A DNA stretch of 63,289 bases, the filler included, from an uncultured Gemmatimonadota bacterium (GTDB lineage Bacteria > GCA-2686955), in NCBI GenBank assembly GCA_964490075.1. It is 5 parts of 5 records of this genome, joined end to end, with 100 filler letters (N's around TTAATTAATTAA, not from the genome) between each part and the next. Parts side by side here need not be neighbours in the genome. Positions count along the whole stretch, not along the records: positions 14,724 to 29,034 come from CAZBBK010000095.1; 4 more parts are not named here. One strand, 5' to 3'. The position numbers were made by a program, and so were the translations under genes. Under the pieces are notes generated by a model. It searched no databases. It saw nothing but the letters and a program-made list of their open reading frames with translations, and was not told the origin of the DNA. Positions 1 to 63,289 of the stretch are shown here, in pieces (the stretch's first letter is position 1; every line of letters starts with the position of its first letter).

Positions 1-266
1 TCTTGCGCTGGCCCCACGACGACACCAAGGGCGCGCGCCGCTGGCAGCGCGAGGCCCTGGCGCTGAAAGTGTGGGCGCCGGGCCGCCCCGATCCTCTGGC
101 GAAGGGGCTCGAGCAGCTCGACGCCTACCTGGAGCGCACTGGCCTCGACCAGGGGGTGCTGGTGCTCTTCGATCGCCGGGGCGAGGCGGCGCCGATCGCC
201 AAGCGGACGGCCTTCGGTCGGGCAACGACACCCGCGGGGCGCAAGGTCACGCTCTTGCGCGCTTGA
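1..266 (+). CDS. 3' end of an ATP-binding protein with C-terminal PD-(D/E)XK-like domain (partial)
   Basis: LKVW..PDPLAKGLEQLDAYL..GLDQGVLVLFDRR resembles the C-terminus of AAA-ATPase/nuclease-like proteins; 5' end lies outside the window. Confidence 0.6.
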   Translation, partial: LRWPHDDTKGARRWQREALALKVWAPGRPDPLAKGLEQLDAYLERTGLDQGVLVLFDRRGEAAPIAKRTAFGRATTPAGRKVTLLRA

Positions 267-288
267 TGCGCTCCCCCGCGCCCCCGCC

Positions 289-2280
289 CTACATCCCCAA
301 CAACCCCGTCACCACCGCCGCATCCACACCCTCGATCGGCTGCAGCCGCGCCCGCCCCAGAAAGGCCCCCACGTCGTCGATCCCGCAGGCGCGGCGGACC
401 GAATCCAGCAACAGCTTCTCCGGGACACCCCGTCGCCACGGTCCGGCCTGCGTCAGCCCGGCCAGCCTGGCCAGCTTGCTCTTCAAGAACGTATCCAGCG
501 CCGCATCGGTCAGCGCCGGAAGCCGCGGCGATCCGCCCGCGACCGCCACCGCGAAGGGGCTGGACTCCTGGATCATCTCGCTCCCTTCCGACTGCGCATA
601 GCGCTCGAGAAAGAGCAACGATCCCACCGTCCCCAACCCATGCAGCAGCACCGTGCCGCCCGCGACATCGATTCGCCCCACGGCGTCGCCCGCCACCCCC
701 AGCGCCTCGACCACCGCGCGCCCCAGGGCAAACGAAACGCTCGGCGCGCCCGTCGGCCGGAAGCGCGCGGGATTCGCTCCCTCCTCCGCATCGGTCAGAA
801 CGCGCTCGTCGGTCATCTTGACGATCTTGCGGTCGCGCCCCCCCACGGCGATCCGCTTGGTGTCGGCCGCGCCGATCGTGCCGACGATGTCGCCCGTGAT
901 CCGGTCGACCACATCGATCGTCGCCGAGTCCTCGATGTTGGAATGCAGGGTGCCCCGCTGGTAGCGCCGCTCGCAGGTCTCGGAAGAGACATATCGACCG
1001 CCACCGGCGCGTTCCAGCAGCTCCTGGTCGACCATCCGCTCCAGAATCGCTTCACAGGCGCCCACGCCGAGCTTCTCGTGCAATTCCGGCGGCAGAATAC
1101 CGCTCAGATCCGCCGCGCGGACGTAGCTGTGGGCGCATGCCAGAACCAACGCCTGCTGAACGGCCACCGATGGCCGGAATCCGTACCCGCCGCCACACAA
1201 GCGCCCCTCCTTGCCCAGCCGGAACATGGTCCGATAGAGATGCCTTTCGCCCGCGTTCGCAACCAGATAGCCACAGCGCGTGGTATCACCCCGTCGTCCT
1301 CCCCGGCCGAGACGTTGCATCAAACTCGACACGTCGCCCGGCGGATCGGTCAGCAACACATAATCGACCGTCCCGATGTCGATCCCCAGCTCGAGGGTCA
1401 GGGTCGCGAAGCAGACCGCGGCCGGAGCCTGGTGAAAGAGCCGCTCGGTGCGCTCTCGGGTCCCCTTGGCCAGCGATCCGTGATGGGCGAAGACCGCGTC
1501 GCCGAAGCGGGTGCGCCCGCGCAGCTTGGCGCTGAGGATTTCGACCTGGTTGCGCGACCGGCAGAACACCAGCACCTTCTTCCGTCGACGCGCCGCCAGC
1601 TCTTCCAGGTGGCGCGCGACGGCCACGGGCGAACGGCCCTCGAAAGCGCGGCCGAAGATCTTTCGAATCCCCGGCACCACGATCACGGTCGGGTTCCGCA
1701 GGTAGCGCCGGCCCAGCTCCTCCGGGCGGTCGACGGTCGCGCTCGCGGCGACCCGTTGCGGGCGCGAGTCAGCGGCCGCCTCGAGACGATGCAACAGAGC
1801 TCGAAGCTGATCTCCGCGCGGGGTGTTGTCCAGCACGTGGATCTCGTCGACCACCACCATCCGGGTGCCGCGCAGCGCGCCCGGCCGCCGCGCGAGCAGC
1901 GAGTCGAGCGCCTCGGGGGTGGTGATCATCATCGCGGGCAGCCGGCCCCCGACCCGCTCCTTGTGCTCGCCGGTGTAGCGCCCCAGCGACACATCGACCA
2001 GCCCCACCGGCCCCTCCAGACGCCGCCGAAGATCGTTGCCGAGGGCCCGGGTCGGGGCCACCACCACCACCCGGGCGCTCCCGCCCCCGACCCGGCGCAC
2101 CAGCTCCACCGCGGGCGCCGCGTAGGCCTCGGTCTTGCCGCTGGCGGTGGCCGAGCACATCAGCAGGTCGCGCCCCTCCAGAATCGGAGGAATGGCCCGC
2201 CGCTGCACCTCGGTCAGGGCGGTGAAGCGGGCGAACCAGGGGCCGAAGGTGTGGGGCAGGGCGCGGCGGTCGAGGGTCAC
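289..2280 (-). CDS. Lhr/BrxHI-like SF2 DEAH-box helicase
   Basis: Q motif LTEVQ, motif I SATASGKT, II DEIH, III ASAT, HHGSL, TLELGIDIG, VI QRLGRGGRR; GTG start at 2280 overlaps the upstream stop (GTGA). Confidence 0.9.
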   Translation of the reverse strand: MTLDRRALPHTFGPWFARFTALTEVQRRAIPPILEGRDLLMCSATASGKTEAYAAPAVELVRRVGGGSARVVVVAPTRALGNDLRRRLEGPVGLVDVSLGRYTGEHKERVGGRLPAMMITTPEALDSLLARRPGALRGTRMVVVDEIHVLDNTPRGDQLRALLHRLEAAADSRPQRVAASATVDRPEELGRRYLRNPTVIVVPGIRKIFGRAFEGRSPVAVARHLEELAARRRKKVLVFCRSRNQVEILSAKLRGRTRFGDAVFAHHGSLAKGTRERTERLFHQAPAAVCFATLTLELGIDIGTVDYVLLTDPPGDVSSLMQRLGRGGRRGDTTRCGYLVANAGERHLYRTMFRLGKEGRLCGGGYGFRPSVAVQQALVLACAHSYVRAADLSGILPPELHEKLGVGACEAILERMVDQELLERAGGGRYVSSETCERRYQRGTLHSNIEDSATIDVVDRITGDIVGTIGAADTKRIAVGGRDRKIVKMTDERVLTDAEEGANPARFRPTGAPSVSFALGRAVVEALGVAGDAVGRIDVAGGTVLLHGLGTVGSLLFLERYAQSEGSEMIQESSPFAVAVAGGSPRLPALTDAALDTFLKSKLARLAGLTQAGPWRRGVPEKLLLDSVRRACGIDDVGAFLGRARLQPIEGVDAAVVTGLLGM

Positions 2281-3752
2281 GCCCGGCCGGCTTCGGCGAC
2301 CCGGAAACGGTCGGCGTCGAAGAGCAGAACCGCGGCGCGCACCGCGTCTCGAAAGCTGTCGTCTCCGTGATCGAATGCCTCGGCCATGCGCCAGCGGGCC
2401 GCCACCCGCACATCGCCCGCAATTGTGTAGCCGGGATAGGCCCGCTGATAGATCGCCGCGATCCGCTCGACCAGCTCCGGCAGCAGGTCTGCGCGCAGGG
2501 GGGCCAGGTCGATTCCATAGGATGGCGAGCGGGTGATGGTGGAGAAGTCGGCGCGGATCTCGTCCAGGGGGGTCAGCGCGAAGACCGTGCACAGGGGCTG
2601 GTCGCGCCGGAACCGCAAGGGGAGCATGCGATGCACCTTGTGGCCTCCGCGGTAGAGACAGTCGGGGTCGAAGACCAGATCCTCGGGGCGCACGGTGACC
2701 GCGGCGTAGTGCTTCAGGACCTCCAGGGCGTAGCGCCGGTCGACCGGGCTCAACGCCTCCACCCGCTCGACCTCATCGAAAAGCAACACCAGCCCCTGCA
2801 GCCCGGCGTCGGCGAACCAGCTTGCCAGGGTACCGACCAGGTGGATGTACATCCGCCCGTAGGTGCGGAAGTCCGACATGCAGAGCATGCGTTGGCCGCG
2901 CCAGCCGGCCCGCGCGGCGACGTGGTTGATCTCCTCGACGTTCACCGGCTCGCCGGCCACGTAGTCGCGCACCAGCCGCGTCAACGCGGCCCCGCGGCGC
3001 CGCACCTGCAGGTAGGGGCTGAAGAAGCGGCTGGCCCGCCCTCCGTCCCAGTCGTAGTGGGCCGAGCTCTCCAGCAGCTGCTCGAAAAGCCAGTCGAGTC
3101 CCGCGCCGACCTGGTCCGGGGTGCGCAGCGAGTCGGCGATACGCCGGTAGAGACGCAGCGGCTGATGCAGGGCGTTCTCACGCGGATCGAGCGTTACGCG
3201 CGCGGTCGCGAAGCCCCGTTCCAGGGCGAGCTGCTCGGCAGCCTCCAGCAGATGCGTCTTGCCGCTGCCGTAGTCGCCCCACAAAACCCTGCAGCCACCG
3301 CGATCGTCCAACATCCCCCCCAGATTCCCAAGCTCCCGATCGCGGGCGACCGTGTAGTCCTCCACTCCCTGCGCCGGCACCACACCGAGGCGCAACGCCT
3401 CCAGCGTCTGCCAAGCGCAGTCCCCCACCTCCGATCCTACTCGCCCCAACGGCCCGGGAGCGGGGACCAGCGGCGGCGCCGGAGCAGGCAACACTCCGTT
3501 GACCCGCTTCGCGGCGCCCCGCGGGCGCACCAGGACGGCTTTGCGCGCTTCCTCCCGTTGCCGGACCGCCTGGGCACCGAAGTCGAAGTCGATCTCGGAC
3601 AGCTTCACGGTTCGCGTCAACGAAGGCGCTTCGTCGAAGGCGACCCGCACCGCCCGGTAGGCCAGCTTCTTCTTGACGACACCCGTCCCCCACACCGCAT
3701 GGATCACGCGGTCGCCCCGTTTGAGCCTGGCCCCGGTGGTCGCGGAGATCAT
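2277..3752 (-). CDS. DUF2791/BrxD-like P-loop ATPase with N-terminal Tudor/SH3-like domain
   Basis: LEALRLGVVP, Walker A GDYGSGKT, Walker B LVLLFDEVE; ATG at 3752 overlaps the upstream TGA; N-terminus LKRGDRVIHAVWGTGVV. Confidence 0.8.
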   Translation of the reverse strand: MISATTGARLKRGDRVIHAVWGTGVVKKKLAYRAVRVAFDEAPSLTRTVKLSEIDFDFGAQAVRQREEARKAVLVRPRGAAKRVNGVLPAPAPPLVPAPGPLGRVGSEVGDCAWQTLEALRLGVVPAQGVEDYTVARDRELGNLGGMLDDRGGCRVLWGDYGSGKTHLLEAAEQLALERGFATARVTLDPRENALHQPLRLYRRIADSLRTPDQVGAGLDWLFEQLLESSAHYDWDGGRASRFFSPYLQVRRRGAALTRLVRDYVAGEPVNVEEINHVAARAGWRGQRMLCMSDFRTYGRMYIHLVGTLASWFADAGLQGLVLLFDEVERVEALSPVDRRYALEVLKHYAAVTVRPEDLVFDPDCLYRGGHKVHRMLPLRFRRDQPLCTVFALTPLDEIRADFSTITRSPSYGIDLAPLRADLLPELVERIAAIYQRAYPGYTIAGDVRVAARWRMAEAFDHGDDSFRDAVRAAVLLFDADRFRVAEAGRA

Positions 3753-5026
3753 CAGACCTCGACCTCGTCCGGCATCGGCTCGACATCTTCGATCGACCGG
3801 GCGTCGGCCAGCCGCAGGATCTCCTCCCGCGAAAGTGTCCGCTCCCCTTGGCGGCGCTGCGCGTCGATCAACGTGACGGCCGCCTTGACGAAGGTGCGCC
3901 GCGTGCCCGACTCGAAGGAGCGTTCGCCGAGCTCGCGCGCCAGGTCGCCCAGGTTGCTCTGCTGCATTTGGGCATCGAACGCGAAGTCGTGCGCCAGCGC
4001 CGCGATCTCCAGCAGCCGCTCCCCGATCGCCACCAGCAGCTCGGTGGTGCCCAGCGGCAGATGGTCCAGGTCGATCACCGGTTGCAGCGGGCTCACACCG
4101 GAAAAGCGTTGCGCCCCCTTCAGGCGCTGCGCCAGCGCCGGATACTCGGGCACCACGGTGTCCATGAACTCCGGCGGAACGGCGTAGCACCAGACCACTC
4201 CCGGGAGCCGGGACTGGCCGCAGAAGTCGATCATCTCGCGCAAGTGGTCGCCCATCGTTCGCCTGCGGCTGGCGCTCAGGCTCATGTTGCGGTCCATCTC
4301 GTCGAACATCAGCACCACTCCGGGTGCCCCCAGAGCCGCCAACACCTGGACCAGCGAGCGCAGCCACCGAAAGGCGCATCCGTCGCCCAGGGTTTCGCGC
4401 AGCCGGAACTCGGCCAGCTCTTGCCGCGGAATCTCCTCTCCCAGCAGGTAGTCCGCCAGCGTCTCCTCGTTGTCGAGCTCGGCGGCGGCCACCGCGTCGA
4501 GGAAGAGCCGCACGCCGCGGTGAAAGCTCCGGCTCTCGATGTTGTGGCGCGCAAACTCCGTCTCCAGCCAGGTGCGGAAGGTCTGCGCGCCGTGCTCCTC
4601 GATCCGCTCCTCGGCGATCTGTCGCAACACCCTTTCGAATCCCTGGCTCGGTTCTTCGTCGAGCTCGGCCACAGGCAGCTCGAGCTGGCGGGCGACCTCG
4701 CGGTAGATGGCGACCGGCCGGTCGAAGGGGCACTCCTTGGGAGACAGTCCCACCAGGGCCGTGACGAAACCCTCGCGCCAGGCGATCTCTCGCAGGCAGT
4801 GCAAGAACTGTGTCTTGCCCCCGCCGAAGGGCGCCTGCACCAGCTTGAAGGTCGATCTCCCTTTCGACTCCTTCAGAGGAAGCAGGTACTCCTCCCGCAA
4901 CACTTCGAGCAGCTCGTCGGTCGCCACGTTGACCGCCTGGGCGCCGCGCTCCGGGGGCTGGCCGGTGCTGCCCATACGTTCCAGAACGTGTCGTCCCAGC
5001 TCCGGGGTGAGGTCGAGGGGGATCAT
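3752..5026 (-). CDS. DUF2791/BrxD-like P-loop ATPase
   Basis: GQPPERG..VNV, FKLVQAPFGGGKT (variant Walker A), VVLMFDEMD (Walker B), YPALAQRL. Confidence 0.8.
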   Translation of the reverse strand: MIPLDLTPELGRHVLERMGSTGQPPERGAQAVNVATDELLEVLREEYLLPLKESKGRSTFKLVQAPFGGGKTQFLHCLREIAWREGFVTALVGLSPKECPFDRPVAIYREVARQLELPVAELDEEPSQGFERVLRQIAEERIEEHGAQTFRTWLETEFARHNIESRSFHRGVRLFLDAVAAAELDNEETLADYLLGEEIPRQELAEFRLRETLGDGCAFRWLRSLVQVLAALGAPGVVLMFDEMDRNMSLSASRRRTMGDHLREMIDFCGQSRLPGVVWCYAVPPEFMDTVVPEYPALAQRLKGAQRFSGVSPLQPVIDLDHLPLGTTELLVAIGERLLEIAALAHDFAFDAQMQQSNLGDLARELGERSFESGTRRTFVKAAVTLIDAQRRQGERTLSREEILRLADARSIEDVEPMPDEVEV

Positions 5027-5919
5027 GGGCGCGCTTCCTCTCGGGTGAAGAAGACGGTCAGCTTGTATTCACCGTGGCCGTGGGGATCCTCCATAAAAAG
5101 CGATCGGTTCTTCTTCGAGGCGGTGGTCCCGGTGGCCACGCCGAGGTTCATGCGCCAACCGTCGCGGCGCAGTCCGGCGCGCTCGCGAAGCTGCATCACA
5201 TCGAACGCGAAACGTGCCCGGGAGTAGCCGCGGTAGTTCCTGGCGGTCGGATCGATGCGGAATTTCCGCGGCTGGACCTGCAGCGCCAGGTAGGGCAAGA
5301 AGTCGGCGATCTCGACCCGCTCCGGTGCACCGCCGCGCGCGGCACGGGCCGCCTTCCAGGCGCAGAGACAGTCTTCGAAGAAGCGGCCGGCGTCGAAGCC
5401 GGAGCGCATCGAGGCGAGGGCGGAAGTGTGCATCTTCATGATCGTCTCGGCCCGCGCTTCACAGCGGGCGATCGGCAGGCGGGCAAAGCGCAGCTCCGCG
5501 TTGCCCTTGGCCTGGTCGAGCGTGACCGCGAAGGGGGCGATCCGGATCTCGACCGGATCCTCGTTGCGGACCACCGCGAGGGTCAGGCCGCGCGCCTCGC
5601 AGGCGGCTCTCAGCTCGCGGGCCAGATCCTGGCGAATTCGCTCCCGGCGCTGGCGCAGCTCGGCGCGAACCTCGTCCAGCAGGGCGCTCGCCCGTTCTCC
5701 GGCCGGCAGGGCGCGACACTTCGCGGCGACCTTGTCGATCAACGCCGGCAGCTTGCCCAGGTCTTCGTAGGCCCTGGGTTTGGCCAGGGGTCCGACGGCC
5801 GTCGCCAGGCGGCTCAGGGCGCGCGCGTCCGCCTTCCACGCCGCCTGGGCTTCGGCCACGCGCCGGTCGATCGTGGGCGGGGAATCGCCCGCGTCGAGAG
5901 GGAGCTCGATCTGCTTCAC
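5023..5919 (-). CDS. hypothetical protein, first gene of the ATPase-ATPase-helicase cassette
   Basis: 298-aa ORF, AAGGAG RBS before GTG, ATGA overlap with the next gene; helical N-terminus. Confidence 0.75.
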   Translation of the reverse strand: MKQIELPLDAGDSPPTIDRRVAEAQAAWKADARALSRLATAVGPLAKPRAYEDLGKLPALIDKVAAKCRALPAGERASALLDEVRAELRQRRERIRQDLARELRAACEARGLTLAVVRNEDPVEIRIAPFAVTLDQAKGNAELRFARLPIARCEARAETIMKMHTSALASMRSGFDAGRFFEDCLCAWKAARAARGGAPERVEIADFLPYLALQVQPRKFRIDPTARNYRGYSRARFAFDVMQLRERAGLRRDGWRMNLGVATGTTASKKNRSLFMEDPHGHGEYKLTVFFTREEARP

Positions 5920-6327
5920 CCGCTTCGTCTCCTTTTTTCGTTGTTGCGAGGGCGGATCTTAGCACAGGCTCGCGCGGGTCCTCAGCGGCGCGCGCGATCG
6001 AAATCGTGGGGGGATCTGGTCCAGTCCGCCATGCGGGGTTTCGCGAATCCGGCCACGTCTCCCCGGTGCGGTCTTGCGAGTTTGCTAGCCCCGGCAGCGA
6101 CCAGGGCGGAGCCCCCGGAACGCTCAGGTTCCATCTTGGAGGACCGGACGATGGCGAGCTTGTGACGCGCCGGCGGGCGCTGCGCTCTGGAGGGCCGCGA
6201 ATCCGGCCCCCTCTTCTCCCTTCCCCCCGCCCCGGAGTCCGGATCCCTGGTCCCCGATCCAGGAGTGTCCCCCAGGGGGCGCCGGTCGCCATCGCCGCAA
6301 GTGCAAGCCCTGAAACACTCGCGCGAC

Positions 6328-6343
6328 TGGCATGGCGCATGCT
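6328..6343 (+). promoter_or_regulatory. putative sigma54 -24/-12 promoter of the kinase-activator operon
   Basis: TGGCATGGCGCATGCT: GG-N10-GC spacing, close to the TGGCAC-N5-TTGCW consensus; TCC-N8-GG(T/A) boxes upstream at 6238-6264. Confidence 0.55.
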
Positions 6344-6457
6344 GTTCCCCTTTTCGTCGCCGGCCGGATGGCGACCTCTCGCGGCGAGCCCTACGCTCTG
6401 ACATCTGCGCGGCACTCAGTCCGCCTCACTCTCACTCCGAAAGGAACGATCGGTCCG

Positions 6458-9400
6458 GTGGCGAGCATCCATTGGGAAGTCCTTCGAGTCCGCCTCGACG
6501 ATTTGGTGGAGCGCGGTCGCCTGAGCGATCTGGCGGCCGACGAGCTCTTGATGCACTTCATGGCGGCCGATGGCGGAGCCGCGCTCGAGCGCACCGACCT
6601 CCGTGCCGCAAACGAAGCCGTCGGCGACGAGGTGGCCGAGACGCTTCTGAACGCAGCGTACGGCGATGATCCGCGGCCCTCGACCGATCCCCCCGTGCAT
6701 CAGCCCCCCGCACCCATCTCGCCCGCACCCGGCACTCTGATCGGCGCCTGGCGCATCGGCGGGAAGCTCGGCACCGGCGCCACCGCCGAGGTCTTCGCCG
6801 TGACGCACGAGGGAAAGGACGAGCGGCGGGCCTTGAAGCTCCTGCGTCCCGGGCTCGATGCCAGCGCGCGGGAGCGCTTCTTCCGAGAGCTCGACCTGGC
6901 CCTGCATCCTCCCCATGACGCGATTCTGCGCGCCAAATCGGTCGGTCAGTGGCGCGGCCGTCCCTACGGCATTCTCGAGCTCGCCCACGGCACACTCGAC
7001 GATCGATTGCGCCGCAGCGTTCTCGAGCCGGAACAAACCTGTCGCCTGCTGATCCCGATCGCCCAGGCGCTCGCGGCCCTGCATCGCGGCGGCAACGTCC
7101 ACCGCGACGTGAAGCCGGCCAACATCTTCATCCGCGCGGACGGGAGCACGGCTCTCGGCGACCTCGGTCTGGTGGCCAGCACCGACGCGCGCACCCGGCT
7201 GACCCTCGCGGCCGGCTTCGTCGGCACGCCCGCCTACGCACCGCCGGAGCAGTTCGCGACGGGTGCCGAGCCCAGTCCTTGCTGGGACGTGCACGCCTTG
7301 GCCGCCAGCGCCTTTCACGCCATGACCGGCGACCCGCCCTGGGGACGCCCCGGGGTCGGGTCGAATCCGCTCCGCCCCTATCCGGCGAGGACCCGGGCCT
7401 TCCAGAATCTGCCCGCGAACGCCCGGGCGCTGCTCGCCAACGCGCTTGCCGTGAATCCCTCACTGCGATTGGCGACCATCGAAGCCCTGGCCCGCGATCT
7501 CGCCCGAGTCGCGGGCGGCGAGACACCGCTGGCGCGAGGTCCACGCGCGACGGACCACCTGCGGGGTTGGATCGGACTGCACCGCCGGTGGGCCGGCGCC
7601 CTCGTGCTGCTGGCCTCCGCGCTGAGCCTGGGCGCGCTGGCGCCGGATGCCCGGAGGCGCTGGAACAACCACCGGATCGAGGCGACGATCGAGCGCTCGA
7701 TCGAGACCGACCGGATCCGAGCCGCCGCCGAAATCGAGAACGCGCGGACACTCGCGGCCGAGCTCTGCTCCGCGCCGGAAGCGCCCTGGGTCTTGCCTCC
7801 TCTGCCCGCTCCGGCCGCGATGGGTCACCAGTGGGTGGCCGCCGGCGAGGTCCTCGGCGCTCTGCAAGGCGTGCCCGACTCCCTCGAGATCCCGGCCTGG
7901 GCCGACACCGACGCGGTCCTGCTGCGCCACCTGCGGGGATCCGGCGGCACCCGCCTTCGCGAAGACGCGCGCCGGCTGCGTCGTCGGATCGCGGCGCTGG
8001 AGGCGGAGATGTCGCCGCTGGCGTTGCGCACCAGGATCCGCACGCTTCTCGTCGACTCCGGGAGCGATACGGAGCTCTTGCTCGACCAGGCGCTGCGCCA
8101 GGCGCCTCTGCGCCGCGAGCGAGCCGACCTGCGCCGTCTGGCGCTGCGCCTGGCAGCCGCCGAGACCGATCCGCCGAGCGCCGCGGCGGCCGACGCCGCG
8201 CTGATGCTGGCCGAGCTCGGTCACCAGGAAACCCTGTTGCTCGACCTGGCCGAGATCCTGCTGCAGGACGCCCAGGTCGACGCCGCGGAGCGCTTGCTGG
8301 CTCGATACCGATCGGCCGCTTGGAGCGCTGCCGCCCGGCGCCGCTTCGACCAGCTGCGCAAGGCCGTACGCCTTGCGGGGCCGGAGCCCTGGGCGGCAAT
8401 CGATGCCGCGACCGAGAACGCGACGGAAGACGACCCGAGCTGGTTGAGCGCTCTGAGGCCGGTCGAGCTGCTAGAAGGGTCGTGGCACGCCATCGCCCGG
8501 CGCGACGGATCGCCCGACACCCTCTATGTCGCTCGCGACCATGGCATCCGGGAAATCGTGGCGATCGAGGGGGGCTTTCTGGAGCTCGGCGACCTCTGGA
8601 TCTTGCCCGACTCCCTGCGCAACCGTGGCTCGATCAGCCGCCTCTGGGCGCCTCCGCGGCAACAGTCATCGGAAGCTCCCGATTTCGTCGCCCGGCTGTG
8701 GCCTGGCGAAGGGCGCGATCTGGCTCACCTGTTGCTGCTGCGACGCAACGGCACCACTCTGACTGTCGTCGGTGCCATGCCGATGCACGCATCGACCACC
8801 GCGCCGGTGGCCTGGGGCGACCTCGACGGTGACGGCGGCAACGAAATCGCGATTGGTGGGGACTGGCGTGAGCCGACGATGGCGCTCTGGGCGATCGGCC
8901 CGGACGGGCGATACGCGCCGCAGCCCCGTTTGCGTCTGACCGGCGGCGAGCACCAGTTCATCGCCTTCGTCGACGTGGACGAAGACGGCAGGGACGAGCT
9001 CCTCGTCCGAGTCGACGGTTGGCGGCGCTGTGGCGCACGACTGCTCGCGCTCGACGGCCCGTCAGTCGCCGCCGGCGCCTGGCGAGAGAGGCAGAACCTC
9101 CCGATCGGCGGCGCCACCCGCGGCCGAATTCCGCGTATCCGGACCGATCAGCCGATCCCTGTTCCTACCGCCGAGTCGGTGCTCGGCTCGCTTACGAGCG
9201 ATCCGCCGGAACGCTGCAGGCTGGTCCACCACCATCCTCCGGGGCTGCAGCTCTTTCGTCGCGCCGGAGGGGAGCTGCGGCGCCACGCTACGATCGTCCC
9301 GCCCCACTGGCACCGCGGGGCCCATCCTCATCTTCCGGCCGGCGCGGGAAGCCTGCTCGGCATCGAAGGAAGAGGCGACTCCGCGGCGCTCTGGTACCAG

Positions 9401-10693
9401 GCCGGCAACGTCTCGCTCGGACGACTGGTGGTTCGGCGCGCGCTGGCCGATCGAAGCGGCGGAGAATCGCGTGCGATCGCCCTCGGGGTCTTCCAGCAGT
9501 GTTTCCTGGCCGAGCTGGACCGCGACCCCGCTCCCGAGCTGGTCCACCTTTCCAGACACTCCGTGGATCGCTCCACGGGCCCGGTTCGCATCTTGGGGCG
9601 GGACGGCGGGACGAAATCCCCACGCCACAACAATCCGTCCTCCGGCCCGCTCGCTCCAGCGTCGCCACTGTCGCCTTCCACCACCCGCTGGCAGCGCCTG
9701 TCGCATCTGGTCGGCCCGCTCCCAGCCCCGATCCGCGCGCGAGTGTTCCGTCAAGTGGCCCAGGCACCGGCGAACCGGCTCGAGCGGAATCAGGCCCGCC
9801 TCGAATGGGCACGCGCCTGCCTGGAACAGCGTCGCTACTCCGAGGCATCGCGCATCCTGGAGACCATCGAGGGTGGCGCGGAGGTCCACCTGGCTCGAGC
9901 CGAGCTGCTCGCACGACGCGGAGAGTGGAGCGCAGCCCAGGCCGAGCTCGCCGGAATCCACTCCGCCGCGAACCAGGGATCGGCGCAAGGCATGCTCGCC
10001 ACCTTGCTCGCCCAACGCCTGGCCCCGGTCATGCACTACGAAAACCTCGTCGCCATCGACTACGAGGAACGCCTGCGCTGGACCCGCGACGACGTCGACC
10101 GTCCCACGCGCAGCGCCGAGACCATGCTGAGCGCGGGTGCCGCCATCCGCGTCACGGCGGAGCTGACGATCGCCTCGATACCTCTGGGCATGCGCATCGC
10201 GATCGGTTTCCGTCCCGGCGCGGGGCTCCATGCACGACCCCAGGATCGCGGTCGAACCGTGGGGTTGGTGTTCGGGCCGTCGAGCGGTCCGGGCGAAAGG
10301 AACCTGCGGCTCGCCATCGCACCCTCGCGATCCGATCGCGCCAGCCCCGAGGACGCGCATCACGAGATGCCGGAGCGCGCGGCCCTGGGTGGCGGCGCGC
10401 GCCGGTTGCGAATCGATGTCGAGCACGTGCCGACCATGGGCATCACTCTGGCCCAGATCGCCGACTCCGCGACGGGCGAGGCGATCTCTCGCCACTACGT
10501 CGAGGAGCAATGGCAAGTGTTGCCCGAGGGTCGCACCCTGGCGGGTCTCTTCCCGGTGCGCGCCGCCGATGAGTTCGAAGGCGACGCCGACCTGATCCTA
10601 CACCGCCTGGAAGTCGCGGTCGGCGAGCTTCCCGAGCCTTTGAGATTCGGCTTGCGCAGACAGCTACCATCGTCCAAACCGGCGGAAGGTTGA
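6458..10693 (+). CDS. membrane Hanks-type Ser/Thr kinase with large C-terminal TPR/FG-GAP sensor region
   Basis: LGTGATAEV, ALKLL, HRDVKPANI, DLG, GTPAYAPPE; TM segment WAGALVLLASALSLGALA; FG-GAP-like WGDLDGDGGNEI, FVDVDEDGRDEL; start set at GTG 6458 after AAAGGAA. Confidence 0.85.
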   Translation: MASIHWEVLRVRLDDLVERGRLSDLAADELLMHFMAADGGAALERTDLRAANEAVGDEVAETLLNAAYGDDPRPSTDPPVHQPPAPISPAPGTLIGAWRIGGKLGTGATAEVFAVTHEGKDERRALKLLRPGLDASARERFFRELDLALHPPHDAILRAKSVGQWRGRPYGILELAHGTLDDRLRRSVLEPEQTCRLLIPIAQALAALHRGGNVHRDVKPANIFIRADGSTALGDLGLVASTDARTRLTLAAGFVGTPAYAPPEQFATGAEPSPCWDVHALAASAFHAMTGDPPWGRPGVGSNPLRPYPARTRAFQNLPANARALLANALAVNPSLRLATIEALARDLARVAGGETPLARGPRATDHLRGWIGLHRRWAGALVLLASALSLGALAPDARRRWNNHRIEATIERSIETDRIRAAAEIENARTLAAELCSAPEAPWVLPPLPAPAAMGHQWVAAGEVLGALQGVPDSLEIPAWADTDAVLLRHLRGSGGTRLREDARRLRRRIAALEAEMSPLALRTRIRTLLVDSGSDTELLLDQALRQAPLRRERADLRRLALRLAAAETDPPSAAAADAALMLAELGHQETLLLDLAEILLQDAQVDAAERLLARYRSAAWSAAARRRFDQLRKAVRLAGPEPWAAIDAATENATEDDPSWLSALRPVELLEGSWHAIARRDGSPDTLYVARDHGIREIVAIEGGFLELGDLWILPDSLRNRGSISRLWAPPRQQSSEAPDFVARLWPGEGRDLAHLLLLRRNGTTLTVVGAMPMHASTTAPVAWGDLDGDGGNEIAIGGDWREPTMALWAIGPDGRYAPQPRLRLTGGEHQFIAFVDVDEDGRDELLVRVDGWRRCGARLLALDGPSVAAGAWRERQNLPIGGATRGRIPRIRTDQPIPVPTAESVLGSLTSDPPERCRLVHHHPPGLQLFRRAGGELRRHATIVPPHWHRGAHPHLPAGAGSLLGIEGRGDSAALWYQAGNVSLGRLVVRRALADRSGGESRAIALGVFQQCFLAELDRDPAPELVHLSRHSVDRSTGPVRILGRDGGTKSPRHNNPSSGPLAPASPLSPSTTRWQRLSHLVGPLPAPIRARVFRQVAQAPANRLERNQARLEWARACLEQRRYSEASRILETIEGGAEVHLARAELLARRGEWSAAQAELAGIHSAANQGSAQGMLATLLAQRLAPVMHYENLVAIDYEERLRWTRDDVDRPTRSAETMLSAGAAIRVTAELTIASIPLGMRIAIGFRPGAGLHARPQDRGRTVGLVFGPSSGPGERNLRLAIAPSRSDRASPEDAHHEMPERAALGGGARRLRIDVEHVPTMGITLAQIADSATGEAISRHYVEEQWQVLPEGRTLAGLFPVRAADEFEGDADLILHRLEVAVGELPEPLRFGLRRQLPSSKPAEG

Positions 10694-10696
10694 TCC

Positions 10697-12268
10697 ATGT
10701 CCACTCAGTCCCTCGCCTCCACCATCAAGCGACGTTCCAAGGTCGAGCTGCAGTCACTCATCAACGCCCGCGATCGGCTGAATCGATCTGACACGCTCGA
10801 CGAGTTCTTGGCGTCGTTGATCGAGTTCGCCCGCAACACCGTGCGCAAGGCCGAGCAGGCCATGGTCTTTCTCGAACACGGGGACGGCCTGGTGATGCGC
10901 CCCGGCGTGGCGTTGGACGAAGACGACCGGGCGCGCTGCGGAGCCATCAGTCGCGGTGTCTTCGAGGAGGCGGTGGACAAAGGTGTCGTCTTGTCCGCCG
11001 GCCTGCACGCCGATCCCCGTTTCCATGAGCTCGACAGCGTCGTCTCCGCGCCAGACCGGAGCGTGATCGCCGCGGGCTTCGCGCATGGCCGGGCGCGGGG
11101 TGTGCTCTACCTGGAGGCACGCGGTGATCGGCTGGACGACATCGATACAGGAGCTCTGGACCGATTGACCGAAATCGTCGGCTACGCGGCGGCCGGCGTC
11201 GCGCTGCGCCTCGACCGCGAGCGGGCGCGCGTCTATCAGGAGAGCCAGCGGGCGCGCTTGCGCAATCCCGCGATTCCTCCGGATTGGGATCTGCCCTCGC
11301 CCACCATCGCCCGACTGGTGGAGTGGGCGCGAACCGTGGTCGGCCTCTTGCCGCTGGAACCGATTCTGCTCCAGGGCGAAGTCGGTACCGGCAAGAGCCT
11401 GCTCGCCCGCACCATTCACGAGCTCACCTTCGACGAGGACCGTCCCTTCATCGTGGTGGCATGCGGTCAGCTGCTCCCGGAGATCGCCGCCGGTGAGCTC
11501 TTCGGAACGGTGAGGGGCGCCTTCACCGGCGCGCTCGACCGTACCGGGCTCCTGCACGCCGCGGCGGGCGGCACTCTGGTCCTGGACGACGTGCATCAGT
11601 TGCCACGAGAGGTGCAGGGGGCTCTGCTGAGGGCCCTGGACTCCCGCATGGTGCGGCGCGTGGGTGCCCACAAGGACCAGAAGATCGTCCACCACACCAT
11701 CGCCACCAGCAGCCGCGACCTCTCGCTGCTCGAGGCGGAAGGCCGCTTCCTCCCCGACCTGCGCTCCCGGCTCACCGGAGACCAGATCACGGTGCCGGCG
11801 CTGCGGGACCGTTCCGAGGACATCGTTCCTCTGGCCCGGCGCCTGGTGGAGCTGGGCCGCCGGCGCCTGGAGCTTCCCGCGCTTCCGGAGCTCACGGGCG
11901 AGGCGTGCCGACGGCTCCAATCGCATGCCTACCGCTCCGGCAACGTTCGTGAGCTACAGAAGACCATCCACCGTGCTCTGGTCAGCGCCAATGGTGGTCC
12001 GATCCTCGCCGAGGACATCCGCTTCATGCGGTCTCCCGACGACGATCGCGATGCGATCGGCTTTCCCGGGCCACACGGCAAAGGAGCAGCGGGCGGCGCG
12101 AATCCCAGAATCGCCACTCTGGAATCGGTGATCAACACCGCCGAGCGCGCTCATTTGAAGCGGGCCATCGCGGCGGGACTGGGTGTGGAAGCGACCTGCG
12201 CTCGCCTCGGTATCTCCAAGTCGAAGTACTACTCGAAAGTGAAAGAGCACAAGCTCTCGCTGAGATGA
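10697..12268 (+). CDS. sigma54-dependent enhancer-binding protein (GAF-AAA+-Fis HTH)
   Basis: GEVGTGKS, intact GAFTGA, LVLDDV, GNVRELQ, C-terminal LGISKSKYYSKVK HTH; N-terminal GAF-like region. Confidence 0.92.
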   Translation: MSTQSLASTIKRRSKVELQSLINARDRLNRSDTLDEFLASLIEFARNTVRKAEQAMVFLEHGDGLVMRPGVALDEDDRARCGAISRGVFEEAVDKGVVLSAGLHADPRFHELDSVVSAPDRSVIAAGFAHGRARGVLYLEARGDRLDDIDTGALDRLTEIVGYAAAGVALRLDRERARVYQESQRARLRNPAIPPDWDLPSPTIARLVEWARTVVGLLPLEPILLQGEVGTGKSLLARTIHELTFDEDRPFIVVACGQLLPEIAAGELFGTVRGAFTGALDRTGLLHAAAGGTLVLDDVHQLPREVQGALLRALDSRMVRRVGAHKDQKIVHHTIATSSRDLSLLEAEGRFLPDLRSRLTGDQITVPALRDRSEDIVPLARRLVELGRRRLELPALPELTGEACRRLQSHAYRSGNVRELQKTIHRALVSANGGPILAEDIRFMRSPDDDRDAIGFPGPHGKGAAGGANPRIATLESVINTAERAHLKRAIAAGLGVEATCARLGISKSKYYSKVKEHKLSLR

Positions 12269-12422
12269 CCGGCACGGACTGCGAATCGTCGCGGCTGTTC
12301 CTGGACGGCGGTCCGCCCTTCCAGACACTCGGACGCATGCGCGACGCAGGACGACGGACGGAAGCCCCCTGACGTCGAACCAACTCCTTGCCCCACAACG
12401 AAGTGACGCTCAACGGAGTGCA

Positions 12423-12438
12423 TGGCCCTCCGCTTGCA
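12423..12438 (+). promoter_or_regulatory. putative sigma54 -24/-12 promoter of the LamG gene
   Basis: TGGCCCTCCGCTTGCA (GG-N10-GC); IHF-like CAACTCCTTG at 12381-12390 and TCC-N8-GG(T/A) boxes at 12299-12333 upstream. Confidence 0.6.
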
Positions 12439-12526
12439 TTGGCACAGCGAGCACATCGCCCCATCGCCACCGGTCGATTCGCCATCCGGCATCAGCGATC
12501 GGGCACCGACTCGGAAAGGCAAAGCC

Positions 12527-14035
12527 ATGTTCTTCGATCGACTTCGATCGCCAGCCTCAGTCGCCGTCGTCACCGCGGTGGCGGCGTTCGCCCAGACCAA
12601 CGCCCCGGCCGTCGAGATCAATCTCGAGGGCGGCAGCTCGGAGATCCTGGACGCGACACATATTCTGCTTCGGGATGTGTGGAGCCCCATGGGCTCCGGG
12701 CGCGCGCTCCTCGGTTGGGACGAGCAACGCAACCATTTCGCCGTGGAGAGCTACGTCATCACTTCGCAATGCCCCACGGTGGTGGATGGGTCGACCCTCG
12801 CCCTCTGGCACTTCGATGAGGGCACCGGTGACACTTTCATCGACAGCGGACCCGACGCCAACGACGGAACGGCAACCAATCATCTTTGGGAAGCCGGGTG
12901 CGCGGGGTACGCCCTGGCCTTCGATGGCGCGACCACGCGTGCCGTCGTGCCACACGGCGCCAGTCTCGTCGACGTCGACGAAGAGATGACCATCGAGGCC
13001 TGGGTCGAGGTCACGGGCTACCCATCCGGCGGGCCCTTCGTGCCGATCGTGAACAAGAACACGCCGGGCTCGAACGGCACCGGCTACTTCTTCAATATCG
13101 ACCACGCCAATCACATCTACTTCAACACCGGCGGAGTGCAAGTCAACGCGCCGGATCCCCTGGTCGTCGGAGAGTCCTACGCGATCGCCGCCGTGAAGGA
13201 TGACGATGAGCTGCGTCTCTACGTCGACGGCTATCCGGTCGCGGTCGCCACGGGTGCCGGCCCGGTCGTGTTCGATGGCTACCAGCTCGAGATCGGTGGT
13301 TCGAGCTCGCTCGATCGCGGGGTTTCCGGCCTGATCATCGACGAGGTGCGGATCTCGAGTGTCGCCCGCTCGATGGCCGGTGACCCGCCCGGCGACGGGC
13401 TCGCGGCCTACTACCCCTTCGACGGCAACGCCGACGACGCCAGCGGCAACGGCCACCACGGCACGGTGTCCGGCGCGACGTTGACGGCCGATCGCTTCGG
13501 TAACGTGGACGCCGCCTATCTCTTCGATGGGACGGATGACTCCATCGACATCGGCAGCGTCACTTCGCTGGCCACCGACGATGCGAAGTCGGTCTTTGCC
13601 TGGGTGAAGGTCCCGGCCGGTGTGTCGGGTGCGGGCTGGCTCTACTTGCGCAGCGTGATCGACGACAGTCCGTCGGGTCATTGGCGCAACCTCTTCGTCT
13701 GGATCGACGAGAACGAGCAGAGCTACTCGCCGGCCTGCGGGCTGCAGCAGAGCGGGATTCAGATGCGCGGCAGCGCGTTTGCTCCCGACACCTGGCATCT
13801 GATCGGAATGGTGTGGTCTCCAGGCGAGCCGATCTCGGTCTACCTGGACGGTGGCGAGGTCGCGGTCTCGGATCCGGTGGCGAGTTGGGATACGACCGCG
13901 GGTCACGCCTACATCGGGCGACAGTATCAGAACCCTTCCGGGCACTACTTCGAGGGGGCGATCGACGACGTGCGCATCTACGATCGCGCGCTGAGTGGCG
14001 TCGAGATCCTGACGCTGTACGAGCAGGCGCAATAG
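12527..14035 (+). CDS. secreted protein with two LamG/ConA-like jellyroll domains
   Basis: signal-like N-terminus; LALWHFDEG..TIEAWV..LYVDG..IDEVRIS and LAAYYPFDGNADD..IDDVRIYDRALS. Confidence 0.85.
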   Translation: MFFDRLRSPASVAVVTAVAAFAQTNAPAVEINLEGGSSEILDATHILLRDVWSPMGSGRALLGWDEQRNHFAVESYVITSQCPTVVDGSTLALWHFDEGTGDTFIDSGPDANDGTATNHLWEAGCAGYALAFDGATTRAVVPHGASLVDVDEEMTIEAWVEVTGYPSGGPFVPIVNKNTPGSNGTGYFFNIDHANHIYFNTGGVQVNAPDPLVVGESYAIAAVKDDDELRLYVDGYPVAVATGAGPVVFDGYQLEIGGSSSLDRGVSGLIIDEVRISSVARSMAGDPPGDGLAAYYPFDGNADDASGNGHHGTVSGATLTADRFGNVDAAYLFDGTDDSIDIGSVTSLATDDAKSVFAWVKVPAGVSGAGWLYLRSVIDDSPSGHWRNLFVWIDENEQSYSPACGLQQSGIQMRGSAFAPDTWHLIGMVWSPGEPISVYLDGGEVAVSDPVASWDTTAGHAYIGRQYQNPSGHYFEGAIDDVRIYDRALSGVEILTLYEQAQ

Positions 14036-14158
14036 CGGGGATGGCCCGCCGGCCGAGGTTCGCGCGAGACGCGAGCCCGACCGGCGGGCTTGCGCGTGTT
14101 GGTGGGCGGTCGCCCGACGTCTGGCGGGTCGGCCGCCAGAGGAATGCTCGGAAGTTGT

Positions 14159-14618
14159 CGTAACCGCTTATGAACCAAAGGGATGCGTGGAATCGCAGGG
14201 GGCGGATCGATTCTCCAACTTTTTGAGAAGTGTCTGAAAACGCGCCAACCCTCTACGGATCAACGGATTACGAGGACGTCGATGGCGAAATGGCCGATTT
14301 CCAAAAGTTGGAGAATCGCCTCGAAGAGGGGTCCACCGAGTCGATTCTCCAAATTTCACAACTTGGGGCATTTCACCCAGTCGACCCGAACAGGGGGAAA
14401 GCCGTTTCATGGCAAGAAGTTGCGAGCGTGCATCATGTCGGACGCGCGTATCGATCCAGCCGAAAGTTGGAGAATCGATTTCGGTACCCCCGAAAAAGGT
14501 CGATTCTCCAACTTTTTGATTTCTGGCTACCACGAAGCTATGCAACGACTTGGCTCGATTTCGGGCGTTTTCGAGGGGTCAAAACGGGGAAAATGGCAAT
14601 CGATTCTCCAACTTTTTG
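14159..14618. repeat. array of six TCGATTCTCCAACTTTT-type repeats in mixed orientation interleaved with four IHF-like 29-bp sites
   Basis: copies at 14206(+), 14302(-), 14341(+), 14463(-), 14500(+), 14599(+); CAA-N4-TTR-type sites at 14159, 14244, 14396, 14526. Confidence 0.8.
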
Positions 14619-14623
14619 CGGAT

Positions 14624-14723
14624 NNNNNNNNNNNNNNNNNNNNNNNNNNNNNNNNNNNNNNNNNNNNTTAATTAATTAANNNNNNNNNNNNNNNNNNNNN
14701 NNNNNNNNNNNNNNNNNNNNNNN
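14624..14723. other. artificial contig linker
   Basis: N-run with TTAATTAATTAA (stops in all frames). Confidence 0.98.
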
Positions 14724-14896
14724 AGCGTTAATCTCGTAACCGGGGCCGGCGGCGCCCCACCCCCCCGCTTCGCTTGGTGGCCACCGCCCCACCCAACCCC
14801 CCCACCCCGACCAGTCGGACTTGAGCTGCGGCGCCCAGCGCCGCCAGCTCCAAGTCCGACCGCATAGGCTGCCCGCTACGCGGGCCAGCCTATGCG

Positions 14897-16285
14897 CTAC
14901 TTCCAGACTTGGCCCAGGAATCCCGCCATCTCCGGCACCCCCCCCTGAAACACCAGGTAGCCGTCGTGCGGCTCGCGCTCGGTCATTTCGCCGGCGATCG
15001 TCCGCGTCATCAGGGCCTTCACCGCCTCGGGGTCGTCGGGGTGCATTCCCAGCGCCCAGCCGAGCTTTACGTGTGCCGCCTCGGGCAGCATGTTGGCCAG
15101 CGGCACCACGCCCAGCTCGAGGATCTCGCGTCCCGTCTCGTAGACGTACATCTGCACGAATCCCCACAGCGTCTGCAGCGTCATGAAGACCGGCACTCCG
15201 GCGTCGCGGGCTCGCTCCAGGGCCGGGTAGAGCTGCCGGTTCACGTGGCCGAGACCGGTGCCGGCGATGACGATTCCGCGATAGCCGCACGCCACCAGGG
15301 CGTCGATCACGTCGGCGCGCATCCCCGGGTAGTAGTAGACAAGCGTGGCGCGCCCATCGAAGCGGGCGTGGATCGCCACGTCGCGGTCGTTCCTGCGCCG
15401 CGCGAAGCCCTTTTGGATCGGCGTGATCCGCCCCTTCTCCACCATCGCCAGCGGCAGGTCGCCAAGAGTGCGAAAAGTGCTGCGGTAGGAAGAGTGCATC
15501 TTGCGCACCCGGGTGCCGCGGTGCAGCAGGTTGTAGTGGTTCGAGGTCGGGCCGAACATGCAGACCATCACCTCGGCGATGTCGCCGTGGGCGGCCGCCC
15601 AGGTGGCGTTGATCAGGTTCTGCGCGGCGTCCGACGAGGGACGGTCGGAGGAGCGCTGGCTGCCCACCATGACGACCGGCACCGGCGGATCTTGCACCAT
15701 GAAGCTGAGCACCGCCGCGGTATGGTGCATGGTGTCGGTGCCGTGGCCGATGACGATGCCCTCGTAGCCGTCGGCGATCGCCCGCCCGATCTCCTCGGCG
15801 AGGCGCAAGTACTGCTCGGCGCCCATGTTCTCCGAGAACACCCCGAACAGCTTCTCGGTCTCCAGATTGCAGATCTCGGCCAGCTCCGGCACCGAGCCGT
15901 AGAGCTCGCCGGGGCTGAAGGCCGGGATCACCGCGCCGGTCCTGTAGTCGAGGCGCGAGGCGATGGTGCCACCGGTGCCGAAGAGCTTCACTCCCGGCTG
16001 GTGGTCGCGGACCGGGAACTCCTGCTCCGGGATCTTGTACTGGGCCTCGCGGTAGCCGATCTTCTCGAGGCCGAGGATGGTGTCGTGACGCAGCCCGATG
16101 TTGTAGCCGGTGCCGAGCTTGAGCACGATGTGCTGGGCATCGGCGGTCTCGGAGCGGGGCAGCACCAGCCCCTCGAAATCGCCTCGGGTGGTGCGTGCAG
16201 CTACCTCGCACCAGACCCCGACGCCGAAGCGGCGCATCAGGCTCAGACAGGGATCGCGGTAGCCGTGTGTTCCTCGTTCCGCCAT
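14897..16285 (-). CDS. gatD: Glu-tRNA(Gln) amidotransferase subunit D (archaeal-type, asparaginase-like)
   Basis: N-terminal GatD domain (LKLGTGYNIG), GTGGTIASRLDYRTGAV, HGTDTM, GSQRSSDRPSSDA, RKMHSSYRSTF. Confidence 0.93.
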   Translation of the reverse strand: MAERGTHGYRDPCLSLMRRFGVGVWCEVAARTTRGDFEGLVLPRSETADAQHIVLKLGTGYNIGLRHDTILGLEKIGYREAQYKIPEQEFPVRDHQPGVKLFGTGGTIASRLDYRTGAVIPAFSPGELYGSVPELAEICNLETEKLFGVFSENMGAEQYLRLAEEIGRAIADGYEGIVIGHGTDTMHHTAAVLSFMVQDPPVPVVMVGSQRSSDRPSSDAAQNLINATWAAAHGDIAEVMVCMFGPTSNHYNLLHRGTRVRKMHSSYRSTFRTLGDLPLAMVEKGRITPIQKGFARRRNDRDVAIHARFDGRATLVYYYPGMRADVIDALVACGYRGIVIAGTGLGHVNRQLYPALERARDAGVPVFMTLQTLWGFVQMYVYETGREILELGVVPLANMLPEAAHVKLGWALGMHPDDPEAVKALMTRTIAGEMTEREPHDGYLVFQGGVPEMAGFLGQVWK

Positions 16286-16288
16286 CGT

Positions 16289-18343
16289 CTAGCTCCCGAG
16301 CCCGCGCTCGATTCGCTCGCGCACCAACGCCGGATCGAGCTTGCCCAGCATCGGAGGGAGCACCTGCCCCAGCATCCAGCGCACCACCTTGTCGGGCGGT
16401 GCGTCCGCCATCTTGCGTTTCGCGAAGAAGGCGGCGGTGGCGATCCGCTCCTCCAGCTCGCGCTCGTCGTCGGGGCCGGGGCGCAGCTGCTCCAGGATCA
16501 CCTCGACCGAGCTTTCGGGCTCGGCCAGCAGCCGGTCGAAGCCGCGCTCGAAGCCCTCGGGACGAATCTCGTCTCCCTCGACGGCTCGCTGCAAGGGGAC
16601 CAGGCGCTCCGGGCCGGGCAGCGCCGCGCCGCTCTTGCGCCGCAGGAAGGGAACGCGCTTGGCGAGTGTCGCCGCCAGCAATCGCGCCGGCGCGCCTTCC
16701 GCCGGCTCGATGGCGTCGAAGAGCTCCGCCCAGGGGGCCGGGGCCAGCTGCTGAGCGGCGGTCGGATCGAGCCCCAGCGCCCGGTAGCGGTCCTCGCGGT
16801 CCCAGATCCGCTCGGCGAGCTCGGCCCGGATCTCCGCGACCCAGCCATCGGGGATCGGCAGCGGCGGCGTGTCGGTGTCGGGGTACATCCGGTCGGCCCC
16901 CGGCAGGATGCGTTCGAAGCCGGTGGTGCCGTCGGCGAAAGCCTGGCGGGTCTCCGCGGGCACGCCGACCAGTGCATCCTGCGCCCGGATGAAGATCTCG
17001 CGCGCCGCCGTGTCGGCGTCGCGGGTGGGTCCCCAGAGCGTGACCAGCGCGTCGTCCTCCCCGGCCTGGAGCGCGCTGCGCAGATGCTGCCAGTCGCCGT
17101 GCGCGATGCCGTAGCCCTCGATATCGGAGTGGATCAGGAAGGGCCGCGAGGGCAGACAGGCGATCACCCGCACTCGATCGGCCAGCTCGCCGGCGAAGGT
17201 GGCGCCGGGCTGGGTGCGCCGCGTCAAGAGCCCGCCGAAGCCCGGCAGCTTGAGGGCGCAGACCAGCTCGCCCTGGTCGAGAGCGTGGTGAATCGGCTCG
17301 AAGTCGCAGCGCCGCAGTAGCGCGCCCGCGTCGACCACCAGCGGCGAGACCTCCCAGGCGTGGCCGCCCGCCGGCAGGGCCAGAGACCCTTGCTCGACTC
17401 CGCGGCGCTCCAGCTCGGCCTTGATGCGCAGCAGATTGAGCTGCCGAAAGGCCTCGATATGCACCAGCTCGGGCAGTCCGCGGTGGCGCCCGACGCCCTT
17501 GATCTCGACCCGCCGCCCGCCGGCCACCGACACGTTGACATCTTGTCGGGCCGCTCCGGGGCCGCGCCGCACCTTGCCCGAGGCGCGCGTCAGGTGGGCG
17601 ATCAGCCGGGCCCCCGCGTGCAGCTCTTCGGGCGTCAGGAAGTCGGGCTCGGTGACCACCTCGGTGAGCGGCATGCCGAGCCGGTCGGTGCGAAAGGTGA
17701 TGCGATGGCCGAGGTCAGAGACCTCGCGACAGGAATCTTCCTCGAGTGAAAGCTGGCGAATCCGCAAGCGACGATCGATCCCCAGCGCCGGCACTCGAAA
17801 GGGGATCTCGCCGCCCAGGCCGAGCATGGCGGTGCGCTGGAAGCCGGTCGGAATCGACCCGTCGAGGTACTGCTTGCGCATCACGTGCAGCTCGGAGACC
17901 AGGTTGAGATCGAAGAGGGCGGCGATCTCCAGGGCTGTCATTACCGCCTGCCGGTCGATCTCGAAAGGCGGCGTGTCGTCGATCTCGTAGGTGCAGACGC
18001 TGCCACGCTCCAGGCGGTAGACGATCTCCTTGTGGGTCTTGAACTCCATCAACGCGCAGCCGTCGTACTCCCCCAGCTCCGACAGGGTGGGCCGCATATG
18101 ACGCAGCACCTCGGCGTCGAAACGCTCCTGGTAACGACCCGCCGGACAGCGGCAGAAGAGCTTGCTGGCGGTGTCGAGCTGCTGGTGCACCTCGAGCCCC
18201 GCCATGAAGCCGAGCTCGGCGTAGTCGGCCCTGCTCAGCTCGCCGTAGTCGGCGTCCGGAAAGTCGAGGGGCGCGTCGCTGCGGGGATTGACATCGGGCG
18301 GCGGGCGCACCGCCGGTCCGTTCTGTGCGGGGTCTGCTTGCAT
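16289..18343 (-). CDS. gatE: Glu-tRNA(Gln) amidotransferase subunit E
   Basis: GLEVHQQL..KLFC, RPTLSELGEYD, MRKQYLDGSIPTGFQRT, LEEDS, DRLGMPL, RQDVNVS, AspRS-like insert, LPGADRMYPDTD; directly upstream of gatD. Confidence 0.93.
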   Translation of the reverse strand: MQADPAQNGPAVRPPPDVNPRSDAPLDFPDADYGELSRADYAELGFMAGLEVHQQLDTASKLFCRCPAGRYQERFDAEVLRHMRPTLSELGEYDGCALMEFKTHKEIVYRLERGSVCTYEIDDTPPFEIDRQAVMTALEIAALFDLNLVSELHVMRKQYLDGSIPTGFQRTAMLGLGGEIPFRVPALGIDRRLRIRQLSLEEDSCREVSDLGHRITFRTDRLGMPLTEVVTEPDFLTPEELHAGARLIAHLTRASGKVRRGPGAARQDVNVSVAGGRRVEIKGVGRHRGLPELVHIEAFRQLNLLRIKAELERRGVEQGSLALPAGGHAWEVSPLVVDAGALLRRCDFEPIHHALDQGELVCALKLPGFGGLLTRRTQPGATFAGELADRVRVIACLPSRPFLIHSDIEGYGIAHGDWQHLRSALQAGEDDALVTLWGPTRDADTAAREIFIRAQDALVGVPAETRQAFADGTTGFERILPGADRMYPDTDTPPLPIPDGWVAEIRAELAERIWDREDRYRALGLDPTAAQQLAPAPWAELFDAIEPAEGAPARLLAATLAKRVPFLRRKSGAALPGPERLVPLQRAVEGDEIRPEGFERGFDRLLAEPESSVEVILEQLRPGPDDERELEERIATAAFFAKRKMADAPPDKVVRWMLGQVLPPMLGKLDPALVRERIERGLGS

Positions 18344-18488
18344 GGAGATCGGTTCCGGTTGAAGCGGCGCAGCATAGCAGCACCCTTCCGGATCATTGGG
18401 GGGGGAATCAAGCCGGCGACCACATTCGGATTCCCGCCTCCACGGGAAGTCGGCCAGCCTGCCTTCCCACCCCGGGTAGGCTTCCGCC

Positions 18489-19999
18489 ATGCGCGCTCCT
18501 CTTCGCAGCACGCTGGTCCGCTCCGGCGCGCTTCTGCAGTGCCTCTCCGGGCTCGGCTTCGTGGTCGCCCTGCTGCCCGCGGCCGGGCTCGATAGATGGT
18601 CGCTCGACGCCCCGATGCGTGTGGCGAGCCTTCTGTCGCCGGCGCTGTGGTTCGTGATGCTGCTGGGCGCGACGCTGCTGGCGATGGCCGCCGGCCGCCG
18701 CGGCGCGACCGCGCCCCTCGCCCCAGCGGAGCCGAGAGCTCCCGCGCTGCCGGTCGTCCTGGCCGCCCTCGCCATCGTGGTTGCCTTCGTCGCACTCTAC
18801 CGAGACGTGCTGACCGGCGGGTTCTTCTGGGACGACCACATGGGGCATATCCAGCCCGCCCGGGAAATCTGTAGCAAGCTCTCTCCCGGGTCGATCTGGA
18901 CCCGCTTCTTCCTACGCTCCGGACCGGTCGGCTTTCGTTCCGTTCCGGTCTTCGTCAGCGCCTTCGACTATGCCCTCTGGGGACTGAATCCCTTCGGCTG
19001 GCACCTGACGACGATGCTCTTTCACGTCGCCGCGGCGTGCGTGCTGATGGCATTGATGCTGCGCCTGCGCTGCTCGCGCTCACTGGCGGTCCTGTCCGGC
19101 GCGTTGTTCGCATTCTTCCCCTTCGCGGCCGAGCCGATCGCCTACGTGACGCTGCGCGAGGAGACGGTGACGATCTTTCTGTATCTGGCGACACTCTACC
19201 TCTACACCAGAAGCGTGGAGCAGCCGCTGGACTCGGCGCGCCGCGGCGCTCTCTACTCGCAGTGCTGCTCCTCGATTCGTTGTTGGTTCGTCGCGACACT
19301 CTGCGGGCCCGAATCTTGCGGATGCTGCCCTTCGCGGCGGTCTTCGCGCTCTACTTCGCGGCACGGCTCCATTTCCTGGAGCGGGTGGCGGAGCACCTGG
19401 AGACCAGCACCGGCTACGGGGGCTACGAGTACCTGCGCGCACGTTGCGATCTGACGCTCGACTCGACGGCGGGCGAGCGGGGTGAAGCGCCACCGGTGGA
19501 GCGGCTCACGCCCGGGGCCGGCGAGCGCTTCTACTTGTGAACCGCGGAGCTGGGGCGGGTGTTCGACCTGACGGCGGAGGTGGATGCAGCGTTGGCAGGG
19601 CGCCGCGAGGCCCTGGAGGGGGGGGTACGGCCGCTCTCGATGGAGGCGCGGGAGATCGACTGGCGGCGGGTCGAGGAGTGGCGCTTCGCTGGGCGCGGGC
19701 CGGGCAGGGTGGAGGCCGGTTTCGACACGCTGGCGTTGGGGCTGGAGATCGACGCCGCGGTGGAGTCGGTCTGGCGCGGCACGCTGAGCTGGTCGCCGAG
19801 CGCATTGCGCGGAGCGCCGGCGCGGCTCTGCTTCGAGGTGGAGGGTGGGGGCTGGCGGCGGCCGGCGCTGGCGGTGGGGCGCTCGTTGGACTGGCTGCTG
19901 ACTCGCGAACTGCGCTCCTTCGAACTGCACTTCGAGCCCATCGAGGGGGGAGGCGATCGGCCGGCGGAGATGCGCCTCGGAGGGATCGAGCTGAAGTGA
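18489..19999 (+). pseudogene. fragmented GT-C/PMT-like membrane glycosyltransferase
   Basis: FFWDD..FRSV..LWGLNPFGWHLTTMLFH motif; frame breaks near 19255 and membrane-like sequence resumes in another frame (LLAVLLLD..MLPFAAVFALYFAAR); further fragment 19559-19999. Confidence 0.55.
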
Positions 20000-20020
20000 T
20001 GCGGCGCGCCGCGGGGGGCG

Positions 20021-21598
20021 TCAAAGAGGCTGAAAGTCCGGATCGACCGCGAGCGCGCCCCGGATCAGCTCCGTGGCGGGCGCGTTCGGCAGGTCGGGGT
20101 CGTCGCGGGCAAGAGCGCTGTAGTGCTGCGCCACGAAATGCAAGAAGACGGCGCGCTCCTCGCGGGTCAATCCGCACACCGCGAAGAAGCGAGCCGTCTC
20201 GCCGAGCGGCCCGTCGATTCCGGTCAGGGGCGAAGGACTCCACGGGTCGGCGAGGAGCTCGCGGAGGGCCTGGCGCGTGCCCTCGTCGAGCACCGCGAGG
20301 GCCAGAGTGCGCGCCGCCAGATGGCCGAAGATCGGGTCGATTCTGGCCTCCCAGAGCTCGAGCGCGATCGCCGTGCCTTCGGCTTCCGCGCCGCTTTCCA
20401 CCAAGGCGCGGGCGAAGGGTCCCAGCGCGGGCGGATACCCGGGATTGGTGGCCAGGACCTGCGCGAGCAGCGCCGCCGCATCGGCGGGACAGGAGAGATC
20501 GAGGAGCACTCGGCTCAGGAAGATGGCGAGATCGAGATCGCTCGGATCGAGCTCGTGCGCCCGGTGGAGAACGTGGGCGGCGTCGTCGACGTCGCCGGTC
20601 TCGTGCAGCGAGATGCCGTGGAGATAGAGAGCGATCGGGTCGCGCGGGCGCGCGTTCGCCGCGATCGCGGTGTGGACCCGCGCACGGGCGAAGTCGTGCA
20701 GCTCGTGGTGGACGATCGCCAGCAGCAGGTGCAGCTCCGGCTGGTCAGGGGCACGCTCCAGGATCGCCTCCACGGAGCGCACCATCGCCTCCAGATTCAG
20801 CGCCGAGCTTGCGCGGGCGGCATCGACGAGAAGCGGCTCCAGAACGTCCTGGTCGATCTCGATGCGAGCGCCGCCCTCTCCGCTGCGACAGCACCGAAAG
20901 CCGTCGTCGTCCCAGCGCATGTTCCTGCTGTGGGAGTGATGGCGGTGGGAGCAGGCGGCCCAGGCGTCCCCGTCCCCCTGGTCGGAGCCGCGCAGCATGG
21001 GGAAGCCGGCGTGAGATCCGGGAGGCTGGGGGAAGTCCAGGTTGCGGCGCTCGGCGCGGATCGAGGCGGTCCATTCGTTGATGTTGCCGCTCATGTCCCA
21101 GACGCCGTAGCCGCTCACGCACTCCGGGTAGGAGCCGATCGGAGCGATCCGCCGGTTCGCGTTGAGGGGTTGGTTGGTGCAGCAGGCGCTCTCCCGGTAG
21201 CTGTTCCCATAGGGAAATCGCAGATTCCCGGGGCCTTTGCAGGCCTTTTCCCATTCCTCTTCGGTGCATAGCCGCTTCCCCAGCAAGCGACACCAGAGCA
21301 TCGCCTCGTACCAGTTGGATCCGGTCGCGGGCCGCAGGCCGACCTGGTAGGGGAAGGGGGTGCGATCGATGAAGTAGGCGGGGAGCTCCAGGGTCTGAAG
21401 ATGCTGGAGCTTGAACTCGTCCTCGGCGTCTCCGTCGAGCACGGTGTCGCCGTACTGAAAGAGCCCCGCGGGGATCTCCACCAGCTCGTGGAAGAGTCCG
21501 TCGTCCGCCCCGCAGCCCCCGCAGCCGGCGCCGATCCCGGCCACCAAGGCTCCGCCCGCCAAACTCCTGCGCAGCGTATGGATCCGAATGCCTTGCAC
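20021..21598 (-). CDS. FGE-sulfatase (SUMF1-like) domain protein with C-terminal TPRs
   Basis: GKRLCTEEEWEKACKG, FPYGN, SGYGVWDMSGNINEWT, GFRCCR; TPR-like helices follow; possible lipoprotein. Confidence 0.85.
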   Translation of the reverse strand: MQGIRIHTLRRSLAGGALVAGIGAGCGGCGADDGLFHELVEIPAGLFQYGDTVLDGDAEDEFKLQHLQTLELPAYFIDRTPFPYQVGLRPATGSNWYEAMLWCRLLGKRLCTEEEWEKACKGPGNLRFPYGNSYRESACCTNQPLNANRRIAPIGSYPECVSGYGVWDMSGNINEWTASIRAERRNLDFPQPPGSHAGFPMLRGSDQGDGDAWAACSHRHHSHSRNMRWDDDGFRCCRSGEGGARIEIDQDVLEPLLVDAARASSALNLEAMVRSVEAILERAPDQPELHLLLAIVHHELHDFARARVHTAIAANARPRDPIALYLHGISLHETGDVDDAAHVLHRAHELDPSDLDLAIFLSRVLLDLSCPADAAALLAQVLATNPGYPPALGPFARALVESGAEAEGTAIALELWEARIDPIFGHLAARTLALAVLDEGTRQALRELLADPWSPSPLTGIDGPLGETARFFAVCGLTREERAVFLHFVAQHYSALARDDPDLPNAPATELIRGALAVDPDFQPL

Positions 21599-21709
21599 TT
21601 CGCGCGGAGACTAGCACGGTCGGCCCTTATCATTGGGCTTCCTTGCTCCGCCAATTCGGACATAATAGATCCTGTTTATCCCTCTCGCCGCAGCCCACGG
21701 ACTGGCCTC

Positions 21710-22726
21710 ATGCCCAACCCACGACCACCGATTCCCGATTCCGTCGACGTGTTGATCGTCGGCGCCGGGCCCGCCGGTCTGGCCGCCGCGCTGCGGGTGG
21801 TCGACGCCGGGGCGACGGCGCTCTTGATCGATGCCCGAGCGAGGATCGGCGATCCGCCGCGTTGCGGGGAGCTGGCGCGCGGCAACTTCGTGGAGGTGTT
21901 CGGCTTCGAGCCCGAGCCGGGCTGGATCCGCTGGCGCATTCGCGAGCAGGGCGAGATGCCGGTGCTGAACCGCCGTGCGACCGAGAGCGGGGCGGCCCGC
22001 ATCCTGGCGCGGCGCGGGGCGCGGGTCGTGGAGGGATGCGCGCTGGTGGGGCTCGGCGAGTACGAGGGAGCCGGCCGCCGGGTCGAGCTGCGGACCCCCG
22101 AGGGCGTGGTCGAGACCCGCGCCCGGGTGGTGGTGGCGGCGGACGGCGCGGCGTCTCGGGTGGCGCGCCTGGGGGGCATCGATACGCTGCTCAGCCCGCT
22201 GGAGTGTGTCTCCTGTCTGGCCTATCGAATCGTCGACACCGAGCTGCGCAACCCGCACGGGATCCGCTTCGAGTTCCCGCCTGCGCTCAATCCGCACTAC
22301 TTCTGGGTGATCCCCTCCGGGCCCAGCGAGGCCAACGTGGGGCTCGGCGTGCCGGCTCATCGGGGGCACGCCTGCGCGCCGCTCCTGGAGCAATTGATCG
22401 AGGAGAGCGACGCACTCACGGGCGGGCGGCGGGTGCAGACCATCGTCGGCTGGTATCCGAGCACGCGGCCTCTGGAGACGCCCTACGCCGACGGACTGCT
22501 GGTGGCCGGCACGGCGGCGCGCTTCATCGATGCCGAGCTCGGCGAAGGGATCTGGCAGGCGGCGTTCAGCGGGGCGGCGGCGGGCGAAACCTGTGTCGCG
22601 GCCCTTGCCGAGGGCGATGCCTCGGCGCCGCGCCTGGCCCCGTACCGGGAGCGGGTGGAGCCGCTCTACAAACCGCTGCGTCACGGGTTCGAGAAGCGGC
22701 TGCGACGGGAGCAACGCGGTGGCTGA
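21710..22726 (+). CDS. geranylgeranyl reductase family FAD oxidoreductase
   Basis: DVLIVGAGPAG, PRCGE, VVAADG, YFWVIP, ANVGLG, GEGI. Confidence 0.8.
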   Translation: MPNPRPPIPDSVDVLIVGAGPAGLAAALRVVDAGATALLIDARARIGDPPRCGELARGNFVEVFGFEPEPGWIRWRIREQGEMPVLNRRATESGAARILARRGARVVEGCALVGLGEYEGAGRRVELRTPEGVVETRARVVVAADGAASRVARLGGIDTLLSPLECVSCLAYRIVDTELRNPHGIRFEFPPALNPHYFWVIPSGPSEANVGLGVPAHRGHACAPLLEQLIEESDALTGGRRVQTIVGWYPSTRPLETPYADGLLVAGTAARFIDAELGEGIWQAAFSGAAAGETCVAALAEGDASAPRLAPYRERVEPLYKPLRHGFEKRLRREQRGG

Positions 22727-23075
22727 GCGAGCGCGGAGCGAGGGACGAGCGCGCGGCAAGGGCCGGGCGCGGAGTCGCAAGAAGGCGCGCCGGACTTTCC
22801 TGCGCACGCTGGTGGCGGCGGGGCTGGGCGCGGTCGGGGCGCGGGCGCTGGTGGCGCGGCGCGGGGAGAGGCGGCCGATCTCGGCGCGCAAGATCGAGGT
22901 CACCGCGACCTGCATCGGCTGCACCGGCTGCATCGCGGTCTGCCCGACCGCGGCGATCGCGGCGGTGCCGGCGGGAATCAGCGTGATCGACGAGCTCTGC
23001 GTGAGCTGCGGCTACTGTCAGGCGGGGTGCGCGGTGGACGGGATTCGGGTGCTGCGGGGGCGTGATGTTGCGTAG
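22719..23075 (+). CDS. 2[4Fe-4S] ferredoxin with Tat-like leader
   Basis: CIGCTGCIAVCP and CVSCGYCQAGC; RRTFL plus hydrophobic stretch; GTG start overlaps the upstream gene. Confidence 0.8.
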   Translation: MAERARSEGRARGKGRARSRKKARRTFLRTLVAAGLGAVGARALVARRGERRPISARKIEVTATCIGCTGCIAVCPTAAIAAVPAGISVIDELCVSCGYCQAGCAVDGIRVLRGRDVA

Positions 23076-24582
23076 CTCGACCCGGGTCTGGCTGCGCCGG
23101 GCCGGTCAGCTCGTCTTCCTGGCGCTCTTCGTGGCCTTCGTCAGCAGCACGGTGCGGATTGCCGCGGGGGAGTACTTCTTCCGGGCCGATGCAGCCGCCG
23201 TGCCCTTCGCGGCGCTGGCGTCCAGAACTTGGAGCGATTCGCTCTTCTTCTGCGCCGGGCTGCTGCTGGCGACGGTTGCCTGGGGGCGGGTCTTTTGCGG
23301 CTATGTCTGTCCGATGGGGACTGTGGGCGACTTGCTCGACCGCCTCTTTCGTTTCGCGCCGCGGGCGCCCCGGGCCGGGCTCGCCAAGTACTATCTGCTG
23401 GTCCTCCTGGCGACGGTGGCGGCCGGAGGCTTGGCGTTTGCGTGGATCCTCGATCCGATCAACTGGGCGGCGCGGCTGGTCGGGGGCTTCGCTCCGCGTT
23501 TCGTGGAATTTGGCTGGATCTTCATTCTTGGCGCGCTGCTCTTGGCGCTGCACGCAGCCTTCGGGCCGAGGGCTTTCTGCCGCGTGCTCTGCCCCCTGGG
23601 CGCCGCGCTGGGATGGATCGCGCGGCTCTCTTTCTACCGCCGCGAGTTGGTGCTCGGCGACTGCGTCGACTGCGATCTGTGCGTCCAGGAGTGCCGCGCG
23701 GGGGCGATTCGACTCCATCCCGAGAGCTACGATCCGATGGAGTGCGTGCACTGCGGCCACTGCGTGGAGGTCTGTCCGACCGACGCGCTGCGCTTCCACT
23801 ACTCGGCGGATCCGCGGACGCGCGGTGCGCTGCTGGAGGGCGCGCTGCCGGCGCGGGTCGGCAAGCGGGAGATCGAAGAGGCGCCGCGCGCTCCCCGTCT
23901 GCCGCGGCGCGGCTTCCTGCTGGCCGCTGCGGCGGGGATGGTGGGGGCGCTGGCGCTGCGCCTGCCGGGCGCGGCAGGGGCGGCGAAGCGTGCTCCGCTG
24001 CGGCCCCCCGGCTCGGTTCCGGAGGACCGCTTCCTGAGCTTGTGCATCCGCTGTGGATCGTGCTCGCGGGTCTGCCCCACGGCGACGCTGCGCCCGCAGG
24101 ATCTGGACGCGGGTCTCCTGGCTTACCAGGCGCCGCTCTTCGATCCCTACGCCGGCGGCTGTCTCTTCGGATGCAACCTGTGCGGCGAGGTCTGTCCCAC
24201 CGGGGCGATCGCGGCGCTGCCCCTTGCGGCCAAGCAGCGGCTGCGGATCGGCCTGGCGCAGATCGACCCGCGCCGCTGCCTGGCGATCGCCAAGGACCAG
24301 AGCTGCCTGAGCTGTCTGGCGCTCTGCCCCTACGAGGCGATTCAGCTGGTGGAGGGCGAGAGCTCGACCGCCTGGGGCGACCGGGTCGGGCACCCCGTGG
24401 TGGTCGAGGACCGCTGCGTCGGCTGCGCCCTCTGCCAGGTCGGCTGCCCGGCCGACGAGGGGGCGGCCATCACCGTGGCGGCGCAGGGACCGCAGCAGCC
24501 GCTGCCGGACGCGGGCGATCCGCGCTCTCGCTTCGAGCCGCGCCTTGAGGATGTGTTTCGGCTGCGCCGCGGGAGCGTCTAG
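23065..24582 (+). CDS. membrane polyferredoxin (NapH/MauN-like fused to NapG/MauM-like)
   Basis: GRVFCGYVCPMG and RAFCRVLCPLG, several CxxCxxCxxxCP, internal RRGFL, LRPPGS..FLSLCIRCG. Confidence 0.85.
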   Translation: MLRSSTRVWLRRAGQLVFLALFVAFVSSTVRIAAGEYFFRADAAAVPFAALASRTWSDSLFFCAGLLLATVAWGRVFCGYVCPMGTVGDLLDRLFRFAPRAPRAGLAKYYLLVLLATVAAGGLAFAWILDPINWAARLVGGFAPRFVEFGWIFILGALLLALHAAFGPRAFCRVLCPLGAALGWIARLSFYRRELVLGDCVDCDLCVQECRAGAIRLHPESYDPMECVHCGHCVEVCPTDALRFHYSADPRTRGALLEGALPARVGKREIEEAPRAPRLPRRGFLLAAAAGMVGALALRLPGAAGAAKRAPLRPPGSVPEDRFLSLCIRCGSCSRVCPTATLRPQDLDAGLLAYQAPLFDPYAGGCLFGCNLCGEVCPTGAIAALPLAAKQRLRIGLAQIDPRRCLAIAKDQSCLSCLALCPYEAIQLVEGESSTAWGDRVGHPVVVEDRCVGCALCQVGCPADEGAAITVAAQGPQQPLPDAGDPRSRFEPRLEDVFRLRRGSV

Positions 24583-24586
24583 AGGA

Positions 24587-27500
24587 TCAACGCGCCAGCA
24601 CCGCCTTGCGCACCTGGCGCGCACCCTCCGCCCACAGCAAGATCGTGTAGACCCCCGAGGGCATGGCGCGCCCCGCGCTGTCCCTGCCCTTCCAGCGCGC
24701 TGAGTGGAAGCCGGCGGGACGTGTCTCGTCGACGAGGGTGGCCACGTGCGCGCCGCGCAGGTCGAAGACCGCCAGCCGCACGGGACCGGATCGCGCCAGG
24801 TCGAAGCGGATCAGGAGCTGGGGATTGAAGGGGTTGGGCGCCGGCGCCAGGAGTGCGGTGCGGCCCGGAAGGGCAGGAGCTTCGGCGGCGCTGGAGGGCT
24901 GCGCCTGGATCGTGGCGGCGACCTCGTCATTCGCGCCGTCCGCCACGGCGCTCTCGGTCCTCGCGATGCGATCGGCCTCGGCCTCGGTCAGCGCGACCAT
25001 CGGCCCCCACCCGCTCAGCTCCCAGCCCGGCGGTGTGGTGGATGGTCCCGCGCCGCCCCGCGTCTCGGCCGCGCGCCATGCCGCGCTCCTCGAGCCGAGC
25101 GCGGAACCTCTCGCGGCGCCGCGCGCCCTTCCTCCGGCTCCGGCGTCGACCCGTGTGTCGTCGGCCGTGCCGCCGCCGCCCCGATCCGCGCCCCGCGTGG
25201 CGGCGGCGCCGCCGGCTCGGGCGTGGGCATTGGCTCCGGCGCTCAGCTTCACGGCGTCGAGAGCATCGTCGTCCCAGAGCAGCGCCGCACCGGGAGCCCC
25301 GAGTCGCGCCCAATAGGTGTAGTTCCCCGGGGGAGCGGCACCCGGCACCGCCTGGCTCAAGGGCAGGGTGTAGCGCAAGCCGGGTCCCAGCCGCACCGGC
25401 ACCGGCGCATCGATCGGATCGATCGCGCTGGAGTCCGGCAGCACCACCGCCGCCCAGCCCTTTGTGCTCTGCACCGCCGCCGTGCGATTCGTCACCCGCA
25501 CCTGGTAGTCGACCACCGTGCCGCCGGGTGGAATCTCGATCGGCTCCTGGTCGACCAGGAGCTCGATCGAGATCGGCGAGCCGGTGTGCAGCACCCGGTT
25601 CGCATCGGTCGAGACCCGAGCCGCTCCGTGGGGATCGCGGGCCACCACCCGCCAGTGCAGGGCATGGTCGTCCCAGACCGATCCGACCAGCGCGATCAGC
25701 TCCTCCGCCGCCACGCCGAGCTCGGTCGCTCCGGTCGGCGGCAGCGCCAGAGTGTCGCTGAAGGTCGAGTCGGCGGCCAAGGTCAGGGTGTACTCCACCG
25801 GGTCCGAGTCGGGATCGATCGCCGCCTGCCAGGAGAGATCGAGCTGCATCGCGAAAACAGTGTCGCCGGGAGCCGGGCTCAGCAGGTCGAACTCCCCCGG
25901 TGGACTGTTGCGCGTGTCCCAGGGCTCGAAGTCGACATCGCCGACCACGGCATCGCCCAGGCCTTCAGGATTCGACTAGGCGTGGTAGGGACCGCTGGCG
26001 TCGCCCCACCAGAGCCCCTCCATCGAGAGCGTGGTGTCGGCGTCCGAGACCACGCCGTAGCGGCTGTTGCCGTAGATCTCGCCTCCGGCGGCGACCGACA
26101 GCGCGCCATCCTCGGAGACACCGAGCCCATCGACGTTGTCGGTCAGGGTCGCTCTGGCCAGGTGCAGCGATCCGGAGGCGACGGTGATGCCCGCGCCGTC
26201 GCTGCCCCGCACGACCGCCGCGGCCAGAGTGTCGTCGAGCGCCGACAGGAACAGGATGCCGGCCTGCGCGGAGGCGAAGCCCGGGGCGCCCGCATCCTCG
26301 ACGAGCAGGCCGCCCGGGCCTTCCAGGGTCGATCCGAGGCCCACCGTGAGCCCCCTCCAGAAGCCGGGTGCGGACGAGCTGCCGTGCAGCCAGGCCAGCG
26401 AGTCGGGTGGGCCCGGAAGGCGCAAAGAGCCGACGCCGCTGAGCCCCGCCGGAGCGCCGATCTCGAGCCCCCCCCCGCTCTCGAAGCGCAGCTCGACCGC
26501 CGCGCCGAGCTCCACTCCGGTGGTCGCGGGATCGCTCCCCTCGAGACGCAGGATACCCCCGGTCACCGTGTAGCTGGCGCCCGCGCTGGTCGGCTCCGAG
26601 AGTCTGAGCAGCCGGTCGCTGGTGCCCGCGGGCAGCTCGATCGGCCGCGTGTAGCCTGAAAAAGTGTTGCCGGTCAGCGACGCGCCGTAGCCGGAGCGGA
26701 TCGCCACCGCGTGGCCACCGTCGCCCGTGAAGATACAGTTTTCGACGCTCGGGGTAGCCGCCGCCGCGTCGAGCACCAAGAGCTCGGTGTCGTTGGAAGT
26801 GTCGAACGAAGTGCGCCGCAGATCGAGCGCCGCGCTGCCTTCGCAGACCACGCCGTAGTTCGCGGCGCCCGTGAGGACGCAGTCCTCCAGGAGCGGCGTG
26901 CCGGTGTCGGTGGCGTGCAGGGCGGCCTGATAGCCGCGGGTGTTCGAGACACCGCCGGCATCCTCGATGCGCGTCCAGCGCAAGGTCGAGAAGGCGCCGC
27001 CGTAGTCGCTCATCTGGCCGAAGAAGAGCCCCGGCCAGGCGGCTCCCTCGGCGCCGCGCAGCACGATCAACGAGTCGGCCCCCCCCTGGCAGGCCAGCGA
27101 GCCGTTGTTGGTCGGTCCGCCGTAGTTGTAGTTGGCGATCACCAGTCCCCGGCCGTCGGCGAACTCGAGCGTGGTGCCGGCCCGGATCGTGAGCGTCGCG
27201 CCCTGCCAGACCACGATGTCGGCACCGGTGACCCGGAAGGTGGCGGCGCCGGGGGCGGGGATGCCGCCCAGAGCCGCATCCTGGGTCAGCCCCGCCCCGG
27301 GAAGCTCGACGGCGGAGGTGCCGTAGCCCGACACGCTCAGCTCGTCCACTCTGGAGTCGAACCCGGCCACCACCGCGAAGGTCCCCGAGCCGCTGGCGCC
27401 GCAGCGGCGCATCTCGATCGCCGAGTCGTTGGGGTCGGCGCACCAGACCACCGGTTTGCTGGCCGCGGTGCTCAAGCTGCAATCGGAGAGCACCGGCCGG

Positions 27501-29034
27501 CCGCGGTCCACCCGCACCTCGTAGCCCTGGTGGGTGCTCACCTGGCACGAGTCCAGGGCGGCGCCGCCGGTGCCGAGGCTGACCAGCCCGTGTCCTGTGC
27601 CCTCTTCCAAGGTGCAGTTGCGCAGGATCGGTGCTTGCGTGTCTTCGGTGACCAGCGAGGCGCTCCAGCCGGCCCAGTTGTTGGCGCCGGCGTGGCGAAT
27701 CTGGCACCAGTCGAGATGGGAGCGCCCGCCGAAGACGTCGGATGCGTCGCCGAAGTAGAGGCCACGCCATCCGCCGCTCAGTCCCGAGAGCGACTCCAGC
27801 ACCACCGGCGCGAGCCGGGTTCCCCGCACCTCGAGCAGGCCCTGCTCGTAGAAGCCCCCCTGCCAGTAGTTGCCGATGACCAGCCCGCTGCCCGGATCGA
27901 AGACCACCCGCACTCCGGCCTGAAGCTCGAGAGTGGCGCGGTTCAGCACCACCAGGTCCCCGCCGCTCACCAGGTAATGGCCGTTCTCTCCCGGATCGGT
28001 CCAGACTACGTCGATACCCACCGAGCCCGGCGGCATCTCGATGAAGCCGCGACCCGGCAGAAAGACGTTGTCGGCGAGGACCGCCGCGTAGCCGGGCGTG
28101 CAGGCGATCGAGTCGGCCTGCTGAAAGCTGCAGGAGGTGATCCGGCACTCGGCCGTGAGCAGATCGGCCGCGCGCAAGTTCTCGCCGCCGGCCGCCGGCT
28201 CCAGAAAGGTGCAGGAGTCGAGCGCCGCCAGGGTCAGCGCCCCGAGCGACACTCCCAGGTCGTTGTCTTCGAAAGTGCAGGAGGTGGCGGCGGCGTTGCT
28301 GGCGCTGTCCGCGGTCGCGATGCCGGTCTGGTTGCCGCTGAAGGTGCAGCCGAGCGGTGCCAGCGCCGCGCCGCCCTCAAGCAAGAGCCCTTTGGTGCTC
28401 GACTCGAAGATGACGGCATCGAGGTTGGGCTCCACGGTCGCTTCCGCGTGCAGCGCGGCACGCGCACCGTCCCAGTTGGGTGCCCCGGCATTGCGGATGG
28501 TGCAGTGTTTGAGGTTCGATTCCAGCGACAGATCGGTGACGTCGCCGAAGTAGAGCCCGGGCCAGCCCTGTGTCGAGTCGGAGATCGCATCGAAAACGAT
28601 CGGATCCTGGACCGTTCCTACCGCCCAGAGCGAGCCCATATCGTACCAGCCGGTGCGCCAGTAGTTGCCCACCACCAGACCGCTGACCTCGTCCATGCGG
28701 ATTTCTACGCCCGGATCCAGAGTGAGCACCGCCAGGTTGTTCAGCACCAGGTCACCGCCGCGAACGCCGTAGAAGGCGTTCGTTCCGGGATCGTCCCAGG
28801 TGTGGGAAGCAGTGATGTTACCCGGCTGGATGGCGATCTCGCCGGCGCTCGGCGCGAAGGTGTTGCCACTGATGCTGCAGTAATAGCCGGCCTGAATCGG
28901 CGCCGCCAGCGAGGCGTCGAAGGTCGACCCGGAGATCTGGCCGGCGCCGGTGCTCTGGAACAGCACGTGGCTGTCGGTGGCGGTGGTGAAATCGCAGTCG
29001 CTGATCACGGCCGCCACGCCCTGCTGCGTCTCGA
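24587..29034 (-). CDS. large secreted parallel beta-helix repeat protein with C-terminal FlgD-Ig-like domain; 5'-truncated and interrupted by an in-frame TAG at 25976-25978
   Basis: ORFs 25976-29017 and 24587-25948 share a frame across WWGDASGPYHA*SNPEGLGDAV; repeated units GLVIGNY..GSL..W.GLYFG; C-terminal PNPFNP..VRLAVFDLRG..W.GRD..G..SGVY. Confidence 0.8.
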
Positions 29035-29134
29035 NNNNNNNNNNNNNNNNNNNNNNNNNNNNNNNNNNNNNNNNNNNNTTAATTAATTAANNNNNNNNNN
29101 NNNNNNNNNNNNNNNNNNNNNNNNNNNNNNNNNN
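29035..29134. other. artificial contig linker
   Basis: N-run with TTAATTAATTAA. Confidence 0.98.
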
Positions 29135-29258
29135 GGTCTACGAACTGGGGTCTTGTTAGATTCCGTGGAATCAGGAGGTCTGAACTTACAAGTTCGTCCG
29201 TCCGGCTCAAGAGACGATCGTCCCCCGAGGCGGTCGGGACGTCAACGATCGGTGTGGC

Positions 29259-30257
29259 ATGAAATCGTACATCAAGGGACTCGGCAGCTATGTGCCCGAC
29301 CGTGTCGTCACCAATGACGATCTCGCGCGGCGCTTCGACACCAGCGACGAGTGGATTCGCCAGCGCACCGGCATCGAGGAGCGGCGCTTCGCGGACGAGG
29401 GGGTGTGGTGCTCCGATCTGGCGAAGGAGGCATCTCTGGCGGCGGTCGCCGACGCCGAGATCGACCTGCACGAGATCGACCTGATCATCTTCGCGACTCT
29501 TTCCCCCGACCACCATTTCCCTGGAACCGCCTGCTATCTGCAGCCCAAACTGGGCCTCGAGGGCGTGCCCTGCCTCGACATCCGCCAGCAGTGCACCGGC
29601 TGGGTCTACGGCATGACGCTCGCCGATTCCCTGGTGAAGAGCGGCGCCTATCGCAACATCCTGCTGGTCGGCTCCGAGGTGCATTCACACGCGCTGCACT
29701 ACGCCGACGCCGGGCGCGACGTGACCGTGATCTTCGGCGATGCCGCCGGTGCGGCGATCATCGCGCCGGCGCCCGAAGGCTCCGATCGGGGAATGCTGGC
29801 CCATGCCCTGCACGCCGACGGTCGATTCGCCGATCGGCTCTGCCTCCGTCTCTTCGACATCTCGCGGATTCCGATCACCGACGGCGAGTACCTGGAGCCG
29901 AACGAGAACCACTGGCCCTACATGGAAGGGCGCCACGTTTTCAAAGAGGCGGTCCGGCGCATGCCCGAGGTGGTCCGCGAGGTGCTGGCCAAGACCGGCC
30001 ACGGCGTCGAGGACATCGACCTCTTGGTGCCCCATCAGGCCAACCTGCGCATCAACGAGTTTGTCGTCGCCTCGCTGGGACTGCCGCTGCCGAAGGTGAT
30101 CAACAACATTCAGCGCTACGGCAACACCACCGCGGCGTCGATTCCGCTGGCTCTCGACGAAGCCCGGCGCAAGGGCCAGGTCGAGACCGGCGATCTGGTC
30201 TGCATGGTGGCCTTCGGCGCCGGCTTCACCTGGGGCGCGGTCACTCTGCGCCTGTAG
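29259..30257 (+). CDS. fabH: 3-oxoacyl-ACP synthase III
   Basis: DTSDEWIRQRTGI, catalytic Cys in QQCTG, PHQANLRI, YGNTTAASIP, FGAGFTWG. Confidence 0.95.
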   Translation: MKSYIKGLGSYVPDRVVTNDDLARRFDTSDEWIRQRTGIEERRFADEGVWCSDLAKEASLAAVADAEIDLHEIDLIIFATLSPDHHFPGTACYLQPKLGLEGVPCLDIRQQCTGWVYGMTLADSLVKSGAYRNILLVGSEVHSHALHYADAGRDVTVIFGDAAGAAIIAPAPEGSDRGMLAHALHADGRFADRLCLRLFDISRIPITDGEYLEPNENHWPYMEGRHVFKEAVRRMPEVVREVLAKTGHGVEDIDLLVPHQANLRINEFVVASLGLPLPKVINNIQRYGNTTAASIPLALDEARRKGQVETGDLVCMVAFGAGFTWGAVTLRL

Positions 30258-32460
30258 CGGACCCTTCCGACTCGGTGGGGGCGGCTCCGCCGTCTGCGGC
30301 GTCGGCGCCGACTTCGATCGTGTCGGGCAGGGCCGGGGTCTCTCCGGGTTCCACGTCCGGCTCCAGCGGTTGGTCGTCGATGATCGCGCCCTGGTCACCG
30401 GCCCGGTAGGCGTTTTCGCCGCGCTCCAGCGTGCGTTCGGAGATCCCCTCCAGCGATTGGTCGACAGTCTCGCGGAGATTGTCGAGGCGGCCGGTGAACG
30501 ATCGCGTAACGGTGTCGCCGTCTTCCAGCGAGGTAATCACGTGCGGCGTGATCAGGATCACCAGCTCGGTTTTGCTGTCGCGAGTACTGGTGGAGCGGAA
30601 CAGGTAACCCAGGATCGGGATCTTCGAGAGGATCGGAATGCCGGTGTGGGCCATCGTCTCCGATTCCTGGATCAACCCGCCGATCGCCAGGGTCTGGCCG
30701 TCGCGCACCGCGACGGTGGTCTTGGCGGTGCGCGAGATGAAGGTCGGCTGACCGTTGGTGGTCGATCCGGAGATCTCGGAGACCTCTTGCTCCAGTTCCA
30801 GCGACACCACACCCTGCTCGTTGATGTTGGGCGTGATCGACAGTTTGATGCCGGCGTCTTTGTACTGGAACGTGAGACGCTCGATACCGGCTTCGGAGAT
30901 GGTGCTCTGCTCCACCGGCACCTGGTCGGTCACCGCGATCTCCGCCGTCTTGTTGTCGGAAGCGACGATATTGGGGCTGGCCAGGACGTTCAGCTTCGAC
31001 TCGCTGGCGCGCGCTTCTACGATGGCCTGCAGACGGTTGGTCTCCGAAATCATGTAGCGGAAGCCGTCGAACACCGAGGACGCCGAGTCGCGGGTGGCGG
31101 CACCGCGCGAGAAATCCTGCTGAAAGGTGTGCTCGTTGCCGCCGTAGGACGTCGTCGCCGCATTGGATGTCGCCCATTCGACGCCGAGCTGAGACTGGTC
31201 GTCGAGCGAGATCTCCGCCACCAGCATCTCGATGAATACCTGCTTGGGAGGGATATCGAGCAGCGCGATGGTGCGCTTGATGTTCTCGTAGTTCTTGGGA
31301 GTGGTCTTGACGATCAGCGCGTTGATGTCTTTGTAGGGAACCACGGTGGCACCCGAGAATCGCTCGTCTTCGGTGGTGACCGCCGAGGAGGTCTGCGGAG
31401 TGCTGCGGCGATTGCGGCTGCTGCGTGCCCGGGCACGCTCAGCCGCCCGCTGGCGCGCCGCCGCGGCGGCGCGCGAGGCGCGGGTGCTGCTCGGATCCTC
31501 GTCATAGAGGTCGTTCAAGACCGCGGCCACCGTTTCGGCGTCGGCGTTCTCGAGGTAGTAGACGTAGAGATTGTCTTCGGTGGCGTTGCTCGGCACGTCG
31601 AGATGATCGACGATCAGGAGCATGCGCCGGATCGCCGACGCCGAGGAGGAGATGATGAGTGTGTTGGTGCCTTCGTGGGAGACGATGGTATGGCCCTGTC
31701 CCTCGGCGAAATCGTTGAGCGCCGTCGCCAGCTCGGTGGCGGGGATGTGGTCGAGGGGCACGATCTGGGTGATCAGACGATCGTCGGTGGGAATGCCGTC
31801 CAGCGATTTACCGCGGCGGGTCTCGACGTTGTACTGCGACGAGTCTTTGAGCGGGACGATCTTGTAGTAGCGACCGGAAGGGATCGCCGCCAGGGCGTTG
31901 ATCTCCAGCACGGTCTGGATCACGTCGGGAATATCGGCCTTGAGAACTTGACGCGATGACTTGATGGTCACCGACGCGGCATCGACCTCGGGGTGAACGA
32001 TGAAGTTGAGGTCGTCGCGCACCTCCGACATCAGCTGCAGGAACTCCAGCAAATCCATGCCGTCGAAGTTCATCTTCAGCGCGTCGGAGGCGCCGGAATC
32101 GACCAGGCGCGATGCCGACTGGGGCACCACCGGCGTGCCGGCGCGGCGGGTCGGAGTGCGCCGGGAACGAACCGGGGGAGGCTCGGGTAGATCGGCGTCG
32201 CCCTCGTCTTCGTCCTCACCGAGCAGGTCGCGGGCGGGTCGGAAATCGAATAGATCGCCGGCCGACTCCTCCATCTCCTCCAGGATCCGTTCGCGACTCG
32301 GGATGCGCGGTCCGGAGCGGTCCTCGGCCTCTTCCTCTTCTTGCGCCCTCGCATGGCCGAAAGAGACCAGGCCGGCGCAAGTCAGGCCGATTGCCAGCAT
32401 TCGGATCGCTGCGCGTTGACGCTTCATCTTCTTGGAGTCCTGCTGCTCGGGTTTGCTCAT
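30241..32460 (-). CDS. gspD: type II secretion secretin
   Basis: N0/N domains, LDIPPKQVFIEMLVAEI, DGQTLAIGGLI, GIPILSKIPILGYLF, TELVILITP. Confidence 0.93.
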   Translation of the reverse strand: MSKPEQQDSKKMKRQRAAIRMLAIGLTCAGLVSFGHARAQEEEEAEDRSGPRIPSRERILEEMEESAGDLFDFRPARDLLGEDEDEGDADLPEPPPVRSRRTPTRRAGTPVVPQSASRLVDSGASDALKMNFDGMDLLEFLQLMSEVRDDLNFIVHPEVDAASVTIKSSRQVLKADIPDVIQTVLEINALAAIPSGRYYKIVPLKDSSQYNVETRRGKSLDGIPTDDRLITQIVPLDHIPATELATALNDFAEGQGHTIVSHEGTNTLIISSSASAIRRMLLIVDHLDVPSNATEDNLYVYYLENADAETVAAVLNDLYDEDPSSTRASRAAAAARQRAAERARARSSRNRRSTPQTSSAVTTEDERFSGATVVPYKDINALIVKTTPKNYENIKRTIALLDIPPKQVFIEMLVAEISLDDQSQLGVEWATSNAATTSYGGNEHTFQQDFSRGAATRDSASSVFDGFRYMISETNRLQAIVEARASESKLNVLASPNIVASDNKTAEIAVTDQVPVEQSTISEAGIERLTFQYKDAGIKLSITPNINEQGVVSLELEQEVSEISGSTTNGQPTFISRTAKTTVAVRDGQTLAIGGLIQESETMAHTGIPILSKIPILGYLFRSTSTRDSKTELVILITPHVITSLEDGDTVTRSFTGRLDNLRETVDQSLEGISERTLERGENAYRAGDQGAIIDDQPLEPDVEPGETPALPDTIEVGADAADGGAAPTESEGSATGAE

Positions 32461-32489
32461 GCGGGTTTCGATCCTGGTGGGCGCGCGGC

Positions 32490-33116
32490 TCACTCGTCTT
32501 CGTCCTGCCCGCGAGCGCGCTCGCGAGCTTTGCGCAGCCGCCGTTCCCTCAAGTAGTCGCGGCGGCTCTTGGCGCTGGAGTTTCGATTCAGACGGGCCGA
32601 CTTGGACCGGGAGGCCGGTTTGCTCTCGCCTGTGAAGCATTTGACGATCAGCTCTTCGGTGGGCTTGCGCAGCCGCACCTCGGTCGACTCGATCGAGGCG
32701 ATCAAGTAGCCGTCGATCTTCTCCGAGAGGTAGTAGCGGCGTGATGCGTCCTCGCCCTTTTTCATCAGGTAGGCGAGGCGCTCGTTGTTTTCGAGGACCA
32801 CCGTTCCGAGCAAGGTGTAGTCCGACGCCTCGCGGGCCTGGCGGGCTTCGTCGGGATCGGGCGCCGCGTCGATCTTGCGCCGCTCGGGGTGGAAGGGGTT
32901 CTTGGCCTGAACGACCTGGTAGTCCTTGCGCGCGACCCGGCTCCTGCGCTGATCGGACTCGGCCTTGGCGGATCCGGCGCTCTGCGCCGCGTCGATCGCC
33001 GGCAGACCCTGGTCGGGATCGGTGTCGGCCGACCAGGTTCCGACATTGGCCCAGACCAGCCAGCCGTTCAGCGCCAGGACGGCGAGGTTGAGCGGAATCG
33101 AGCGTTTGAGGGTCAC
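32490..33116 (-). CDS. GspC-like type II secretion protein
   Basis: N-terminal TM, KNPFHPER, YTLLGTVV..AYL (HR-domain-like); immediately before gspD. Confidence 0.65.
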   Translation of the reverse strand: MTLKRSIPLNLAVLALNGWLVWANVGTWSADTDPDQGLPAIDAAQSAGSAKAESDQRRSRVARKDYQVVQAKNPFHPERRKIDAAPDPDEARQAREASDYTLLGTVVLENNERLAYLMKKGEDASRRYYLSEKIDGYLIASIESTEVRLRKPTEELIVKCFTGESKPASRSKSARLNRNSSAKSRRDYLRERRLRKARERARGQDEDE

Positions 33117-33679
33117 GATCCAGCCTCCTCGTTGGAAGCCGCGCTGAAGCCGTGGATCGTCATCTTGACGTCGAGCTTCTCGTCGGGGGAGCGGCGCTTG
33201 CGCTGCCGGATCGAGATCGACGAGATCTGCAGGGCCCGCTGATGGCTGTCCATCCCGTAGAGCAGGTCGACCAGCGTCTCGATCCTGAGCTCGAGCGAGA
33301 TCTCGATCGGGATGCTGGTCAGGTCGCCGACCACCACCGCATCCTTGGGCTTGTTGCTCTTGAGCTCGACGTCGGCCTTCTTGGCCGCCGAGTTGACCAG
33401 CTTGCCCAGCTCCGCGCCGGCGATGCCGGTGTCCTCGCCGGGCAGCAGCCGGGAGCGCATGCGCCGGCCCTCCGCCGTGGCCACGGCCAGCTCGCGCTCG
33501 ACCCGCTTGGCACGCGCCAGGGTGCCGCGCGCCTGCACCAGGTCGAAGCGCGCCGTCTCGATCTGCTCTCGGGTGCCGGCGCGTGCCGCCAGCAGGGGGC
33601 GCACGCCGAAGGTGATGCCGCCCCAGACCAGGGCCACGAGCGCCGCGCCGCTCACCAGGCGCTTTTCCCTCTCCGTCAT
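33113..33679 (-). CDS. gspM: type II secretion protein M (PilO-like)
   Basis: MTEREKRL plus TM, coiled coil and ferredoxin-like fold; operon position. Confidence 0.8.
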   Translation of the reverse strand: MTEREKRLVSGAALVALVWGGITFGVRPLLAARAGTREQIETARFDLVQARGTLARAKRVERELAVATAEGRRMRSRLLPGEDTGIAGAELGKLVNSAAKKADVELKSNKPKDAVVVGDLTSIPIEISLELRIETLVDLLYGMDSHQRALQISSISIRQRKRRSPDEKLDVKMTIHGFSAASNEEAGS

Positions 33680-35097
33680 TGGCCGGCCTCCGGCTCCTCG
33701 GCGACGATGGTGGCGCAGATCTTGAAGTTCCACTGCTCGTCGCGCAGCGTGGTGCGCGAGCACTCGGAAACCTCCGCGAACATCGCGTTTCCTCCCAAGA
33801 GGATCTTGAGCTGCTGCACGTCGTCGTTGTTCTCGGCGTGTCCGGTGATCGTGATCTTGGGCCCGTCGATGGTCAGATTGCTGATCCAAGCACCGTAGTC
33901 GAGCAGCCTGGCGAGCTCGCGGATGGTGGTCAGCGGGCCGATGAGTCCGGCCCGAGCCTGGTCGAAGCTGCTCGCCAGCTTCCGCTGCTCGGTGAGGTCG
34001 CTCTCGAGGCCCTTGATGCGCTGCACCTCCGGGGTCAGCTCGGTGAGCTCGGCGCGGAGCGCGGAGAGCTGGCGACGCTCGTGCACCAGGTCGCCGGCGA
34101 TCAGCCCGATGCCGAGCAGTGCCGCCAGTCCGACCTGTAAGCCGATCGCCAAGGTGCCGGCCCCGGTGTCGCCGGAGCGCTGATCCTCGGGCAGCAAGTT
34201 GGGCAGCCCGTGCGACTCGCCGATCCCCAATCGGGCCAGCGCATGGGCGGTAATGGCCGATGCCTGCTCGTCATCGAGCTCCAGGCCTCGTCCCAGCGGT
34301 TCCAACGAGTCGAGCTTCAGGTGGGCACTCAGCTCATCGACCACCTCGGCCGGGAGCGCCCGGCCGCTGGTGATCACCCGCGCCGGTCGCGGCTCGCCGA
34401 TGGCGCTCATGCAGGCCTGGCGCGTGGCGGCGACCAGCTGAGCCGTCATCTGCTCCGGGCTGGTCGAGTTGCCGCTCGCGGCGGTCCCGTTGCCGTGTGG
34501 GAAGCGGTAGATCCCCGCCGGAGCGGTCCCTCGCAGCACGGCGACCTCGGTGGAGGAGACGTTGCTCCGCACCAGCGCCATCGCTTCGCCCGCGGCGCCG
34601 CCGGCCGCCGGCAAATCGAGATCGGCGAGGATGCCCGGGGTGATCGCCATGGTCGGCAACCCGGCATTGGCCACCAACGTGCGGTAGCGGTCGAGAATTC
34701 CGCGCTCGACCGCCACCACCAGCAAGCGCACCTTGTCGTCGATCCGTTCGATCAGGCGGAAGTCGAAGTAGGTCTCGCCCGCCGCGAGCGGAAAGCTGCG
34801 CTCGATCTCGAACTCCAGCAGCTGGCGCAGGTGCTTCTCCTCCACGCCCGGCAGCTCGATGATGCGGATCATCGCGTCCTTGAGCGGGATGCCCGCCACC
34901 ACCCGCCGGCAGCGCAGGCCCTTCTCGGTCAAGAACGCCGACATCTGGTCGGCGACCTCGGCCTCGCCGGAGGCGGCGGAGACGTCGAGGGTCGCCATGC
35001 GCGTGACATGGGGCGCACCGAAGATCCGTCTCATCTGCACGAAGTGGATTCGCCCTTCCACGAACTCGATGCCCAGGGCGCGCGCCGGCAGCTTCAC
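33676..35097 (-). CDS. gspL: type II secretion protein L (PilM/PilN-like)
   Basis: actin-like N-terminal domain (LGIEF), PNLLP before the TM, PilN-like ITITGHA. Confidence 0.8.
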   Translation of the reverse strand: MKLPARALGIEFVEGRIHFVQMRRIFGAPHVTRMATLDVSAASGEAEVADQMSAFLTEKGLRCRRVVAGIPLKDAMIRIIELPGVEEKHLRQLLEFEIERSFPLAAGETYFDFRLIERIDDKVRLLVVAVERGILDRYRTLVANAGLPTMAITPGILADLDLPAAGGAAGEAMALVRSNVSSTEVAVLRGTAPAGIYRFPHGNGTAASGNSTSPEQMTAQLVAATRQACMSAIGEPRPARVITSGRALPAEVVDELSAHLKLDSLEPLGRGLELDDEQASAITAHALARLGIGESHGLPNLLPEDQRSGDTGAGTLAIGLQVGLAALLGIGLIAGDLVHERRQLSALRAELTELTPEVQRIKGLESDLTEQRKLASSFDQARAGLIGPLTTIRELARLLDYGAWISNLTIDGPKITITGHAENNDDVQQLKILLGGNAMFAEVSECSRTTLRDEQWNFKICATIVAEEPEAGQ

Positions 35098-36092
35098 GGG
35101 AGCACCCTCCGGGGCGGCGTCGAGCCGGTGTCGTCCCAGTGCAACACCTGCACCGCCGAGGCGCCGGCCGAGCCACGGCCGACCACCTGCACCACGGCGC
35201 GGATCTGGCGGTAGATCTCACTCTGTTCCACCTGTCCCTCGGCGACGATGCTGAGGTAGCTGGAGAGCACCTCACGGCGCGATCGACCGCTGCGCTGGGT
35301 CAGCGGGGTGCTCATCCGATCGAGCTGGATCGTCTGCGCCTCCGCCTCTCCCAGGCGCGCCACCAGCACCGGGTAGGGTGCGGTGTAGCGATTGGGGGTG
35401 CGACGGTTTCCCCACACCGTCACCAGGTCGCGCAGCCCCGGAAGATCTTCGTCGCCGTAGAAGATCTCGGGCGTGATGCCGCGCACCATGAGCAATTCCT
35501 CCAGCGCCCGGAATCCCCCGCCGCGCGTCGCGTAGGGCAGCTCCAGAGTGGAGTAGTAGTCGTCCTCGGCGCCGCTCAGCCCGCGCAGATCGTCGGCATC
35601 TTTCCAGTCCAAGATGGCGTCGATGATCTCGTCCCTTTCCGTCCCGATCTGAATGCCGACTTGATCCAGCAGTCGTGCCAGGGTCTCGCGGCTGGCGCGG
35701 TTGATCTGGATCAGCGCGCTCTCGTCGTGAATCGCGTAGGAGCAGTAGCCGTATTCCAGCCAGCGGCCGGTACGGACAGTGCTTTCGAGGGCCTCGGCCA
35801 ACAGGGCTTCTACCGCCAAAGGCGGATCGGAGTTCCTGGCGAAGTAGACCTCTCCGGTCTCTTCGTCCCGAAAGCAGAAGTCCGCAGGCTGCATGATCTC
35901 CTCGACCGCGCGGTCGAGCGCCGCGATGGCGAGGTAATAGGCCCGGGAAGAGTCCCGATAATTGCCCGCCATGTCTACCTCTGTTCGCGCGATGAAGGCG
36001 AACTCGAAGGCCATCAAGAGGAGCGCGGTCAAGAGCAGCAGCACCACCAGGAGGGCGATGCCTCGTTCGTTCTCTCGGGCTCGGGGGCTCAA
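35094..36092 (-). CDS. gspK: minor pseudopilin K
   Basis: ERG/IALLVVL (no E5), DESALIQIN, AILDWKDADD, GAEDDYY, EELLMVRG. Confidence 0.9.
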   Translation of the reverse strand: MSPRARENERGIALLVVLLLLTALLLMAFEFAFIARTEVDMAGNYRDSSRAYYLAIAALDRAVEEIMQPADFCFRDEETGEVYFARNSDPPLAVEALLAEALESTVRTGRWLEYGYCSYAIHDESALIQINRASRETLARLLDQVGIQIGTERDEIIDAILDWKDADDLRGLSGAEDDYYSTLELPYATRGGGFRALEELLMVRGITPEIFYGDEDLPGLRDLVTVWGNRRTPNRYTAPYPVLVARLGEAEAQTIQLDRMSTPLTQRSGRSRREVLSSYLSIVAEGQVEQSEIYRQIRAVVQVVGRGSAGASAVQVLHWDDTGSTPPRRVLP

Positions 36093-36832
36093 TGGAAGTC
36101 CACCATGTCTTCGAAGAGGCCGCCGACGGGCGAGCGTTCGCTGCGGGTCAGATGGGTCTTGGCGTAGATGCGGGCATAGATCGGCGGCAGGTCGATGGTG
36201 TCTCTACGGCTCGGATGGAGAGCGCTCAAGGTGATCTCGACCCCTTCGGGGAGCTTCTGCGGCTGCACCGCCGGGTCCTCGATCTCCGGATCCCAGCTCT
36301 CGAGCCATGCTCCATCCAGCGCCTCTTCCTCGTCCTGGGGGATTGCGGGGTAGTAGAAGTAGCGAAGGCTCATGCGCACCACCTCGGGGGCGATCTCGAC
36401 CTGCTCCGAGATACGCTCGTCCTCGGTCTGCAACGCCTCCGGCAGCGCCCGTTCCACGACCAGCCCGCGCATTTCGCTCTCATCGGAGCTCACCTTCCAG
36501 GTCACCTCGACGCTGCCGGGCTGCAGCTCGCCGAGAATCGGGCTGGGATCGGCGGTCACGAAGCGCAGGGTGTCGGCGCTGCCGAAGAAATAGGGCACCA
36601 GGCGGTTCTCGATCGCCAACTTCACGTTGGAGGCGGAACGCAGCTCCGAGCTCAGCTCGTCGAGCGCTAGGCGCAGCGCCGACTCGGAGTCCTGGGTGCG
36701 CGCGCCCTCTTTCCAGGCGCGCTGGGCGGCGTCGAAGCCGCCATAGAGGGCGGCCACCAGCAGCGTCATGATGGTCAGCGCGACCATCAGCTCGAGCAGC
36801 GTGAAGCCGTGCTCTTCTGGCCGCGCACGCAT
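36089..36832 (-). CDS. gspJ: minor pseudopilin J
   Basis: G/FTLLELMVAL prepilin site, W..SWD..LPEGVEI; start may be 36850. Confidence 0.8.
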   Translation of the reverse strand: MRARPEEHGFTLLELMVALTIMTLLVAALYGGFDAAQRAWKEGARTQDSESALRLALDELSSELRSASNVKLAIENRLVPYFFGSADTLRFVTADPSPILGELQPGSVEVTWKVSSDESEMRGLVVERALPEALQTEDERISEQVEIAPEVVRMSLRYFYYPAIPQDEEEALDGAWLESWDPEIEDPAVQPQKLPEGVEITLSALHPSRRDTIDLPPIYARIYAKTHLTRSERSPVGGLFEDMVDFH

Positions 36833-36834
36833 TC

Positions 36835-37296
36835 TCAGAAGCCGGACCATGCCCTCGCCTTTTGGGACTGGGTGGTGGTGAGCCGCAGCGCCGCCCGCGG
36901 CTCGGCCGGCGGCCACTCGACCCTTACGTCAATTCGGAAGCGCTCCAGCTCCTGCTCTTGGCGCCCCGCGAAGGGGTCGCCGTCGGCTCCCGGCGCGCGC
37001 TCATGTTCCTCCTCGCCTTCCTCGGGCTCCTCGAGCACCACGCTGAGGGTCCACAGGAAGCGACCGTCGTCGCTCTCGCCGGAGTCTTCCAGCTCTTCGA
37101 AGGTGGCCTGGCGCAGCAAATCGTCCATGATCGATCGAGCTTCCAGCATGGCGTGGGTGCGTTCGGTCGACCAGCGCCCCGCGCGGATTCCTTCGCCGAA
37201 CACTCCGAGCACCGACACCACCGCGTAAGCCAGGATGGCGGCGGCCACCATGATCTCGAGCAGGGTGAAGCCGTTCTGCTCCTTCACCCGTCCCAC
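36835..37296 (-). CDS. gspI: minor pseudopilin I
   Basis: G/FTLLEIMVA; size and position. Confidence 0.8.
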   Translation of the reverse strand: MGRVKEQNGFTLLEIMVAAAILAYAVVSVLGVFGEGIRAGRWSTERTHAMLEARSIMDDLLRQATFEELEDSGESDDGRFLWTLSVVLEEPEEGEEEHERAPGADGDPFAGRQEQELERFRIDVRVEWPPAEPRAALRLTTTQSQKARAWSGF

Positions 37297-37865
37297 TCCT
37301 CGTCGAGGCGCTCGATCCGCACCTTGCCGCCGGCGCGGGAGAGCTCGATCCGCCAGGCCGCGCGCCGGTCGCCCAACACCACCAGGCCGCCGCTGGTATG
37401 GCCGCGCGGATCGAAGCTCATGAGCGGGCGATCGGCGTCCTCCTCCGCGTGCATTACTTCGAAATCGAGGAACTCCACTCCTCGGCCCAGCTCTTTGGCC
37501 AGAACCGACTCATAGCCGGCGTCCGGCGCGTGCTCGTCCGCCATCCTCTCGGCGCGCAGCTCGCGGCGCTCGAGCAGCTCCTCGGAGAGATAGAGCCGCC
37601 GGTCGTCGGATTCGTCGCGCAGCAATGTGTAGCGACCATCTTCCGCGTCGAAGCGCACACAATGCGGCATCCGCGACGACACCGCCAGGTCACGCGCCAG
37701 GCGAAATGTCGCCGCCAGCTCACGCGCGGCGGTGCGCGCTCTCAGCCCCGACATATTCTGATAGGCGATCGGCAGCCCGAGCCCCGTCACCACGGCGATC
37801 AGCGCGATGACCACCAATAGCTCGATCAGTGTGAAGCCGGCGCTCCGATCGGGTCGCGGTCGCAT
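37284..37865 (-). CDS. gspH: minor pseudopilin H (FimT-like)
   Basis: G/FTLIELLVV, ARDLAV, FDPRGHTSGG. Confidence 0.8.
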   Translation of the reverse strand: MRPRPDRSAGFTLIELLVVIALIAVVTGLGLPIAYQNMSGLRARTAARELAATFRLARDLAVSSRMPHCVRFDAEDGRYTLLRDESDDRRLYLSEELLERRELRAERMADEHAPDAGYESVLAKELGRGVEFLDFEVMHAEEDADRPLMSFDPRGHTSGGLVVLGDRRAAWRIELSRAGGKVRIERLDEEWDG

Positions 37866-37884
37866 CACCGATCCGTGGCCTCGG

Positions 37885-38328
37885 CTACAGGTCCCAGCTG
37901 ACGATATCGAGATCGACCGCCTCTTCACCGCCGAACTCTCCGTCTCTGCCCAGGCATATGAGGTCGTAACCGAAGGGACTTTCTTCGGCCGGGTTGCGAT
38001 AGATGTAGTCGCGGTCCCAGGGATCGACGATGGTGAGCTTGTCGTAGTAGGGACCGGCCCAGCCGTCGGCCCCTGGATCGAACACCAGTGACGATATACC
38101 TTCGTCCTCGTCCGGGTAGCGACCCACGTCCTGTCGAAACCGCTCAAGACAGTTCTTGAGAGTGGCGATGTTGGACTTGGCGACGGCGTAGCGCGCCTTG
38201 TCGGTCTCGCCGCCGATCAGCTGGGTTCCGGCGGCGGCGAGGATCGCCAGGATCACCACCACCACCAGGAGCTCGATCAGAGTGAAGCCCCGCTGATCGT
38301 GCCTTCGATCCCTGTCTGTATGCATCAT
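37885..38328 (-). CDS. gspG: major pseudopilin G
   Basis: G/FTLIELLVV, DVGRYP, WAGPY, DPW..Y.YR.P, GRDGEFGG. Confidence 0.92.
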   Translation of the reverse strand: MMHTDRDRRHDQRGFTLIELLVVVVILAILAAAGTQLIGGETDKARYAVAKSNIATLKNCLERFRQDVGRYPDEDEGISSLVFDPGADGWAGPYYDKLTIVDPWDRDYIYRNPAEESPFGYDLICLGRDGEFGGEEAVDLDIVSWDL

Positions 38329-38375
38329 AATTACCTCGGTCTCTGTTCGAACGAGTGTCGCTGAGGGGCGCACCA

Positions 38376-39596
38376 TCAGCCTCCCGCCGCGGTGGTCACG
38401 CTCATGATCGCGCTCACCAGCGAGAGCACGATGAAGCCGACCACGACCGCCATTAGCAGGATCATGATCGGCTCCAGGAGCGCGGTGAGGCGGCGGATCG
38501 AGGTGCGCACGTCGGCTTCGTAGATGTCGGCGATCTGGTGCAACATGATGTCGAGGCGCCCGGTCTCTTCGCCCACCGTGATCATGTGGATCGCCATCCG
38601 CGGAAAGACGCCGGTGCCGGCCAGTGGACCGGCGATCCCCTCCCCCTCGCGCACCGCGCCGTGAAGGCGCAGGATCGCTTGCGAGATCACCTCGTTGCCG
38701 ACCACATCCTTGACGATGAAGAGTGCGCTCAGAATCGGCACGCCGCTGGCCGAGAGGGTTCCGAGGGTGCGGGCGAAACGCGCCAGGGCGAGTTTGCGGG
38801 TGACCCCCCCGAGCCCCGGGATGCGCATTTGAAAGCGGTCCCAGCCGATCCGGCCGGCCTCGGTCTGGCGCCAATAGCGCAACGCCAGGAGCAGCACCGC
38901 CAGAGCCAGCGCGGCCACCCACCAGTGGCTGCGGATCGCGTCGGATGAGCGGATCAGGATCAGGGTCGGCAGCGGCACCGCCTGTCCCATCCCTTCCAGG
39001 ATGCCGACGAAACGCGGAATCACCGCGGTCATCAAGAAGGTCACCGCGCCGCCGCCGACCAGGGCCAGTACGGCAGGGTACATCATGCTGGTGACCACGT
39101 AGCTGCGCAGATCCTCCATCTGCTCCTGGAACTCGGCCAGCCGCTCCAGGATGGTATCGAGCACGCCGCTCGCCTCGCCGACGCTGACCATGTTGACGTA
39201 GAGGGGTGGGAAGATCCGCGGGTGGTGCTCGAAGGCCTCGGCCAGGCTGGCGCCCCCGGTGACGTCGCGATGCACCGTTTCCAGTACCTCACGGAGCTTC
39301 GGCGCCGAGCAGAGCTCGACCAGGATTTCCAAAGACCGGGCCAGCGGAACGCCGGCGCCGACCAGCGACGCCAACTGCTGCGTGAAGCCCAAGAGATCGC
39401 GCCGGCGGACCCGCTGGAAGGGGTTGCGCAGCTCCATCTGCAGCGAGAATCCATCCCCGTCCTCGGCCTTGATCTCGATCGGCAGGTAGGCCATCTCTTC
39501 GAGCTTGGCCCGCACCTCGGCGACGTTGGTGCCATCCATCACGCCGGTGACGGTCTTGCCCTTCGCGGTGGCGGCGGTGTAGGCGAAGCTGCTCAC
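38376..39596 (-). CDS. gspF: type II secretion platform protein F
   Basis: FTQQLASLVGAGVPL, GEASGVL, GEETGRLD, LLEP. Confidence 0.93.
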   Translation of the reverse strand: MSSFAYTAATAKGKTVTGVMDGTNVAEVRAKLEEMAYLPIEIKAEDGDGFSLQMELRNPFQRVRRRDLLGFTQQLASLVGAGVPLARSLEILVELCSAPKLREVLETVHRDVTGGASLAEAFEHHPRIFPPLYVNMVSVGEASGVLDTILERLAEFQEQMEDLRSYVVTSMMYPAVLALVGGGAVTFLMTAVIPRFVGILEGMGQAVPLPTLILIRSSDAIRSHWWVAALALAVLLLALRYWRQTEAGRIGWDRFQMRIPGLGGVTRKLALARFARTLGTLSASGVPILSALFIVKDVVGNEVISQAILRLHGAVREGEGIAGPLAGTGVFPRMAIHMITVGEETGRLDIMLHQIADIYEADVRTSIRRLTALLEPIMILLMAVVVGFIVLSLVSAIMSVTTAAGG

Positions 39597-39603
39597 GAAT
39601 GCC

Positions 39604-41325
39604 TCACGTCAGATCCTCCTCTTGCGTGGTGCGCAGCACTTCGTCGAGGGTGGTGATTCCCTGCAGCACCTTCTGCCAGCCATCGTCGCGCAGGGTTCGC
39701 ATGCCGCCCGAGATCGCCAGGTTGCGCAGCTCGGTGGAGCTCACTGTCCGCGCCATCATCGACTTCAGATCCGGGGTCACGTCCATCAGCTCGAAGATCG
39801 CTACCCGGCCTGCGTAGCCTTTGTGTCTGCAGTACTTGCAGCCTGCCCCCTGAAACACGTCGAAGCTCGACCGGCCCTCGGGATTGGCGATTCCCGCCTC
39901 TGCCAGCACCTCCGCGGTGACCGTCGCGGGCTCGCGGCAGTGGGGGCAAATGGTGCGCACCAGGCGTTGCGCCATGGCCAGGTTCAGGCAGCTCGAGATC
40001 AGGTAGGGCTCGACCCCCATGTCGACCAGCCGGGTGACGGTGGAGGGGGCGTCGTTGGTGTGGATCGTCGACAGCACCAGGTGGCCGGTGAGCGCTGACT
40101 GGATGGCGATCTCGGCGGTCTCCAGGTCGCGGATCTCGCCGATCATGATCACGTCGGGATCCTGGCGGACCAGGGAGCGCAGGCCGGAGGCAAAGGTCAG
40201 ATCGATCTCGGGCTTGACCTGGATCTGGGTGATGCCCGGCAGGTGGTACTCGATCGGATCCTCGACGGTGATGATCTTGAGGTCGGGATCGTTGATGATC
40301 GAGAGCGCGGCGTAGAGGGTGGTGGTCTTGCCGGAGCCGGTCGGTCCGGTGACCATCATCACGCCGTTGGGACGCCGCACCGCCTTCTGAAACTGCGCCA
40401 GGTCGGTCGCGGGGAAGCCGAGCTCTTCGAGCCCGATCATGGTGCTGGAGCGGTCGAGGATGCGCAGCACCGCCGACTCGCCGAACTGGGTCGGCACGGT
40501 CGACACGCGCAGGTCGATCTCGCGCCCCGAGGCACGCACCCGGGCGCGTCCGTCTTGCGGCAGGCGGCGCTCGGCGATGTTGAGCTCGGCCATGATCTTG
40601 ATGCGGCTGACGATGGCCGGGTGGAGCTTCTTGGGAGGGGTCTCGAGATCCTGGAGCACGCCGTCGACCCGGCAGCGAACCCGCAGATCGCGTTCCTGCG
40701 GCTCGACGTGGATGTCGGAGGCCCCCATCTCGACCGCTCGTGAGATGAAGAGGTTCACGAGCTGGATGACCGGCGCTTCCGAGGCCATGTCGCGCAGGTG
40801 GTCGACGTCTTCGAGCTCGTCGTCGCCGAGGAACGAGAGCTCCTCGTCGCTGATCGAGGAGATGATCTTCTCCATCGTGGTGGCGCCGGAGCCGTAGCTG
40901 CGCTCCAGGGCCTCGTCGATATCTTCGTCGGATGCGATGGCGATGTCGTAGCTGATCCCGAGCACCCGCGCGATGTCGTCCAGGAACTCGCAGTGGAAGG
41001 GGTCGGGGATGGCGAAGATGACGTGGCTGTCCTCGTAGGAGAGGGGGATCACCTTGTGGTACTTGAGGTACTTGAGGTCGAGCCGGGCGAAGACCGGCGG
41101 TGCCTCGGGGAACTCGCCCAGGGTCAGGTAGTCGACGCCGATCTGCTCGGCGATCGCCTGGTTGACCTGCATGCGCGACACGTAGCCCAGGTCGAGCAGC
41201 ACCTGGCCGATGCGCTCCCCGCTGCTGCCGCGCGACTCGAGCGCGATGCGCAAGTCGTTCTCCGAGATCACGCCGCGCTCGACCAGGATCTCACCGAGCG
41301 GCTTCTTGAGTTGATAGAGGAGCAT
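39604..41325 (-). CDS. gspE: type II secretion ATPase E with N-terminal MshEN-like motif
   Basis: LGEIL/RIGQVL, ASDIH, ERRLPQDG, GPTGSGKTT, RQDPDVIMIGEIRD, CPHC..CKYC. Confidence 0.95.
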   Translation of the reverse strand: MLLYQLKKPLGEILVERGVISENDLRIALESRGSSGERIGQVLLDLGYVSRMQVNQAIAEQIGVDYLTLGEFPEAPPVFARLDLKYLKYHKVIPLSYEDSHVIFAIPDPFHCEFLDDIARVLGISYDIAIASDEDIDEALERSYGSGATTMEKIISSISDEELSFLGDDELEDVDHLRDMASEAPVIQLVNLFISRAVEMGASDIHVEPQERDLRVRCRVDGVLQDLETPPKKLHPAIVSRIKIMAELNIAERRLPQDGRARVRASGREIDLRVSTVPTQFGESAVLRILDRSSTMIGLEELGFPATDLAQFQKAVRRPNGVMMVTGPTGSGKTTTLYAALSIINDPDLKIITVEDPIEYHLPGITQIQVKPEIDLTFASGLRSLVRQDPDVIMIGEIRDLETAEIAIQSALTGHLVLSTIHTNDAPSTVTRLVDMGVEPYLISSCLNLAMAQRLVRTICPHCREPATVTAEVLAEAGIANPEGRSSFDVFQGAGCKYCRHKGYAGRVAIFELMDVTPDLKSMMARTVSSTELRNLAISGGMRTLRDDGWQKVLQGITTLDEVLRTTQEEDLT

Positions 41326-41375
41326 GGGACGCCGGGGGCGAGTGGATTGCGGAGCGGGAGGAGCCCTTGAATTGG

Positions 41376-41718
41376 CTACGTGAAGGCGACGAGGGACGTT
41401 CCCGCATGAGAGGAAGCCGCGGTCGCCTGAAGGAGGATCGGCAGGAATGTAGAGGAGGCGATTGGGATCTTCAATATTCGGGGGGCGGCGCGGTCGAGAT
41501 CGGCGCGGTCGAGGCGGTCGTTCCGGAGCACGGTCGACAGATCGGGCGCCAACGCCGGCGGATCGAAGCCGGCGCCGGACAGATAGCCGAAATCCCAGTC
41601 GGAGGCGTCATGGGCTCCCTTTGCCCCGAGAGCCGAAGAGCAAGAGCAGCTCACAGCCGGCGGCAGCGGCCGCCACGGATCGCAGCGCTTCGATTCCGTG
41701 CTCGTCGGAACGATCCAT
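41376..41718 (-). pseudogene. frameshifted minimal nucleotidyltransferase (MNT)
   Basis: LLLLFGSR in one frame, GAHDASDWDFGYL..DRLDRADL in another; removing one G near 41625 gives FGSRAKGAHDASDWD. Confidence 0.6.
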
Positions 41719-41866
41719 GCGGGGAGATACGCACGTGGGCGGGCGTTGCGCCCAGCCCTTCTGGGAGCGTATCAAAGGAGCCTCGGGGCCGAGCTCCAGC
41801 GGCATCGCCCCGAACGCGCTAATCTCCACCCTTGCCGTTTCGAATCGAACCCCACCGGAGCTCGCG

Positions 41867-42271
41867 ATGAGCCTCGACTTGACGCCTCTGCGCAATGCAC
41901 TCCTGCGACTCGACGAAGGCCTGCAGCGATACCGCCGCGACATCGCCGACGACCAGATTCGCGATGGATTGATCCAACGCTTCGAATTCACCTACGAGCA
42001 ATGCCACAAGATGCTCAGGCGCCACCTGGAAGCTGCGGCGCCGACACCCGGCGCTTTCGATCGCGCGGATCTTCAAGAGGTCATCCGCTCCGCCAACCGG
42101 GCCGGGCTTTTGAAGGGCGATTGGCCACGCTGGCGAACCTACCGGCGAATGCGGGCCAAGACCAGCCACACCTACGACGAGGAGATCGCTCTCGAGGTGG
42201 TCGCGGACATCCCGGACTTCTTGGACGAGGCGCGCTTTCTGCTCGCTGAGCTCGAGAAAGTGCAGCGGTGA
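41867..42271 (+). CDS. HEPN protein, HI0074-type nucleotidyltransferase substrate-binding family
   Basis: IRDGLIQRFEFTYE, R-X4-H motif RAKTSH followed by TYDE. Confidence 0.9.
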   Translation: MSLDLTPLRNALLRLDEGLQRYRRDIADDQIRDGLIQRFEFTYEQCHKMLRRHLEAAAPTPGAFDRADLQEVIRSANRAGLLKGDWPRWRTYRRMRAKTSHTYDEEIALEVVADIPDFLDEARFLLAELEKVQR

Positions 42272-42424
42272 GCGAACGCCCCGCCGTCGAGCTGAGCCAG
42301 GAGGAGTGGCGCATGGTCCGCGAGATATTGCGCAAGCTGGTACCGGGCCGTGAGGTTTGGGCATTCGGGTCGCGCGTGACGGGTCGCGCCCGCCGCTACT
42401 CCGATCTCGACCTTGCCGTCATCG
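42268..42424 (+). CDS. minimal nucleotidyltransferase, HI0073-like (partial)
   Basis: VWAFGSRVTGRARRYSDLDLAVI (GS-X10-DXD); overlaps the HEPN stop; cut by contig end. Confidence 0.88.
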
Positions 42425-42524
42425 NNNNNNNNNNNNNNNNNNNNNNNNNNNNNNNNNNNNNNNNNNNNTTAATTAATTAANNNNNNNNNNNNNNNNNNNN
42501 NNNNNNNNNNNNNNNNNNNNNNNN
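42425..42524. other. artificial contig linker
   Basis: N-run with TTAATTAATTAA. Confidence 0.98.
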
Positions 42525-42576
42525 AAGTGGGTCGCTTCTCACGAGCACAGGTGGGTCAATTCTGGCGAGCGCCTAA
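42525..42576. mobile_element. probable insertion-sequence terminus (IS21-like tandem sub-terminal repeats)
   Basis: two 24-bp-period copies GTGGGTC..TTCT..CGAGC at a contig start, abutting a 5'-truncated gene. Confidence 0.5.
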
Positions 42577-42861
42577 GCCATCTCCGATGCGGAAAAGGTG
42601 GCCTACGAGGCGCGCCGCATCGACGACCTGGAGGAGCGGATCGGGGTTCGCTTTCTCGCCGCCTACGGCAATTCAGGAAGCGACAGAGAAGCGTTTTGCG
42701 AGGCTCTCGATATCCCGCCGGAGCGCTTCTTCATGATCGATTGCCCGGAGTGTCAGCCGCTGCCCGAGTGCGAAAATGCGATGCTTTTGGGTGATTGGTA
42801 CCGCCATCTCGAAGAGCTGGAGAACGCCGATATCCCATTCGTGCCTCAGCCCTGCGAGTAG
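42577..42861 (+). pseudogene. C-terminal fragment of an LNS2/PITP-like HAD-family protein
   Basis: FLAAYGNSGSDREAF..IPPERFFMI; no N-terminus before the IS-like end. Confidence 0.5.
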
Positions 42862-42991
42862 TCGGTATCGGGTATGACCCATAGAGCGATCTCCCGAAAG
42901 CCGGGCATCACTCCCAGGGCAAGGTCCACAACCACCACCAGTTCCGCGGTCCGTCCGGGCATGCCGACCGGGAAAGACGGTTGCCCGCCCG

Positions 42992-43459
42992 TCACTGCGC
43001 AGTCCCCCCGGGGATCTCAGGGCTGTCTTCATCCGGCCAGCTCAACACAGCGAAGCGCTCCCGTTCCGCCGCGGAGGCCAGCCGCCGATCGAGACAGACG
43101 AACTCCAGCGAGGCGGGATCCGGCCCGGCGATCAGGAGCGCCGCACCGAGCTGGGCGGCATCGGCCGCGCGAATCGGCTCTCGTGCGAGCACGGCTACCG
43201 CGCGCATGCGAACGGCGAGTGCATCGCTCACTTCGTCCCATGTCTTGGACAGGGTCTCGAAGCGGCGGATCGCCTCGCGGCGCTCGCTATGCGAGATCCG
43301 CCCCTCTCTGGAGCGGCGCTCGATCGCCGACACGATCTCCACCAGAGTCCAGCACCAGGTCGCCAGGTGGGAATCTTCCCGCAGCCACGACCGAGCGAGC
43401 CTAGTTCCCGGTTCCTCGACCACGAGCGGAACGATGGCGGAGGTATCCCAGTACCTCAC
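42992..43459 (-). CDS. vapC: PIN-domain VapC toxin
   Basis: YWDTSAIVPL..E, VEIVSA, RAADAAQL, CLDRRL. Confidence 0.9.
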   Translation of the reverse strand: MRYWDTSAIVPLVVEEPGTRLARSWLREDSHLATWCWTLVEIVSAIERRSREGRISHSERREAIRRFETLSKTWDEVSDALAVRMRAVAVLAREPIRAADAAQLGAALLIAGPDPASLEFVCLDRRLASAAERERFAVLSWPDEDSPEIPGGTAQ

Positions 43460-43743
43460 ACCCGATCCTCGCGCTCGTCGTGCAGAGCCCCGCTCAGGTC
43501 CGCATCCAGCCGCATTGCCTCACGGGCGAGAATCGATGAGGCATCACCGCTGCCGGGGCGAAGCGCCCCCAGACCGATCAGCTCTTCGCGCCTCTCGTCT
43601 CGGGCCGCGCTTCCCGGCTCGAGCCCCAGCAACCGCGCCACCGGCGTCCCGCGATCCAACACCTGCACTTCGCCGCCTTCACGGACCACGCGGACGTAGT
43701 GGGAGAGACGGGCTTTCAGCTCGGAGACGGAGACGGAGTGCAT
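43456..43743 (-). CDS. Phd/YefM-family antitoxin
   Basis: VSVSELKARLSHYVRVV..GGEV..RGTPVARL; 4-bp overlap with vapC. Confidence 0.9.
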   Translation of the reverse strand: MHSVSVSELKARLSHYVRVVREGGEVQVLDRGTPVARLLGLEPGSAARDERREELIGLGALRPGSGDASSILAREAMRLDADLSGALHDEREDRV

Positions 43744-43806
43744 ATGACCAAGTTAGTCGGATGCTCGTGACTTATCAAGTCCGGAGCAGTGGATTCGTTT
43801 CGCTAC

Positions 43807-43985
43807 TCACGCCCGCGCCCGATACCCGAAGCGCGCCAGCCTGCGCGGATCGGTGCTCCAGTTCTTGTCCGCCTTCACCAAGAGATCGAGCGTGAGCGAC
43901 TCCCCGAGAAAGGTCTCGATCGAGCACCTCGCCGCCGTCCCAATCTTCCTGATCATCTGCCCTCCCCTTCCCCACCACGATCCGT
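43807..43985 (-). pseudogene. era: remnant of era (C-terminal KH domain only)
   Basis: RIVVGKG/GQMIRKIGTAARCSIETFLG..LLVKADKNWSTDPRRLARFGY with one frameshift in a G-run; no GTPase domain upstream. Confidence 0.65.
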
Positions 43986-44061
43986 AGCCCCCGGTGTCAG
44001 GATAGTTGCCGCCTGACTGGAGGGCTGCGGGGCCCCGCCGCCGAGCGAAGCGAGGTGTTGG

Positions 44062-45228
44062 TCAGTCTCGACGCAGTCGGTCGGAGAGGGCGATGGGAGT
44101 GGGATAGCGGAACACCACCAGGTAGGAGGAGCCGATGAAGGTGATCAGGGTCGCCAATTGCACAAGGTTGACGGCGGATTGGCTGATGAGCTCGGACCGG
44201 GCAGCGACAAAGACGATGAGCAGGGAGAATTCACTCATCTGCCCGAGGCGCCAGCCGATCTCCAGCCCCAGCTTCTTCGACTCCGCGACCCCGACCAGAA
44301 GCAGGCGGTAGGCGAGCGGTTTGAGAAGAAGGACCACAAGGGCTAGAAGGAGCGCGCCGACCCAGATCTCTCCTGCTCCGGCGAGATCGAATCCGGCACC
44401 GATGGCAAAGAAGAACATCACCAGAAAGAAGTCCCGAAGTGGTCGAAGGCTCTCGGCGATATGACGGGCGATCGGGCTGGTGGCCACCACTACCCCGCCG
44501 ATAAAAGCCCCGACCTCATAACTGAGGCCGAGCGATTCGGCCGCCTGGGCCACACCCAGACACCAGCCGATGGCCAAGAGAAAGACATATTCCGGAAGAC
44601 GGTCGAATCGACGAAAGAGCCTCTGGAGCAGGATCGCCTCTACCCCCCATGCCGCCAGGAGGAGCAGTGGCAGCGCCAGCAAAGGCTGGACCAAGGCGGC
44701 GAGCTCCACGCCCCCTCCCTGAAGTCCCTTCATCACCATCAGGACCACAATCGCGATCAGGTCTTGAAGGAGGAGAATGCTGATCACGACCTCTCCCGTA
44801 CGGCGGTGGTGGAGTACGGTGGTCGGCAACAGCTTGATCCCGATAATGGTACTGGAGAAGACCACCGCCACCCCAACAGCAACGCTGTCTCCTCTCTCCA
44901 GCCCCGCGAGGGTGGCAATGGCGTAGCCCACTACGGCAAAGAGGAGGGTACTGGCTGCCACCACGATCGTGGTCTGGCGAAAGAGGGCGAGCAGTTTCTG
45001 GGGGGTGAGGTCGAGGCCCAGGAGAAAGAGCAGAAAGATGATGCCGACGTGGGCGATCTCACTGATCAGTGCTGGATCACTCACCAGACCCATGACGGAG
45101 GGGCCGAGCACCACTCCCAGGAGAATGTAGGCGACCAGAAGCGTCTGCCTGGCGAAGAGGGCCAAGGTCGCCAGAAGTGCCGCCCCGGCGAAGACCAGGA
45201 AGATCGAAAAGAGAACCTCACCGCTCAT
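44062..45228 (-). CDS. CPA2-family cation:proton antiporter
   Basis: many TM segments, GIIFLLFLLGL, FSST, LLLQD, GQMSEFS; start at MSGEVLF. Confidence 0.9.
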   Translation of the reverse strand: MSGEVLFSIFLVFAGAALLATLALFARQTLLVAYILLGVVLGPSVMGLVSDPALISEIAHVGIIFLLFLLGLDLTPQKLLALFRQTTIVVAASTLLFAVVGYAIATLAGLERGDSVAVGVAVVFSSTIIGIKLLPTTVLHHRRTGEVVISILLLQDLIAIVVLMVMKGLQGGGVELAALVQPLLALPLLLLAAWGVEAILLQRLFRRFDRLPEYVFLLAIGWCLGVAQAAESLGLSYEVGAFIGGVVVATSPIARHIAESLRPLRDFFLVMFFFAIGAGFDLAGAGEIWVGALLLALVVLLLKPLAYRLLLVGVAESKKLGLEIGWRLGQMSEFSLLIVFVAARSELISQSAVNLVQLATLITFIGSSYLVVFRYPTPIALSDRLRRD

Positions 45229-45507
45229 CGGTCTGGCATCCCCGCTCCCGCCTCGTTCCCTCCACCCTCTGTCTCTTCTCGGCACTGGCCCGGGCGTAGA
45301 TTTCCAGCAGCCCCTCTTTCGAGGGCTCGGTGAGAGACTCCAAGTCGTTGAGCTTTCGGGTGGATATACGCCGCCGCGGAGCGAATCTCGATGGGGAAGT
45401 CTAGTTGTTGTCGATGGGGAAGTGTATTTGTCGTCGAGCGATGGCGGGAAGTGAAAGCAAAGTGAGACCATCGCCCCCCAGGGCTGCCAGCAGAGCCACG
45501 GCCGACC

Positions 45508-45537
45508 TTGACAAATCAGACCTTTTGACTCCACATT
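45508..45537 (+). promoter_or_regulatory. possible sigma70 promoter of the peroxiredoxin gene
   Basis: perfect TTGACA, 18-nt spacer, weak CACATT. Confidence 0.35.
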
Positions 45538-45598
45538 AGGCTCGATCGCAACCCCTCGCCGCCCGAAACGGCGGCAGAATCCTCGCAAGGAGGCCGCA

Positions 45599-46237
45599 AT
45601 GAGCCTTCGACTGGGGGATCACGCCCCCGATTTCACCGCCCAATCCTCCTTCGGAACCCTTCACTTTCACGACTACCTCGGCGACTCCTGGGGAGTGCTC
45701 TTCTCCCATCCCGCCGACTACACGCCGGTCTGTACCACCGAGCTGGGTCTGGTGGCCAATCTCAAGGGCGAGTTCGCCCGCCACAACGTCAAGGTGCTGG
45801 CGCTCTCGGTCGACACGCTGAGCTCGCACGACGGCTGGATCGTCGACATCAACGAGACCCAGAACGCCCACGTCGACTTTCCGATCATCGCCGATCCACA
45901 GCGCCGGGTGGCCGAGCTCTACGACATGATCCACCCCAACGCGCTCGAAAACGCCACCGTTCGCACCGTCTTCGTCATCGGTCCCGACAAGAAGATCAAG
46001 GCGACCCTGACCTACCCCGCGTCGACCGGCCGCAACTTCAACGAGGTCTTGCGCCTGATCGACTCCCCGCAGCTCACCGAGAACTACCAGGTGGCCACGC
46101 CGGTCAACTGGGAAGACGGCGAGGACTGCGTGATCGTGCCGGCGCTGACCGACGAGAAGGAGATCGCCGAGCGTTTTCCGAAGGGTTATCGGGCGGTCAA
46201 ACCCTACCTGCGCCTGACGCCGCAGCCGAATCGATGA
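45599..46237 (+). CDS. 1-Cys peroxiredoxin (Prx6)
   Basis: FSHPADYTPVCTTE, YPASTGRNF, VATPVNW. Confidence 0.95.
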   Translation: MSLRLGDHAPDFTAQSSFGTLHFHDYLGDSWGVLFSHPADYTPVCTTELGLVANLKGEFARHNVKVLALSVDTLSSHDGWIVDINETQNAHVDFPIIADPQRRVAELYDMIHPNALENATVRTVFVIGPDKKIKATLTYPASTGRNFNEVLRLIDSPQLTENYQVATPVNWEDGEDCVIVPALTDEKEIAERFPKGYRAVKPYLRLTPQPNR

Positions 46238-46569
46238 GCCTGGCCGAGCAGCGTTGCGTGCCCTGCCGCGGCGGTGTGCCCGCGCTCCAGGGAGAGGAGC
46301 TCGAGGCGCTGCATCGGCGGCTCGGAGGTGGATGGCAGGTGGTGGACGGGCACCATCTCTCGAAGTCTTTCCAGCTCGACGACTTCGCCCAGGCGCTGGC
46401 GCTCGTCGATCGGCTGGGAGCGATCGCCGAGGAGCAGGGGCACCACCCCGATCTCCACCTGAGCTGGGGCCGGGTGCGCGTGGAGATCTGGACCCACAAG
46501 ATCCATGGGTTGACCGAGAGCGATTTCGTGCTTGCCGCCAGGTTCGATTCCGCCGTCGGCGCGTCTTGA
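46234..46569 (+). CDS. phhB: pterin-4-alpha-carbinolamine dehydratase
   Basis: CVPCRGG, AEEQGHHPDL, WTHKIHGLTESDF. Confidence 0.9.
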   Translation: MSLAEQRCVPCRGGVPALQGEELEALHRRLGGGWQVVDGHHLSKSFQLDDFAQALALVDRLGAIAEEQGHHPDLHLSWGRVRVEIWTHKIHGLTESDFVLAARFDSAVGAS

Positions 46570-46590
46570 CGCCGGGCGCGCCACGCTCGT

Positions 46591-48975
46591 TCACGGCGCG
46601 CGGGGAGAACGAGAGGGAAGGGGGGAGCCGATGGTCCGGGTCTGAGAGTCGGTGAACGATAGCCAGGCCGGCCAGCGTCTGTCGCTGGCCCTCCAGCCCG
46701 GCCGCCCGCCGTCTTCGAGGACGGCCTGAACGGTGAAGCTGCGACCGACCAGACCCGGCCGGTCGGGAATGGTGACGGTGGCGCCGCCCCGGCTGTCCTC
46801 TCCCGTGGCTCCTTCCGCGACCGGGAAGAAGTCGGAACCGAGATGCCAGAGACCGTACTGTGTCTCGACATCTTCCGGAGTCTCTGTTGCGTACACAGTG
46901 AACTTGCGCGAAGGGGGCGCCCGCAACGCCAGCTCGACCTCGCCGCCGATCGTGACGGAGCTGTCGGCCTCGAGCTCGTAGCGGAAGGGCCAGCGGGCGC
47001 CGGCGTTGATGGCGACTCCCACCGGCAGAGTTTTGAAACCGGGTGCGCTCGCGATCAGGAAGTGCTCCGGCGGTAGCGCGGTGCCCTGGTGGTCGTAGTC
47101 GCCGGGGCCGAAGTTCAGAATCACCTCGGCGCCGTTGCTCCAGGATGCCGACTGCACGGTCCGATCGCTCTCGAGCATCTGGTGGTCGGTCATCTCCGCG
47201 TAGCCCACATACTGCGCCCACGGCACGGTGTTCTGATAGCTGAGTAGGTAGCGATCGCTGTTGCGCTCGAAGAACGACTCCAGGAACACGCTATCCCAGC
47301 TGAAGCGCCACATCGGATTGCCGCCGTGAAGGATGCACAGCAGGTCCTTCATCGCCCACAGGTCGGGCATCTTGTCGGAGAAGTCGCCCCACCAGAACGA
47401 GAGCTGCGCGCAGTCGCCGAAGACCAGCTCGAAGAGCGGGGCGCGGTGCACGGGTCCCTCGTACTCCACGTAATCCTGTACCCAGTGGCCGAACACCTGG
47501 TTGTCATTCGCGTGGTCGTCGATGAAGGTGCCTTCGTTGTAGGAGTGGACCGCCGTGGAGAGCAGTCCCTCGAAGTAGTCGCATCCCGGCACTGCCCAGT
47601 CCTGGCCCCCCTCGGATCCGGTCACGTAGGGACCTCCGAGGGAATCGCCGGTGAGATCCTCCAGAAGGCCGATGCGGGCCGCCTTGTCGTCGGATCGAGT
47701 CCAGGGATGCGTCGACCGATGACACTCCTCGAACCCGATCTTCGCCAGCACGTCGATGAAGAACCCGGCGTAGTCGAACTTGGACTGGATGTAAGGCACG
47801 CGAAGAGCGTTGGTCGGCCGCCAGATCGAGCCGCAGGTGGCCCAGAAAGGCGGGTCGCCGCCGCGGCTCCAGGGGGCGTTGCCGGCATGATAGGCGGCGT
47901 CGGCTCCGGCGCCGAAGCCGTCGACCGGAAGCCAGTTCATGAAGGTGCAGTAGCCCACCCGGTCCATGTTCCAGTAGTCCTCACGCTGCCCCGGGTCGAC
48001 GATTCCCCAGTAGAGGAGATAGCGCATCGGGATGCCGCCGTCGTCGAGGATTTGCTGATGGATCTCCGCGGTGCCCCAACCCCAACCGGTGCGCAGCTGG
48101 CGCGAAATCCCCATCTCCAGAAGCTCGTCGTAGAGGTGGTGCACGCCGGTGTAGGCGTGGACGCAGCCCACCACCCGCTCCACTTCGTTCCGCGCCACCC
48201 GCTTGTCGGCCAGGGTATGCAGCAGGTCCGCGGCCGCCGCCCAGTCGCGGTACTCCTTGCAGATCTGCACGTAGCCGCCGGTGGTGACGAAGCGCCAGCG
48301 GACCTGCCGCGGGTAGCCGAAGAGTCCCAGCTCGGGTCGCCACTTCATTCGCCAGCCGAGGTAGCGGCGGACTCCGTCGGGGTAGACGTAGGCGTTGTGG
48401 ATGAGGGCGTCGACCGCCGTCTCGCAGATGCGCAGGAAGCCCTCGCCGGTGACCAGATCGGTCTGCCCGTTCCAGGCCATGGAGTTGCCCCAGGCCGTCT
48501 TGATGTTCCCGGTGGGTGTGCCGTCGGGCTGCCGCACGGTGTAGAGCAGCCCGCTGTTGGCGGTGTCCAGAGCCACGGCGTCGGGCGTCTCCATGACGAA
48601 GGGCGTGGGATACTCGAATTCGCTCGGCATGAGGGTCGCCCCGGACCCCAGGATGCGCATCACCAGCTCCGGCTGACCGGCCACCAGCTCGAGCTCCAGG
48701 TCGAGTCCGACCGCGCCGCCGGTCCAGTCGGAGGGCATGGGACAGCTCAAGACCATTCCGTCCACCTGGGCGGTCGTGGAGCTCCGGCTCAGCAGGCGGA
48801 ATTGGCGATATGAGCTCCCGCTGCGCAGGTCACGGATCGAGAAGGTGCCGTCGGCCTCGTAGAAGCTCAGCTCGAGGATGCCGTTGTCGAGCACGTGGGT
48901 GGCTTGCGCCGCGGCCGGAGAGGCGAGGGACGCAAGGCAGAAGAGCGCGGCGAGCTGCGGAAGTCGACCGGCCAT
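46591..48975 (-). CDS. secreted glycoside hydrolase (GH101/GH129-like) with extra C-terminal domain
   Basis: signal peptide; GGYVQICKEYR, FFIDV, TGSEGG.DWAVP..DYFEG, PLFELVFGDC. Confidence 0.65.
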   Translation of the reverse strand: MAGRLPQLAALFCLASLASPAAAQATHVLDNGILELSFYEADGTFSIRDLRSGSSYRQFRLLSRSSTTAQVDGMVLSCPMPSDWTGGAVGLDLELELVAGQPELVMRILGSGATLMPSEFEYPTPFVMETPDAVALDTANSGLLYTVRQPDGTPTGNIKTAWGNSMAWNGQTDLVTGEGFLRICETAVDALIHNAYVYPDGVRRYLGWRMKWRPELGLFGYPRQVRWRFVTTGGYVQICKEYRDWAAAADLLHTLADKRVARNEVERVVGCVHAYTGVHHLYDELLEMGISRQLRTGWGWGTAEIHQQILDDGGIPMRYLLYWGIVDPGQREDYWNMDRVGYCTFMNWLPVDGFGAGADAAYHAGNAPWSRGGDPPFWATCGSIWRPTNALRVPYIQSKFDYAGFFIDVLAKIGFEECHRSTHPWTRSDDKAARIGLLEDLTGDSLGGPYVTGSEGGQDWAVPGCDYFEGLLSTAVHSYNEGTFIDDHANDNQVFGHWVQDYVEYEGPVHRAPLFELVFGDCAQLSFWWGDFSDKMPDLWAMKDLLCILHGGNPMWRFSWDSVFLESFFERNSDRYLLSYQNTVPWAQYVGYAEMTDHQMLESDRTVQSASWSNGAEVILNFGPGDYDHQGTALPPEHFLIASAPGFKTLPVGVAINAGARWPFRYELEADSSVTIGGEVELALRAPPSRKFTVYATETPEDVETQYGLWHLGSDFFPVAEGATGEDSRGGATVTIPDRPGLVGRSFTVQAVLEDGGRPGWRASDRRWPAWLSFTDSQTRTIGSPLPSRSPRAP

Positions 48976-49036
48976 GAGGCCTCCCGGATTGGCGTTGGAA
49001 TCGCTTCTGGTCCTCTTCCTCTATCGTAACCGTGGT

Positions 49037-50086
49037 TCAGGAGCCCCGGTCGCCGCCCTCCGGAGCGAGGACCTTCCCGCGATGCAACCGGAAGAGCAAC
49101 ACGAAGTAGAGGATCGCCAGCAGCAGCCCGATCGGCCACCAGAGCAGTCCTGCTCGCAACGATGCCGGGCTCGCCGCCGAATTGAGCGCGGTGAGCGATC
49201 GGGAAGAGACACCGATCGAGCGGATCATCGTGGGATAGGTAGACGCGGCGGTTGCACCGAGCAGTCCGAAAAGAAAAGCACTCGACCCCAGGAAGGCAGC
49301 CAGATCGCGGCGCGTGCGCCGGGCGAAGAGGCAGCCGATCAAACCGCCGAGGGAGAGCAGGCCCGCGAGCCAGGCCAATGGCCGGGCGGCGAAGGCCGAA
49401 AAGACCCCCGGCGTGATCGCCGCGCTTGCCGCGGTGGTGGCGGCCCACAGGGCGACCACCATCCAGAAGAGCGGTCGCGCCGAGCGGCGGCCGCGCTCGC
49501 CGACCTCACCCGCCGCTTTCCAGGCGAGGAAGAGCGCTCCGTGGTGCAGCAGCGCCGCCAGCGCCAGGATTCCGGCGAGCAGAGTGTACCAGTCGAAGAT
49601 CCCGAGCTCGCCGCGCGGCGACAACGACTCGAAGAGGGAGAGAGCGAACCATCCGTCTTCGCGCAAGGGCACTCCGCGCACCAGGTTGCCGAGCAGGACG
49701 CCGAAGAGCAGCGCGGAGAGAACCGAGGCGCAGGCCAGCGCCACGTCCCAAAACGAGCGCCACAGCGGATCGTCGAGGTGCGAGCGCAGCTCGATGGCGA
49801 TGCCGCGCACGATGAGCATCCAGAGCAGCAACATGATCGCCAGATAGAAGCCGGAGAGGGCGCTGCCGAGCACCCTCGGAAATGCCAGGAAGAGCACGCC
49901 TCCGCCGGCGATCAGCCAAACTTCGTTGCCATCCCAGAAGGGGCCGATGGCGGCCAGCACCTGGCGGCGTTCGCGGTCGCCGCGCGCGATCCACAGGTGC
50001 AGCGCGCCGGCGCCAAAGTCGAAACCGTCGGTGACGACATAGATCGCGATCATCAGTGCGGCGATCGCAAACCAGAGCATCTCCAT
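49037..50086 (-). CDS. cydB: cytochrome bd oxidase subunit II
   Basis: DGFDFGAG, IGPFWDGNEVWLI. Confidence 0.95.
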   Translation of the reverse strand: MEMLWFAIAALMIAIYVVTDGFDFGAGALHLWIARGDRERRQVLAAIGPFWDGNEVWLIAGGGVLFLAFPRVLGSALSGFYLAIMLLLWMLIVRGIAIELRSHLDDPLWRSFWDVALACASVLSALLFGVLLGNLVRGVPLREDGWFALSLFESLSPRGELGIFDWYTLLAGILALAALLHHGALFLAWKAAGEVGERGRRSARPLFWMVVALWAATTAASAAITPGVFSAFAARPLAWLAGLLSLGGLIGCLFARRTRRDLAAFLGSSAFLFGLLGATAASTYPTMIRSIGVSSRSLTALNSAASPASLRAGLLWWPIGLLLAILYFVLLFRLHRGKVLAPEGGDRGS

Positions 50087-50098
50087 GATTCGATCTCC

Positions 50099-51454
50099 TC
50101 AGGTCGTCGCGTTTCGATTACCGGAGGCGACCGAGACCGCCCGCGGACCGTGGCCGATCTCCTTGGCGACCAGCGCCAGGAAGAGCACCCCGAGCACCAG
50201 GTAGAGACCGGCGAAGCCGAGCAACGTGAACAGAGTCGTGCCCGCGTGCACGGTGGGCGAACCGCCCTCCGCGGTGCGCATCAGCCCATAGACCAGCCAG
50301 GGTTGGCGGCCGAGCTCGGCGCTCATCCAGCCCGCGGTGTTGGCGATGAAGGGGAAGGGCATGGCGAGGGTGAGCATCCACAGCATCCAGCGCGCCGAAT
50401 CGAGTCGGCCGATCCAGAGCAGCAGCGCTGCCGTTGCCGACAGGGCAATGAACAGTGTTCCCAGCCCGACCATGATATGAAAGGTGTAGTAGAGGAGCTC
50501 GACGTTGTTCGGCCGGTTCTCCTCCGGGAACTCGAACAGTCCACGAACGTTGGCCGAGAAATCGCCGTAGGCGATCCACGACAAGATCGCGGGCAGTCGA
50601 ATTGCGTTGTCGAGCCTGCGTTCTGCCAGATTGGGCTGACCGATGATGGCGATCGGGGCCCGGGGTCCGCTTTCGAAGCGCCCTTCCATCGCCGCCAGGG
50701 TCACCGGTTGATGGGCGGCGACCATGCGTCCTTGCTCGTGGCCAGTCGGAAAGGCGACAAGCAAGGTGGCGACGAACGCGGCGACCACGCCGGTGCGCAG
50801 CGAGATCCGGGCTACTTTGGCGTGCTCGTGCCGGAGTGTCCAGAAGGCACCGACCCCCGCAAGGGTGAAGGCAGCGGTCACAGTAGACGCAACCTGGTTG
50901 TGGAGGAACTGCGCGATCGCCCAGGGGTTGAAGAGGAGCTCGGTGAGACTTGCGATCTGGAAGGTGCGGTCCGCCGCGAGCTGGTAGCCAACAGGATGCT
51001 GCATGAAGGCGTTGGTGGCGATGATGAAGGTGGCGGAGAGCCAGCTTCCCACGAAGAGCGCACACGCGAAGAGCAGGTGGAGCCTGGGACCGAATCGTCG
51101 TTCGCCGAAGAGCAGCAGAGCGAGGAAGCACGATTCCAGGAAGAACGCGAACATCCCTTCCATCGCCAACGTCTGACCGATGACGCCTCCGGTCCGCTGC
51201 GCGAAGCTCGCCCAGTTGGCGCCGAGCTGGAACTCGAGCGGCACACCGGTCGCTACACCCATCGCGAAGGCCAGTCCGAAGATCCGGATCCAGAAGCGCG
51301 CCGCATCGGCCCACGCCGCGTCGCCGCGCCGCAACGCCACGCTCTTCATCACCACGATGAGCAGCGCGAGTCCCATCGTCAATTGTGGGAAGATGTAGTG
51401 AAAGGTGACGGTGAATGCGAACTGCAGGCGGTGCATGAGCAATGGATCGGCCAT
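50099..51454 (-). CDS. cydA: cytochrome bd oxidase subunit I (short Q-loop)
   Basis: RLQFAFT..FHYIF, FFLES, NAFMQHP, QP..LAAMEG, ELGRQPW. Confidence 0.95.
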   Translation of the reverse strand: MADPLLMHRLQFAFTVTFHYIFPQLTMGLALLIVVMKSVALRRGDAAWADAARFWIRIFGLAFAMGVATGVPLEFQLGANWASFAQRTGGVIGQTLAMEGMFAFFLESCFLALLLFGERRFGPRLHLLFACALFVGSWLSATFIIATNAFMQHPVGYQLAADRTFQIASLTELLFNPWAIAQFLHNQVASTVTAAFTLAGVGAFWTLRHEHAKVARISLRTGVVAAFVATLLVAFPTGHEQGRMVAAHQPVTLAAMEGRFESGPRAPIAIIGQPNLAERRLDNAIRLPAILSWIAYGDFSANVRGLFEFPEENRPNNVELLYYTFHIMVGLGTLFIALSATAALLLWIGRLDSARWMLWMLTLAMPFPFIANTAGWMSAELGRQPWLVYGLMRTAEGGSPTVHAGTTLFTLLGFAGLYLVLGVLFLALVAKEIGHGPRAVSVASGNRNATT

Positions 51455-51749
51455 GGTTCGTGCACCTTACTCCTTGGCGCCGCGGTTCGGACTCCGGAAC
51501 TTCAGCTGAACCCCGCCGCTCGCCGCGGCGACTCGCGAGATGGTCGACCCCTGCACGCCTTCGTGGTCCCCGTGTTAGGATGGCCAGGAACACGCTGACG
51601 GCGACCGCGGAGAATCGCCGCGTTGGCACGCGGATCGAGCCCGTGTCGACGCGGGGGCGAGCCGGTGGAGGTGGTGTTGGGGTCGTTTCGGTTCCAGGGG
51701 CCGTAGTAGCATCCGCCCATCGCTGATGCGGGATCCGAAGGACAGCGTC

Positions 51750-53670
51750 ATGTCGAATTCAGAGTGGAATTCGGGGCACCGGACAGGCGTCGCTGGCGCG
51801 CTGGTCGCAATGGCGATTCTCGTGGGAACGGTGCAGGTCGCCCGCGCGGTCGAGCTCAACGATTTGCGCGGCGAGCTGGCGGTGGTCGGAACGCAGGCGT
51901 CCGAAGTGGGTCGGACGCTACGATGCGACCTTGCAGGGGGCGGAACGGGTGAGCGATGTCGTGGGGCGGGCCGGCGCCGCCTACGTGCTGGTCGAAGGCC
52001 AGCCCTGTCTCCAGGTCGTGGATCTCGCCGATCCTTCCGCGCCGCGCTACGTACGCTCTCAGGTGGACGCCTTCCAGGACGGCTTCGATGGCGCGCTATC
52101 GCTCGATCCGATCCACCCGCTCCTGGCGGTGCTCGTCGCAACGGATCGCTTCTCCACCTACGCGCCCTTCTTTGTGCTCGACATCCGGAAGCCGCTCGAT
52201 CCGATCCCGGCCAGCGAGGGGGGGACGCGTGCTCAGAGCGGCGGACTGGAGCTGCGCGCACCGTTGCTGGTCGGCACCTGCTCCACCCGCCGCGACACCC
52301 CCGCTCATTCCCTGCATTCCTTCCGCACCGGGAGCGACACCCGGGTGTCGTCGATCGGCATCGATGCCGAGCACAGCCGCGTGGCCGCGCTCGACGGGGA
52401 GCGTGCGCTGGTCTACAGCCGCGCGACGGGGGAGAGCGGGCGGGAGCGCTTGCGGATCTTCGATGTCGGCGAGCCGGAGGGCGCACCCTTGGCCGCGGCG
52501 ACGCTGGACCTGGGAAGCCGGGCGCTCGCGATGGCAATCCTGGGCGACACCTTGGCGGTGGTGGGGCACGGAGTGTGCAACGACTACACCGGCGCGTCTG
52601 CAGGTGACTCGGACGACTGGCGCGATACATACACCCTCTCCACGATCGACCTGCGCGATCCCGCGACCCCAACGCTTCTGGACTCCTGGACGTTCGACTC
52701 GCCATGGAGCTTCTACTGTGCGGCCCGCAAGGCATTGGCTGTTCGAGAGGACGGTATTGCACTGGTATCGGATGGCTACGATCTGCACCTGCTCGACGTG
52801 GCGAATCCCTGGGCGATCCGCAAGCTGGCGACACTTCCCGGGGAACGGGGCGACGTGGGGGCGATCGACGGGTCGATCGCGGTGGTTACCTGGGTGCAGC
52901 AGGAAGAATCGTTCCGCCGGGATCAACACCTCACCGTCCTGGATTTGGCGGACCCACACGAGCCACGGGTAGTCGCGAGATGGATGGGCATGGTTGCCGA
53001 TGGCTCACAGGGCTGGAGCGACGGACACGCCACCGACCTCGAGATGCGGGACGGGCACGCCTGGCTGTTGGGTCACGCCTGGAGACCTGATTGGGGCGGA
53101 TGGCAGATTGGGGAAGGGAAGCTCTTCACGGTCGACATCACCGACCCGGCGACACCCGAGCTGGTCGAGACCATCTCTCTCGACAGGGCTCATGACTTCG
53201 CCTTCGACGACTCGCTGCTCTACATCGCCGAAGGAAGCACGAGCTACAACGGACCCGGCTGCATCCGCATCCGTCGAGTCGTTGGTCCCGGTCGGAGCAG
53301 CGCCGTCAGCGAGCTCTGGTACAGGAAGGACATTCCTGGCCCCTACCCAGGACCGGAGGCCCGCCTGCTCCCCTTCGGCCTCCGGCAGCTGCTCACGATC
53401 CGAGGCAGACCCCAGAGTCTCGCCGACCCGGGACCTCCCCACCAGATCGACGCCTTCCTCCCCGCGGTGCCGGCCGACCTGGCCGTGGGCACTCCGGTCA
53501 CTTCCGCCGAGACCGTTCCCTTCGGAGACCTGGCCCTGATCCGTGGAAATATCGTCGTCAGTGTGGCTGGCACCAATCTCGAGACCATGCCTCTTCGCTA
53601 CGGCTCGCCGGGCGTCCCGCGGCTGATCGCGGAACGTGTGCTGCCTCCCCTCCCCGCTACTCCCCAGTAA
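51750..53670 (+). pseudogene. secreted LVIVD-repeat beta-propeller protein, frameshifted near 51935
   Basis: signal-bearing N-terminus in one frame; repeats LQVVDLADPSAP, IDLRDPATP, LDVANP, VDITDPATP in another; G5 run at the junction. Confidence 0.6.
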
Positions 53671-54070
53671 TCGTCACCACCACCACCCGCGCCCTGCGCG
53701 GTCCGTCGAAGTCGCAGAGAAAGACGTTTTGCCACGTGGAAAGCGCCAGTTGGCCGCCGCGGATCGGGATCGTTTCGCTGGGACCGACCAGGCCGGCCTG
53801 GATGTGGGCGGCGCCGTTGTTGTCGACGCGGTCGTGGCGCCAGCGCCCGGCGGGGATCAGGCCGTCGAGACAGTCGAGCACGTCGAAGGCGATGTTCGGA
53901 TCGTCGTTCTCCTGCACCATCAGCGCCGCGGTGGCGCCCTGGGCGTAGAGCGCGCAGCTTCCTTCATCGACGCCCGATTCGCGCACCGCGGCGCGCGCCA
54001 GATGGGTGATGTCGACCAGTTGGCGGGGCGCCTGGGTTGCGACGCGCAGCTCGCAGGTGTGGAGCTTCAT
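53657..54070 (-). CDS. YjbQ/UPF0047 family protein
   Basis: DIT, TAAL.VQEN.DP, HD..DNN..AHI, L.TWQ..FLCDFDGPR. Confidence 0.9.
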   Translation of the reverse strand: MKLHTCELRVATQAPRQLVDITHLARAAVRESGVDEGSCALYAQGATAALMVQENDDPNIAFDVLDCLDGLIPAGRWRHDRVDNNGAAHIQAGLVGPSETIPIRGGQLALSTWQNVFLCDFDGPRRARVVVVTITGE

Positions 54071-54075
54071 GGTGT

Positions 54076-55512
54076 CTACCCGCCGATCTCGTCGAGCAGC
54101 CCGAGCAGCCCGATGGCGTTGAGGAAGACCAGCACCACCGCCACCGGAACCAGGTAGCGCAAGAGGCGGATCCAGCCCCAGTAGAGCTGGCCGTAGCGGG
54201 TGCCGGAACGGAATGCCTGCTCGCGCGCCTCGCCGCCGACCCGCCAGGCGACGAAGAGCGCGATCCCGAGCCCGCCGAGCGGCAGCATCCAGTTGCTGGC
54301 CAGGTAGTCGAAGAAGTCGAACCAGTTGAGCCCGGCGCCGCCCTTGATGCCGAGCAGCCCGGTGGCGGCGGAGAAGCGGGCGCCGAAGAGCTCAGTCCCC
54401 CCACTCAACGCCGACGGAATCCCTAGCACCAGGATCGACCCGCCGCAGATCAACGTGGCGCGCGTGCGCTGCCAGCCGCGCTCGTCGATGAAGTAGCTGA
54501 CCGCCACCTCGAGCAGCGAAATGGCGCTGGTGAGCGCCGCGAAGGTGAGCAGCACGAAGAAGATCGTGGCCCAGATCGAGCCGCCGGGCATCTGCGCGAA
54601 GGCGATCGGCAGGCTGACGAAGACCAGCCCCGGCCCCGCCGATGGCTCCATTCCGTAGGAGAAGATGATCGGGAAAAGCACCATGCAGGCGACCAGGGCG
54701 ATCAGAGTATCGAGCACGCCGACGGTGACCGAAGTCGTCACCAAATCGTCGTCGTGCCGCAGGTAGCTGCCGTAGGTGATCATGGCGCCCATGCCGAGAC
54801 TCAGGGTGAAGAAGGCATGGCCCAGCGCCTCCAGCACTCCGGCCGCGGTCAGCTTCTCGGAGTGGGGACCGAAGACGAAGTCGAGTGCCGGCGCGAAGCC
54901 GGTCGTGGTCACCGCGTTGCCCAGCAGCAAGAGGAGGATCAGGAAGAGCGTCGGCATCAGGATGCGCGCCCAACGCTCCACACCGCGCCGAATCCCGCCG
55001 ATCACGATGGCGATCGTGAGGCCCATGAAGATCACATGCCAGACCAGGTTCAGCGGTCCATGCTCGAACAGACCCGGAGCGTTCGGATCGCCGCTGGTGA
55101 AGAGCGTTGTCACCTGACCCGGCGCCAGTCCGGCGAAGGTTCCGCTCAGCGCCAGCCAAGTGTAGTGCATCGCCCAGCCGGCCACCACGCTGTAGTAGGA
55201 GAGGATCACGAAGGCCGCCGCCACCCCGAGCCAGCCGACCCCGATCCAGGCACTGCCGGGGCGCGACAGGGAGCGAAAGGCGCCGACCGGCGAGCTCTGC
55301 GCGGCGCGCCCGATGAAGATCTCGGCGATCATGATCGGCAGTCCTACGCAGGCGATGCAGATCAGGTAGATCAGCACGAACCAGCCGCCGCCGTTCTCGC
55401 CGGTGATGTAGGGGAACTTCCAGATGTTCCCGAGGCCGATCGCCGACCCCGCCGCCGCCAGGATGAAGCCGAGCTTGGAGCCCCAGTGTCCGCGATCGGT
55501 GGTGCTGGTCAT
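54076..55512 (-). CDS. sodium-dependent NSS/SNF family transporter
   Basis: WGSKLGFILAAAGSAIGLGNIWKFPY, FFTLSLGMG, GPGLVF. Confidence 0.95.
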   Translation of the reverse strand: MTSTTDRGHWGSKLGFILAAAGSAIGLGNIWKFPYITGENGGGWFVLIYLICIACVGLPIMIAEIFIGRAAQSSPVGAFRSLSRPGSAWIGVGWLGVAAAFVILSYYSVVAGWAMHYTWLALSGTFAGLAPGQVTTLFTSGDPNAPGLFEHGPLNLVWHVIFMGLTIAIVIGGIRRGVERWARILMPTLFLILLLLLGNAVTTTGFAPALDFVFGPHSEKLTAAGVLEALGHAFFTLSLGMGAMITYGSYLRHDDDLVTTSVTVGVLDTLIALVACMVLFPIIFSYGMEPSAGPGLVFVSLPIAFAQMPGGSIWATIFFVLLTFAALTSAISLLEVAVSYFIDERGWQRTRATLICGGSILVLGIPSALSGGTELFGARFSAATGLLGIKGGAGLNWFDFFDYLASNWMLPLGGLGIALFVAWRVGGEAREQAFRSGTRYGQLYWGWIRLLRYLVPVAVVLVFLNAIGLLGLLDEIGG

Positions 55513-55614
55513 GGTGCCGCCTTCGTTGGTCAGGGATTGGAGACGCTGACCGAGGATCCTACCTGTCATGCTCCCACAATTCCTGCCGCAAATCGGGCCA
55601 GAAATTCCGCAAGT

Positions 55615-55714
55615 NNNNNNNNNNNNNNNNNNNNNNNNNNNNNNNNNNNNNNNNNNNNTTAATTAATTAANNNNNNNNNNNNNNNNNNNNNNNNNNNNNN
55701 NNNNNNNNNNNNNN
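55615..55714. other. artificial contig linker
   Basis: N-run with TTAATTAATTAA. Confidence 0.98.
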
Positions 55715-55983
55715 GTGGCGGCCGGCGGCGCGGCGGCGGGCGCGGGTGCGGGCGCGGGCGCGGGAGCCGGGGTAGGCTCGGCGGCGGGCACCGGCGCGGG
55801 CGGGGCCGTTGGAAGGGCATGGGCCTGGGGAACCGGGTAGACAGACGCCGTGCCGTCGACGAACGCGCGCGGCGTTCTTCGGGTCACCCGCACCCTGTGC
55901 AGGAACCACCGGGTGACCTCGACCTCGTCCACGTCGCTGCCCTGGACCAGGTCGATCAGACGGCGGATCTCTTCGAGTTTCAT
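55715..55983 (-). CDS. accB: acetyl-CoA carboxylase biotin carboxyl carrier protein (partial)
   Basis: MKLEEIRRLIDLV..SDVDEVEV plus Pro/Ala linker, directly after efp; biotinyl domain cut off. Confidence 0.75.
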
Positions 55984-56002
55984 TGCGACTCCGGCTGCAG
56001 GG

Positions 56003-56566
56003 TCAAGAGGTGACCCGTTCGATGTACTCGCGCGACCGCGTGTCGACACGGATCTTCTCGCCCACGTTGAGGAAGAGCGGGACGTTCACGGTCGCTCCGG
56101 AAGAGATGGTCGCCGGCTTCGATCCTCCCGTGGCGGTGTCGCCCCGCACGCCGGGATCGGTGGCGATGATCTCTGCTTCGATGAAGTTGGGCAGCTCGAC
56201 CATCAGCACGCGCTCGTCCTTCATCAGGAGCGTGATGCTCAGATTCTCGATCAGCAGATCGGTCGCGTTGCCGAAGGCACTGGCGTTGACCGGGATCTGC
56301 TCGTAGGTCTCTTCGTCCATGCAGTAGTAGAGATCGCCCTCGGAGTAGAGGTACTGGAATCTTCTTCGTTCGAGTCGAACTTCGGTCACCGATTCGCCGG
56401 CCCGGAAGGTGTGGTCGACCACCGCTCCGGTCTCGACGTTCTTCAGCTTGGTGCGCACGAAGGCGCCGCCCTTGCCCGGCTTCACGTGCTGAAACTCGAC
56501 GATGCCGTAGTAGCCCTTCTTGAACTCCATGACGAAGCCGTTGCGAAAGTCGGAAGTGGATGCCAT
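56003..56566 (-). CDS. efp: elongation factor P
   Basis: HVKPGKGGAFVRTKL, PGVRGDTA, VPLF. Confidence 0.97.
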   Translation of the reverse strand: MASTSDFRNGFVMEFKKGYYGIVEFQHVKPGKGGAFVRTKLKNVETGAVVDHTFRAGESVTEVRLERRRFQYLYSEGDLYYCMDEETYEQIPVNASAFGNATDLLIENLSITLLMKDERVLMVELPNFIEAEIIATDPGVRGDTATGGSKPATISSGATVNVPLFLNVGEKIRVDTRSREYIERVTS

Positions 56567-56570
56567 GTGC

Positions 56571-57416
56571 TCATACTCCTGAAGCGGAGGGAGGAGCGGT
56601 CGACGACCGATCGTTCCCCTGCTCTTCGAGGCGCTCTTCCAGCCGCTGAATCCGCTGCGCCACCGTGTCGTCGTTGGGTCGCAGCTGTGCCTGTTTGCGG
56701 TAGATCTTCATGGCCTGGTCGTAGAGCCCTTGCTCGACGTAGATGTCGGCCATGGTCAAGGTCTCGATCGGTGGATCGGCGCGGGCGAGAAGCTGATCGT
56801 CGAGGCTCGGGGGCGGCGCGACGGGCGGTGCGGCGACGACCGGCTCGGGGGCGGTGGCCTGCGGGGGGCGATCGGGAGGCGCCGGGTTGGGGGGGCGGCC
56901 GGCTCCGCTCAGCAGCGGCGTGGCGGCCGCGATCTCCTCCGGCAAGGCAGCCGGCGGGCCCAGGATCTCTTCGACGGCTCGCGCACCAGCCGCGATCCAG
57001 CGGTCGGCGTCGTCGGCCGGTGCTTGCTCGAAGGCCGGAGCCTCGGGAACCTCGGGCTCGATCTGGGCCTGCAGATCCAGCACCGCCAGGTCGAGCGGTC
57101 TGAGCTTGCGCAGATGGGCGCAGAGCGCGCGCGCCGAGTCATGCTCCCCCAGGCCCCGCAGCAGCTCGCAGAGCAGAACCGCGGCTCGCTCGTCTCCCGG
57201 GGCCAGCTCCACGGCCGACTCCAACATCGAGCGCGCCTCGTCGCGGCGCCTCGCCTCGATATAGGCGGCGCCCAGCAGAGTGCGGGCGGTCGCGTAGCTC
57301 GGCGCCTGCCCCACCAGCTCCTCGAGAGGTGGAATCGCGCGCGCCCAGTCGCCCGTGTCGAGCATCCGGCTCGCCACCCGGGCTCGCGCCCAGGGTGCCA
57401 TCCTGGTCGGCTCCAT
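56571..57416 (-). CDS. TPR-repeat protein
   Basis: TPR helices, Pro-rich linker, TLTMADIYVEQGLYDQAMKIY; start uncertain. Confidence 0.75.
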   Translation of the reverse strand: MEPTRMAPWARARVASRMLDTGDWARAIPPLEELVGQAPSYATARTLLGAAYIEARRRDEARSMLESAVELAPGDERAAVLLCELLRGLGEHDSARALCAHLRKLRPLDLAVLDLQAQIEPEVPEAPAFEQAPADDADRWIAAGARAVEEILGPPAALPEEIAAATPLLSGAGRPPNPAPPDRPPQATAPEPVVAAPPVAPPPSLDDQLLARADPPIETLTMADIYVEQGLYDQAMKIYRKQAQLRPNDDTVAQRIQRLEERLEEQGNDRSSTAPPSASGV

Positions 57417-57420
57417 GCTG

Positions 57421-58590
57421 CTAGCCCACCAGCTTCGCCGCGGCGGAGGCCGGGATCGGTGCATCCTCGAGCCGGCTCTCGGGGCGGGCGCCGCGCAAGG
57501 TGCGCAGCAGCGCGGCCCGAATCGCCTGCGGCTCGAGATGATCGTAGACGCCGGCCACGCCGGGTTCGCGCACCAGCACGAAACGCGGCCGGCCGTTGCG
57601 CACCTTCTTGTCGTGGCGCATGGCACCCAACAGCTCGTCGGGATCGACGTCGGGCAGAGTGGTCGGCAGGCCGACCGAACCGATCATGCGGCGCAGTCGC
57701 GGCCCGGTCTCGGGCAGGGCCCCCCCCTCGATCTCGGCGAGATGGGTGGCGAAGGCCATGCCGACCGCCAGAGCCTCGCCGTGCGTGGGACCGTGCGGCA
57801 GCAAGAGGGTCTCGAGCGCCCCCGCCAGGGTATGGCCGAAATGGAGCAGCTCCTGATCGCCTTCGCTGTGCGGATCGTTCGACACGATCGCCGACTTGAG
57901 CCGCAGCCCGCCTTCGATCGCCGCGTCTAGAGCATCGTGATCGCCGTCGAGCAGTCGCGACGACGACTCCTCGAGCAGCTTCAAGTAGCTTTCGCTCGCC
58001 ACCGCGCCGAACTTGATCGCCTCGGCCAGACCGCAGGCCAGCTGCCCGCGGCGCAGCGTGATCAGCAGATCGGGATCGACCACCACCGCCCGCGGATGGT
58101 GAATCGTGCCGACGTTGTTCTTGCCGGGGGCCACGTTGAGCGCGCACTTTCCGCCGACCGCCGCATCGACTTGAGCGAGCAGCGTGGTCGGAATCTGCAC
58201 CGAAGTGATCCCGCGCAGGTAGTTGGCCGCCACGTAGCCGGCCAGGTCCATCACCACGCCGCCCCCGAGGCCGACCAGCAGGGCCGAGCGGTCGATCTCG
58301 CCGAGTGCCAGCTCGCGGAAGATCTCGGTCGCCACGCTCAGCTCTTTGGCCCCTTCTCCCGAGGGCACCCTGCGCAGGTCGACCCGGTAGCCAGCGGCTC
58401 GCAGGCTCGCCTCCACCCGGCCGCTGAACCTGGTGGCGGCCGTGCGGCTCATCAGGACCACCGCCGCCAGCCCGTCGTGACCGAGCTCGCGAATGGTCCC
58501 ACCGACACGGTCGAGCTGGCCGCGCCCGATCAGCACATCGGACGGCGACTCGTCGCCTACGATTTGAATTCGCCTCATGGGTCGGGACAT
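57421..58590 (-). CDS. aroB: 3-dehydroquinate synthase
   Basis: GEGAK, GGGVVMDLAG, PTTLLAQVDAAVGGK, FGHT, HGEA, HDKK. Confidence 0.95.
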   Translation of the reverse strand: MSRPMRRIQIVGDESPSDVLIGRGQLDRVGGTIRELGHDGLAAVVLMSRTAATRFSGRVEASLRAAGYRVDLRRVPSGEGAKELSVATEIFRELALGEIDRSALLVGLGGGVVMDLAGYVAANYLRGITSVQIPTTLLAQVDAAVGGKCALNVAPGKNNVGTIHHPRAVVVDPDLLITLRRGQLACGLAEAIKFGAVASESYLKLLEESSSRLLDGDHDALDAAIEGGLRLKSAIVSNDPHSEGDQELLHFGHTLAGALETLLLPHGPTHGEALAVGMAFATHLAEIEGGALPETGPRLRRMIGSVGLPTTLPDVDPDELLGAMRHDKKVRNGRPRFVLVREPGVAGVYDHLEPQAIRAALLRTLRGARPESRLEDAPIPASAAAKLVG

Positions 58591-58762
58591 GGGTCGCTCC
58601 GGAGCCCGGCGGGGGCGGAGATGGTCACGCTCCGTCCATCCGCATCGGCTGAACCGCGACCCAGGCTAGCACCGGCGCTCTTGGGGGGTCAACGCGGCTC
58701 GCGGGCCTCCGACCTCTCCACGGAAGGTCCCCATCCCGAGTCCAATCCCGCCTCTGCCCCGC

Positions 58763-59614
58763 TCAAAGATCGTCGAAGTCGAGCAGGTGCTCCTCGAGCA
58801 GGACCGTCGGATCGCTCTTCCACTTGGGCGCATTGGCGCGGCCCAGCTTCCAGCTCATCAAGCTGATCCAGCGCACGAAGCTATCGGCCGCCACCGCGTT
58901 GACCTGTTGCGGGTGCGATGCGAAGAAGTAGCCGTGCTGCGCATCGAGCGGGAAATCGATGCCGGAGTAGATATGCAGCTTGTAGGCGATCTGGTCGTTG
59001 CAGGCTCGCACCTTCTCCTCGATCAGGCGCGACACCGGGCTCAGCCGATCGACCGCCCCCACGCAGTCGAGGATGTCGGCGCGGATGGCGGAGATCTCCT
59101 CATCGGTCACGACCGGCAGGGTGGGGTAGACGAGGAACGCAGTCGAGATGGCGAGCTCCGGCATCTTGGCGATGGTCTCGAAGGCCATCTTGCCGCCCCA
59201 GCTGGTGCCGCAGATCGAAACGCTCCGCACTTCCGGATACGCCCACATCCGTTCGATCGCGGTGCGAATCTGGGCCAGCTGCTCCTGCTGGCTGTCCTTC
59301 TCGTCGTAGTTGATCGCGACCGAGATCCAGCCTCGCTCGGCCAGCGCCAGTTGATGCAGGCTCCAGTGGCTATCGTCCCTCTGATAGCCGTGCAGCAGAA
59401 TGATCGCGTCGTAGTTGCCGACATCGGGCGGCGCGTAGGCGGTGAAGCGTACCGGCTCCTGGTCCTCGACCGGGTAGTAGCCGGTCAACGATCGGGCCGG
59501 CGGAACGCGCAGCTCCGAGGACACCACGTCGGGCGCGACCGCCGGTGTTGCGGCGTGCGCCTGGCCGACCAATAATGGAAGCGCGATCCCCCAGGCGCAC
59601 AAGAACTGCCGCAA
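58763..59614 (-). CDS. secreted alpha/beta hydrolase (dienelactone hydrolase-like)
   Basis: signal peptide, IILLHG, nucleophile elbow GTSWGG, G..D, HGYF. Confidence 0.75.
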   Translation of the reverse strand: MRQFLCAWGIALPLLVGQAHAATPAVAPDVVSSELRVPPARSLTGYYPVEDQEPVRFTAYAPPDVGNYDAIILLHGYQRDDSHWSLHQLALAERGWISVAINYDEKDSQQEQLAQIRTAIERMWAYPEVRSVSICGTSWGGKMAFETIAKMPELAISTAFLVYPTLPVVTDEEISAIRADILDCVGAVDRLSPVSRLIEEKVRACNDQIAYKLHIYSGIDFPLDAQHGYFFASHPQQVNAVAADSFVRWISLMSWKLGRANAPKWKSDPTVLLEEHLLDFDDL

Positions 59615-59806
59615 GACCTGCTACTCCGGTCTAGGGTTCGACTCGCTTTCCGTGGCGTCTGATCGACCTGGAGCGAAACATCAAACTCCTACCATAGTCG
59701 AAGTGCGCGGGGCGCGCGCGGCTAAATTGCCTGGAGTAGAGGACCTCCGGACAAGGGTCGATATACTGTCTACAGCTACACTATATCGCGCAGGCGCAGC
59801 GACCTC

Positions 59807-60493
59807 CTAGCGCCAGCGCTCCTCTTGCCAGCCCCGGCTGCGCGAGGTCAGGCGCAGCAGCGGGCTCGGATTGACCACCACCGGCTCGCCCACCGCCTGC
59901 AAGAGCGGCAGATCCGATTCCGAGTCGGTGTAGAAGGTGGTCTGCGTGAGTGGAATGCCGACCGACTCCAGGTGCTCCCGGACCCTCTTCAGCTTCCCCT
60001 CTCCGAAGCAGAGCGGGTGTTGGAGCCTGGTGCTGATGACCCCGCCGAGGACCGCGCCGCGCGAACCGATCGCGGCATGGACCCCCAGGTGGCGGGCGAT
60101 CGCCCGCACGATGTAGATCGAAGAGCCGCTGGCCAGCACGCAGTAGCAATGGGGATCTCGCCGATAGCGCACCAGCTCGGAGACCCCCGCGTCGAAGATC
60201 AGGGACTTGACCCGCTGCTCGAAGCACTCCTGCGCCAGCCGATCGGCCTCGGTCTCGGTCAGGCCGGCCAGCAGGCGGATCCCGGTCTCCACGGCGGCCG
60301 GCTGTCCCGTCCCGGCGCGGATCATGTTGCTCCAGCGCCGTGCCAACGAGACCCATGACAACCAGCGGAAGGGGTAGCTGCGGGTCACGTGGGCGGCGAA
60401 GAGCTGGCCGGTCCAGCCGTCGACCAGGGTGTTGTCGACGTCGAAAACCGCCGCGCTGGTGTAAGTGGATGTCGTTGGGGAGGGGGGGTGCAT
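59807..60493 (-). CDS. HAD-IB family hydrolase
   Basis: FDVDNTL, ASGS, GEGK, YTDSESDLPLL, VVVNP. Confidence 0.9.
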   Translation of the reverse strand: MHPPSPTTSTYTSAAVFDVDNTLVDGWTGQLFAAHVTRSYPFRWLSWVSLARRWSNMIRAGTGQPAAVETGIRLLAGLTETEADRLAQECFEQRVKSLIFDAGVSELVRYRRDPHCYCVLASGSSIYIVRAIARHLGVHAAIGSRGAVLGGVISTRLQHPLCFGEGKLKRVREHLESVGIPLTQTTFYTDSESDLPLLQAVGEPVVVNPSPLLRLTSRSRGWQEERWR

Positions 60494-60555
60494 CAGGGAC
60501 CGTCCCGATTCCATCGCCGCATGCGGGGCCCGCCGTTGGTCCCGAAACAGGCCAC

Positions 60556-61662
60556 TCAGTCCCCCAGACTAATACCGAGATCCCGGGCTGTCTGCACCAG
60601 ATCTCCGTCCAGCGGCACGGTCTTGCGCCGTCGAATCGCCTCCGCCATCGGCACGGCCACGACCCGCGGCGGCTGCAAGGCCACCATGGTGCCGAAAGCG
60701 CGCATCTCCACGCACCGGACCGCGGCGGCTCCGAAGCGCAGGGCCAGAAGCCGGTCGTAGGCCGCCGGAACGCCGCCCCGTTGCAGATGCCCGAGCACCA
60801 GGTGCCGGCACTCCTTCCCGGTCGCGGCCTCGAGATCGCGCGCCAGCCGCTCGCCGATTCCGCCCAGCCGAGCCTCCTCGCGCCCGCCTCCGGCTGCTTC
60901 GACCGTGAGCTGCTCGCCCCCCGCCAGGGCCGCTCCCTCGGCCACCACCACGATCGAGAAATGGCGCCCGTGGCGCTCGCGATCACGGATCTTCTCCGCC
61001 ACCGACTCGATCGTGAAGGGGATCTCCGGGATCAGAATCGCATCCGCCGAGCCGGCGATGCCGCTGTGCATCGCGATCCAGCCGGCGTCGCGCCCCATGA
61101 CCTCGATGATCATCACGCGATCGTGGCTCTCCGCGGTCGAGTGCAGGCGATCGATCGCCTCGGTGGCGATGTAGCAGGCGGTCATGAAGCCGAAGGTGAA
61201 GAAGGTCGAGTCGACATCGTTGTCGATGGTCTTCGGCACGCCGACCACCGGCAGCCCGCGCATCGACAGCTCGTGGGCGATCGACAGACTGCCGTCTCCG
61301 CCGATCGCGATCAGGGCGTCGATGCCGGCCTGCTCGAAGGCATCGATCACATCGGCCGAACGATCGACCTCGACCAGGCTGCCCCCCTCGCCCGGCACCG
61401 GCCAGGAGAAGGGATTGCCGCGGTTCGAGGTGCCCAGGATCGTGCCGCCGGTGTGGGTGATGCCGCGGACAGAATCGCGGGTCATCTGGATCAGCCCGCC
61501 CTCGGCGCTGGCGAAGAGTCCCCCGTAGCCCTTCTGAATCCCCACGACCTCCCAGTCGCGCGCCAGGGCGGCCAGCACGACCGATCGGATCACCGCATTC
61601 AGACCGGGAGCGTCGCCGCCCCCCGTGTTCACCGCGATGCGGCGAATCTGCCCGGTTTTCAA
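60556..61662 (-). CDS. pfkA: 6-phosphofructokinase, probably ATP-dependent
   Basis: TGGGDAPGLN, GGDGS, PKTIDND, EVMGR, LGHLQRGG; TTG start after AGGAGGAGG. Confidence 0.93.
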   Translation of the reverse strand: MKTGQIRRIAVNTGGGDAPGLNAVIRSVVLAALARDWEVVGIQKGYGGLFASAEGGLIQMTRDSVRGITHTGGTILGTSNRGNPFSWPVPGEGGSLVEVDRSADVIDAFEQAGIDALIAIGGDGSLSIAHELSMRGLPVVGVPKTIDNDVDSTFFTFGFMTACYIATEAIDRLHSTAESHDRVMIIEVMGRDAGWIAMHSGIAGSADAILIPEIPFTIESVAEKIRDRERHGRHFSIVVVAEGAALAGGEQLTVEAAGGGREEARLGGIGERLARDLEAATGKECRHLVLGHLQRGGVPAAYDRLLALRFGAAAVRCVEMRAFGTMVALQPPRVVAVPMAEAIRRRKTVPLDGDLVQTARDLGISLGD

Positions 61663-61688
61663 GGGCCTCCTCCTGTTCGATAGCGACC

Positions 61689-63020
61689 GTGCGCGAGCAC
61701 CCATTGGAGCTCCCTCCGGGTGGCCGGCGGGTCGATTCTCGCATAGCATTGGCCGATTGGGGAGTTATCGGCACGATTCTTCTTTGCCTGCCCCATCTCG
61801 ACGGGGAGACCGCTCTGCGCTCGAAACTGCTCTGGATCGCTTTTCTCTGCGTCGCCCCAGGCTGCGGCGAGCCCACCACGCAGTCGATCGGTGAGGCGCT
61901 GCGGGCCGATCCCGAGATCGCCTCGTTCCAGGAGCGGACCGGTTTCGAGATCCCGGTGCTGACGGCGGAGCGCGGTTTCGTGACCCTCGGCCGGCCTTTC
62001 CCGGAGTCGCGCCCCGACCCCGACCTGCTGCGCGCGGTCGCCGGCGGCGCCATCGATCTCCACAACGCGCGCCAGGTCGAGCGCGAGACCGAGCGACTGC
62101 TGCGCAAGGCCGAGGCGATCGCCGCTTCGGAGCGGGGCGTGCGCCTGGTCTACTGGCGGCTGGTCGACTTCGAGCCTCCGAACGCGATCGGCGAACGCGG
62201 CGGAGCCGAGGTCTACGCCGAGCATTGCGAGCGCTGCCACGGCACGGAGGGTCGGGGCGATGGTCCCGAGGCCGGCGGGCTGCCGGTGGCGCCGACCGAT
62301 TTCGTCGCTGCTCGCTTCGACTGCCGGTCGACCGCCTACCTGACCCTGCCGGAGGACGAGGATCTGATCGGCATCATCACCGAGGGACTGCCGGCGACCG
62401 GAATGCCGGGCACGATCGCCATGACCCCCGGTGAGCTGAGCTCGCTCCTGGAGCAGGTCAAGCGTTTCTCTCGCCGCTGGTTGGACGAGGTCCCGGGGCC
62501 GGTGGTGCCGGTCACCCCGGCGCCCGCGATCGACGAAGAGTTCATCACGCAGGGGCGCTACGCCTACATGGTGATCGGCTGCTGGCAATGCCACGGCATC
62601 GAGGGCCGGGGCGACGGTCCGCTGCTGCCCTCGCTCGACCAGCCGATCCGTCCCTTCGGAGCCGAGGGATTCTTGTGCGGCGCCTCCTTGGAGAAGGTGC
62701 ACCGCACCTTGATCACGGGTACCGCGTCGCGCTGGATGCCGCCGGTCGAGGACGCCGATCTGACCTTCATCCGCGACAGCCTCGAAGAGCGTCTGATGGG
62801 CCATCGCCAGCATCTCGATACCGACGCCTTCCCGCTCGACAGCGCCTACTCGGAGCAGGAGATCGAGCAGCTTCGGGAGTACATCACGACCCTGCCCGTA
62901 TGGCGCCAGATCGACATCATGCCCGCCGAGGAGCTGGCGGTCCGCGTCGCCTGGCGCCGCTGGGCGCTGGCCGCCTACGTGGTGAGGGAGCTCGGGGGCC
63001 TGAGCGGCGAGGAAGACTGA
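61689..63020 (+). CDS. diheme c-type cytochrome, possible lipoprotein (start uncertain, perhaps near 61815)
   Basis: CERCHG..GRGDG and CWQCHG..GRGDG, each followed by a distal MP; LCVAPGC lipobox-like. Confidence 0.8.
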   Translation: MREHPLELPPGGRRVDSRIALADWGVIGTILLCLPHLDGETALRSKLLWIAFLCVAPGCGEPTTQSIGEALRADPEIASFQERTGFEIPVLTAERGFVTLGRPFPESRPDPDLLRAVAGGAIDLHNARQVERETERLLRKAEAIAASERGVRLVYWRLVDFEPPNAIGERGGAEVYAEHCERCHGTEGRGDGPEAGGLPVAPTDFVAARFDCRSTAYLTLPEDEDLIGIITEGLPATGMPGTIAMTPGELSSLLEQVKRFSRRWLDEVPGPVVPVTPAPAIDEEFITQGRYAYMVIGCWQCHGIEGRGDGPLLPSLDQPIRPFGAEGFLCGASLEKVHRTLITGTASRWMPPVEDADLTFIRDSLEERLMGHRQHLDTDAFPLDSAYSEQEIEQLREYITTLPVWRQIDIMPAEELAVRVAWRRWALAAYVVRELGGLSGEED

Positions 63021-63163
63021 GAGGCGCTCTTCATCCGGCGTTTCGACATAGCGCTTCGCGAGCGACGCACTTCGCGAAGAAGCGCGGGCCCAATGGGAGT
63101 TCGCGGGCCTTCGGGGCTCCATCCGCGGTTGGGGGGGGCGGTCTCGACCGGAGTTCCTCGCGT

Positions 63164-63212
63164 GTCCCTGCCCCTGCCCCTGCCTGAATCGGGCAGGGGC
63201 AGGGGCAGGGAC
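63164..63212. repeat. long inverted repeat built from CCCTGC hexamers
   Basis: GTCCCTGCCCCTGCCCCTGCCTGA-A-TCGGGCAGGGGCAGGGGCAGGGAC, 24-bp arms with one mismatch. Confidence 0.8.
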
Positions 63213-63289
63213 TCCTCACCATCAGGCAACGAAGAACTCCGGGGCTGTGACCCCGGACGCCTTCTAGAGGGGGATGGTCTTCGGGCGGT

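Follow-up and report, generated by a model that had tools for sequence, protein, structure and literature searches.

Genes and immediate surroundings of the gatE-gatD operon

The window, a 63,289-nucleotide stretch of DNA from an uncultured Gemmatimonadota bacterium, consists of five contigs linked by artificial joiners, and the contig at positions 14724-29034 (14.3 kb) carries gatE and gatD (Table 1). A preliminary description of this DNA had reported the two genes as adjacent, full-length and 3 bp apart. Both are intact. The plus strand at 16283-16291 is CAT-CGT-CTA, which reads TAG-ACG-ATG in the coding direction, so that 3 nt separate the two genes. The gatE open frame extends upstream of its ATG as far as 18775. 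The FlgD-Ig protein assigned to the same contig is indeed located there, though the window comprises five.

Table 1. Features in and around the gatE-gatD operon (positions in the window)
Feature	Position	Strand	Description
gatE	16289-18343	-	684 aa from ATG at 18343; kinase/transamidase subunit, AspRS-like insert, putative C-terminal tail
gatD	14897-16285	-	462 aa; asparaginase-type amidohydrolase subunit, ammonia supplier
Two tandem GC-rich hairpins	14814-14896	-	Immediately 3' of the gatD stop codon
Intergenic region, presumed promoter	18344-18488		Between gatE and the divergent ORF (ORF layout)
Divergent ORF	18489-19454	+	Upstream neighbor of gatE, no assigned family (ORF layout)
FlgD_ig protein	24587-25948	-	PF13860, E 1.4e-7
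Artificial contig joiner	14624-14723		N44-TTAATTAATTAA-N44 (sequence read and N-run listing)

The minus strand of 14790-14900 was predicted to fold with -69.7 kcal/mol (z = -5.5), a value equalled by 0 of 200 shuffles, and the tandem hairpins within it likely form the 3' end of the gatE-gatD operon. They are absent from the listing of the consensus terminator scan because they lack a U-tract. A motif scan around the operon found neither a sigma-70-like promoter nor a U-tailed terminator, and no Rfam family reached its gathering score near the operon. As gatD ends 173 nt from the contig end, the genomic sequence beyond the operon is out of view.

Family membership and catalytic residues

Profile searches were performed with NCBI equivalog models, which have curated cut-offs. 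GatD scored 473 bits with TIGR02153 (cut-off 324) and 471 bits with NF003217 (cut-off 310), and GatE scored 481.7 bits with NF003107 (cut-off 456) and 396.3 bits with TIGR00134 (cut-off 319.55). On GatB models, GatE reached 39-138 bits against cut-offs of 314-680 and thus failed to qualify as GatB; the best of these models was NF004012 (138.5 against 338 bits), and TIGR00133 gave 103.8 against 314.8 bits. GatD contains the Pfam domains Asparaginase, Asparaginase_C and GatD_N (PF18195, E 1.2e-10), and also lies above the cut-off of the type I asparaginase subfamily TIGR00519 (357.6 vs 260.5 bits). Among known structures, GatD matched 1zq1_A with 370 bits and free PDB asparaginases with at most 142 bits, and GatE matched 1zq1_C with 314 bits over residues 38-682.

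The catalytic motifs TGGT, HGTDT and SQRSSD noted previously were located in GatD as GTGGTIASR at residue 103, HGTDTM at 181 and SQRSSDRPSSD at 209, and VRKMHSS is also present. GTGGT (103-107), HGTDT (181-185) and VRK (260-262) are conserved relative to 1zq1_A and 2d6f_A. These motifs hold the putative catalytic threonine and the Thr-Asp-Lys triad of the asparaginase type. The Mg2+ ligands of Methanothermobacter thermautotrophicus GatE are named in a passage of PMC2330236 as His15, Glu157 and Glu184; in a phmmer alignment with 2d6f_C, along which the correspondence was counted by hand, they align with His53, Glu201 and Glu228 of the window GatE.

The Pfam GatB_N match in GatE spans residues 47-502 and exceeds its 277-position profile, which indicates an insert of about 180 residues. 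This insert aligns with the Pyrococcus abyssi GatE chain 1zq1_C, so the AspRS-like insertion domain of the preliminary description is kept. PF02938 is recorded for many close GatE homologues, with no match in the window protein at E <= 0.001. At the presumed YqeY-like C-terminal tail, the alignment with 1zq1_C reaches residue 682 of 684 but is weak, and PF02637 is recorded on homologues, not on the window protein. By sequence, gatE and gatD encode an intact GatDE pair with its catalytic residues kept.

The pair resides in a bacterial genome

The composition of gatDE, already described as GC-rich like its neighbors, is native to its contig: the GC content is 0.695 vs 0.708 for the remaining contig, GC3 is 0.89-0.91 vs 0.86-0.89 for the neighbors, and tetranucleotide frequencies correlate with those of the contig at r = 0.96. 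A single 14,112-nt Logan contig (run X1) matches 15731-29034 with zero differences and thus extends from gatD to the opposite contig end, and Logan contigs from three further runs bridge the gatD/gatE junction. The best 80 genome loci for the pair are all in bacterial MAGs, 3.6-Mb and 3.8-Mb chromosomes among them, and one relative's locus is located on a 1.7-Mb contig. All of the best 120 protein clusters have at least 62% identity, and the named ones are Gemmatimonadota, Krumholzibacteria or Eisenbacteria; the closest GatE and GatD relatives are labelled Eisenbacteria and Krumholzibacteriota. A polyferredoxin encoded in the neighborhood of the pair has two near-full-length relatives, both in Gemmatimonadota-labelled MAGs, and the remaining contigs of the bin encode FabH, GspE and a sigma-54 activator. 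No cultured host was found among the best 80 loci for the window or among the best 80 for a Melioribacter-type GatE, all of which are MAGs.

It could be suspected that the bin is contaminated with archaeal DNA, or that the assembly is a chimera of archaeal and bacterial genes, since the window consists of short binned contigs joined by linkers, the GatDE contig is merely 14.3 kb long and gatD lies at its end; yet this reading is already contradicted by the composition, the continuous Logan contig, the bacterial relatives of the neighbor gene and the large replicons of the relatives, as well as by nearest GatE and GatD sequences that are bacterial at 66-80% identity, whereas archaeal GatD is 40-45% identical and archaeal GatE scores no higher than 338 bits where bacterial GatE scores 535 bits or more, and it is given almost no credence. 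The gatDE pair is resident in an uncultured marine bacterium.

Phylogeny and conservation of the bacterial clade

In the GatE tree, 44 bacterial rows (SH-aLRT 96) and 27 archaeal rows (99) form separate clades, and these 71 rows are split from a GatB outgroup of 11 rows with a support of 100. The GatD tree, for which HMM and PDB scores take the place of an asparaginase outgroup, separates 40 bacterial from 16 archaeal rows with a support of 100. Both window proteins fall in the bacterial clades, apart from every sampled archaeal row. The profile and structure scores together with both trees thus place them with GatE and GatD, and not with GatB or ordinary asparaginases. The pair is carried by at least 578 species-level bacterial genomes, nearly always alongside GlnRS, which the preliminary description had overlooked.

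An old cross-domain transfer had been proposed. The trees of both subunits show two clades across one branch. With GatB as the root, which is unsafe because the outgroup branch is long, the bacterial GatE clade and the sampled archaea come out as sister groups, the former not nested in the latter. Two origins would fit these trees equally well: an early transfer from an archaeon of the stem or of an unsampled lineage, and vertical descent from a GatDE-bearing ancestor. A recent import of the pair from an archaeon on a genomic island, for which one could cite flanking genes shared with none of 80 related loci, is very improbable given the lack of a compositional step, the absence of tRNA genes from the window, the position of the pair deep within a bacterial clade that largely tracks phylum labels, and a long branch of about 1.2 changes per column towards archaeal GatE.

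Of 80 loci, 72 carry gatD on the strand of gatE and downstream of it, and in 7 of the remaining 8 the sequence stops at gatE or no more than about 420 nt away from it. GatD identity across phyla is 62-80%. The strong conservation of GatD and of the gene order suggests that the gatE-gatD pairing is under selection.

Gene neighborhoods in relatives

Clustering yielded no neighbor family common to the window contig and the 80 related loci. Among the relatives, glnS is located directly 3' of gatD in six Gemmatimonadota loci, five of which have a divergent gltX upstream, and in one additional locus glnS adjoins gatE. A glutamine-synthetase-like (GS-like) gene adjoins gatDE in 3 loci. A scan of 60 loci found no tRNA-Gln beside gatDE; tRNA-Ser(GCU) occurs upstream in 5 Gemmatimonadota loci, and one Glu and one Val hit were obtained.

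Co-occurrence with GlnRS, AsnRS and GatCAB

The surveyed genomes are those of relatives of the window's organism and, except for records titled chromosomes, are MAGs of unknown completeness; all counts are raw and ignore kinship between genomes. Of 30 bacterial genomes with GatDE, 29 had GlnRS above cut-off, 28 had AsnRS and 14 had GatB, so GatDE fills no missing route. GatA was above cut-off in all 5 GatDE-bearing genomes tested. GluRS is mostly single-copy, with two full copies in only 4 of the 30. Arg358 of Thermus thermophilus GluRS separates discriminating from non-discriminating enzymes.

In the phylum to which the nearest complete relative belongs, GatDE is patchy (15 of 81 sampled genomes) and is therefore dispensable. 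GlnRS was found in 13 of the 15 GatE-positive and in 34 of the 66 GatE-negative genomes of this sample; GatDE accompanies GlnRS here, rather than substituting for it. No GatB was detected in 4 of the 15 GatE-positive and in 5 of the 66 GatE-negative genomes (Fisher p = 0.056).

tRNA identity elements

According to passages in PMC2330236, the characterized archaeal GatDE requires an A1-U72 pair in its tRNA, whereas GatCAB reads U1-A72 and the size of the D-loop. On the complete chromosome of a relative (G001), U1-A72 takes the place of the archaeal A1-U72 in both tRNA-Gln genes. Recognition of tRNA by bacterial GatDE must therefore differ from that of the archaeal enzyme, in line with the adapted tRNA(Gln) recognition anticipated earlier. 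The overall reading offered in the preliminary description is partly supported: it stands as to an intact bacterial GatDE with different tRNA recognition, while its cross-domain transfer is one of two equally fitting origins. The tRNA-Asn of this chromosome resembles tRNA-Gln in its U1-A72 pair and its D-loop of 7 nt, whereas both tRNA-Glu and tRNA-Asp carry G1 and a D-loop of 9 nt. With the same identity set on tRNA-Asn and tRNA-Gln, activity on Asp-tRNA(Asn) as well is plausible. The chromosome has 45 tRNA genes, which represent all 20 amino-acid types, and none among them is outside the standard types. The tRNA structures are those given by ARAGORN; minimum-free-energy folds of six tRNAs were discarded as non-cloverleaf.

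Proposed function

Considering sequence and genome context, the pair is probably a Glu-tRNA(Gln) amidotransferase with an accessory role that has adapted to the tRNA of bacteria, and it possibly acts on Asp-tRNA(Asn) as well. Its most likely substrate, favored by a modest degree of confidence, would be Glu-tRNA(Gln) made by a putatively not fully discriminating GluRS. By analogy with the archaeal enzyme and from the conserved residues, GatE would bind the mis-acylated tRNA and phosphorylate its side-chain carboxylate with ATP and Mg2+; ammonia freed from glutamine or asparagine by GatD would then pass to GatE, where the intermediate would be amidated. GatDE would have to read the bacterial identity set, U1-A72 with a short D-loop, where the archaeal enzyme reads A1-U72, and alongside GlnRS it would make Gln-tRNA(Gln) in an accessory or a clean-up capacity. 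A link to Gln-tRNA is supported by the glnS, gltX and GS-like genes that adjoin gatDE in some relatives, and by the retained AspRS-like insert of the window GatE, which in a modelling study would clash with ND-AspRS (a passage in PMC2330236). Counting against an accessory Gln route, the textbook need for GatDE is absent in the surveyed genomes, GluRS is mostly single-copy, the pair is patchy in the phylum sample and accompanies GlnRS there, and the bacterial tRNA-Gln lacks the A1-U72 that the archaeal enzyme requires.

A broader reading, which we regard as tentative, is that the pair represents an old sister lineage of archaeal GatDE and no recent loan, retained preferentially in bacteria with GlnRS, and acts as a U1-A72 reader on both Asp-tRNA(Asn) and Glu-tRNA(Gln), a task other than the textbook one. 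If so, it would be the sole asparagine route in some lineages and elsewhere would clear tRNA mis-charged by a never fully discriminating GluRS. A sister position, if it holds, would also bear on a proposed origin of GatDE before bacteria and archaea diverged.

An enzyme that amidates Asp-tRNA(Asn), chiefly or in addition, is considered unlikely; on this view the bacterial clade would have shifted its recognition towards U1-A72 and short D-loops and would make asparagine on tRNA in the manner of bacterial GatCAB. The likeness of tRNA-Asn and tRNA-Gln, and their difference from tRNA-Glu and tRNA-Asp, would suit such an enzyme, as would the more frequent lack of GatB in GatE-positive genomes of the phylum sample. 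Moreover, in three of the 30 GatDE-bearing genomes (G050, G054 and G056) no GatB, AsnB (E <= 1e-30) or AsnA was found despite the presence of AsnRS, but these absences come from MAGs of unknown completeness. The AspRS-like insert with its modelled clash is kept, however, and the linkage of gatDE, where seen, is to gltX, glnS and the GS-like gene, not to aspS or asnS. Furthermore, the nearest relatives (G001, G003 and G004) have GatA, GatB and AsnRS, and in two of them AsnB is above cut-off.

Still less probable is a role outside routine translation, on another acidic aminoacyl-tRNA, on a tRNA-like substrate or only under nitrogen stress, because of which the accessory pair would persist despite complete direct routes. 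GatDE does look redundant beside GlnRS, AsnRS and often GatCAB, and the pair is patchy and nonetheless strongly conserved, with a GS-like neighbor at 3 loci. On the other hand, the relative's tRNA genes are of the standard types only, no tRNA is conserved beside the operon (Glu, Val and Ser only in the 60 loci), no partner gene is conserved there either, with no neighbor family common to the window and the 80 loci, and every catalytic residue of the canonical reaction is kept.

Bacterial GatDE would be natural material for probing the choice of tRNA by amidotransferases. GatDE was called an 'archaeal signature protein' in a 2008 passage (PMC2330236), and excerpts of reviews describe it as archaea-only and argue for co-evolution of GatDE with archaeal tRNA-Gln and for archaeal non-uptake of GlnRS. 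A large bacterial clade with GlnRS and U1-A72 tRNAs undercuts both of these arguments, which build on an archaea-only GatDE. Bacterial GatDE is already annotated in databases, for example as 'Glu-tRNA(Gln) amidotransferase subunit GatE [Gemmatimonadota bacterium]'. As the preliminary description had indicated, no functional study, and indeed no paper on bacterial GatDE, was found in a literature search. New here are the co-occurrence figures of GatDE with GlnRS, AsnRS and GatB; the window pair itself is one further member of the clade and no new system.

Comparison with known systems

Archaeal GatDE (P. abyssi, 1ZQ1; M. thermautotrophicus, 2D6F) has the same two subunits, domain order and adjacent genes as the window pair. 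Common to both are the N-terminal domain of GatD and its asparaginase core and, in GatE, the cradle, the AspRS-like insert and perhaps a C-terminal tail; the proteins align full-length, and the Mg2+ ligands and the Thr and Thr-Asp/Lys residues are conserved. Unlike the archaeal systems, the window pair has a bacterial host and belongs to a separate clade in both subunits, and its proteins have short N-terminal extensions, with alignments that start at about residue 36-38 of each. Its likely substrate tRNA, as seen in the relative's genome, carries U1-A72. Bacterial GatDE also coexists with GlnRS, which, as a passage in PMC9499178 states, no archaeal species encodes.

Of the annotated bacterial GatDE enzymes the window pair is a direct member: its GatE is 62-76% and its GatD up to 80% identical to those of MAGs that bear the labels Eisenbacteria, Krumholzibacteriota and Gemmatimonadota. 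The gatE-gatD order is the same, whereas the flanks in the window are unique, and its operon ends in the two hairpins while some Gemmatimonadota operons continue into glnS. In bacterial GatCAB, GatB is a paralogue of GatE with a common kinase/transamidase core, and the elements that GatCAB reads are those seen in tRNA-Gln and tRNA-Asn of the relative. The window GatE, however, is far below the GatB cut-offs, GatB has no AspRS-like insert, and the ammonia donor is the asparaginase-type GatD instead of the amidase GatA with GatC. Type I L-asparaginase (AnsA) shares the asparaginase N and C domains with GatD, which exceeds the cut-off of the AnsA subfamily; yet the GatD equivalogs score higher, the match to the GatD structure surpasses those to the PDB asparaginases, GatD_N is present, and the gene is coupled to gatE.

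The gatE-gatD pair and its contig

Intact, adjacent gatE and gatD genes of archaeal type had been recognized in the preliminary description of this bacterial genome. This reading was upheld by the profile searches, in which both products exceeded their equivalog cut-offs. The two genes are separated by a 3-nt spacer (TAG-ACG-ATG on the coding strand). With the NCBI equivalog models, GatE scored 481.7 bits for NF003107 (cut-off 456) and 396.3 bits for TIGR00134 (cut-off 319.55), whereas no GatB model gave more than 138.5 bits, their cut-offs being 314 or higher. GatD scored 473 bits for TIGR02153 (equivalog cut-off 324), and its Pfam domains are GatD_N and both asparaginase domains (N and C). 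The Pfam GatB_N match in GatE was stretched across residues 47-502 with a profile of only 277 positions, which indicates a large insert.

Both subunits found their top structural matches in the two archaeal GatDE entries. GatE matched 1zq1_C with 314 bits (residues 38-682) and 2d6f_C with 282 bits, compared with at most 88.5 bits for GatB chains; GatD matched 1zq1_A and 2d6f_A with 370 and 357 bits, compared with at most 142 bits for asparaginases. His53, Glu201, and Glu228 of the window GatE align with His15, Glu157, and Glu184, the Mg2+ ligands of Methanothermobacter thermautotrophicus GatE given in a 2008 review (PMC2330236). The catalytic motifs are kept in GatD, namely GTGGT, HGTDT, and the Lys of VRKMHSS. 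Two strong tandem hairpins follow the gatD stop codon immediately (z = -5.5); they lack a U-tract, and a consensus terminator scan therefore lists nothing there.

Features of the contig carrying gatE and gatD
Feature	Coordinates	Strand	Remark
GatDE contig	14724-29034		
gatD	14897-16285	-	462 aa; downstream of gatE
gatE	16289-18343	-	684 aa
ORF	18489-19454		no match in family profile searches
ORF	19559-19999		no match in family profile searches
Geranylgeranyl-reductase-family flavoprotein, then NapH/NapG-like membrane polyferredoxin	21401-24582	+	
FGE-sulfatase/TPR protein			
FlgD_ig-domain protein			
Beta-helix protein			cut off by contig end

The five contigs of the window are joined by N44-TTAATTAATTAA-N44 linkers at 14624-14723, 29035-29134, 42425-42524, and 55615-55714, so that adjacency across these positions is artificial. 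Because gatD lies 173 nt from its contig end, any genes beyond the operon fall outside the contig. The FlgD_ig-domain protein named in the preliminary description was indeed located on the GatDE contig. The flavoprotein scored 122 bits for TIGR02032, under the cut-off of 158.8, and is weakly similar to archaeal digeranylgeranylglycerophospholipid reductases. Among species genomes, the polyferredoxin has just two near-full-length relatives (59% identity), both in Gemmatimonadota-labelled MAGs. On further contigs of the bin lie genes for FabH, for a GspE-type ATPase that exceeds its cut-off, and for a sigma-54 activator.

Contig 1 may include an island of defence or stress genes: its segment 289-12268 holds an ORF resembling DEXH helicases, a BrxD-like ATPase (92.5 bits, under the cut-off of 350), a Ser/Thr-kinase protein of 1459 aa whose MAD6-like match is weak, and a sigma-54 activator. 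At its end (14206-14618), six copies of the 18-20-nt motif ATCGATTCTCCAACTTTTTG occur in either orientation at a spacing of 100-160 nt, in a stretch reaching the contig end.

Bacterial residence and phylogeny

The GC content of gatDE is 0.695, compared with 0.708 for the remaining contig (GC3 0.89-0.91 and 0.86-0.89, respectively). The tetranucleotide composition correlates with that of the own contig (r = 0.96) and of the other four contigs (r = 0.94-0.96), in agreement with the earlier remark that the genes are GC-rich like their neighbours. The stretch was found in four DNA runs, all from one marine-metagenome study. In run X1, a single 14,112-nt Logan contig spans 15731-29034 without a difference; X1 is possibly the window's own sample, and its contig therefore does not count as independent support. 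Short Logan contigs from runs X2, X3, and X4 cross the gatD/gatE junction. At window position 19862, one base is missing in Logan contigs of X1, X2, and X3 relative to the window, a possible assembly frameshift error.

The strongest argument for bacterial residence comes from the relatives of gatE and gatD themselves. A scan of species genomes turned up a GatE relative at no fewer than 578 loci, and every title among the best 80 is bacterial. Their labels comprise Eisenbacteria, Krumholzibacteriota, Gemmatimonadota, Myxococcota, Ignavibacteria/Bacteroidota, KSB1, Phycisphaerae, Aminicenantes, and Cloacimonetes, and chromosomes of 3.6 Mb and 3.8 Mb are among the records; some TPA labels among the GatE loci (Rickettsiales, Hyphomicrobiales, Eubacteriales, Patescibacteria) seem unreliable. 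The protein collection yielded at least 8000 GatE matches at E 1e-10, the best 120 of which share at least 62% identity, and the named ones are GatE of Gemmatimonadota, Krumholzibacteria, or Eisenbacteria. Across the 80 loci, identity to the window is 62-80% for GatD and 43-76% for GatE. The operon is conserved: gatD follows gatE on the same strand in 72 loci, seven of the remaining eight end at or within ~420 nt of gatE, and in L072 alone gatD is lacking although 6 kb of sequence is available downstream.

For the GatE tree, 30 archaeal genomes were gathered by a 16S primer scan, 29 of which exceeded the TIGR00134 cut-off; Thermococci, Methanobacteria, Methanococci, Lokiarchaeia, Heimdallarchaeia, and Korarchaeia are outside this sampling. 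The tree (IQ-TREE quick search, LG+C20 PMSF, SH-aLRT support only) comprised 43 bacterial rows besides the window, 27 archaeal rows, and 11 GatB rows. Six truncated or frameshifted bacterial loci, three truncated archaeal loci, and, for saving of time only, 31 more bacterial loci were left out. Rooted with GatB, GatE split into a bacterial clade (44 rows, support 96) and an archaeal clade (27 rows, support 99). The position of bacterial GatE as sister to, not nested within, the archaeal clade hangs on an unsafe root, because the GatB outgroup branch is long. The window GatE grouped with L001, L002, L003, and L008, loci labelled Eisenbacteria or Krumholzibacteriota (support 97). An outgroup-free GatD tree of 40 bacterial and 16 archaeal rows gave the same split with support 100, and archaeal GatD is 40-45% identical to that of the window.

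The window pair is an unremarkable representative of the bacterial GatDE clade, a large clade whose genes databases already annotate. The gap lies in the literature instead, in which searches brought up no publication devoted to bacterial GatDE. The two objections foreseen in the preliminary description, archaeal contamination and grouping with bacterial GatB or asparaginases, did not materialize. Contamination was rejected on the bacterial nearest relatives, some on megabase chromosomes, the matching composition, and the bacterial relatives of the neighbour; GatE separates from GatB in the tree, and GatD from asparaginases by its profile and structure scores. A recent import of gatDE was likewise rejected.

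Two observations concern archaeal GatE. In four loci with Aenigmatarchaeota and Woesearchaeota labels (L226-L229; genomes G027, G031, G025, and G015), the GatE frames are just 480-496 aa long and the HMM match skips model positions ~270-398, so that the AspRS-like insert is seemingly absent from these DPANN proteins. Genome G014, labelled Methanomassiliicoccales, has two full GatE matches, C11:243900-245792 (L215) and C9:781304-783136. One of them has an in-frame TAG and groups with Bathyarchaeia, apart from other Methanomassiliicoccales, and may represent pyrrolysine read-through or a mis-binned contig.

Co-occurrence with other aminoacylation routes

For 30 of the 80 loci the entire genome was searched; five were chosen for complete or long contigs and 25 picked from the remaining 75 loci for long contigs and label spread. 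GluRS exceeded its cut-off in 30/30 (two full copies in four), GlnRS in 29/30 (absent only from the Phycisphaerales chromosome G002), AsnRS in 28/30, an AsnB-type synthetase in 24/30, GatB in 14/30, and GatA in all five tested. GatDE fills no gap in aminoacylation in these bacteria. In G050, G054, and G056, genome searches did not find GatB, AsnB, or AsnA, though AsnRS is present.

An 81-genome sample from the phylum of G001, a complete chromosome of a GatDE-carrying bacterial relative, contained GatE in 15 genomes (including three seed genomes), GatB in 72, and GlnRS in 47. By Fisher tests, which ignore relatedness and completeness, GlnRS occurred in 13/15 GatE-positive versus 34/66 GatE-negative genomes (p = 0.019; 10/12 without seeds, p = 0.058), and GatB was not found in 4/15 versus 5/66 (p = 0.056; 4/12 without seeds, p = 0.028). 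The sample includes G074, flagged unpublished, in which GatB was found and GatE and GlnRS were not; without it the GatE-negative genomes number 65. GlnRS is present in nearly all GatDE-bearing bacteria and gatDE is patchy within one phylum, two points added by this analysis.

Flanking ORFs were clustered and representatives searched with Pfam. In six Gemmatimonadota loci (L016, L020, L022, L025, L026, L033) glnS lies directly 3' of gatD, and in all of these except L016 a divergent gltX lies upstream of gatE. The order gltX, gatE, gatD, glnS places the indirect-pathway enzyme between two class Ic synthetase genes. In L069, glnS adjoins gatE. The adjoining glnS is the sole copy in the three such genomes searched, and tRNA-Ser(GCU) immediately precedes gatE in some of these seven loci. 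A glutamine-synthetase-like gene adjoins gatE-gatD in three loci with different phylum labels (L009:9346-10917, L046:1-1389, L066:2-802). These linkages represent few independent events, all pointing to glutamine and Glx-tRNA. The gltX/glnS wiring in some lineages is a further addition of the analysis, as is the bacterial type of the relative's tRNA-Gln.

In a Gemmatimonadales genome (G005:C28:78232-80463), GlnRS runs in-frame into a GatB/YqeY-like C-terminal domain. Deinococcus GlnRS has the same arrangement.

tRNA identity and predicted substrate

All 45 tRNA genes of G001 were collected, and first pairs and D-loops were taken from ARAGORN structures. The tRNA-Glu(CUC) gene (L244:277-352), with a wobble first pair, lies inside a glnS-gltX-tRNA-Gln(CUG)-tRNA-Glu(CUC) cluster.

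First base pairs and D-loops of G001 tRNAs
tRNA	First pair	D-loop
tRNA-Gln(CUG)	U1-A72	7 nt
tRNA-Gln(UUG)	U1-A72	9 nt, behind 3-bp stem
tRNA-Asn	U1-A72	7 nt
tRNA-Glu(UUC)	G1-C72	9 nt
tRNA-Glu(CUC)	G1-U72	9 nt
tRNA-Asp	G1-C72	9 nt

Archaeal GatDE reads A1-U72 (PMC2330236), whereas tRNA-Gln of this bacterial GatDE host has the reverse pair. Bacterial GatDE must therefore have changed how it recognizes the first base pair, and it would then meet look-alike tRNA-Gln and tRNA-Asn. A dual or Asn-directed amidotransferase is a live alternative. Modelling described in the review placed the GatE insert in clash with ND-AspRS (PMC2330236), and the insert is retained in the window GatE. The most likely role predicted for the window GatDE is that of an accessory Glu-tRNA(Gln) amidotransferase, which would read bacterial tRNA. 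The known system matched by these tRNAs is bacterial GatCAB, whose identity set, as given in the review (PMC2330236), is that of G001 tRNA-Gln and tRNA-Asn.
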